A stretch of DNA of 64,000 nt from Eledone cirrhosa (taxonomy: Eukaryota): NCBI GenBank assembly GCA_964016885.1, contig OZ024751.1, positions 10,230,001-10,294,000 on the forward strand, written 5' to 3'. Shown in pieces: positions 1-64,000 of the stretch. The notes beneath the pieces are model-generated. The model was given only the letters and a program-made list of their open reading frames with translations, was not told the DNA's origin and made no database searches. Numbering within the stretch: the first letter of the stretch is position 1; each line of letters begins with the position of its first letter. Both the position numbers and the translations under genes were made by a program.

Positions 1-560
1 AGCACATATTTTGCTTCTGACAACACAGCCTTCATGCTTTGCGTCGAAGAACTGGTCCAAGGCCGTTCTCATCTCTAGCACGCCGGCTACGTTGCCACTC
101 CTAAGTGCTGCTTCTTCTTTATCTACCAGTTCCTTTTCGGTCTTATTTCTATCTAACACTAATTCTTTACTAAAACCTATCGAGTCTAATCTAACTGCCC
201 TCTTGAGAGAGTACTACCATCTGTTGTTGACAATGGCCCCTGTCAAGTGCTGCTTAACTAAATTGCTAATCCGTCTACTGTAGGCTTTAAATGTCGGTAA
301 CGACAAGTTCAGCATCCAGTAGCTGGGTCCCTTGCTCCCACATAGTCCCAACATGCATCTAGGATTCCATTCCAATCCCCCACTAACAGCAGGGAGCAGG
401 ACGTTCCCAGAAAAGTCTCTAGACGTTTGAAGAATGCTGGCCGCGGTGTCCCGGATGGGGCATATGCGGCCACCAGCCCTACGGCTCCACCTTCACTACC
501 GTCAACGTCTAGGACCACCAGTCGACCGTCCGGGTCCCGATGTACCGTCTGTGTTTCCGC
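1..560 (-). mobile_element. L1/Tx1-like LINE ORF2 fragments (AP endonuclease)
   Basis: LVAAYAPS...LLVGDWNGILD in 309..518; downstream helical segment ending VVRSK. Confidence 0.65.
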
Positions 561-1499
561 AGCAAAATGGCAACCCCATGCCCAGATGCATAGATCTCAA
601 AGTCGTCGAAGATGGGGGCCATTTCAAAAGGACACAGTTATAGGGTTTGACGTAGGGGTTACCTATGTCGTTAGGAAATTTTTCTTTTAACTGTTTGTGT
701 GTGTCCATGGAGATCCTAATCATTTTAAGATTAGGATTCTCCGAAGAGTGTGTAAAAATTTTCCCTTCGGTTTCCACCGAAGGGTTTTTATATATGGTGT
801 CTGTTAAAGTTTTATTGTTAGTATTTATGTAGGTGTAACATTTTTGTTGTGTTGCCTTTTGTCTGTGGTTCTTGTGTGTGTTTACATTTTGTAGTAGGTG
901 TTTTGTTTTCAGGAGGGGGTGTTTTTGTTTGTGCTGTTTGTGTCGCTTGTGTTGGTGTTTGTGTGTTTGTTGCATTTTTGTTTGTGTTATGTCTTTTCTT
1001 TTTTCTTTTTACTGGTCGGAAAGGCTCTCCCTCATCGTCACTGGGTGAGAGGGAGACAGACAGAGAGGGAGATAGAAAGAGAGGGAGATAGCCAGCTAAG
1101 GGAGATAGACAGAAAGGGAGATAGATAGAGTGAGAGAGATAGAGAGAGAAGGAGATAGCCAGCTAAGGGAGATAGATAGAGAGGGAGATAGATAGAGAGG
1201 GTGATAGCTAGCTAAGGGAGATAGCTAGCTAACTATATGTGTATAGTTAATAAATGAAACAAATAAAACATAAGAAGCAAAATTTGACACAATTATATTA
1301 GGTTCATGCTTGGGGGAAGTGGAAGAGGTTTCAACGTTTTAGACAGAGGTCCTTCAGGAAAGTTTGGAGAAGGAGAGAACAGATAGCCGTAAGACGTAAA
1401 TGTATGAAGGGGCCTACTTCAAAAGGAATTGGCAACTGAATCTCACTATTTATATAATTATTTTCTCCCAACTTAAGGTCAATTACTTCTTCAACAAAA

Positions 1500-1577
<78 letters not shown>

Positions 1578-2530
1578 TGCTCAAAATAGGAGTTGCACAG
1601 GACAAGCCAATGGAAAAAAACAATGGGAAAATGGACGGTCTATCTCTTCAGCCAACCTCTTGAAATCACTACAGTTTCGGTATTTTGAGGTTATACCATT
1701 CATTCCAGTACAGATTGGGGACGTAAGAAAACAATGAATTACAAAAATATAGATATATACATACACACACACAATCCTCCATACATACATACATATACAC
1801 GAACAAATGCTTATATAAACACATTAAACAATTATGCTAAGACTAACACAGACACATACATACCGTGTTAAATAATTGTACACAAATTTTCAAAGGTCAA
1901 GAATCTTCTAAATATAAGACACAAAAACACATATATATCCCAGTCTTTAGAATAGGTACATCATATGTTGGTGTGTCTTAAGGGGTTAGTAAAAGGGGCT
2001 GGTATAAGCAAGGGCATCTGGCTGTAAAACATTGTCTCAAAACATTCTATATAACCCCATAGAAGAATAGAAGAGAGGACATAAAAACGATGATGATATA
2101 TATTTCTGTTATATATCTGTATGTGTAATATATAATATATATATATGTGTGTGAGTAATATATATATGTGAGTGTGAGTAATGTATATATGTGTGTGTGT
2201 GAGTAATATATATATATGTGTGTGTGAGTAATATATATATGTGTGTGTGTGAGTAATATATATATGTGTGTGTGAGTAATATATATATGTGTGTGTGAGT
2301 AATATATATATGTGTGTGAGAAATATATATATGTGTGTGAGAAATATATATATGTGAGAGAGAGAGAGAGAGAGAGAGAGATTAATTATATATATAATAA
2401 AGGTTATGATGGTATATATTGTTATATATTTGTGTATGTAATATATATATGTGTGTGTATGTGTAATTACAAATGTATATATATACAAATACATACATGT
2501 AATCATATATATATATACACACATATACAA

Positions 2531-2601
<71 letters not shown>

Positions 2602-2855
2602 ACATATATAATTATAAATATATACATGAGCATATAATACAGGGAGGGGGGTATATGTATGTGTGCATATGTGTGTATATGTATGTATATATATATATGT
2701 GTGTGTGTGTATATATATGAGTGTGTGTGTGTGTGTGTGTGTGTGTGTCTATGATTGCATTTCTTGTGAATTAGCTGGCTATTCAATGAAACTGATTGAA
2801 GATGTCCATATTTCACCATTTTATCTCAGATCAAAGGAAACTCTGACATTTGTAA

Positions 2856-2886
<31 letters not shown>

Positions 2887-3867
2887 GTATGTGTATGTAT
2901 GTGTATGTGTGTATGTGTATGTGTGTGTGTGGACATATGTGTGTGTATGTGTGTGCGAATATGGGTGTACACATGTGTGAGGGTACATGTGTGTGTGAAC
3001 ATATGTGAGGTTGTGTTCGTGTGTGTACACGTGTGAGGGTACATGAGTGTGTGAACATATGTGAGGTTGTGTACATGTGAGTACGTGTGTGTACACGTGT
3101 GAGGGTACATGTGCATGTGTGTGTGTGTGTGTGTGTGAACATATGCATATATATTCACATATAGGTGTACATGTGTGTGTGTGGACATGTGTGTGTGAAT
3201 ATATGTGTGTGCACATATGTGTATGTGAACATATGCAAATATGTGCACATGTGTATGTGTGTGTGGACATATATGTGTGTGTGTGTGTTCTTGTGTGTGA
3301 ATATATCTAAGTGTGCACGTGTGTGTGTATGAACATATGCGTATATGTGCACATGTGTGTGTGTGTACATGTGTGTGTGTACATGTGTGTGTGTACATAT
3401 GTGTGTGCATGCATACATGTGGATATGTGTGTGTGCGTGTGTGAACATGTGTGTGCGTGTGTGAACATGTGTGAACGTATGTGAACATATGTGCACATAT
3501 GTATGTATGTGTGTATCTATGAATATGTGTGTGTATGTGTGTATGTATGTGTGTGTGTGCATATATGTGTGAACAATTTATACATACATGTATGTGTGAG
3601 AATATATAGACCTAATACATGTATGTGTGTTCATATGTAAGTGTGTATGTATGCATACATATGTACATATGATTGTGAACAATTTATACATACATGTATA
3701 TGTGAGAATATATAGACCTAACATATATAGAACTATGTTGATCATATTTAAGCAAACATATTTAACTACAAATATTTAGACACAATCAATGTTGATAAAA
3801 TAACTAGCAATAACAATACAGCAGAGATTCTTTCTATGAACAAAACTGGTCATAACTAAATACAGGA

Positions 3868-4425
3868 TCATGGCAAAAGGCACCCAGCCCACACTGTACT
3901 GTGGTCATGTTGGTGTCGTCGCAAAAAGCATCCAGCCCACACTGTACAGTGGTCGTGTAGGTGTCACAACAAAAAGCACCTAGCTACACTGTACAGTGGT
4001 CGTGTAGGTGTCACAACAAAAAGCACCCAGCCCACACTGTACAGTGGTCATGTAGGTGTTATGGCAAAAAGCATCCAGCCCACATTTTACAGTGGTCGTG
4101 TAGGTGTCATGGCAAAAAGCATCCAGCCCACACTGTGAAATGGTTGTGTAGGTGTCACAACAAAAAGCACCCAGCCCATACTGTGAAGTGGTCATGTAGG
4201 TGTCATGGCAAAAAGCACTCAGCCCACACTGTGAAGTGGTCATGTAGGTGCCACAATGAAAAGCATCCAGCCCACACTGTACTGTGGTCATATAGGTGTC
4301 ATGGCAAAAAGTACCCAACCCATACTGTACAGTGATCGTGTAGGTGTCACAACAAAACGCACCCAGCCTACACTGTAAAGTGGTCGTGCAGGAGTCACAA
4401 CAAAAAGCACCCAGCCTATACTATA
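3868..4425 (+). repeat. Diverged 48-bp tandem array (~11-12 units), same family
   Basis: Unit ~AAAAAGCACCCAGCCCACACTGTACAGTGGTCATGTAGGTGTCATGGC, followed by an RTE-type tail. Confidence 0.92.
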
Positions 4426-5455
4426 AATGTGGTTGGCATTAGAACGGGCATCCAGCTGTAGAAACCAAGCCAGAAACAGTTCTGTGTGAGCAAGACAATC
4501 ACCTGACCCAACTTGCACCAAATGGGACAACCCATCTAACCCATGCTAGCATGGAAAAATGGACATTAAACAATGATGATGAGGATATATTTATATATAT
4601 ATATAATGTGGGAGGTGAGTAATATTGTAGAACAAAACTATGCATATATCAGATAAGTAGCACTCAACAGTTGGTAGAACTGGAGTATATATAAAGAAGA
4701 AATAATTGATGGCTGAAAGAAAAGAGTACTCAATACTGAAGTACTCTACTTCGGTATTGAGAACTCTTTTCTTTCAGCCATCAATTACATACGGACGTAT
4801 ATATCAGTCTGGAACTAGCTGTTGAAACATGAGCTCAGCTGTTGGGGTCCCAACTCTTTATAATATAACCATACTCTATACCCCAAGTATTGAGTACTCT
4901 GTTGAGTAATGGTCTAACCAGCTTCAAACTGAATTCATCCTGATTTATTATAGATATGTCTTTTGTTTTATATATTATAGAAAAAATCTGGGCATAAATC
5001 AAAGAACTTTATCACATGTTTGAATAAGATTTATTATTGAAAGTATTAATCTCCTTATATATATAACCAGCAATTTCTCTGTCTGTCTGTCCGACAGTGG
5101 AAACACGTGCGCGCGTGCGAATGTTTTTTTGCGCACGCGTAGACAGAGAGTGAGAGTGAAAGAAAGAGACAGACTACGAGAGGGGGATAGCGGGAGGGAG
5201 AGAGGGAGAGTGAATAGACGGTAAAACACGTGCGCGCGTGCAAATGTTTTTTGCGCACGCGTAGACAGAGAGTGAGAGTGAAAGAAAGAGACAGACTACA
5301 AGAGGGGGATAGCGGGAGGGAGCGAGGGGGGAATTGAGGAGTGCTACAGAAACATATATACATTTCTGTGTGTGTGTAATATATATATATATATATACAC
5401 ACACAGAAATATATATATATACACACAGAAATATATATACATTTCTGTGTGTGTA

Positions 5456-5486
<31 letters not shown>

Positions 5487-5512
5487 AATATATATACATT
5501 TCTGTGTGTGTA

Positions 5513-5545
<33 letters not shown>

Positions 5546-5567
5546 AATATATATACATTTCTGTGTG

Positions 5568-5618
<51 letters not shown>

Positions 5619-5927
5619 GAAATGTATATATATTTCTGTGTGTATATATATATATATATTACACACACAGAAATGTATATATATATACACACAGAAATAT
5701 ATATACATCCCTTAGCTACTGTACTGTATCTGTTGCTATCTCTCTCTCTCTCCAGCTATCCTTCTCTTTTAGTCTGTCTGTTTCTCTCACTCTTTGTAAC
5801 ACACTAACATTCCTCCCCTCTATCGCTGTGACGAATGGGGAGATGGAGGAGGAGAGAGTCATTTCATCACTTCACCTCTGCCTTTCTTTCTCTCCCCTCT
5901 CACTCCCTCATTACATACAGACATTAG

Positions 5928-6120
5928 GGTGGTGGATTGGCAGAATCTGTAGAGAGTCGGACACCATGCTTCATAGCATGGAGTTACGTCTCTTTACGGT
6001 CCGAGTTCAAATACCGCCGAGGTTAACTTTGCCTTTCATCCTCACGGGGTCGATAAAATAAAGTACCAGTTATGTACTGGGTAATTGCTGGCCTTGTGCC
6101 AAAAGTAGAAACAATTATTA
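5928..6120 (+). mobile_element. tRNA-derived SINE (Meta-domain-like). Other copies ~18175(+), 24836(-), 36067(-), 37938(+), 43960(-), 45656(-), 53750(-), 54436(+), 57115(-), 62093(-), 10885(-, partial)
   Basis: B-box-like GAGTTCAAAT and shared core GCCTTTCATCCTTACGGGGTCGATAAAATAAAGTACCAG in about 12 copies. Confidence 0.85.
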
Positions 6121-6266
6121 GAAACATTGCTTCATTTTTACATATCTAAGCATTAGTAAAATAACTAATAATTTCAAAAGTAATTTTTCAATTCCAATTG
6201 TTATGAACAGCAAAACATTAATAATAATTTTGTTCTAAGAAATATATATACATTTCTGTGTGTGTA

Positions 6267-6297
<31 letters not shown>

Positions 6298-6500
6298 GAA
6301 ATATATATATATACACACAGAAATATATATACATTTCTGTGTGTGTAATATATATATATATATACACACAGAAATATATATACATTTGTGTGTGTGTAAT
6401 ATATATATATATATATATATACACACAGAAATATATATACATTTCTGTGTGTGTAATATATATATACACACAGAAATATATATACATTTCTGTGTGTGTA

Positions 6501-6535
<35 letters not shown>

Positions 6536-6803
6536 GAAATATATGGGCATTTCTCTGTTTGTCTGTCTGTCTGTCCTTCCCTAAAACTCAAATGTAGGTG
6601 CTACAGAATTATTACCTTCCCCTTCCTTTCTCCACTTTAGTACTACCAAGAGAAACACTGTCGCTATAGAAACATTACCTTCCCCTCTCCACTCCACTGA
6701 CTTTGGTCACTGAGGCCGAGGGAATCGCTGGTTGCTATAGAGACACCTTGCACAAGCCAGAAGTAACCAGTTCGAGGCGGTTCTGACTTGACACCATGCC
6801 AAG

Positions 6804-7285
6804 TCTACTTATAATATATAATGGGCATTTCTCTGTTTGTTTATCTGTATGTCCGTCTGTAAAAAATGCCAAGGAAACAAATAGACGCGGTTTCAAATCT
6901 CTATGCTTTTCAAATTGATTACATTAATCTTTATTTATACGTTTCACTTTACGAGTGTTTCGGCTTATCATTATATATAAACGTTTCTATTTCCATCGTT
7001 TTATCGTAAACGTTTATATATTTCCATCGTTATATCATAACGTTTATGTATCATAACGTTTATATTTCCGTCACTAATCTCTTTTTCTCCTTTTTCGTTT
7101 TAACATCTATTTATTTCAAAGATTTCACCGTATAGATAACATATATATTTATACATGCATAAAAGACACACCGAGAGACGGTGAACATGTGGTGCTGAAA
7201 ACATTTCTCATCCAAATCTCAACAATATCAGTATATACACTAGATTTGCTAGCAGAAAACCGCCCACCGGGTGGTTTTCTGCTAG
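6804..7285 (+). mobile_element. Non-autonomous Helitron-like element (second family)
   Basis: 5' TCTAC; 3' hairpin CTAGCAGAAAACC..GGTTTTCTGCTAG; similar hairpin at 46165-46203. Confidence 0.55.
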
Positions 7286-8019
7286 TCTATATATATAAAA
7301 CTGAGGATGTCTGTCTGTGTGTGTCTGAGTTTGAATCCCTAAAACTCGAGAACCACCCAACCGACTGTTTTCAAACTTTACACATGTAATACTTATGTTT
7401 CAGGGAGTGTTCTGAGCAAAACAAATTTCAAATTTTCAATGCCCTAGGGACCGCATTAGGTGATTTAGCGATCTCTCTCTATAATTCTTAGTCTTTCTCT
7501 TTTTAGATAGATACATACATATAACGTCGCGCCCTTATAATATCTGTATGTATGCATTACGTCACTTCCCTGAGGATGTCTGTCTGTGTGTGGTGTGTCT
7601 GTGAGTTTGAATCCCTAAAACTCGAGAAGTACCCAACCGACTTTTTTCAAACTTTACATGTGTATTACTTATATTTCAGCGAGTGTTATGCACATAAAAA
7701 AATTCAACTTTTTGATCCCCTAGGGCCCGCATTAGGTGAAAAACTTCATTTTTTCAGCTTTTTAGGGCTATTTTGAGGCATTATGTCTAGCCGATTTTCC
7801 CGAAATTTCAAGGTAAATTATGCACATAAAAAAAATTCAGTGAAAACCTACATTTTTCCTGCTTCATCAAGGAAAATCTTAAAGATTATCCAGCCATCGG
7901 AGTATTCGGTTTATTTTCTTAACATATTGTCCAGGCATGCAGTTTTTCCATGATTAGGTCTGTTGGCGGCTCGCGTTCCAAAATACCTTATCCCGTGCAA
8001 CGCCGGGTACCACTGCTAG
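7286..8019 (+). mobile_element. Non-autonomous Helitron-like element; related copy at 46777-47405 (-)
   Basis: 5' TCTATATATATAAAA; 3' hairpin CCCGTGCAACGCCGGG followed by CTAG. Confidence 0.7.
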
Positions 8020-8288
8020 TGTTTAATATGTCACCATCATTACATGTTCTGTAGTTGTTGTAGTAGTGGGACCTCAGTCAGTATTGATGACGAGTGTTCC
8101 AGCTAATGATGCAATCAATGGAAGAGCCTGCTGATGAAATTAATGTATAAGTGGCTGAGCATTCCACAGAAACATGTACCCGTGTATACTTAACATAGCT
8201 TTCAAGAATATTCAGCCTGACACAGTGTGTGTGTGACAAAGTTGGCCTCCTTTGAATTACAAGCATGACACATTTTTTTGCCAACAAA

Positions 8289-10265
8289 TAGCACCCAGCA
8301 AACACTGTAAAGTGGTATTTATGGTGCCATGCTAAAAAGTACCCAGCCCACACTGTAAAGTGGTATTTATGGTGCCATGCTAAAAAGTACCCAGCAAACA
8401 CTGTAAAGTGGTATTTATGGTGCCATGCTAAAAAGTACCCAGCAAACACTGTAAAGTGGTATTTATGGTGCCATGCTAAAAAGTACCCAGCCCACACTGT
8501 AAAGTGGTATTTATGGTGCCATGCTAAAAAGTACCCAGCAAACACTGTAAAGTGGTATTTATGGTGCCATGCTAAAAAGTACCCAGCAAACACTGTAAAG
8601 TGGTATTTATGGTGCCATGCTAAAAAGTACCCAGCAAACACTGTAAAGTGGTATTTATGGTGCCATGCTAAAAAGTACCCAGCAAGCACTGTAAAGTGGT
8701 ATTTATGGTGCCATGCTAAAAAGTACCCAGCAAACACTGTAAAGTGGTATTTATGGTGCCATGCTAAAAAGTACCCAGCAAACACTGTAAAGTGGTATTT
8801 ATGGTGCCATGCTAAAAAGTACCCAGCAAACACTGTAAAGTGGTATTTATGGTGCCATGCTAAAAAGTACCCAGCAAACACTGTAAAGTGGTATTTATGG
8901 TGCCATGCTAAAAAGTACCCAGCAAACACTGTAAAGTGGTATTTATGGTGCCATGCTAAAAAGTACCCAGCAAACACTGTAAAGTGGTATTTATGGTGCC
9001 ATGCTAAAAAGTACCCAGCAAACACTGTAAAGTGGTATTTATGGTGCCATGCTAAAAAGTACCCAGCAAACACTGTAAAGTGGTATTTATGGTGCCATGC
9101 TAAAAAGTACCCAGCAAACACTGTAAAGTGGTATTTATGGTGCCATGCTAAAAAGTACCCAGCAAACACTGTAAAGTGGTATTTATGGTGCCATGCTAAA
9201 AAGTACCCAGCAAACACTGTAAAGTGGTATTTATGGTGCCATGCTAAAAAGTACCCAGCAAACACTGTAAAGTGGTATTTATGGTGCCATGCTAAAAAGT
9301 ACCCAGCAAACACTGTAAAGTGGTATTTATGGTGCCATGCTAAAAAGTACCCAGCAAACACTGTAAAGTGGTATTTATGGTGCCATGCTAAAAAGTACCC
9401 AGCAAACACTGTAAAGTGGTATTTATGGTGCCATGCTAAAAAGTACCCAGCAAACACTGTAAAGTGGTATTTATGGTGCCATGCTAAAAAGTACCCAGCA
9501 AACACTGTAAAGTGGTATTTATGGTGCCATGCTAAAAAGTACCCAGCCCACACTGTAAAGTGGTATTTATGGTGCCATGCTAAAAAGTACCCAAAGTGGT
9601 ATTTATGGTGCCATGCTAAAAAGTACCCAGCAAACACTGTAAAGTGGTATTTATGGTGCCATGCTAAAAAGTACCCAGCAAACACTGTAAAGTGGTATTT
9701 ATGGTGCCATGCTAAAAAGTACCCAGCAAACACTGTAAAGTGGTATTTATGGTGCCATGCTAAAAAGTACCCAGCAAACACTGTAAAGTGGTATTTATGG
9801 TGCCATGCTAAAAAGTACCCAGCAAACACTGTAAAGTGGTATTTATGGTGCCATGCTAAAAAGTACCCAGCCCACACTGTAAAGTGGTATTTATGGTGCC
9901 ATGCTAAAAAGTACCCAGCCCACACTGTAAAGTGGTATTTATGGTGCCATGCTAAAAAGTACCCAGCAAACACTGTAAAGTGGTATTTATGGTGCCATGC
10001 TAAAAAGTACCCAGCAAACACTGTAAAGTGGTATTTATGGTGCCATGCTAAAAAGTACCCAGCCCACACCGTAAAGTGGTATTTATGGTGCCATGCTAAA
10101 AAGTACCCAGCAAACACTGTAAAGTGGACCTTATGATGCCATGCTAAAAAGTACCCAGCCCACACTGTAAAGTGGACCTTATGGTGCCATGCTAAAAAGT
10201 ACCCAGCCCACACTGTAAAGTGGACCTTATGATGCCATGATAAAAAGTACCCAGCCCACACTATA
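8289..10265 (+). repeat. Homogeneous 48-bp minisatellite, ~41 units
   Basis: Unit AAAAAGTACCCAGCAAACACTGTAAAGTGGTATTTATGGTGCCATGCT; one unit near 9590 lacks 12 nt. Confidence 0.97.
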
Positions 10266-10692
10266 AATGTGGTTGGTTTTAAGAAAAGCATACAGACATA
10301 GAAACCAAGTCAGGAATTGTTCTATTTGGGCAAAACAAAGCTACTTGTCCTGACTTGTCTAATCCATGCTAGCATGGAAAATGGACATTAAACAATGGTG
10401 ATGAGTGGGCTGGATCAATTTAAAATATGAAGTAAAATGTCTTACTCAAGGTCATAACACTCTACTGGATATCGAACTCATGATCTTATGATTGTGAGCC
10501 AAAAACCCAAACCACTAAGACATAAATAAACCTTGACATCCAATCATTACATAGACAACCTGTGGTATGATTCCCAAGTTCTAGAAATATCTTTTATAGT
10601 TGATATTTAATTATAACCTGAACCACAATAGTTATGGTAGCTAAAGCCAACACCCAAACCACTAAGACTCCACACTCTGTCATTACATAGAC

Positions 10693-11219
10693 CAGCAGTT
10701 GCTAACCTTTCAGACCTCACAGACCAATAAATTTATAATTTTAAATCCCGTGGACCACTAATATGGATTTTTTTAAAAAGATAAATACATTTGTAAAATA
10801 ATGATCAGGGAACTTCCATTTGATTAAACAATACTGAAGTGTACATGTGCATATTGTCCATAGATGATATATATGTATAAAATAATTGTTTCTACTTTAG
10901 GCACAAGGCCAGCAATTACCCAGTGCATTACTGGTACTTTATTTTATCGACCCCGTAAGGATGAAAAGCAAAGTATAAAATAATGATCAGAGAACTTGTA
11001 TGTGTGTCATATTGCCAATAGATGATACATGTGTAAAATTCTTTCATGGATGTTAGTTCTATATTGAGGAGAAACATTTTTTAGGGGTGTTATAAAATAT
11101 ATTTTAACCGAATATTATTTTTGTTTTATTATTAATAAAACATAAAAATTTCAAATAATGTCCAAATTTTTCTGCAGACCACCAAAATTTTCTCTCAGAT
11201 CACTGGATGGCAACTGCTG
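10693..11219. mobile_element. hAT-type non-autonomous element
   Basis: TIR CAGCAGTTGC/GCAACTGCTG; 8-bp TSD ACATAGAC. Confidence 0.85.
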
Positions 11220-11639
11220 ACATAGACAACCTGTGGTATAATTGCCAAGTTATAGAAATATTTTTTATAGTTGATTTTTAATTATATCTTGAACCACAAC
11301 ATAAGCTTTCACACCCCATCATTACATAAACAACCTGTGGTATAATTCCCAAGTTGTAGAAATATCTTTTATATTTGATTTTTAATTATATCCTGAACCA
11401 CAATAGTTATGGTAGCTAGTAAGCCACAGTTGAATAAACAATAATTAATGGTTTGTCTTTACATGTCACCATCAAACAAAGTTAAAGTAATTAGTATTTT
11501 TTTATTTGAAATTAACACGCAATTATAATCAGTCTTTTAATGGTGTCAATAAAATCGATACATCAGTCATCAGAATGTTTGGTTGTTTGTTTTCTTATAG
11601 AAAAATTCTATCATATATATAGAACTAATGTTATAGAAA

Positions 11640-12360
11640 TATTGATCTCCTGGAAACTATTCAGAAACACACAACCAAAATGAATACCCTCTATCAGGCA
11701 TCTACCATACTCTGAATGCCTTGCTTCCCTGGGAATGGATACATTAACCCTTTAACATTTAAACCAGCTGTATCCAGCCAAAATCCTCTCACCTCTTTTT
11801 GTTCAAACCAACCGTAACTGGCCACACATACTGATGTTAAAGTATTGTTCTCAAAATAAATAATATCAAAATCTCGTAGATTTGATATTATGTGAGATAA
11901 GTATGTAAGATAAAGCCTTTACAACAAAAATAGAATAGTATATATATAGAGTTATGTAAATGCTAAAGGGTTAAAGCTCTAACATCTGGAAACTGACTTG
12001 GTAGACAGCCACAGGGTTATTAACCAGCAATAAACCTGGGCATTTTTTTTAATTCCATATAGACCCATGGACATTCTTACAAAATCAGAAAACAGTACAG
12101 CTCCCGTGACTTTCGGAAACATTTTATCATGCTTAAGTTTGTGGAAGCATGGAACAAACTACCTGCAGTTGTTAGTTGATGGGACACTGTATGCTTCGAA
12201 ACTTCCATGCTTCCCGAAATTCACCAACACTACACCTGATATTCCCTCTCCATACAAATGGGTGTGTTTGTGTGTGTATCATGAATCATACACTGTTCAC
12301 TTTCCTGACTTTTGTACATTATTCTATGTACTATACATGCACCTTTGATGAGTTGTACAC
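11640..12360 (+). mobile_element. Degraded copy of the same CR1/L2-group LINE, interrupted by a TTAA MITE
   Basis: Aligns by eye to 37390-37890. Confidence 0.75.
11744..11974. mobile_element. piggyBac-type MITE (TTAA TSD, CCCTTTAGCATT-type TIRs); further copies at 39745-39973, 50512-50740, 56901-57110, 59718-59946
   Basis: Removing the element and one TTAA restores the LINE reading ATG GAT ACA TTA AAG CTC; five ~210-230 bp copies. Confidence 0.85.
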
Positions 12361-12463
12361 CCTGTAAAATGGTAGTCATGGTTGCACAATAAAATACACC
12401 CAGTACACTCTGTAAAGTGGTAGTGCTATTGCCATGATAGAACACACCCCATACACTCTGAAT

Positions 12464-12780
12464 CAGTGATTCCCAACGTGAGGCACACATCCCACAGGGG
12501 GGAAACTTGAATATTTAAGGGGGCCATTTAAAAATGATGCTAATGAGAACAAACCTCAGGTTTTACTTTATTACTTTTACACAAAGGCATCTTTGGTGCA
12601 CATTACTGTCAGAAACACCTGTCTCACCTCCTCCATATGTTATTGTGCATTTGGCACCACCTATACACCAATTTGTTTAGACTTTGCAGTTGATCATTGC
12701 TGTTTTCATATCAAAGGGGGACATTACAATTTTATAGATGCTGAGGTGGGGCATGGTGCACAAAAGGTTGGGAACCACTG
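12464..12780. mobile_element. hAT (Charlie-like) non-autonomous element
   Basis: TIR CAGTGATTCCCAAC/GTTGGGAACCACTG; 8-bp TSD CTCTGAAT. Confidence 0.85.
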
Positions 12781-12874
12781 CTCTGAATGACGGTTGGCAT
12801 TAGAAATGGCATCCAGCCGTAGAAACCGAATGTAATTAGTATTGAAGGTATAAGCAAAGTAAGGTCACTCTGAC

Positions 12875-12920
12875 CCAAATGTCTTGGACTGTGACAAAGA
12901 AGCAGTTGAACCCAGGTAAG
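12875..12920 (-). CDS. Possible further small Lrrk exon (SLPGFNCFFVTVQDIW)
   Basis: ttcccag acceptor after a long pyrimidine tract, phase-compatible, gtcaga donor; no motif support. Confidence 0.2.
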
Positions 12921-13598
12921 CTGGGAAAGTGAACAGAGTAGGGGGGGTGAAAGGGGGGAATATAATGCAGGAGAGGAAGGGGTGATGGGAGGAGGAATAA
13001 AGAAGTGGATGGATGGGGAAATGGGAGAGATGGGAAGAAAGGGGAGGGGAGGAGGAAATATTGTCAAGGGAAACAGGAACATCTTTTAGGGAGCAGGGGT
13101 TACTTCCCTGGAAAATGTTTTTTGTTTAGAGAGTGAGTAGGGGAAATAATTCTGTATTATTTTTGTTGTAAGGGAAGTAACTGTAAATTGAAAGAAACAC
13201 TTCATCATTTTTTTTATTGAACTATGATACCGTTGTTTGTATAATTATTACAATTATTATTAATTATTTACAATAATTATTAATCATTATTAATTATTAC
13301 TAATATCAAAAAATAACATACTATCGAGTTCGTTAAAAAAACGGGATAGTACCACCGAATGGTCCCTGATTGAGATAATTTTCAGAGGTACTTTGTTATT
13401 GCTGAGTCAGAGATTGTCATGGAACAAAGGCCTCCCAGCCGTGACCACTCCATTTTATTTTCAGGCAAAGTGTTTCTTGGATTACATTACTCAATGTGTC
13501 TTTCCTTATTTCAGGCAGTTGAATTTGAATTGATGAAAATTTGACATCTATTTCTAGCAGGTCAACCAACCTCATAGACGCTCTCTCATTGACTTGTA

Positions 13599-14158
13599 AT
13601 CATCATCACCATCGTTTTACGTCCATTCTTCCACGCTAGCATGGGTTAGACGGGTTGTCCTGTTGTGAACAGTGTCCAGTCGGCTGACCTTGTCTTGCTC
13701 ATACAGGAACTGATTCTGGCTTGATTTCTACAGCTGGATGCCCTTCCTAACACCAACCTCATTTACAGTGAGTGCTGGGTGCTTTTTTCCATGGCGCATA
13801 CATGTCCACTTTAGAGTGTGGATGGGTGCTTTTTTGCCGTGGCACCTCCACAACCACTTTGCAGTGGGAGGATGTGGGGGCATATTGTCTATATACTTCA
13901 GCTTCGGCTTGTACCCATGGGGGGTCGGGTCTTCTGTATTACTACATGACGCCAGAGGTCACGGCCATGTGTCATTACTCTTGAGAGATGTAATTGGGTA
14001 AGGTCGGCCTTTATCACCTCATCCCAGGTCTTCTTCAGTCTCCCCACTCTGCGACTTCCATCGACTTCTAGTGCTCTGCACCTTTTTATGCAGCTGTCAT
14101 CCTTCATACGCATCACATGTCCATACCAACATAACCTCCTCTCCTGCATACAGCATTT
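13599..14158 (-). mobile_element. RTE LINE 3' fragment (second subfamily)
   Basis: ORF 13898..14149 (RRLCWYGHVMR...KTWDEVI) plus the shared 3' UTR. Confidence 0.85.
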
Positions 14159-14822
14159 AATATACCTGGTAATCTACTTCAAATGTAAACAGGCACCTTA
14201 AAGAAAGTACAGGGCACCAATAAGCAGCAGGATTTTATATATTTGACGAGTGCTCCATTAGTGTGCCTTTCTGTTTTTTTATTATTTAATCAAGAAGGGA
14301 AGGACATTGTCCATGACCATTTAGATCAGAGGTTCTCAAACCTTTTGGGCCGCCCTCAAGGCCACAAAATACCCTCAGTGCCCCCAACCCTATTTCCAGA
14401 GAGCCCTGCCTACATGCAAATTGTAAATAATATATATGAAATAGATAATATAATATATAATATGTATAAATAAATATTTCTGAGACAGGCAGGAGGGCAG
14501 TGAAGGGCAGTGTCCCAAACTCTTTTCAAGGCCTCTGAGGCAGGTGGGAGGTAAAAAGAACATTATCATGGTAACCACAGATCTAGTGGTCTCTATTAAA
14601 AGTAAGCAAGGGCCTGGTGGTAGTATTTGAAATAAGAGAGAAGAAAGCAGATACAAATATCACAAAATATTCTCCTCTGTTCTCTAACAACTTTGCCAAT
14701 TCACTGCTGTACACTAAAAATGAATGAATGTAAATAATAAATGCTTTATTCTGTTTGTATTTGGTTTTAGTGGAAAGAACAGAAGTGGATTACTTATATA
14801 ATCATAGTAAAACTTGACATAC

Positions 14823-14911
14823 CTGAAAACATAGACCATTTGTTTATTTCCAAGACCCCACACATGTTGTTCACTGCTACACAAGGCATGGATAGAGAGG
14901 TGTTTCACAAA
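14823..14911 (-). CDS. Lrrk: Lrrk exon, WD40-like ([23 protein letters not shown])
   Basis: 89 nt phase 0/2; aag acceptor, gtatg donor; beta-propeller-like pattern. Confidence 0.7.
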
Positions 14912-15226
14912 CTTGATAACAAAAATAAAGAAAAACATATCAACTCTCTTTATATATATATATATATATGTATGTAAAAGGTAAACAGAAATAACAACAC
15001 AATCGGTACAGTATATGGAAGGTATATATTAGGTTAACGCTTGATATAGCAGGAAGAGGGTCTTAACGTTTCGGACGTAGAGCAAATATTTATTCTAAGT
15101 ACAGATTAAAGTTTAAGCAAAGAATTGCTGCTTTTACCCTTTTACAGGATCTTCTTAAAAATCTGTTTCAGAAGATCCTGTAAAAGAGTAAAAGCAGCAA
15201 TTCTTTGCTTAAACTTTAATCTGTAC

Positions 15227-15276
<50 letters not shown>

Positions 15277-15368
15277 CACGTATATGTGTGTGTATATGTT
15301 TTTATTTGTGTGAATGTATATGTGTTTATTTATGTGAGTGTGTATAACTGAGTGAAGATAGTAGCTGT

Positions 15369-15402
<34 letters not shown>

Positions 15403-16650
15403 TAGCCAAATTACCCGTTCGTTGCTGCGTTTCACACATTTATTTTGTAAGAAAATGATGATTGATTTTAAATCAGTGATATAATTTATGGAGAAAAACT
15501 CTGCCTTTCAATATTACTCAATGTAAAATGTAATGCATGAAAAATTAGAATTTTTTGTAATATATCAAATCAAAATTACATTATTAAATCTTATTCTTAT
15601 TTTGTTTCTTGTAAATAATTTTTTTCAAAATATCAATTCAAAACTTGATCATTTCATTTTTGTGTAAAGCATTATTTTATTTGGGCTTCCAAAATTCTCA
15701 CTATAGGGGTTTCATATCTTGTCATTTACTTATGGCTTTTTTTGGTTGTAACTTCTCTGCTTTTTAGCCTAGGAAAATATATATATATGCCTACATATAT
15801 AATTACATGCATATATGTATTTATTTTCTTTTATTAATTGAGTTCTTTACACGAGGAATTAATATTGGTTTTGAAATAACTAATTAACCCGCGTGTGTTT
15901 TATATTTTACTCTTAATAATTCGGCCGGAGAATTATATTCCCATTTGCCCTTTATAGCATAACTTTCTGCATTTACTGCGGTTATGAGAAGCGGTTCTTA
16001 TTCAGGTACAACTTCTGATTTAGCCTAAGAAAATATCTATATGCATGTGTAATTTATACAAGCATATATTTATTTTTTTATTTTCAATTGAGTTCTTAAA
16101 CACGGATTGATAATGTTTTCAAAAAAACTAATTAACCCGCGTGTATATTATTTTTTTCCCTCATTTCGTGGATCGTAGGTTGTCTCCCCTTCCCGCTTCG
16201 TGTCGCTATGATACTTCCTCAGTCAAAAACTGCTGGAATTTCAAATTTGGCGGTCATTCGAGGTGAGAGAGAGCAACTTTACGGACATGATTTTTGACAG
16301 CGGTAAGAAATTGTTTTCTTATTTCAATGTTTAATGGGCTTCCACTGATGATTTATAAGTACCCACCTAAATATATTCTTACATGAATATATGTTAGGCT
16401 TCTACATAAACTGGAAACATTCTCCCAAACTTGTAGAAAACTTATAATGAAACAATTGTTTGGAAAGAGAGATATACTTTAACTTTAATTATATCTCATA
16501 AAATAATACAAATGGTTTTTCCACATTATACATATTGTTAGCACCCCAAACACTTAAATTGGGTTTATATTTTAATATAACCTAATGTTTGTTGAGTGAG
16601 ATGGTTACCAGTCAGAGTTTAGCTTTAAACTATCTCTGTTATTGTATTAA

Positions 16651-16681
<31 letters not shown>

Positions 16682-19600
16682 CTTACATACAGAGAGAGAG
16701 AGAGAAGAAGAAGGGAGATAATTCAACAAATATTTACCTTACTCTCAACACATTTATTTCGGTAGAAGGTGTAGATTTCCAACATATTTTTATCAGCTAT
16801 GTGAGTGCTAAGCCAGAGTTGAGTATAGCTTTCTCCATTATCTCGTAGATTATCTAAACAGACAAGATATAGTGAGAAAATATTAAGTAACAGAGCAAAA
16901 TACAAATAACTAGAGCTTGGGGCAAGTAGGACCATCAGACCATACCCACTGCTCCACTTATCCTCCTCCTCTTTCCCCTCACCTGGTCTCACCTGGCTAC
17001 AATGTAAAACATAAAAATACCCAAACTATTTACTTACCAAAACCATAATTATCAGATGAGGATCCATAAAAGAAGACACAAGACGCTAAAACAGTTACAG
17101 CAGCTTCAAGTGAAACGGCGTCCATAAAGTGACAAAATTCTGTACAACTTGCTAACTTAATGACATCATCCATGGAAGGGCGATCTTTGGGTTCCTGCGA
17201 CCAACAGAGGGTCATCAAATCAAGAAAGTGGGAAGGACATTCAGTTTCCTAAAGAATTAGAAAAAAAAATGATGATGATGGTCATATTAACAACAGCAAC
17301 AACAATAATATTGTAAAATACAGAGATCAGAGAGTCATTCCAGGCAGAGCTGTTACTTCTCTGAATTAAGAGATAACAGCTCTGATACTATGAGCATGTG
17401 GTGAGATTGTTGTCAGAAAAGAATCACTGGTGAGTCACTCAGGTATAGCCACTACTTCTCTAAATTGAAAGATCACAGCTCCAATATTATGGGCATGTGG
17501 TTAGAATGGAGTTCCTTCTAAGGGTCTTTGGAACAATGTTAGTCGATAGAATGTGTAGCTCAGAGATCAGAGAGCCATTCCAGGTAGAGCTGCTACTTCT
17601 CCAAATTAGGAGATCACCGCTGTGATACTATGGACATGTAGTTAGAATTGCTGGACAGATATTACAAGCAAAATCAACTTCTTGTGACAGGACCCACTGC
17701 AAGGAGTGTTTGAGGACTCTGCTCCCATGACCTTCTCAGTAATAAGGGGGCGAAGAAGTACTTTGTAATAGGAAAGGCAAATCTACCAAATAAAGGGACA
17801 GAAGGAATCTTCATCTGAGTTAATAATGACAACTTCCCTAATGCTGGTTCCACAATAAAATGCCCTCAATAGAGTACAGGAACGTAAGTAAATGAGATAT
17901 GAGCCCCCAGTCCTTCTATGAGGTCAGAAGCTTCACTTGAGAACTGACATTGTCTGTGATGACTCATCCAACCCTTGCTAGCAGGAAGAATGGACTTTAA
18001 ATGATGATGATGGATTTTAAATGATGATGGTGATGATGATTCTAACAAAAGTACAGGGCCAGAAATATTTTAATCAATTAACCAAAGAATTTAAAACAGA
18101 GTCCCAGAAATTAATCATCACCATTAACTTTGGTTCTCTTGTCAATTCTCCATTTTGACATCTCATATATAAAGCAGTGAATTGGCAGTCATTAGAACAT
18201 TGGCTAGAGTGTTGTGTGGTATTCATTCCAGCTCTCTGCGTTTAAATCACACCAAGGTCAACTTTGCCTTTTGTCCTTTCGAGGTTGATAAAAAAAAGTA
18301 CCAGTCAAGTACTGGGGTTGATTCTTCAACTATATCTATTTCTCATTCCTTCTCTGTAAAAAATCTCCTATATTCAGACATGGAGAAGAGCTTGGCTCTG
18401 CCAGGCTTAAAATTCCATAGAAACACTGTATATCAATACGGTGCTCCCCTATAACTCCAACAGGAGTTACAGGACCATATACTCTCTATGATATACTACT
18501 GAAAAATAAATATAAATTATTTTTTAAAAAACTGAAAAATTGAATCTCCTACCTCTGGAGTAACTTTTGGTCTTCCACCTTGACAAATGAAATTGTTTAC
18601 ATGAGACTCTTTCCACAATGGTTGCTGGCATGTTACCAATTCATAGATAAACATTCCAAAGGAGAAACTATCAACCTGGAAGCAAGAAAAACATCATAAT
18701 TATTTATATATATATATATACATATATATATACAGTGAAACTTCAGTTAACGAACACCTCTCATCACGAACAAATCAGTTCGCGAACAATTAAATTATAT
18801 ATATATATAGAGATAGATAGATAGATATCAATTAAAAGTAGTTAAGATGGGGTTACTTCACCTAATTACTTTATTGCATGATATATATTTCTGTTACATG
18901 GTTATGCATGTGACTTCATCAGATGCTCATACAAATAGATGCAGTTATGCAATCATGGAGATATTGACAGTAAGTGTACATAAGAATTCCAGCTTTGAAC
19001 AAGGTACATAACTCTGCATGTCCTTTGTATTTTTGAGATAACTGGTAAAACAAAAAACAATAGATTCTCCAACTACATCTGAACTAAATTCTTGACATTA
19101 GGGAGGGCAACCAATTGTAAACATTTTTTTTTTTCACAAAAAAATAAAAAAATAAATATTCTATCTGATATGCAGAAGCACAAAAAAAAAGAATTAAAAA
19201 AAAGGATTTTAAATAATGAAAAAAAGGTAATGTTTACCTTATCTGTGTATATGTCCTTTCCCACATGTTGAAGTATCTCTGGAGCAATGAAAGGTGGAGT
19301 CCCACCAAAGCCTTTAGTTCCAGTTGGCAAGGACATACGACTAATGCCGTAGTCAGCAAGCCTAACATCAACTTGGAAGTCAGGATTTACTGCAAGTGGG
19401 ATGGGGAATGACCAGACAAGGACGTTTTCTGATTTAAGGTCGCGGTAGATTATTCCTTTTGAATGGAGATAAGATAATGCTGATGCAATCTGAAGAGAGA
19501 AAAATGAAGATTGAAATAAATGAACCAAGGACAGTGGCTTGGCAGTATTAGTAGAGTGTCAGACAACGTGCCTTACAGCATATACAAAGGTTCAACTGAA

Positions 19601-21103
19601 AAGTTCAAAGGCTGTCTATGAAGAAGTGATGCTACAGCTGTGAAATCTTGTAGGCATTAATTTCAACTCTTCTTATTAATAACTGTATTGTTTCTGTTCA
19701 GGGACTGTTGAAAATTAAACCTCATTTGGTCATTCTATGAGAGTATCTTGGTCAGCCTATGATCTTTTCAGTTGACCCTCATACACTACACCACACTCAA
19801 AGATCGCATATACAAGTGGCCAAAATGGAGTTCCTCTGAAGGGTCTTTGGAGTAATGTTACAAAGAGTGCTTAGCTTGACGATCAGATAATCGCTCAAGG
19901 TAAAGCCGCTACTTCTTCGAATTGAGAGATCACAGCTGTGATACTATGGGCATGTGATTAGAATGTCTCAGGAGAGAATCACTGGAGAGTCACTCCAGGT
20001 AGAGCTGCTGCTTCTCTGAATTGAGAGATCACAGCTCCAACACAATGAGCATGTGGTTAGAAAGTCTCAGGAAAGAATCACTGGAGTGTCACTCCAGGTA
20101 GAGCTACTACTTCTCTGAATTGAGAGATCACAGCTCCGATACTATGAGCATGTGGTTAGAATGTCTCAGGAAAGAATCGGTGGACAAATTTTATGTGCAA
20201 AACTAATCAACAGGAGACCCAGGGGTAAACTCCAATCAAGATGGTTGGATAACATCCATGAGCTTAGCTGGTCTCGCTTGGGGACATCAGTTAGAGATGG
20301 TTGTTTCTGGTAGGACCTGCTGGAAGGAGTGTTTGAGGGCTCTGTCCTCATGACCCTCTCAGGAATATGTGACAAAGAAGAAGAAAATACTCAAAGAATC
20401 ATACCAACCTGTAATATAACATTTTTAACAGCAAACACAGGCAGCATGTCTTGCTTATCTCGATATGTTTTCAATAAAGAATTTAATGAGCCATGTGGTG
20501 CCAGTTCAAGAACTAAGGCCAAAGGATGAATAACGACGCCCAAAAGTTCAACAATCTGCGGATGATGAAGAGATTGAAGAATAGCAATCTCTTGCCGTGC
20601 TGTTGTATACGCATGGACTGCATTATACATACGATGGTCAATCGTCTGAAGAAGAGAAAATACAGCTTAGTTCATAGAATACAATACTCCAACAGCAAAT
20701 ACACACCTCTTCTCTGGAATTAGTTAATAATGTGCTTAAAACAAGATTACATTTAACAAATGCATGTACACACATTATCATCATCATCATCATCATCATC
20801 AACGTTTAACGTCCGTGTTCCACGCTTGCATGGGTTTGGACATATATATATATATATATTAATCAATGAAAAAAGATGCCAAGCACTCAACAGTATAAAT
20901 TTATCCGGAGTATTATTATACTATTATAATAATAGTAATAAACGAAAGATATATACTTTATATCATCTCTATTTATTTTGTTATATATATTTCGAAGATG
21001 TAAAGTTTTATGTATAACATATATATATATATATATATATGTCTATCCACTCCCACTTGATCACAATCTTATGTATAAGATTGTAATCAAGTGGGAGTGG
21101 ATA

Positions 21104-21147
<44 letters not shown>

Positions 21148-24100
21148 TGAAGTTAGAAGGCCATAACAATGCAGGTATGGATATAGAATATAAATATAAA
21201 TGCAAAAGATATTGCTGACAATTAGTCTTTTACCTTAATTTATTTATATATCCTGATATTTCGAGTTAATATCTCTTCGTCTGAGGAAAGTAAAGGGGTT
21301 AATCCAGTGTCCTAGTGGGTTGTCAAGTCATGCTGACCGGAAGTAGTATAAAATTCCATTCTACTTCTAATGTCAAAGAGTGCAGGTTAAGTGTAGTAGA
21401 AGACAACTCCCAAAGTCCAATTACATCACTAGAAATAGCAGACTGCCCACTTTCTATCACCTCATCAAGACCCACAAGAATAATACTAAGACACAAATAA
21501 GACCCATCGTCTCTAGCATAGAAGGGCCTCCTATACAAAATTTCCTGACTCCTCTCTCAGGTCCTAAAGCCTTTACTCTCCACCTTTCCCGGGCATGTCA
21601 GTAGTTCCAACGAGGTCATACGTAGACTACACCAACTCCAGCCAGAACAAGTTAAACTCAATAGCCCTTTAGCCTCGACGTTGTCTCCCTCTACACTACA
21701 GTCTCCACTCATCCAGCTGTTGATTTATTGACGAACTGCGTGGTCGCAGAAGACGTCCACTGCTACGGCCTCCATCCGATGGACATACACCAGCTTTTGT
21801 CCTTCACGGTGGACAACACGTCCTTCAATGTGGACAACACATACTTCACCTTCCACCACCACACATAGACAGACAACAGGATTACCCATGGGATCGGGCC
21901 TGCTGGCCATCACTTATATAAACCAGCTAGAAAGCCGAGCCATCAACACCTGCCATTCCTATACTTTCTTCACCCGGTATGTAGATGACATACTCATCCT
22001 TACATTATCCCATGAAGAAGCGAATAAAATATACATGACATTCTCTAGCATGGACGCCAATATAAAGTTCAGCATCGAACACCCCGATTAGACTTCCAAC
22101 TCAGGGTAACAGAGGAAGGTGACATCCACACCTGCTTCTATAAAAAAGCCGCCAGCAGGGACTTGTTCGTCTATTTCAGGTCAGCCTTCCCACTCGGTGC
22201 TAAGTTCAGATACATAAGGAACGAACTGACACATATCTGGAACAAATGCACCGACGCTGGAGACCAAGACACACACACCACGCACTTCCTGGAAGTACTT
22301 AAACTGAACGGATACCCGACGTCCACCATGAACCATGCCAGAAACAACAGAGGACACCACACCCGAAGCACTAACACCTGCTTCCTGAAGCTCCCACACT
22401 TCAGTGACGAAACAACAACAGTCATCCGCAGAGCTATCAGACGAGAGAGACTAGATATCCAGCTAGCCCACTCAGGACCTTCCCTATGTGGACAGCTCGC
22501 CAAGAGAGACTCCACCAGACAAGACAGCCGCTGCACGTTGGCCAACTGCCCCATCAACGACACAGACCTATGCCACCAGGCATACGTCATCTACAGATTA
22601 GAGTGCGACAAATGCAGCAATTTCTACATAGGTAGCACCACCAGACCACTTCACATTAGAATAAAAGAACACCTCAATACTAACGCTTCCTCATTTAAGA
22701 AACACCTAGTGAAATGTAAAAACACCAACAAAAACATAATAGTTAGGATAGGAGTTAAGGAAAGAAACCTCGGCAATCTTAGAATTAAAGAAGCACTAAT
22801 TATAGACAAAACGCAACCACCAATCAATAATAGATTAGAACTCAACACCCAATTTTTAACATGATAGAGCATTTAGCCCCCATATTTACATCTCCACGTA
22901 TCCTCTCACACTCACACACGCATACTTACACCTTTGTGTATACTCTTACACACACAGACATACATATCCAAACCCTTTAAAGGGAGACAACTCTTTATCC
23001 ACTTAACCTGCATTCTTTGACATTAGAAGTAGAATGGAATTTTATACTTTCGGTCAGCATGACTTGACAACCCACTAGGATACTGGATTAACCCCTTTAC
23101 TTTCCACAGACGAAGAGATATCTCGATATATCAGGATATATAAATAAATGTAAGGTAAAAGACTAATTGTCAGCGATATCTTTTGCATTTATATTTATAT
23201 TCTATATCCATACCTGCATTGTTCTGGCCTTCTAACTTTAAACGTTTATACCTCACTACACAATGCTTCAAGTAAACTACCAATTCCTTCATATATATCA
23301 TCACCATCACCGTTTTACGTCCGTTCTTCCACGCTAGCATGGGTTAGACGGTTGTCCTGTTGTGGGCAGTGTCTGGTCAGCTGACCTTGTCTTGCTCATA
23401 CGGGAACTGATTCTGGCCTGATTTCTACAGCTGGATGCCCTTCCTAAAACCAACCTCATTTACAGTGAGTGCTGGGTGCTTTTTTTCCGTGGTGCCTACA
23501 CGTCCACTTTACAGTGTGGGCTGGGTGCTTTTTTGCCGTGGCACTGCCACAACCACTTTGCAGTGGGAGGATGTGGGGGCATATTGTCTATATACTTCAA
23601 CTTCGGTTTGTACCCATGGGGGGGGGGGTATTCTGTATTACTGCGTGACGCCAGAGATCATGGTCGTGTGTCATCGCCTTTGAGAGGTGTAATTGGGTAA
23701 GGTCGGCTTTTATCACCTCATCCCAGGTCTTCTTGGGTCTCCCCACTCAGCGGTTTCCATCGACTTCTCTGCACCTTTTAATGCAGGTGTCATCCTTCAA
23801 ACGCATCACATGTCCATACCAACGCAACCGCCTCTTCTGCACACAGGAGAGGCGGTTGCGTTGGTATGGACATATATATATATATATGTTATACATAAAA
23901 CTTGACATCTTCGAAATATATATAATGAAATAAATAGAGATGATATAAAGTATATATATCTTTCGTTTATTACTATTATTCATCATCATCATCATCATCA
24001 TCAACGTTTAACGTCCGTGTTCCACGCTTGCATGGGTTTGGACGGGGCTAGTCCCACTTGAGGCAAGAGTGATCGTCTTGCTCGCATAGGACTGTCTGGC

Positions 24101-25321
24101 AGGTTTTCTACAGTTGGATGCCCTTCCTAACACCAACCACATTTACAGTGTGGGTCTGGGAGGTTTTTACCGTGTTGCCTACACGGCCACATTACAGCGT
24201 GGACTGTGTGTTTTTTTGTCGTGACACCTACACGATCTCATTTGTTTCGGCCTTGATGGCGCGGCACCAACATAACTTTACATAGAACGGGGTGGTGTGG
24301 ATAGGGTGGGGGTGGTGGTGGTGGGACGGGGTGTATTTTGTTAGAGATGCCTACTGGCTGGAGTAGGTTTTGCTATATATTTAGGTAAGGCGGGTCTTCT
24401 CTGTTACTGAGTACCGCCAAAGGTCTCGGTCCAGTGACATTGTCTTGGAGAGGTGTAAGTGTGTGATGTCGGAGTTTATCTTATATATATATATATATAT
24501 GAAACAACAAGCGCTCAGCCTTCGGGGTCCCGACTCTTTCACATGACCATACTCTACTACTCCAAGTTGATATATATATATAGGTTTTTAAAATCCAATG
24601 TCAATAAATACACCAGGATTTTTTCATTCTGATGATTGAAAGCAAAATTTGTTTGCTTTCAAGAAACCACTGATAAATGAAATAATTGCCTTATGTTGTT
24701 TATTACATAACTATTAAGCTCTGTAACCTACATAGAGCACTCTTTTTTCCTGGATCTTTCCGACGGAATTACTTCATTTACACATATATATATATATATA
24801 TAAATAGAAGCTTCGCTGTAATATTTTTTACTATAATTGTTTCTACTTTTTGGCACAAGGCCAGCAATTACCCAGTGCATTACTGGGACTTTATTTTATC
24901 GACCCCATAAGGATGAGAGTCAAACTTAACCCCGACGGGATTTGAACGCAGAATGGCAAGGGCCGAAACTCTATGCATCAAAGCATGGCGTCCGACCCTC
25001 TACCGATAATGCCAATCCACCGCCATTATATTTTTTACTATAATACAGGCTAATAATGAGGCATATAAACCCACTTTATACCCCATTATTTGACTATATT
25101 ATAGTCAAAATTATTACAGCGAAGCTTCTATTTCGATTCGCAACTTTGTTCACTGCATTCCAAACATATTTCCTCTTTTTATATACACACATGATGGCTG
25201 CCCCCTCGTTATCGAGTATGGCCATTGCACGAGGAGAGAAAAAAATAAAAATAAATAAATAAAAAAAAAAAAAATTAAAAAAAAAATTAATAAATAAATT
25301 TAAAAAAAAATAAAAATAAAA

Positions 25322-25380
<59 letters not shown>

Positions 25381-28300
25381 CATGCACATACATATACATA
25401 CATACACACACATATATATACACACACATACATTAATAACAATAATAATAATAACAACAATAATAATAACGACAACAACAATAATAATATACATATACAT
25501 ATATATATACACACACACGCACGCACATAAGCATATCTACACACACACACACACACGATAGCAACTAACAGCGCTGCGATCGAATGTGGCTTTTTAGCCC
25601 AGCCAATGATCTAAAATGTCTTGCACAGAGTCGGCAACCAAAACATTCACTGGAAATAGTCGGCTGTGGTTGGAGTTTGTGTACTTTTGCATGTCGCTTG
25701 AGCCCTCCTGCTGATTTACATTCTCTACCACATGTTTGGCAAGCATGATGAGTAGCATCTCCAACAGCAGCCTGGTAGTCAACCACTGGTCTTACTCTAT
25801 GACTGCGAAGATGACTTTCGAGTCCAGCTTTGCTTAGGCAGAGTCTCGCACAGACACTGCATGTCAGCACCATAGGAGGACCCTCGCCGTCTGGAAGTGC
25901 AACAGCAATGCCCTTCCTCACATCCCGCTTTACTTTCTCGTATGCGATTCGAGATGCCCCAAAGGCAACTTTTCCCTCATATACAGTCTTTCTCCATTTA
26001 TTACGATCAGCAGCAATATTTTCCCATGTATCAGCAGAGATGTTAGCGTCTTTCAGGTCTGCTAGATTCATTGTGGGTAAAAAACGATGCTATATGCTTT
26101 TCTGGGTGGAAAATGATAATGGGCTGGGTGGGGTAAACATCATGTTAGCAGAAAAATGGGTGGATAAGATAATAGACGTAAATAGAGTGGATGACAGAAT
26201 AATTAAAATAAGACTTGTTCTATTTAGAACTACTGTGACAGTAATATCTGCGAACGCGCCCCAATCCGGACTGCCTGGCGCTATAAAAGACAGTGTCTAT
26301 GAGACACTGATGCTCACTACCTCCCAAATAACCGACAGTGACTATATAATTATTGCTGGTGACCTAAATGGTCACGTTGGACAACATTGTGACGGCTATG
26401 ACGGAATCCACGGAGGCTATGGGTTTGGTACTAGAAATGAGGAAGGCTCCAGAATCCTGGAATTCTGTGACGCAAATAACCTAACTATCTGTAACACTAA
26501 CTTAAAAAAACGAGACAATCACTTGATCACCTACAGATCAGGGAAACATACCAGCCAGGTAGATTATATCCTTACCAGAAGACGTGACAGAGTGTCTGTT
26601 GTAAACACTAAATCCCTCCCCCATGAAGAATGCACCTCCCAACATAGACTCATAATTAGCGACCTCATAGTCAGGATGAGACGTACTCGACAGCAGAAGA
26701 GGACTATCCTCAGGAGAAAAATATGGAAGCTAAAGGACCCCACAGCCAGAAATAAATTTAAAAGCATATTACTTGATGCTTTCGACAGTAAGGAAGAGCA
26801 TTTAGAGTCGCACAATATAGAGGAACAGTGGGAATTCCTGAAAGCAAACCTGCTGATGGCGGCAGATGAAGTCTGTGGCTGGAGCAGGCCTGTAGGCAGG
26901 AGGAGAGTAACATGGTGGTGGAACAGTAAGGTGGAAGAGTCAATTAAGGCCAAAAAGCAGGCTTGGAAAGTATGGCGAGATGGGGGAAGTAGAGAAGACT
27001 ATCAAGTGGCCAGGAGGGAAGCTAGGAGACGAGTGTACTTTGCAAGAAGGGAAGCAGAGGAAAGAAAGTTCAAGCATGTTCTACAACACGAGGACCAAAA
27101 ACGTGAGGTGTTCAGGATTGCTAGGCAATGTGTCAAGGAAAACCGTGATATTGTCGGAGAGAAGTGTGTACTTAATGATGATGGTGTACTTGCCATCACT
27201 GACGCTGATAAGAAGGTAGCTTGGAAGTGTCACTACGAAAGGCTACTAAATGAGGAGAATAAATGGGAGAAAGACAGTCTCCCCCACATCGACCCAATAG
27301 AGGGACCAGCAGTGTTAGTCGAAGGTAGTATAATAAGTAAGGCAATCAAAGATATGAAGACGGGTAAGGCGGGTGGGCCTTCGGAAATAGTTGCTGAAAT
27401 GCTGAAAGCTTCTGGAACGGTGGGACACACCATGGTCACCTGGATAGTAAACCAAGTCATACAGAATGGGGTTGTTCCGAAGGACTGGCGTAGCAGCATC
27501 ATCATTAACTGCTACAAGGGTAAATGAGATGCCCTAGATAGGAGTAACTATAGAGGCATTAAATTAATCGACCAGGTCATGAAGGTCACAGAAAAAGTAA
27601 TAGCGCAACTAATCAGAGAGAGAATTGATCTAGATGAAATGCAGTTCGGGTTTGTGTCAGGCAAAAGTAACACAGACGCTCTTTTCATTGTACGACAACT
27701 ACAGGAGAAGTACCTAGCTAAAAGTAAACCCCTATACTTAGCTTTTGTCGACTTGGAGAAAGCCTTCGACAGAGTCCCCCGTTCCATTATCTGGTGGGCT
27801 CTTAGAAAACTAGGTGTTGATGAATGGCTTGTGAGAGCTATACAAGCCATGTATAAAGAAACAGTCAGCAAGGTTAGAATTAACAACGAATATAGTGAAG
27901 AGTTTAGCGTAAAAGTTGGTGTTCATCAGGGCTCCGTTCTTAGCCCTCTACTATTTATTATTGCCCTTCAGGCTATAACAGTGGAGTTCAAGACCGGCTG
28001 CCCATGGGAACTCCTATACGCAGATGATCTAACGCTCATAGCTGAATCAATGGCCGAACTAGAGAAGAAATTCCAAACATGGAAGTATGGCCTAGAATCA
28101 AAAGGCCTTAAAATTAACCTGTCTAAGACTAAAGTTCTAGTTTGTAGGAAGGAAAATAGGGCGCCGGTCAGCATCCGGGAAATGGCCATGCTCAGTGTGT
28201 AGGAAAGGAGTAGGTAGAAACTCCATTTTATGTCCCAAATGCAAAGTATGGGTGCATAAAAGATGTAGTGGGATCACAGGTAAGCTAACTAAGAACATAG

Positions 28301-41400: not shown

Positions 41401-44400
41401 GTAAGAAGAGTAAGAAGAAGAAGAAGAGTAAGAAGAAGAGTAAGAGAAGGAGAGAAAGAAGAAGAAGAGTAAGAGAAGGAGAGAAAGAGGAAGAAGAAGA
41501 GTAAGAGGAGAAAGAGGAAGAAGCAGAGGAAGAAGAAGAGGAAGAAGAGGAAGAAGAAGAGGAAGAAGAAGAGGAAGAAGAAGAGGAAGAAGAAGAGGAA
41601 GAAGAAGAGGAAGAGTAAGAAGAGTAAGAAGAGTAAGAAGAAGAGTAAGAGAAGGAGAGAAAGAAGAAGAAGAGTAAGAGAAGGAGAGAAAGAGGAAGAA
41701 GAAGAGTAAGAGGAGAAAGAGGAAGAAGCAGAGGAAGAAGAAGAAGAAGAAAAAGAAGAAGAAGAAGAAGAGGAGGAAGAAGTAGAGTAAGAGAAGGAGA
41801 AAATGAGGAGGAAGAGAAAGAGGAGGAGAGAAAGAGGAAGAAGAGTAAGGGAAGAGAAAGAGAAAGAAGAGGAAGAAGAAGAAAGAGGAGGAGGAAGAAG
41901 AAAGAGGAGGAGGAGGAAGCAGAGGGAAAGAAGAAAGAGACTTTACCATTTTCGTGAAGGAAATGCGTAGCTTGATCAAGTTCAGCAACATCTCTAAATG
42001 ATGTCCCAATACGTTCCATCATCTTGTTCATTACTTGGATTCTGGGAAATATAGAATATATAGAGGTTGTTTGGTGGATACTGGGGGGGGGGGGGGGGGG
42101 GGGGGGGGCTAAGGTGGACAGGTAGACAGACAGGTAGATAGACAGACAGGTAGACAGACAGACAGACAGGCAGGCAGACAGACGGACAGACAGACAGGCA
42201 GACAGACAGGCAGGCAGACAGACAGACAGGCAGGTATATAGACAGACAGATAGAGAGACAGACAGACAGATAGACAAACAGGCAGACAGACAGGCAGGCA
42301 GGTATATAGACAGACAGATAGAGAGACATAGACAGACAGGTAGACAAACAGGCAGACAGACAGACAGGCAGGTATATAGACAGACAGATAGAGAGACATA
42401 GACAGACAGATAGACAAACAGACAGACAGGCAGGTATATAGACAGACAGATAGAGAGACATAGACAGACAGGTAGACAAACAGGCAGACAGACAGACAGG
42501 CAGATATATAGACAGACAGATAGAGAGACATAGACAGACAGATAGACAAACAGGCAGACAGACAGGCAATATGAAGCTGGAGGAGGGGGGGGGGGACTAA
42601 GATAGACAAGTAAACAAATGGACACACAGAGAGACAGGCAGACAGACAGGCAGTATGAAGCTGGAGGAGGGGGAACTAGGATAGACAAGTAGACAAATGG
42701 ACACGCAGAGAGACAGGCAAGCAGATACACACACACGCAGAGAGACAGACTGACTGACAGGCAGTATGAAGCTGATGGGGGGGGGGGGGGGCTAAGATAG
42801 ACAAGTAGACAGACAGACAAGCAGGCAGTTTTTTTTTAATTTCCTTTCATGATACACTGATCAGAGGTTCTAGACCAACGGTGACCCATGAGGTATCAGC
42901 TCACTGCCAAGATGACAAACCCATCATTCAAGTATTATGTAGAGAGCCAACAACCCACCCAAAGAAGCCTTAACCTGTTATGAAACTGATATCAGCTCTA
43001 CACACAATGACACACACATTGCTGAGCTAGGATGACCCCAGTTCCATCAAGCAAGAGCAAAGAAGAAGAAATATATCTTACAAATGTCTACCACCTCAGA
43101 TTAAGTTTGCTACCTCAGCTTAAATCTACCACTCAGCATTATGTCTACCAGCTGAGATTAAATCTATTACCTTAGATTAAATCTACCACTAGACATTATG
43201 TCTAACACCCTAATTTAAGTCTACCACATCAGATTAAGTCTACCACTTCAAATTAAATCTATCAGCCTAGATTAAGTCTACCCACTCCTCATTCCAGATT
43301 AAGTCTACAACCCTAGACTAAGTCTTGGGCCCTAGATTAAGTCTATGACCCTAGATTAAGTCTACCACCCCAGATTAAATCTACCAGCCCAGATTAAGTC
43401 TGCACCCCAAAATTAAGTCTACCACAAAAGATTAAATCTACTAGTCTAGATTAAGTCTACCACCCAAGGTTAAGTCGACCACCCTAAATTAAATCTACCA
43501 CACGAGATTAAATCTACTGCCCAAGATTAAGTGACCACCTCAAATTAAGTTTGCCACCTAACATTAAGTCTGCTACACAAGATTAAGTTTACCACCTCAG
43601 ATTAAGACTACCGTCCTAAATAAAATCTACCACCCTGCATTAAGTCTACCAGCAGAGATTAAATCTACCACCCCAGATTAAGTCTACCACCCAACATTAC
43701 CTACCTACCCACAACTTCTAGGATCAAATTTTAGATAATAAAGAAATAACTAGAAGAATAGATTTAATAATTGTCTCGAGGGACAAACCCCTTACTTGTA
43801 CAACTCTCGTGTTAATACAGGATCTTCTCCACTAACTTTCTTGTTTTCAGCTATTTCTTGTACAATTTCTTGTAAATACAAATATTTCTTGGGGATCTTT
43901 TGTTTCAGAAGAATTGTTTGTTTGCTTTCTGTGAAAAAGTAAAAAAATGGTTTCTGATTTATGCATGAAGCTAACAATTTTGGAGAGAGGAAAGTCAAAT
44001 AAATTGACCACAGTGCATTACTGGTACTTTGTTTTATCAACCCTGTAAGGATGAAAGGCAAAGCTAACTTCGGCAGGGTTTAAACTCAGAATGTAAAGGT
44101 AAAGGGACGTAACTAAGCCACAAAGCATGTTATCCAATGCTCTACTAATACCGCCAGAGGAGTAAAAAAAAATAAAGAAAGTTTTAATAAAAAAAGTAAC
44201 AACAAATTGTATTTAATATTCAAATCGAATTTAATATTTAAAATATTTAAATTGCATTTAATTTTTAAAATATTTAAATTGTATTTAATAGTTTTCTTTA
44301 CATTAAAATCCTGTTGAAATTATTAAAATAAAATTAAACCTTAAAAGAATAATAAAACAAAACCTATAACAGATGTGATGGATTGTCATCACCAGCATCA

Positions 44401-47400
44401 TCATCTTCACCATTTCACATCTATTTCCAAGCTTCCATTGGTTAGACAAACAATCACAAACTGAGACTAGACTGATCAAATAACCACATCTTGCTCATAT
44501 ACTCTATTTCTGACCTGGTTTCTACAGGCCATCCATTTCACAGCATTTATTGGGAAAATGTTATTGTTACTCTAGCACGACCTCTTTACAGGGTAGACTG
44601 GGGGACTATTTTTGTGACACCAGCACCACCACCTTATAGAGTGGACTGGGTGCTTTTTTCATGGATGACTATCTTACAGAATTGACTGGGTGCTATTTGT
44701 CATGGCATCAGCATTGCCACTATACAGGGTGGCCTGCATGGTTTAAAACATAAAATAACAGGCACATGGCTTAGTGGTTAGAGCATTGGCCTTGCAATCA
44801 ATTCTCAGACCAGGTGATGTGTTGTTTCCTTGAGCAAGACACTTTATTTCACATTGCTCCAGTTTACTCAGCTGTAGAAATGAGAAGATAGGGACCCCAG
44901 TCCCTATCATTCCACTGTAAAGTGGTCGTGGAGGTGCCACGGCAAAAAAAGCACCCAGCACTCACTGTAAATGAGGTTGGTGTTAGGAAGGGCATCCAGC
45001 TGTAGAAATCAAGCCAGAATCAGTTCCCGTCCCACCCTTGCAAGCAGGGAAAAAGCGGACGTAAAAATGAAATGATGATGATGATACATATATATATATA
45101 CTCTAAAGTGGTTGTGTAGGTGTCACGATAAAAAGCACCCAGCACACACTGTAAATGTGGTTGGTGTTAGGAAGGGCATCCAGCTGTAGAAACCAAGCCA
45201 AAACCAGTCCCGTATGAGCAAGTCATGGTAATTGGACAACTAATCTAACCCATGCTGGCATGGAAAATGGATGTTAAACAGTGATGATGATATATATATA
45301 TATATATATAAACAATGAGTTATATGCTTTATTGATGAGTATTCAACAGAGCTATGTTCATAACAGATAAGCATCTATAATAACGGTCCTTTTATCTGTT
45401 TAATATATCCCTATTAAGTTATATCCTATGAAATTTTGAGATTCTATTTCACATACCCATTGTAAGCTGACGTTGGAGGTTTATACTTTGGGGATGTCAC
45501 TATCTTATACATCAAATATTGTATTTTATCTGATGAAAGCATACTACAATTTAGTATCCTTGAAATCTAAACTATGATAAAGTAAGGAGTGTGGGACTGC
45601 ATCCAGAATATAATTTTTATCTCGTTTGTAAAATAAGTTGGATTATTTTGAATAAATAATTGTTTCTACTTTAGGCACAAGGCCAGCAAATACCCAGTTC
45701 ATTACTGGTACTTTATTTTATCGACCCTGTAAGGATGAAAGGCAAAGTCAACCTCGGCGGGATTTGAACTCAGATCGTAAAGGGACGTAACTATGCTGGA
45801 AAGCATGGCGTCCGACCCTCTACCGATACTGCCAATGAATGAATATTACATAATTTATCTACTAAATTTTGTGGCTGTTCATTAAATATATTTTATTACT
45901 TATTTAAAGATTCACTTCTTTAAAATTTTCAAATGCCAACACTTCCGGTTAGCGATCGCTTAAATAAACATTTCCGTCCCTAATTTTCTCCTAATGCAGT
46001 TTATATATAATATCGTCTTTTTTTAATGTATCATGGATTACGTTACTGATTACATAAGAGAGTGAAACGCAGTCTTCATACAATTTCTGTGTATATTGTC
46101 AATTACGATTTTATTTGATATATCATATCTACATGCGTATAATATCAATATGCACACTACACATGCTAGCAGAAAATCACCTGATGGGTGGTTTTTCTGC
46201 TAGTATGTATAATAAAATAAATATGATGCGATAGTGATATTTTCCATTTATTACTATTGTTAATAATATTATATATATATATAAAATTGAATATAAAAGA
46301 GAGATAAACACAGATATATACATATATGTGTTCAAATCGTAAGGGACCAGATTTGCTAGGGTGAAAAAAATACTAACTATGAACAATAGTCGAGTAAACT
46401 TGGCTGCTATTTTTAGTAGCATACGTTTTGTGAGACACGCTGGACACTGGATGCCATGTGCATTATTTTATACACGCACACCATTCAGTATTCTGAGATA
46501 CTTAGAAGTGAAGGGTTTACTAATTTCCACACCCACTGAAGAGCAATAGAAATGGTAATTCCCTGTCACTAAATTGCGAAACAGCATTACCAAAAGCTGT
46601 CTGGGTGTCTGATACTTATCGCAATTTCGGTTTGTATATTTTTTCTTAATTTATTCTGTTAAATTTAGTCTGACAAACCCTATTGTTCATAGTTCGTAAT
46701 TTTTTCACCCTAGCGAATCTGGTTCCTTACGATTTGAACACATATGTATATGTATGTGTTTATCTCTTATTTTCAACTAGCAGTGGTACCCGGCGTTGCA
46801 TGGGATAAGTATTTTGGAATGCGGGCCACCAACAGACCTAATCGTGGAAAAACTGCATGCCTGGACAATATGTAAAGAAAATAAACCAAATACTCTGATG
46901 GCTGGATAATCTTTAAGATTTTCCTCGATGAAGCAGGAAAAGTGCAGGTTTTCACCTAATGCGGGCCCTAGGGCATCAAGAAAATGAATTCTTTTTATGT
47001 GCATAATATGCCGTGAAATTTCGGGAAAATCGGCTAGACGTAACACCTCAAAAAAGTGCTAAAAAGCTGAAAAAATAAAGTTTTTCACCTAAAGTGGGCC
47101 CTAGGCCATAAAAAAGTTGGATTTTCTTTGCTCATGGTATGAAGAAGAGACTGACTAATACATAGTTACAATTTCAAGGAAATCGGTCTGACGTAACGCC
47201 TCAAAAAACCCTAAAAGGCTGAAAAAATGCAGTTTTTCACCCAATGTGGGCCCTAGGGGATCAAAAAGTTGAATTTTTTTATGTGCATAACGCTCCCTGA
47301 AACATAAGTAATACACATGTAAAGTTTGAAAAGTTGGGTACTTCTCGAATTTTAGGGATTCGAACTCACACACACACACACACATCCTCTTTTTTATATA

Positions 47401-49747
47401 TATAGATTATATTATACAGCCCAGAAAAATTTCTTTCCTTGAGCTATTTAATTGTAAGAGACTATTTTGAGTTTCTAACTCAATATATAACTTTGATATA
47501 TATATATATATTTTTTTTTTTGGGGGGGGGGGGGTCATTTTGGAAGCCTCAACAATGCAGATGGGTAAATCTCCGGGTAACAGAATCCGGTGGTGAAGAG
47601 AGAGATGTAAGAAGGAATGTAGAATGAGATGTATAGTGTGTAGAGGAACGTAGGAAAGAGCGTAAAATTTAAAATAATAACACGAGATAGAGTTACCTTG
47701 AGAGAGATTTAATTGTCCCTATATTTCGGATTTCGCATCCATCAACTGGGGGGTTTTCCGAGGGGAAAAGTTATCTGTCAGAGAGGAACGGTATGTGGCC
47801 TCTGTTGTCCACCGTTTGTGTGTAACTGAGATATTGTGTAGAGCGCGCGTGCGCACGGAATAGGTGCGGTCAAGCAAAGGTCGAGGCATCTCCTCTTTAT
47901 TGTGGGAGTGGGATGGTGCTAGCTGTCAGTACATTGTACTACCTATATTCAGTCTTTGTTACTGGTAGTGTAGTAGTCTGCCTGGTCGATTGTTGGTCGG
48001 TGGATGGTGGGGACGCTATACACACAATAACAATCGTTCGAATGCCACTGAGTGTGTGTGCGTGTGCTGTTGCCTCGTTTGTTTACACCAACCACCTCAT
48101 CTCACTTCTCTCGGATCGGTTATTTATTGGTGGTCCTGGCGTTTGATCCAAAGTGCTTCCATGATTCTTAAAGTGCCGACGTTGCGTTCTGTCGCTAGCA
48201 CTGTGACAATGGGCCTTCCGTCTTTGTTTCCGCATTTGGTTATGTGTTTCCGGAAAGACGAGGCCTGGTGTTGCTGTGCTCCTTGATCCGGATATGTAGT
48301 GGCCGGATTGTGCTACCGATATAGTAGTGGTTGCACTTGTCACATTCTACCCTGTATACAACGTATGTGCATAAGCAACAGTTCGTTTGACGCATCGGAC
48401 GGTTTCCGAGGGAACACGCGTCAGTCGATTTCCCGGGTTTCCTGGAGAGGCATCTGCGTAAGGAGGGGCCTGAGTGGGCTAGGTGGATATCGAGGCCCTC
48501 TCTCTCCGTATAGCCCTGCGGATAGCGTTGGTGGTTTTCTCACCCAGGTGCGGGATTTTAAGGAAGCACTTGCTTTGGGTGTTTCTCTGCCTCTTGCGTC
48601 TGGTGTTTCTTACTCTGTTTGTAAGCGAGGCTGGGTATCCGTTCATCTCCTGCACCCTGAGGAACCGCTTGGTATGGGTGACACCACGCACAGGATCGCT
48701 ACATCCGTTTTTAATTTGTGTGATCTCGTTCATGATGTACCCTCTTTTAGCACTGTTAGGGAGAGCAGACTTGTAGTGGACGAACAAGTCCCTGCAGGCT
48801 GCCTTGCGGTAGAAGTTGGTGTGGATCCCTCCCTGCTCCGTGATGTTGATTTGGAAGTCGAGGAGGGCAAGGGACCCGTCGTTGTTGGGGTGTTCAACAC
48901 TGAAATCAATATTCTCGTCCGTGTTGTTGAACATCTCATAAATTCCGCTCGCCATCTCCTGGGAAGATGTGAGGTTGAGGATGTCGTCCACGTACCTTGA
49001 GAAGAAGGCAACAGCATTGGGGTGGCATGTGTTGAGTGCCTTGCACTCGAGGCTGTCCATGTATGAGATCTCTAGCACACCCGACAGGCTTGAGCCCATG
49101 GGCAGCCCCGAGGTTTGCCGGTATGTTTGGTCGAGAAAACCGAAATACGTGTTGTCAACGATGACGGATAGGAGCTGGTGGATGTCAGTGGAGGTGAGCC
49201 CGAAGCAGTGTAGGTCGGTAGATTGAACGCGTTCCATCAGTATATCAACGGCCAGGAGCGTTGGGACGGAGGTGTAAAGAGTGACCTCATCAAGACATAC
49301 CTGTTAGCCTTTCTGGTGTTGGGATCCATTTGATGTAGGTGCTCCAACACCTCCTCAGAGCTGTTTATGTGTCCCGGCAAGGTGTTTAGTATGGGTTTAA
49401 GTATTCTGGCTAGGAGCCATGAAATTTTGTAGAGCGGTCCTTCCACGCTCGATGCAATAGGTCTGATCTCCAGGTCGGGTCCCTGTTTGAGTGTTTTCAC
49501 AAGGTGGTAGAAGGCGGGTGGTCTGCTGTTCCTCGTGAGGAGGTTGTATCTGAGCTTCTTCGGGAGCTTCCGCCGGTCACAGGTGTTGGCCCAGGCGGCG
49601 TTGATGTGCTCCTCGATCTGCACGAGAGTGATTCCTGTGAATTTGGAGTAGAGGTTGTCATCACCAAGGTGTTGGAGGGCCAGGGTGTTGTAGGCCTCTC
49701 TGCTGATGACGCAGAATTCTTTTCCCTTGTCGGAGGGGAGGTATATA

Positions 49748-49807
<60 letters not shown>

Positions 49808-52800
49808 AAATGAGTCAGGACCCCGATGGCTGAGCTCCGGCCATTTCGACAGCTAAATCCTAACAGAGAACTTTGGCGCGTTATTGTCCACCTGGTATCT
49901 TACCACATCTTCTTTGTTATATACACACACATATATATATATATATACATATATACATATTTACACACGCACATATATATATATACACACACAAACATAT
50001 ATACATATATAAATACATAGACATATAATAATACATACTTGGGTATCTTAGCTCAAAAGCTAGATCGTAAATACGCTGTAGTAGTTTTTTCACGTTGTTT
50101 CCCGTTATGTTGCTAACATTCCAAGCATCAATAACAATGGGAAGACCACATTTGTCAGGTTCCGGAACCATGTAACGGTCTTCAATAAGCTTCATCATTG
50201 TTTCTTCAAAATCTTTTGGAAAGCTACCACGAGTTGATCGGTTCTTAAGGACATCCAAGTGAGTGCCAATGATAATGACTGAGGAACCAGGAGCTTGCGA
50301 CTACAAATATATTAAAATATTTGACATGTACAGTGAAATTTCGTTATAACGAAATTCACAGATCGACCAAATCAAATTGAGCGTTTGTTTGTTAATAACT
50401 CGGAGATTGAAAAACAGTTGTTATACTGAAAAATTTGTTATAATTGTATTCATTATAATGGAATTTTACCTGTACAACTTTAGGTATATTCTATTGGAAT
50501 TGTTCTATTGTTTAACCCTTTAGCATTTACATTACTCTATATATACTGTTGTATTTTCGCAGTAAAGGCTTTATCTTATACAATTATCTCACATGATATC
50601 AAATCTACGAGATTTTGGTATTATTTATTTTGAGAACAATACCTTAACATCAGTATGAGGGGTCAGTTGGGGCTGGTTTGAACAGAAAGAGGTGAGAGAA
50701 TTCTAGCGGGATATGGCCGGTTTAAATGCTAATGGATTAAACTGTTACAATTGTAGCAGCAACACAAACACACACACACACACAACAAACACACACGCGC
50801 AAGTGCACAAGCACACACACACAGAATGTAAAAGGCTGTAATTATATGCAACAAAGCATGTAGTCTGATGCTCTACCAATACTGCCAATCAAATAATAAT
50901 AATAACAACAATGTTTTTTTATATTAACCACAAGGGTTGACACAAAGTTTAACATTAAGGACAACACAGGACGGTACAGGAGAACACAGGACGGGACAAA
51001 TGGGCATTTTTGCATTTAAAAAACGAAACATAAAATACAAACAAAGGATGTAACAGAAAAATGAAACAAACTAAAAATTCTCCAATAGCGGGGAGACTTC
51101 TGAGGGTTACTCATGGAGAAAGCCCACAAAAAGCCATGGTGACCCTGACCACCAGGGCAAGTGCCTCTCCCAGTTTTCCACTTCCAATCTACAGGTGCAT
51201 ACTCAGAGCAGGTTCGTTCACTTGGGCCATGCTCGCCTCTCTCATCTATCTTTCAACAAATTGCTGGAAAGGAAGCACCTCCCTTCCCTAATAATAATAA
51301 TAATAATAACAACTTACCTGAATGTTAATTAGCCACTGAAGCATACCATTAACACCTTCCTCACCATCTGAAATCTTCCAGATTACAAGGTAGAGTGATC
51401 GCTTCAGCAGAAAGTAGCGATGGGTGGCGTAGTACTCCCGCTGAAGAACATTTAGAAGAAGAACAACAATGAAGAATTATTAAAAGATGGGATGGTCATA
51501 ATTGGAACGTCTTTGAGCATATCTCTGCCTAGTCAGAGTTAACTAGGACCAAAATAACAACAATATCTACCACCACTGTAACACCCCCTCCACTATCGCC
51601 ACTTCACCACTACCATAACACCCCCCACCACTACCATAACACCACGTTACCCCTCCACCACTACCATAACACCACGTTACCCCTCCACCACTACCATAAC
51701 ACCCCCCCACCACTACCATAACACCACGTTACCCCTCCACCGCTACCATAACACCCCCCCACCACTACCATAACACTATTTTACCCCTCCACTACTACCA
51801 TAACACCCTCCACCACTACCATAACACCACTTTACCACTCCACCACTCCACCACTACCATAACACCACTCCACCACTACCATAACACCACTCCACCACTA
51901 CCATAACACCACTTTACCCCTCCACCATTACCATAACACCCCCACCACTACCATAACACCACTTTACCACTCCACCACTACCATAACACCCCCCACCACT
52001 ACCATAACACCACGTTACCCCTCCACCACTACCATAACACCATTTTACCCCTCCACTACTACCATAACACCCTCCACCACTACCATAACACCACTTTACC
52101 ACTCCACCACTACCATAACACCACTACCATAACACCACTTTACCCCTCCACCACTACCATAACACCACTTTACCACTCCACCACTACCATAACACCACTT
52201 TACCACTCTACCACTACCATAACACCACTTTACCCCTCCACCACTACCATAACACCACTTTACCACTCCACCACTACCATAACACCACTTTACCACTCCA
52301 CCACTACCATAACACCACAACACCACTACCATAACACCACAACACCACTCCACCACTACCCACTTCCACCATCAACTATAGTCAAAAGTTATGATACTAT
52401 GTAAATGAGGAAGTATTAGACCACCTTACCTGTCCACCCCCATCACCTCCAGTACACCACCACCACCAACAACAATAACAATATTCATATGTAAATGAGG
52501 AACTATTAGACCATCTTACCTGTCCTCCAAAGTCCCAGGTACGGAATGTAATTGGACCTTTTGTTGGTTTGTCAAGAATCACCTTCTCCATATCAATGCC
52601 AACTGTTGATAATAACCGGCCCTTTGTTGTGCCACTCCCTCCTATACGCTCCACCCAGTGCTGAAATTAACAGAGAAATTACTGGAATCATCATCATTAA
52701 CATCATCAAATTATCTCATCTTCATCAAAATTCTCTCACCATCACCATTACTATCACCAGCATCACCACTAACACTAACATCATCATCATCATCGTCGTC

Positions 52801-55331
52801 ACCGTCACTAAAGCCAACACCATCACCACTAACAATAACATCATCATCATCATCATCATCATCATCACCACTAACAACATTATCATCATCACCACCAACA
52901 TCTTCACCACTAACACTAACACCATCATCATCACCAACACCAGCATCGGCACCAACACTACCAACACTAACACCACCATCAGTATCATCATCATCACTAA
53001 CACCAACATCCGCATTATCACTAATATCACCAACATCATCACCATCATTAACACCATCACCACTTTCACTATCATTATCATCATCATCCTCATCCACGCC
53101 ATCTCTAACATCACCATCATCACCGACATAACCACCAGTCATTAAAACAAACCGACCACCATCAACATCATCCCTATCAAATCACATCACCACCACAAGA
53201 CTGTGAGGACCTTGACCAGACAGTGCTTCATGTTGTTCAGGATTGTCCCCTCAGACGTTTTCCTGGAGGCCTGGAGGCAATCTATAATACTACAAATACG
53301 CCTTAGTCTGGCTCACCAATCTCTATCTCTCTAACCATTGTGCATATGACATACACAAGAGAAGAACACCACCACAACAACCACCCTCATCTCCAATGCT
53401 AGCACCGATACCGTCACCAGGGCCAGACATTCACGTGCAGAGGCCCTAAGCTATAAAAATTTGGATAAAAAAATGTTTAAATAATTATCTAAGATTATTA
53501 CTTTTTATATTAATGTCAATGATAAAGAATTATATATATGTGTGTATGTATGTATGATGCCATAACTTCTGATAAAGTTGTAGAGGTGCCGTATTGACAT
53601 ACAGCATTTCTTGGCATTGTAGAGGTGCCGTATTGACACAGCATTTCTTGGCATTGTAGAGGTGCCGTATTGACATACAGCATTTCTTGGGCATTTTAAG
53701 CCTGGCCGAGCCCATCCCTCTCCAGGCCTGAGAACAGCAAATTCCTTCCTAAGAGAGGCAAAATTGACCCCAGTATTAGACTGGTACTTTTTTTTTTATC
53801 GATCTCAGAAAGATGAAAGGCAAGGTTGACTTTGATAGGATTTCAACACAGAGACGGAACAAATACCATAAAACATTCTATTCGACGTTCTAACGACTTC
53901 CAATTCGCCACCTATATATAAAGGTCTCGATCCAGTGTCATTGTCTTAGAGAGGTGTAGGTGTGCAAGGTCAGTTTTTATCACCTCATCCCAGGTTTTTC
54001 TTGGTCTACCCACTCCGTAGCTTCCATCAATTTTCATTGCTCTGCACTTTTTTATACAGCTGTCGTCCTTCATACACATCACATGTTCATACCAACGCAA
54101 CCTCCTCTCCAGAACATAACATAACCTCTTATGTTTAGTCTCTCTCTTAATTTGTTTATGCTTCGCCTTTCGCGCACATTACTATTACACTTCCATCGGA
54201 GCATGCTAGCTTCATTTCTTTCTAATCTATGCAGGTCTTCAGTATGCAATGCCCAAGTCTCACTACCATGTAATATCACCGTTTGTATACATGCATCATA
54301 CAATCTGCCTTTCATTTTTAGAGAAAAACCCCTTTTTCCATCCTGCTCTAACTCTGGCTACTAAGTTTCAGAGCACCCTCCTCCACTGCTGATTTTGTCA
54401 CTCAGGTAACGGAAGGTGTCTATTATTTCTACAGGACGGTGGATTGGCAGTATCGGTAGAGGGTTGGAGGCCATGCTTTGATGCATAGAGTTACAGCCCT
54501 TGCCATTCTGAGTTCAAATCCCGCCGAGGTTAACTTTGCCTTTCATCCTTACGGGGTCGATAAAATAAAGTACCAGTAATACACTGGGTAATTGTTGGCC
54601 TTGTGCCAAAAGTAGAAACAATTATTTCTACAGAACCATCTTTTATGTACCCATAGTTTCCATTTGGGACATAGAATGGAGTTTCTGCCTACTCCTTTCT
54701 TACACGCTGAGTATGGCCATTTCCCAGAGGGTACCTGTGCCCTATTCTTCTTTCTACATACTAGAACCTTAGTCTTAGACAAGTTGACTCTAAGGCCTTT
54801 TGATTCAAGGCCATGCTTCCATGTTTGGAACTTCCTCTCTAGTTCAGCCATGGATTCAGCTATGAGAGTTAGATCATCTGCATATAGAAGTTCCCATGGG
54901 CAGCCCGTCTTAAATCCCTCTGTTATACCCTGTAGGACAATAATAAACAGGAAGGGGCTAAGAACAGAGCCCTGGTGAACCCCTACTATTACGCTAAATT
55001 CATCACTATATTCATCGTTGATACTCACCTTCCTGACTGTTCCTCTATACATGGCTTGTATAGCTCTCACAAGCCATTCTTCCACTCGTAGTTTTCTAAG
55101 AGCCCACCAGATTAAGGTGCATGAGACTCTGTCAAAGGCCTTCTCCAGGTCAACAAAAGTTAAGTAGAGGGGTTTACTGTTAGCTAGGTTCTTCTCCTGT
55201 AATTGCCGTACATGGAAAAGAGCATCCGTGGTACTTTTACCTGGCACAAATCCAAACTGCATTTCATCTAGATCAATTTGGTCTCTAATCAGTTGAGTAA
55301 TAACACTTTCTGTAACTTTCTAGTTTTTCTA

Positions 55332-55392
<61 letters not shown>

Positions 55393-55923
55393 GTTTACAT
55401 ATACATAAAGTCATAGATATATATATGTTTTGCAACCGGTCACGTTGTGGCTCAATGAAGAATTAATAAATTAAATAATCAGAGCAATATATCATAAATC
55501 ATGTCCTTAGAATTATTAGATAAAATATATACCATTTCCTCTCCCAATTAGCATAATTAACCATATAAAAAATCAATGAGTCCGAAACTCTGGACATTTT
55601 CTGTTATTGGATGTCTTAAAATACGGACGAAACCATGGTAGAGATAATTACGGTATGTACACATTTCTTCTAAGTTTGAATTTACACCTAATTGTGCATG
55701 GTTGACGGTATATTTGGTCAGTTTCTACATGCTGTTGAAATGTTGGATAAATACTCTATCGTGGCCACCGCGAAGAGGCCGCTTTCGGTTATTTGTCGAA
55801 AATTTCTTCATAGGAGCCTTTATTCTTATAGCTTGGTCTAATTGATTTTTTATATGGTTAATTATGCTAATTGGGAGAGGAAATGGCATATATTTTATCT
55901 AGTGATTCTAAGGACATGATTTA

Positions 55924-55961
<38 letters not shown>

Positions 55962-57386
55962 TAAGTTGTTAAACAATATTCAATGATTATGTCAAAGAAT
56001 GGAATGAGTTTTACAGTAGATTGGAAGCACTCAACGGAAAATAATTTTCAGGAGTTATTAATATTAAAATATAAATATTAATAAAATAGATGTTCTTTTG
56101 ATCAATTACATTTTATTATACATATTTCGGATGTACAACAGTACGTCCTCATCAGACAAAATATAATGATACATGACATACCCTGAGATGTTAAATGGTT
56201 AAGATTTAATCAAGGTAGTGTACTACCTTGATTACCTCTCCGGGTATGTCATGTATCATTATATTTTGTCTGATGAGAACGTACTGTTGTACATCCGAAA
56301 TATGTATAATAAAATGTAATTGATCAAAAGAACATCTATTTTATTAATACTTATATTTTAATATATATATATATATAATTTTCGATGATTTTAATGCGAA
56401 ACAACAACTAATGATAAAATAAAAATACATCTTCAAAAATTAGGCTCCCAAGAGTGTGTGGCCCTAAGCTATAGCTTATAGGTAAGACCAGCACTGACCA
56501 TCACCACCACACCATTAACATCACCACCATCAGCTTCACCACTACTACCACCAGCATCATCAAATCATTAAGATCACCACCACCATCATCAAATCCTTAA
56601 GATCGCCACCACCAACACCATCATCAAATCATTAAGATCACCAGCCCCACTGCCACCATCATCAAATCATTAAAATCACCACCACCACCATCACCATGTA
56701 AAATGATGACTTTTCATTAATTATACCTGATACACTATATTGTCCATAGATGTCTTTCATTTCTGTGTTACATTTCATATATCCCCAAACCTATTAATAT
56801 ACAAAAAGTGTGTCAAGGGGTTTACTTCTAAAAAAAAGGGTCCAATCAATTTTCCTTTTCCTCAATATTTTGAAGCTTCTTAAGCTTTCACAAGCACATA
56901 TTAACCCTTTAACATTTCTTTATATTTACTATTGTATTTTCATGGTAAAAATGTTATCTCACATAATATCGAATCTATGAGATTTTATTATGATATATTT
57001 TGAGAACAATACCTTAATATCAGTATAAGCAGCTGGTTATTGTCAGTTTGAACAGAAAGAGATGAGAGAATTCTGGCCGGATACGGCTGGTTTAAATGCT
57101 AAAGGGTGAAATCTCCCCCAGTGTATTACTGGTATTTTATTTTATCGACCCTGTAAGAAGGAAAGGAAAAGCTAACCTCAGCAGGATTTGAACTCAGAAC
57201 GTAGATGGTTGTAACTATGTTGCAAAGCATATTGTCCAACGATCTACCGATTCTGCCAATCCACTGCCATTCTCTCTCATACATATAATGAGGCTAATTG
57301 CTTTTTTTCTCTTTTGGTTATTTTTTTAATTATAAACATATATATATATATATATACTTGTGTAAAGATATATATATATTTCTTCA

Positions 57387-57432
<46 letters not shown>

Positions 57433-60400
57433 AAGGCACATGGCTTAGTCAATTCTCAGACCAGGTGATGTGTTGTTTCCTTGAGCAAGACACTTTATTT
57501 CACATTGCTCCAGTTTACTCAGCTGTAGAAATGAGATGATAGGGACTAGGGTCCCTATCATTCCACTGCAAAGTGGTCGTGGAGGTGCCACAGCAAAAAA
57601 GCACCCAGCACTCACTGTAAATGAGGTTGGTGTTAGGAAGGGCATCCAGCTGTAGAAATCAAGCCAGAATCTGTTCCCGTCCCACCCTTGCAAGCAGGGA
57701 AAAGTGGACGTAAAATGATGATGATGATGATGATTATATATATATATATATAATTTATATATACATTGGAATCTTGAGTCACAAGCTTAATTCATTCCTC
57801 AATTCACCACCGAAACTATTTTTCCCATACAAACTGTTAGAGAAATACAGTGAGAGAGACATAACTATCACCATAGTAACTAACTACCCAGCAAGTGATG
57901 CTTTCCCACCTATACACCAAGCTTGTCACCAACTGGTGTTGCCGGCTTACATGTTCGTTACTTGAGACACTGTCCATCACCCGAGACGTTTTATCTTTGC
58001 AAAAATTGGTCAGAAACAAATTTGTTCATGATGAGAAGTGCTTGTGAGCCAAGGTTCAATTACATTTACAGTAGTCCCCCAGTGCTCGCGGGGATTACAT
58101 TCCTTGAGCACCCGCAAAGTGTGACAAACTGCAAATATTGGATGGGGGTCCATAAAAATCCCTATAAACATCAAAATATAACATCATCATCATCATCATC
58201 ATCATCGACGTTTAACGTCCGTGTTCCACGCTTGCATGGGTTTGGACGGGGGTAGTCCCACTTGAGGCAAGAGTGATTGTCTTGCTCGCATAGGACTGTC
58301 TGGCAGGTTTTCTACAGTTGGATGCCCTTCCTAACACCAACCACATTTACAGTGTGGGTCTGGGAGGTTTTTACCGTGTTGCCTACACGGCCACATTACA
58401 GCGTGGACTGTGTGTTTTTTTGTCGTGACACCTACACGATCTCATTTGTTTCGGCCTGGATGGCGCGGCACCAACATAACTTTACATAGAACGGGGTGGT
58501 GTGGATGGGGTGGGGGTGGTGGCGGGACGGGGTGTATTTTGTTTGAGATGCCTACTGGCAAGGCGGGTCTTCTCTGTTACTGAGTACCGCCAAAGGTCTC
58601 GGTCCAGTGACATTGTCTTGGAGAGGTGTAAGTGTGTGAGGTCGGAGTTTATCAGCTCGTCCCATGTTTTTCTAGGTCTGCCTATTCCGTGGCTACCGTC
58701 TATCTTTATTGCCCTGCACTTTGTTATACAGCTGTCGTCTTTCATGCGCATCACGTGTCCATACCAATGTAGCCTTCTCTCGAGTAAACAACATCTGATC
58801 CCTCTTATCTCTAATTTTTTCCTTAGTTCGTTTATGCTTTGCCGTTCACGTATATTACTGTTACACATCCAGCGGAGCATGCAAGCTTCGTTCCTCTCTA
58901 GTCTGCGTATATCCTCTGCACACAATAAAACATAATTTTTAAAAAAAGTGGGAGCACCTTATGTGATGGGGAGTCCAATAGGCTGGCAAATATGTTATAT
59001 TGTTGTAGACAATTAAGCGTTAAAAAAATATATATCACCACGGAAAAACCCATAAAAAAAATTGCAGAAGATATTTACGATTCCATGAATATGCGGTGGT
59101 TTCCACAAACAATTATTAGTTAGGTTCTAAGGAAAATTCTGCAAATAACCGGGACCACGAATGTTGGAACCGCCTATGCCGAGAGTACACTCTCTGTGTG
59201 CGTGTGCATGTGTGTGTGCATGTGTGTGTGTGCATGCATGTGTGTGTGTGTAATCATCAACATTACCTTATTAATAAGGAACAAAATTCTGAACGATAAA
59301 GGAAAATTTCAAACTTACTTTGGGTCGACTGTCTTTGGGAATTTTGCAGAGTTTCCTTAGTTGCAACAGTAAAGATGTTTTACCAACATTATGAGTGCCA
59401 ACTAGCATCAAATTTAAACAGTTGTATTCACATTCCCTGTAAGAAAAGGTACACACACTATGTCATATGATGGGGGATACAGACCAATGAAGAGAAAGTG
59501 ACAATATGATTGGATAACTACAATAAATTTGACTACCTACATCCTTGAGGGACGAAGACAGGAGAAAAGGGCCAGGGTACGTCAAAAAGGAGATTGACAG
59601 GAAGGAGTTTGGAGGAATGTACAGCAATGGTAAGAGACAGGAAAAGATAGAGAGTGCTGGTCCATAGTTCCATGACACCTGACCCTCAGATATGAGGATG
59701 GCTTGAGAAGAAGATTTTTAACCCTTTAGCATTTAAACTGGTCATATGTGGCCAGAATTCTCTCACCTCTTTCTGTTCAAACCAACCATGACTGGCCGCT
59801 TATACTGCTGTTAAGGTATTATTCTCCAAATAAATAACATCAAAATTTCGTAGATTCGATATTATGTGAAATAATTATGGAAGATAAAATCTTTACCACA
59901 AAAATACAATAATATATATAGAGTAATGTAAATGCTAAAGGGTTAACTCTGTGTGTGTCATCATCATCACATTTAATGTCTATTTTCCATGCTTGCATGG
60001 GTTAGACGGGTCGTCCATATTATGACACAAGTCTCACCAGTTGGCCACGCTGTAACTTGCTCAAACTGAACTGTATTTTATGTGTGTGTATAATTTACTA
60101 TTGTTTCAAGAGCTTCCATATATTAGTCACATAAGGTGACCAGGTTAGTTAGATGTGATGGAGGTTTTAACACCACACAGGTGACCAGGTTAGTGAGATG
60201 TGATGGAGGTGTTTACACCACACAGGTGACCAGGTTAGTGAGATGTGATGGAGGTTTTAACACCACACAGGTGACCAGGTTAGTGAGATGTGATGGAGGT
60301 TTTAACACCACACAGGTGACCAGGTTAGTGAGATGTGATGGAGGTGTTTACACCACACAGGTGACCAGGTTAGTGAGATGTGATGGAGGTTTTAACACCA

Positions 60401-62631
60401 CACAGGTGACCAGGTTAGTTAGATGTGATAGAGGTTTTAACACCACACGGGTGACCAGGTTAGTGAGATGTGATAGAGGTTTTAACACCACACGGGTGAC
60501 CAGGTTAGTGAGATGTGATAGAGGTTTTAACACCACACGGGTGACCAGGTTAGTGAGATGTGATAGAGGTTTTAACACCACACGGGTGACCAGGTTAGTG
60601 AGATGTGATGGAGGTGTTTACACCACACAGGTGACCAGGTTAGTTAGATGTGATAGAGGTTTTAACACCACACAGGTGACCAGGTTAGTTAGATGTGATA
60701 GAGGTTTTAACACCACACAGGTGACCAGGTTAGTGAGATGTGATGAAGGTTTTAACACCACACGGGTGACCAGGTTAGTGAGATGTGATGAAGGTTTTAA
60801 CACCACACAAAATAAATGGAAAGTAAATATGACAGCTTTTATTCTCTTTTTATTTTTCTGCCAAAATGAGATTTTCTTTTCTTCACGCACTTATTCCTAA
60901 GAGGGTCATGGGGACAGAGTCCTCAAACAATCCTTCCAATGGGTCCTGTCAGAAGCAACCATCTCCAACTGATCCAACTAGATCCCCAAATGAGACCAGC
61001 CAAGCTCATGGATGTTATCCAACCATCTTGCTCGGGATCTACCCCATGTCTCCTGTTGGTTGGTTTTGCCCGTAAAATCTATCCAGTGATTCTTTCCTCT
61101 GACATTCTAACTACATGCCCACATGTTAAGGGTTAACAATCATAATAGGTTGTTTTATTTTTCAAATAACCACATGGCTATAGTATCGGAGCTGTGATCT
61201 CTCAATTTGGAGAAATAGTGGCTCTACTTGGACTGACTCTCTTATCTCCGAGCTATGCACTTTTCTACAATGAAATTGTTTTTTTGTTTTTTTTTTGTTT
61301 TTTGTTTGTTTTGCAATAAACCCGAAATAGTTTGATAAATATCAATAGATTCAAATGTGATAAATTAAAAACTGTGGAAATTATTGACTTCAAAATACAT
61401 ATTTAAAAAAAAAGACAGATCAACAAAAAAAGACAAATATATTTGTCTTTGGAATAAAAGGTGGCGAAAATAATTGGCAAAAATTCTTACGCTTCAAGCA
61501 CTGAATTAAGAAATCCTGTAATCTCATCCACCGGTCGGTTCATTGCAATTAAATCATGTACAGGTCCTTCTAAAGGACAGTTTTCAAGATCAAGCTTCCA
61601 CAATCTTTTCAGTAAACCCATTTCTCCTGGAAGCTGGATAAAAAATAAATAAAATAGAATATAAATAAAATTAAAATAAAATAAAATAAAAACAAGATAT
61701 AAAGCAAATATTTTGAATAATGTAAAGACCCCTTCGGTCGTGCATGGCCATAGGATTTGCACCTAGAAAGTTCCCCCTCGAGGCACAAATCTGGGCAAGG
61801 TTGTTTGTGGAAGACCAGCAGTCGTCCAAGCATACTAGTCTCTCCTCACCAATGTTGTCCAAGGGAAAGGCAAAAGCACCAGTGACATTGCAACTTATTT
61901 CTACAGCTGAGTGAACCAGAGCAATGTGTAATAAAACGTCTTGCTCAAGAACACAATGCAAAGCCCGGTCCGAGAATGTAACTCACTACCTCGTGAGTGT
62001 TAGCCTGACGCTCTAACCTCTTAGCCAATTTTAAGAAATTACTATTTCTCTATTAGTGTGTGTTTAGTGAGAAATTTGACTAGAAACTAAACATTGGTTT
62101 CTAATTTTGGCACAAGGTCAGCAAATTTAGGGGAAGGGCAAAGTCAATTAAATTAACCCCAGTACTTGACTGGTATTTTATTTTATCAACCCCAGAAGGA
62201 TGAAAGGCAAGGTTGATCTTGAAAGGATTTAAACAAGAAATTAAATAAAGTAGTGTAGTTGATAAAAGATGATGATGATGAGATATGTAATAAAAGGCCG
62301 ATCATTTTCAAAAAGCCGGTACAATGTGGTAGAAAAATACAAAGGACAAATGATGACAAAACATTTAACATTATTATAGCTATGGTTAGCTTTCTATATA
62401 GGACAGACACCACAGCTAAACACCTAATCTGATGTGTAAAACAATGATAGGAGGGGATGAAACAAAAATACTTACCTCTCGTATATCATTGTCGCTAAGA
62501 TTTAACATTTTCAGTTGAGACAGTAGGCCAATATCTCCAGAAACTTTGTTAAGTCGATTAAAACTGACATCTAACATAGTGAGATTAGGAAATATTACCA
62601 CTGGAGGTGGAGCTATACCAGATGATGCAGA
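14823..62631 (-). CDS. Lrrk: ROCO-family leucine-rich repeat kinase (LRR-ROC-COR-kinase-WD40), Lrrk/LRRK1-like; partial, 21 exons
   Basis: Hand-spliced exons with GT-AG boundaries and consistent phases, 3887 nt in total. Motifs: P-loop [65 protein letters not shown]. The ROC segment closely resembles invertebrate Lrrk/LRRK1. Confidence 0.93.
16738..16853 (-). CDS. Lrrk: Lrrk exon, start of WD40-like region (TQLWLSTH...LEIYTF)
   Basis: 116 nt phase 1/0; tttag acceptor, gtaaat donor. Confidence 0.75.
17038..17248 (-). CDS. Lrrk: Lrrk exon, kinase end ([15 protein letters not shown])
   Basis: 211 nt phase 0/1. Confidence 0.92.
18553..18675 (-). CDS. Lrrk: Lrrk exon, kinase alphaF ([15 protein letters not shown]...GGRP)
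   Basis: 123 nt phase 0/0, translated by hand. Confidence 0.93.
18876..18926 (-). ncRNA. Minimal type I hammerhead ribozyme, sense to the Lrrk pre-mRNA
   Basis: Minus strand: GCAT-CTGATGA-AGTCACATG(CATAAC)CATGTAACA-GAAA-TATATA-TC|ATGC. Confidence 0.75.
19238..19489 (-). CDS. Lrrk: Lrrk exon, kinase catalytic/activation loop ([20 protein letters not shown])
   Basis: 252 nt phase 0/0; YRD and DYG are typical of LRRK kinases. Confidence 0.95.
19800..20375. repeat. Interspersed repeat with internal ~70-bp tandem units (GAGATCACAGCTCC..TATG..CATGTGGTTAGAA); related copies at 17325-17745 and 60880-61260 (opposite strand)
   Basis: Shared motifs in three loci; family not identified. Confidence 0.7.
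20409..20645 (-). CDS. Lrrk: Lrrk exon, kinase alphaC/hinge ([17 protein letters not shown]...LELAPHGSL)
   Basis: 237 nt phase 0/0. Confidence 0.93.
21144..23245 (+). mobile_element. Penelope-like retroelement, 5'-truncated and frameshifted, with an inverted copy of its 3' end at the 5' end
   Basis: RT (GLPMGS, RYVDD) in 21828..22091; GIY-YIG endonuclease ([18 protein letters not shown]) in 22163..22864; 21144-21393 is the reverse complement of ~23000-23245. Confidence 0.92.
23298..23845 (-). mobile_element. RTE LINE 3' fragment (second subfamily)
   Basis: [11 protein letters not shown]; homologous to 13599-14158. Confidence 0.85.
23981..24480 (-). mobile_element. RTE LINE 3' fragment
   Basis: Near-identical to 58182-58650. 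Confidence 0.85.
24622..24682 (+). ncRNA. Minimal type I hammerhead ribozyme
   Basis: TTTCATT-CTGATGA-TTGAAAGCAAA(ATTTG)TTTGCTTTCAA-GAAA-CCACTGA-TA|AATGAAA. Confidence 0.8.
25565..26071 (-). mobile_element. C-terminal fragment of a different RTE-type LINE with three C2H2-like zinc fingers
   Basis: [12 protein letters not shown] motif followed by CSVC..H..H, CQTC..H..H and CRLC..H. Confidence 0.75.
26072..29362 (+). mobile_element. RTE-clade LINE, near full length but 5'-truncated (pseudogenised)
   Basis: AP endonuclease (AGDLNGH, SQVDY), RT ([23 protein letters not shown]), Cys-rich PHD-like module; stop at 27525, frameshift near 28170; (GAT)n tail. Confidence 0.93.
29568..29627 (-). CDS. 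Lrrk: Lrrk short exon, kinase beta3 lysine ([20 protein letters not shown])
   Basis: 60 nt phase 0/0; ttttcag acceptor, gtaag donor; only candidate found supplying the AxK motif. Confidence 0.75.
29669..30689 (+). mobile_element. Non-autonomous Helitron-like element with an internal ~93-bp tandem duplication
   Basis: 5' TCTATAAAAG; 3' CCCGAGCAATGCCGGG..CTAG; duplication at ~30210-30392. Confidence 0.6.
31162..31275 (-). CDS. Lrrk: Lrrk exon, kinase Gly-rich loop (VFRDLEE...[12 protein letters not shown])
   Basis: 114 nt phase 0/0; GxGxFG motif; absent from the ORF track. Confidence 0.9.
31425..33152 (+). repeat. Compound (AT)/(AC) microsatellite
   Basis: Direct inspection; similar tracts at 2100-3720, 5345-5705, 6240-6545, 30720-31062. 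Confidence 0.97.
33682..33722 (+). ncRNA. Minimal type I hammerhead ribozyme with palindromic stem III
   Basis: CTGTC-CTGATGA-TAGC(CAGA)GCTT-GAAA-TGTACA-TT|GACAG; stem I extends imperfectly to 33658-33747. Confidence 0.8.
34674..34842 (-). CDS. Lrrk: Lrrk exon, COR end (FLVEECM...CPIHGDL...LAPDI)
   Basis: 169 nt phase 2/0. Confidence 0.9.
34985..35240 (+). repeat. ~57-bp minisatellite, ~4.5 units
   Basis: GACTAGATTTCCCTGGACAGGACACCAGTCCATTGTGGTGTTAAGTTACTGAGAG. Confidence 0.9.
35550..35882 (-). CDS. Lrrk: Lrrk exon, COR-B ([25 protein letters not shown]...RLVPCPCC)
   Basis: 333 nt phase 2/2 using the tttag acceptor at 35883-35884. Confidence 0.88.
37205..37938 (+). mobile_element. CR1/L2-group LINE 3' fragment with (ATT)n tail
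   Basis: [33 protein letters not shown]. Confidence 0.88.
38426..39132 (-). CDS. Lrrk: Lrrk exon, COR-B ([21 protein letters not shown]...CWQKQM)
   Basis: 707 nt phase 0/2; contains ORF 38422..39054. Confidence 0.88.
40421..40602 (-). CDS. Lrrk: Lrrk exon, COR (LLSKFELAL...LLIPSLLP)
   Basis: 182 nt phase 1/0. Confidence 0.92.
40845..40967 (-). CDS. Lrrk: Lrrk exon, COR ([36 protein letters not shown])
   Basis: 123 nt phase 1/1; hallmark COR motif FLDPQWL. Confidence 0.92.
41025..41940 (+). repeat. (GAA/GAG)n polypurine tract
   Basis: Direct inspection. Confidence 0.95.
41947..42041 (-). CDS. Lrrk: Lrrk exon, COR ([18 protein letters not shown])
   Basis: 95 nt phase 2/1. Confidence 0.92.
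42083..42825 (+). repeat. Poly-G run plus (CAGA)n-based higher-order repeat
   Basis: Direct inspection. Confidence 0.9.
43085..43700 (+). repeat. Degenerate ~20-bp minisatellite
   Basis: AGATTAAGTCTACCACCCC-like units. Confidence 0.9.
43796..43928 (-). CDS. Lrrk: Lrrk exon, COR start ([17 protein letters not shown]...DPVL)
   Basis: 133 nt phase 1/2. Confidence 0.9.
44761..45087 (+). mobile_element. CORE-like SINE with RTE-derived 3' tail; copy at 57436-57735
   Basis: A-box TGGCTTAGTGG; CCTTGAGCAAGACACTTTA core; tail GGTGTTAGGAAGGGCATCCAGC shared with the RTE LINE; (GAT)n end. Confidence 0.75.
45522..45584 (+). ncRNA. Decayed hammerhead motif
   Basis: TATTTTAT-CTGATGA-AAGCATACTA(CAATT)TAGTATCCTT-GAAA-TCTAAACTA-TG|ATAAAGTA; G at the cleavage position suggests it is inactive. 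Confidence 0.6.
46529..46608 (+). ncRNA. Type I hammerhead ribozyme with complete stems
   Basis: ACACCCA-CTGAAGA-GCAAT..ATTGC-GAAA-CAGC-ATTACCAAAA-GCTG-TC|TGGGTGT; GUC cleavage triplet ending at 46601. Confidence 0.88.
47570..49741 (-). mobile_element. Second Penelope-like retroelement (decayed)
   Basis: ORFs 49237..49623 and 48479..49237 ([14 protein letters not shown]); [24 protein letters not shown] near 48290-48365; 5' end abuts (TA)n. Confidence 0.9.
50039..50300 (-). CDS. Lrrk: Lrrk exon, ROC G4/G5 ([16 protein letters not shown]...ELRYP)
   Basis: 262 nt phase 0/1; gtag acceptor, gtatg donor. Confidence 0.92.
50329..50475. mobile_element. Tc1/mariner (Tigger-like) MITE
   Basis: TA-CAGTGAAATTTCGTTATAACGAA ... 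TTCATTATAATGGAATTTTACCTG-TA. Confidence 0.55.
51318..51440 (-). CDS. Lrrk: Lrrk exon, ROC ([41 protein letters not shown])
   Basis: 123 nt phase 0/0; absent from the ORF track, translated by hand. Confidence 0.93.
51570..52340 (+). repeat. ~30-bp C/A-rich minisatellite
   Basis: CCACCACTACCATAACACCACTTTACCCCT-like units. Confidence 0.92.
52520..52660 (-). CDS. Lrrk: Lrrk exon, ROC switch I/II (LSTVGID...TWDFGGQ)
   Basis: 141 nt phase 0/0; STVGI and WDFGGQ motifs. Confidence 0.93.
52688..53195 (+). repeat. (CAT/CAC)n trinucleotide low-complexity tract
   Basis: Direct inspection. Confidence 0.9.
53915..55316 (-). mobile_element. RTE LINE fragment (RT and C-terminus) interrupted by a SINE
   Basis: ORFs 54549..55262, 54079..54315 and 53912..54100 are homologous to 27579-28974; SINE 54436-54626 is flanked by the duplication ATTATTTCTACAG. 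Confidence 0.9.
56110..56162 (-). ncRNA. Hammerhead ribozyme motif, left arm of palindrome
   Basis: Minus strand: ATTTTGT-CTGATGA-GGACGTAC(TGTT)GTACATCC-GAAA-TATGTA-TA|ATAAAAT. Confidence 0.78.
56263..56315 (+). ncRNA. Hammerhead ribozyme motif, right arm of palindrome
   Basis: Same motif on the + strand with one extra stem II mismatch (GAACGTAC). Confidence 0.72.
58182..58922 (-). mobile_element. RTE LINE 3' fragment with (GAT)n tail
   Basis: Highly similar to 28610-29362. Confidence 0.9.
59319..59436 (-). CDS. Lrrk: Lrrk exon, ROC P-loop ([15 protein letters not shown])
   Basis: GxxxxGKT motif; 118 nt phase 2/0; ttacag acceptor, gtaag donor. Confidence 0.92.
60135..60809 (+). repeat. 45-bp minisatellite, ~15 units
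   Basis: GGTGACCAGGTTAGTGAGATGTGATGGAGGTTTTAACACCACACA. Confidence 0.95.
61491..61633 (-). CDS. Lrrk: Lrrk exon (last LRR): [21 protein letters not shown]...
   Basis: cag acceptor, gtaag donor, 143 nt phase 0/2. Confidence 0.9.
62476..62631 (-). CDS. Lrrk: Lrrk exon (LRR): SASSG...[15 protein letters not shown]...[13 protein letters not shown]
   Basis: tttcag acceptor, gtaag donor, 156 nt phase 0/0, LxxLxLxxN repeats. Confidence 0.85.
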
Positions 62632-62639
62632 CTGAAATG

Positions 62640-63102
62640 ATAATAGCAATGTTGATAATAGCAATGTTGATAATACCAATATTGATAATAGCATTGTTGG
62701 TAATAGCAATGTTGATAATAGCAATGTTGGTAATAGCAATGTTGATAATAGCAATGTTGATAACAGTAATGTTGATAATACCAATGTTGGTAATAGCAAG
62801 GTTGGTAATAGCAAGGTTGATAATAGCAATGTTGATAATAGCAATGTTGATAACAGTAATGTTGATAATACCAATGTTGATAATAGCAACGTTGATAATA
62901 GCAATATTGATAATACCAATGTTGATAATAGCAATATTGATAATACCAATATTGATAATAGCATTGTTGGTAATAGCAATGTTGGTAATAGCAATGTTGA
63001 TAATAGCAATGTTGATAATAGCAATGTTGATAATAGCAATGTTGATAATAGCAATATTGATAATAGCATTGTTGATAATAGCAATGTTGATAATAGCATT
63101 AT
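62640..63102 (+). repeat. 15-bp minisatellite abutting an exon acceptor
   Basis: TAATAGCAATGTTGA units. Confidence 0.95.
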
Positions 63103-63104
63103 TG

Positions 63105-64000
63105 TGGGTAGGTAGATAGCTAGGTATATGGGTAGGTAGGTATGTGGGTAGGTAAATAGGTACATACATAGGTAGGTAGGTAGATAGGTAGGCAGGTAGG
63201 TAGGCAGGTAGGTAGGTAGGTAGGTAGGTAGAGAGGTAGGTAGGTAGGTAGGTAGGTAGGCAGGCAGATAGGTAGGCAGAGAGGTAGGTAGGTAGGTAGG
63301 CAGACAGATAGGTAGGCAGGTAGGTAGGTACATAACTAAATAGGTAGGTAAGTAGATATGTAGTTAGGTAGTAGGAGGTAGTAGGTACATATGTAGTTAG
63401 GTAGGCAGGTAGATAGGTAGGTGGGTAGCTAGGTGGGTAGCTAGGTAGATAAGTAGGTAGGTAAGTGCATAACAAGGTAGGGAGATAGGTAAGTAAGTAC
63501 ATAGGTAGGTATGTAGGTAAGTACCTAAAAAGGTAGATAGGTGGGTAGATAGGTTGATATGTGGGTAGGTAGGTGGGTAGGTGGGTAAATAAGTAGGTAG
63601 GTAGTTAGGTGGGTTGGTAGCTGGGTTGGTAGGTGGGTGGGTAGGTGGGTGGGTAAGTAGGTAGGTGGGTAGGTGGGTGGGTAGGTAGGTAGGTAGGTAG
63701 ATAGGTAGGTTAATAGGTAGGTAGGTAGGTAGGTAGGTAGGTAGGTAGGTAAATAAGTAGGTAGGTAGGTAAGTAGTTAGGTGGGTTGGTAGGTTGGTAG
63801 GTAGGTAGGTAGGTAAGTAGGTAGGTAGGTGGGTAAGTAGGTAGGTAGGTGGGTAAGTAGGTAGGTAGGTTGGTAAGTAGGTAGGTAGGTGGGTAAGTAG
63901 GTAGGTAGGTTGGTAAGTAGGTAGGTTGGTAAGTAGGTAGGTAGGTAAGTAGGTAGGTAGGTAAGTAGGTAGGTGTGTAAGTAGGTAGGTAGGTAAGTAG
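63105..64000 (+). repeat. (TAGG)n microsatellite
   Basis: Direct inspection. Confidence 0.95.

Follow-up and report, generated by a model that had tools for sequence, protein, structure and literature searches.

Does the hammerhead-like sequence found in this part of the Eledone cirrhosa genome belong to a mobile element, and with which partner does its loop II pair? The window, that is, the whole stretch of 64,000 nucleotides analysed here (contig OZ024751.1 of assembly GCA_964016885.1, positions 10,230,001 to 10,294,000 of the forward strand), contains a predicted full-stem ribozyme that an initial annotation placed inside an inverted-repeat element of approximately 490 bp, and to which it attributed a pairing between loops II and III, acting either as an atypical pseudoknot or as a conformational switch. 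Comparison with related copies in the host genome leads to a different picture. We consider it probable that the locus is a decayed copy of a non-coding repeat of approximately 520 bp, likely mobilized by Penelope-like elements (PLEs), whose hammerhead is predicted to be docked through pairing of loop II with the 5' flank of stem I, and not by a pairing of loops II and III. This reading draws on the repeat status of the sequence, the anatomy of its insertions, covariation in stems I and III and in the flank–loop II helix, and the disappearance of the II–III match from certain subfamilies. The features concerned are collected in Table 1.

Table 1. Features of the element copy and of its predicted ribozyme, in window coordinates
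Feature	Position	Strand	Remarks
Whole element copy	46276-47501		interrupted by a 630-bp insert
Inverted, 5'-truncated copy of the unit's 3' part (left 'arm')	46276-46389	-	ends in a TA run
Main 5'-truncated copy, first part	46389-46776	+
Nested, unrelated high-copy repeat	46777-47406	-	TC...CTAG ends, between A and T, no duplication
Remainder of main copy: 85-nt 'tail' to second 3' end	47407-47501	+	followed by a TA run
Flank–loop II helix, 5' flank strand	46507-46527	+	pairs with loop II
Predicted type I hammerhead	46529-46608	+	motif match; stems I and III covary
Stem I	46529-46535/46602-46608	+	ACACCCA/TGGGTGT, 7 bp
Core CUGAAGA	46536-46542	+
Stem II	46543-46547/46573-46577	+	5 bp; first 2 bp alone kept family-wide
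Flank–loop II helix, loop II strand	46549-46570	+	contains the 7-mer 46553-46559
Core GAAA	46578-46581	+
Stem III	46581-46585/46596-46600	+	5 bp, ACAGC/GCTGT
Loop III	46586-46595	+	complementary to loop II over 7 nt in the window's subfamily; not kept family-wide
GUC and predicted cut	GUC ends 46601; cut after 46601	+
Small hairpin 3' of stem I	46610-46621	+	two compensatory pairs

The Repeat Family and Its Insertions

A first-look search of the 3.0-Gb host genome returned 3,089 candidates, 40 of which were scored, and two exact core patterns gave 415 and 463 genome matches with none in the controls, placing the number of intact cores at 463 at least. The repeat unit measures close to 520 bp (522 in L004, and 518 and 508 between the tandem hammerheads of L101 and L226, respectively) and holds no long open reading frame, nor one for a reverse transcriptase or GIY-YIG protein.

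The insertions share a characteristic anatomy. Among 159 loci, the 3' end of the main copy falls at one site in 65 and at another, located 85 nt beyond the first, in 60. Of these 125 ends, 95 precede a 10-nt stretch in which nine or more positions are A or T. An inverted, 5'-truncated copy adjoins the main copy in 95 of the 159 loci; where both ends lie at the two sites (51 loci), direct and inverted copies use opposite sites in all but two cases (49/51). Inverted copies measure 29-463 bp (80 of 119 loci, with a looser distance). A full unit or more is spanned in 62/159 loci, same-strand hammerheads one unit apart occur in 2/159 only, the 5' ends of the copies are scattered, and many copies carry no inverted arm. 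At locus L233, a copy that starts at the predicted ribozyme cut is followed by three separate copies of a 95-nt tail segment. Excerpts of the PLE literature describe this combination of tandem, inverted and tail structures for these elements (PMC8557442, PMC11167929), and the best reading of the unit, from sequence features, is that it would be a non-autonomous PLE or retrozyme-type element.

The search for a parent element was negative, in that the unit has no homology to the Penelope remnant of the window, to loci L121-L123, or to 30 Neptune-like copies. The last belong to a family that we take to be Neptune-like by clade; it is a very young PLE family (L157-L186) with open frames of 775 aa, whose 150 scored copies are 98-100% identical over the query, and which ends, within (TA)n, at either of two 3' sites separated by about 65 nt. 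Another repeat carrying a hammerhead, this one with a short stem III, was encountered in L111 (minus strand, near position 423 of the reverse strand) and in the flank of L163, where the adjoining sequence is 84% similar to window positions 45950-46220, just upstream of the element. A further hammerhead guessed at 46047-46075 had no intact copy in the genome search and was discarded.

The Copy in the Window

The inverted arms that had been described as bounding an element of about 490 bp do exist, being 88 nt long and 88% complementary; they do not, however, mark its limits. The right arm ends at 46776 because a different repeat has been inserted there, and the element resumes at 47407. The apparent 490-bp element is an accident of truncation and of this later insertion, and the arms are a by-product of the insertion process and not fixed termini. 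The nested repeat has an approximately 100-fold higher read depth and internal subrepeats of about 150 bp, and is found at the same position of the unit in L094; its ends and its location between A and T are presumably a Helitron-like signature. Both the repeat and the boundary of the insert are visible in four sequencing runs, three of DNA and one of unknown kind.

The element is adjoined by a decayed Penelope element on the minus strand (47520-49900; RVT_1, E 7.8e-7; GIY-YIG, E 8.7e-4), whose 3' UTR carries a remnant resembling a minimal hammerhead near 47700-47735. Also on the minus strand are kinase exons (17033-20666), exons that we take to be Roc-like from their motifs and that have no Pfam match (49917-52666), a fragment of a C2H2 zinc-finger array (25568-26089), and a second reverse-transcriptase fragment (54552-55319). 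The kinase and Roc-like exons suggest that a Roco/LRRK-like gene may span the element. Since these flanking exons lie on the minus strand, the ribozyme is likely to be antisense to a host intron, and it would not be expected to cut the pre-mRNA of such a gene.

The Predicted Hammerhead

The sequences CUGANGA, GAAA and NUH are arranged around three helices with the motif open at stem I, as in type I hammerheads. A direct reading of the sequence recovered every part of the motif at the position originally assigned to it, and its identity as a hammerhead is supported by compensatory changes in stems I and III. An Rfam search of the window produced no family at the gathering threshold, and none of the five weak matches (E up to 10) was to a hammerhead family; the 25-nt loop II may be a reason for this miss.

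Stem I, stem II (2 bp), stem III and the 3' hairpin are 95% paired in an alignment of 96 copies, their covariation exceeds that of 500 out of 500 shuffles, and changes on both sides are seen in two pairs of stem I and two of the hairpin. A second set of 42 copies from other subfamilies adds three stem III pairs changed on both sides, and reveals that stem II lacks its third pair in 30/42 copies and its fourth in 34/42; in the family at large, just two pairs of this stem are kept. Helix III of animal type I hammerheads is usually 1-2 bp long, according to an excerpt of PMC4209133. Because stem III here is a 5-bp, non-palindromic helix, unusual for animal type I motifs, cleavage as a monomer is plausible for hammerheads of the type seen in the window.

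The predicted cut site is traversed intact in 521 copies and not in 7, and the template of reverse transcription would therefore have been uncut, or re-ligated, in nearly all cases. Five copies have a 5' end that coincides with the predicted cut, whereas each of two control offsets has a single one (one-sided P 0.04, in a post hoc comparison with one mis-specified control pattern, of whose 8 matches just 1 had a true 5' end), which may be a weak hint of cleavage in vivo.

The Match Between Loops II and III

The complementarity between TGGTAAT of loop II (46553-46559) and ATTACCA of loop III (46586-46592), to which the initial annotation had drawn attention, is present in the window copy, with a duplex energy of -6.7 kcal/mol. 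A match of at least 7 bp arises in just 0.5% of 20,000 shuffles of the loops, and is thus not a matter of simple chance in this copy. Among the 96 aligned copies, the eight II–III pairs are 79% formed, the outer ones being broken in about 40 copies, and their covariation is matched by 55 of 500 shuffles, which is not above chance. In a motif-anchored comparison of 94 copies, five core pairs are kept in 78-85 copies with zero double changes, and two recurrent changes in the loop III core both retain a wobble pair. The patterns used to collect this first sample fixed four bases each of stem II and stem III, which biased it and made both stem II and the loop III core look more conserved than they are; the missing subfamilies were found with a second pattern.

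Once these are included, the longest II–III duplex has at least 7 bp in 32 of the 149 copies and is limited to 4 bp or fewer in 55. Duplexes of at most 4 bp occur in 14/15 copies of one group, in some of which the loop III motif is lost or the loop has shrunk to 2 nt, and in 8/8 copies of each of two other groups. Another group has at least 7 bp in 9/10 copies, and the clade of the window has 7-8 bp. Lacking covariation, and with the match lost in whole subfamilies, the II–III pseudoknot is improbable as a functional contact. Structural considerations point the same way. Helices II and III of hammerheads form a coaxial stack, and the outer end of stem III lies far from the point where stem I contacts stem II (PMC4209133, PMC10085705, both in excerpt); loops II and III should therefore point apart, and their pairing would be incompatible with the active fold. 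The II–III pairing is dispensable and is probably an incidental feature, with a possible minor role in some subfamilies.

A Long Helix Between Loop II and the Flank of Stem I

Loop II of the window copy also pairs with the 5' flank of stem I, over 19 bp and with an energy of -18.8 kcal/mol. This helix and the II–III duplex compete for the same loop II bases, and the former is the stronger in 100 of 103 copies. After the exclusion of seven of these, whose 5' flank is not element sequence, 96 copies remained, in which the 18 pairs of the helix are 83% formed and three of them are compensatory (U-A/A-U in 49/42 copies, A-U/G-C in 55/33, and G-C/U-A in 44/19). In a tree built from sequence outside the motif, and restricted to the 50 of 96 copies with enough flank (the other 46 had too little), the three changes sit on three separate branches. 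Because the copies are related by descent, this support amounts to three events and not to hundreds, and the shuffle controls ignore such relatedness; the patterns with which the samples were chosen moreover prescribe the core as well as some stem positions, and the fixed positions are uninformative.

The second set (n=42) points in the same direction. The helix is 86% formed, and a U·G pair has become U-A in 11/42 copies, in a group from which the II–III match has gone; one of the covarying positions is unpaired in 8/42, which counts against the helix. An energy of -10 kcal/mol or lower is attained in 133/149 copies versus 27/149 with shuffled loops. The distal half of the helix also covaries. 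Also counting against the helix, U has repeatedly been replaced by C at two places in loop II (in 12 and 13 of 94 copies), with A·C mismatches in the long helix as well.

Only a few nucleotides separate the start of the helix from the tops of stems I and II, and where stem II has 2 bp, as in three subfamily groups, the helix starts directly beside both stems; the groups are hand-defined, one of them (D_GAGG) being mixed, and a tree of the 149-copy set, confounded by the two 3' ends, was left out of the analysis. A crude A-form estimate calls for approximately 5 linker nucleotides to accommodate 10 bp and 8-9 nt to accommodate 18-20 bp. With a linker of 2-5 nt, depending on the length of stem II, full zipping would open stem II in the window copy.

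In the best pseudoknot-free folds, the long helix (8 or more pairs) is formed in 53/96 copies and the II–III pairing in 12/96, and the hammerhead fold is disfavoured relative to the long helix by a median of 7.1 kcal/mol over the 96 copies, in a model that cannot score the pseudoknotted state; as modelled, this preference would fit a purely blocking role. RNAalifold applied to the 96 copies retained just 2 pairs, an uninformative outcome because the folds compete. Two patterns aimed at relatives whose loop II is short or whose stem II has an altered second pair recovered two deletion variants and one further copy. In searches of open-access text, we found no description of the 520-bp family or of an equally long flank–loop II helix.

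Alternative Readings

In the main alternative, the whole of the long helix would be a blocking, anti-hammerhead hairpin that prevents monomeric or circular RNA from being cut, in the manner predicted for the circles of plant retrozymes and viroids, with cleavage requiring a transient refold or a helper protein. We judge this reading rather unlikely, but several observations favor it. The helix is part of the minimum-energy fold of the window copy, as of the 53 copies mentioned above, and its formation need not wait for synthesis of the ribozyme's 3' half; two natural monomers folded as circles contain it and leave the hammerhead unformed. The excess of copies intact across the cut site (521 versus 7) is also as this reading would have it, and for one PLE, an excerpt of PMC11167929 reports that in vitro the hammerhead was cleaved only with protein and that uncut RNA was the main template. 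On the other hand, the start of the helix coincides with the tops of stems I and II, and subfamilies whose stem II measures 2 bp and whose loop has about 30 nt, which keep the core and a covarying stem III, would be hard to fold without docking. In addition, the long helix leaves the catalytic core uncovered, unlike the plant case as described in part in PMC4918200.

A functional pseudoknot or switch between loops II and III, at least in some subfamilies, appears improbable. The arguments for it are the 7-8 bp of the window's clade and the 7 bp or more in nine of ten copies of the second group, the retention of the five core pairs (78-85 of 94) with wobble-preserving changes in loop III, and the fact that removal of the flank brings the II–III pairing into the minimum-energy fold of the window copy; they are countered by the absence of covariation, by the copies reduced to 4 bp or fewer (55/149) and to loops of 2 nt, by the stronger use of the same bases in the flank helix (100/103), and by a first sample biased toward the subfamilies that have the match. 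A MITE-like DNA transposon with terminal inverted repeats of about 100 bp, in which the hammerhead would be a passenger or a product of chance, is very improbable. The window copy taken by itself could suggest it, with its 88-nt arms, its folding as one long hairpin and its TA-rich flanks, but elsewhere the arms vary from 29 to 463 bp or are missing, the 5' ends show scatter and units occur in tandem, and the covariation of the ribozyme stems speaks against a chance passenger. With variable arms and no fixed terminal inverted repeats this alternative is largely refuted, and since the insertions show the tandem, inverted and tail anatomy of PLEs, a MITE with fixed ends is excluded.

Comparison with Known Systems

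The closest parallels are the metazoan non-LTR retrozymes, which, as far as excerpts of PMC7229834 and bioRxiv 10.64898/2026.07.22.740005 describe them, also consist of a non-coding, AT-rich unit with one type I hammerhead each and have PLE machinery as their proposed mobilizer. In the cases described, their units are shorter (approximately 220-390 bp versus 508-522 bp here) and are organized in arrays, whereas the present family occurs mostly as dispersed insertions of 0.6-1.5 units; it also differs from what is described of them in its stable 5-bp stem III with a non-palindromic loop, its 2-bp stem II and its long flank–loop II helix. Most animal circles, with the exception of some from mussel, are predicted to leave the hammerhead free to fold (PMC7229834, in excerpt).

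With PLEs the family shares partial tandems, an inverted 5'-truncated copy, (TA)n targets, a type I hammerhead, and two 3' ends with the tail at only one end (PMC8557442, PMC11167929, PMC4209133, in excerpt). The tail is 85 nt long here and 30-40 nt in the PLEs of those excerpts, and, unlike autonomous PLEs, the unit has no reverse transcriptase/GIY-YIG reading frame; its hammerhead is a full three-stem one, versus the minimal, dimer-type motif usual in animal PLEs. By analogy, our verdict is that the unit would work like a non-LTR retrozyme or a non-autonomous PLE derivative.

The ribozyme itself resembles hammerheads with a pseudoknot between stems I and II, in which loop II pairs with the tail of stem I and a short stem II is tolerated; the complementary tract is about 18-19 bp here versus 5-6 bp in the tested pseudoknots of an excerpt of PMC3088659. 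In plant LTR retrozymes and viroids a complementary segment is predicted or reported to attenuate self-cleavage (PMC4918200), and the satellite RNA of cereal/barley yellow dwarf virus-RPV is likewise reported to contain an attenuating segment (PMC6155905, PMC1636495), although in the plant retrozymes, as excerpted, the motifs are of type III and the blocker pairs with most of the motif, whereas here only loop II is engaged.

A Possible Mechanism

The reading that we prefer, a PLE-mobilized repeat with a hammerhead docked by the flank–loop II helix, suggests the following sequence of events. Transcripts of tandem units would self-cleave after GUC and could circularize; a PLE protein with reverse transcriptase and GIY-YIG domains, acting in trans, would nick (TA)n DNA, and reverse transcription would start at one of the two internal sites, 85 nt apart. 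The outcome would be a direct copy accompanied by an inverted one of lesser length, begun at the other site.

Within the RNA, the stable 5-bp stem III would allow cleavage of the monomer. A pseudoknot joining stem I to stem II is activating and can sustain a stem II of as little as 1 bp, according to an excerpt of PMC3088659, and we infer that the core-proximal 9-11 bp of the long helix, approximately, are activating because the helix sits where Watson-Crick pseudoknots dock hammerheads (PMC3088659). This portion would constitute the stem I–stem II pseudoknot and let stem II shrink to 2 bp. The distal 8-9 bp or so are probably incompatible with stem II in the subfamily of the window, and full zipping would then yield a non-cleaving fold. 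It is possible, although we put it forward only tentatively, that the helix of about 19 bp switches the ribozyme on through pairing of its proximal half and off when it is fully zipped. The idea of a conformational on/off switch raised in the initial annotation survives in this form, with the 5' flank of stem I, and not loop III, as the partner of loop II.

Implications

The signature of the tail, with opposite 3' sites in nearly all insertions that could be compared (49/51), links a retrozyme-type unit to mobilization by PLEs, and is a line of evidence different from the pLTR homology described in an excerpt of bioRxiv 10.64898/2026.07.22.740005. How animal retrozyme circles escape self-cutting was left open in PMC7229834, which suggested a mechanism other than self-pairing; the present family offers a covarying, RNA-intrinsic candidate. 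It also provides a natural allelic series that can be tested in vitro, with a stem II of 2-6 bp, a loop III of 2-10 nt and a varied 3' linker. If the two halves of the long helix do act in opposite directions, an animal retrozyme-type element would gain control by RNA only, in which the multimer is cut while the circle or template is kept intact for Penelope-type reverse transcription.
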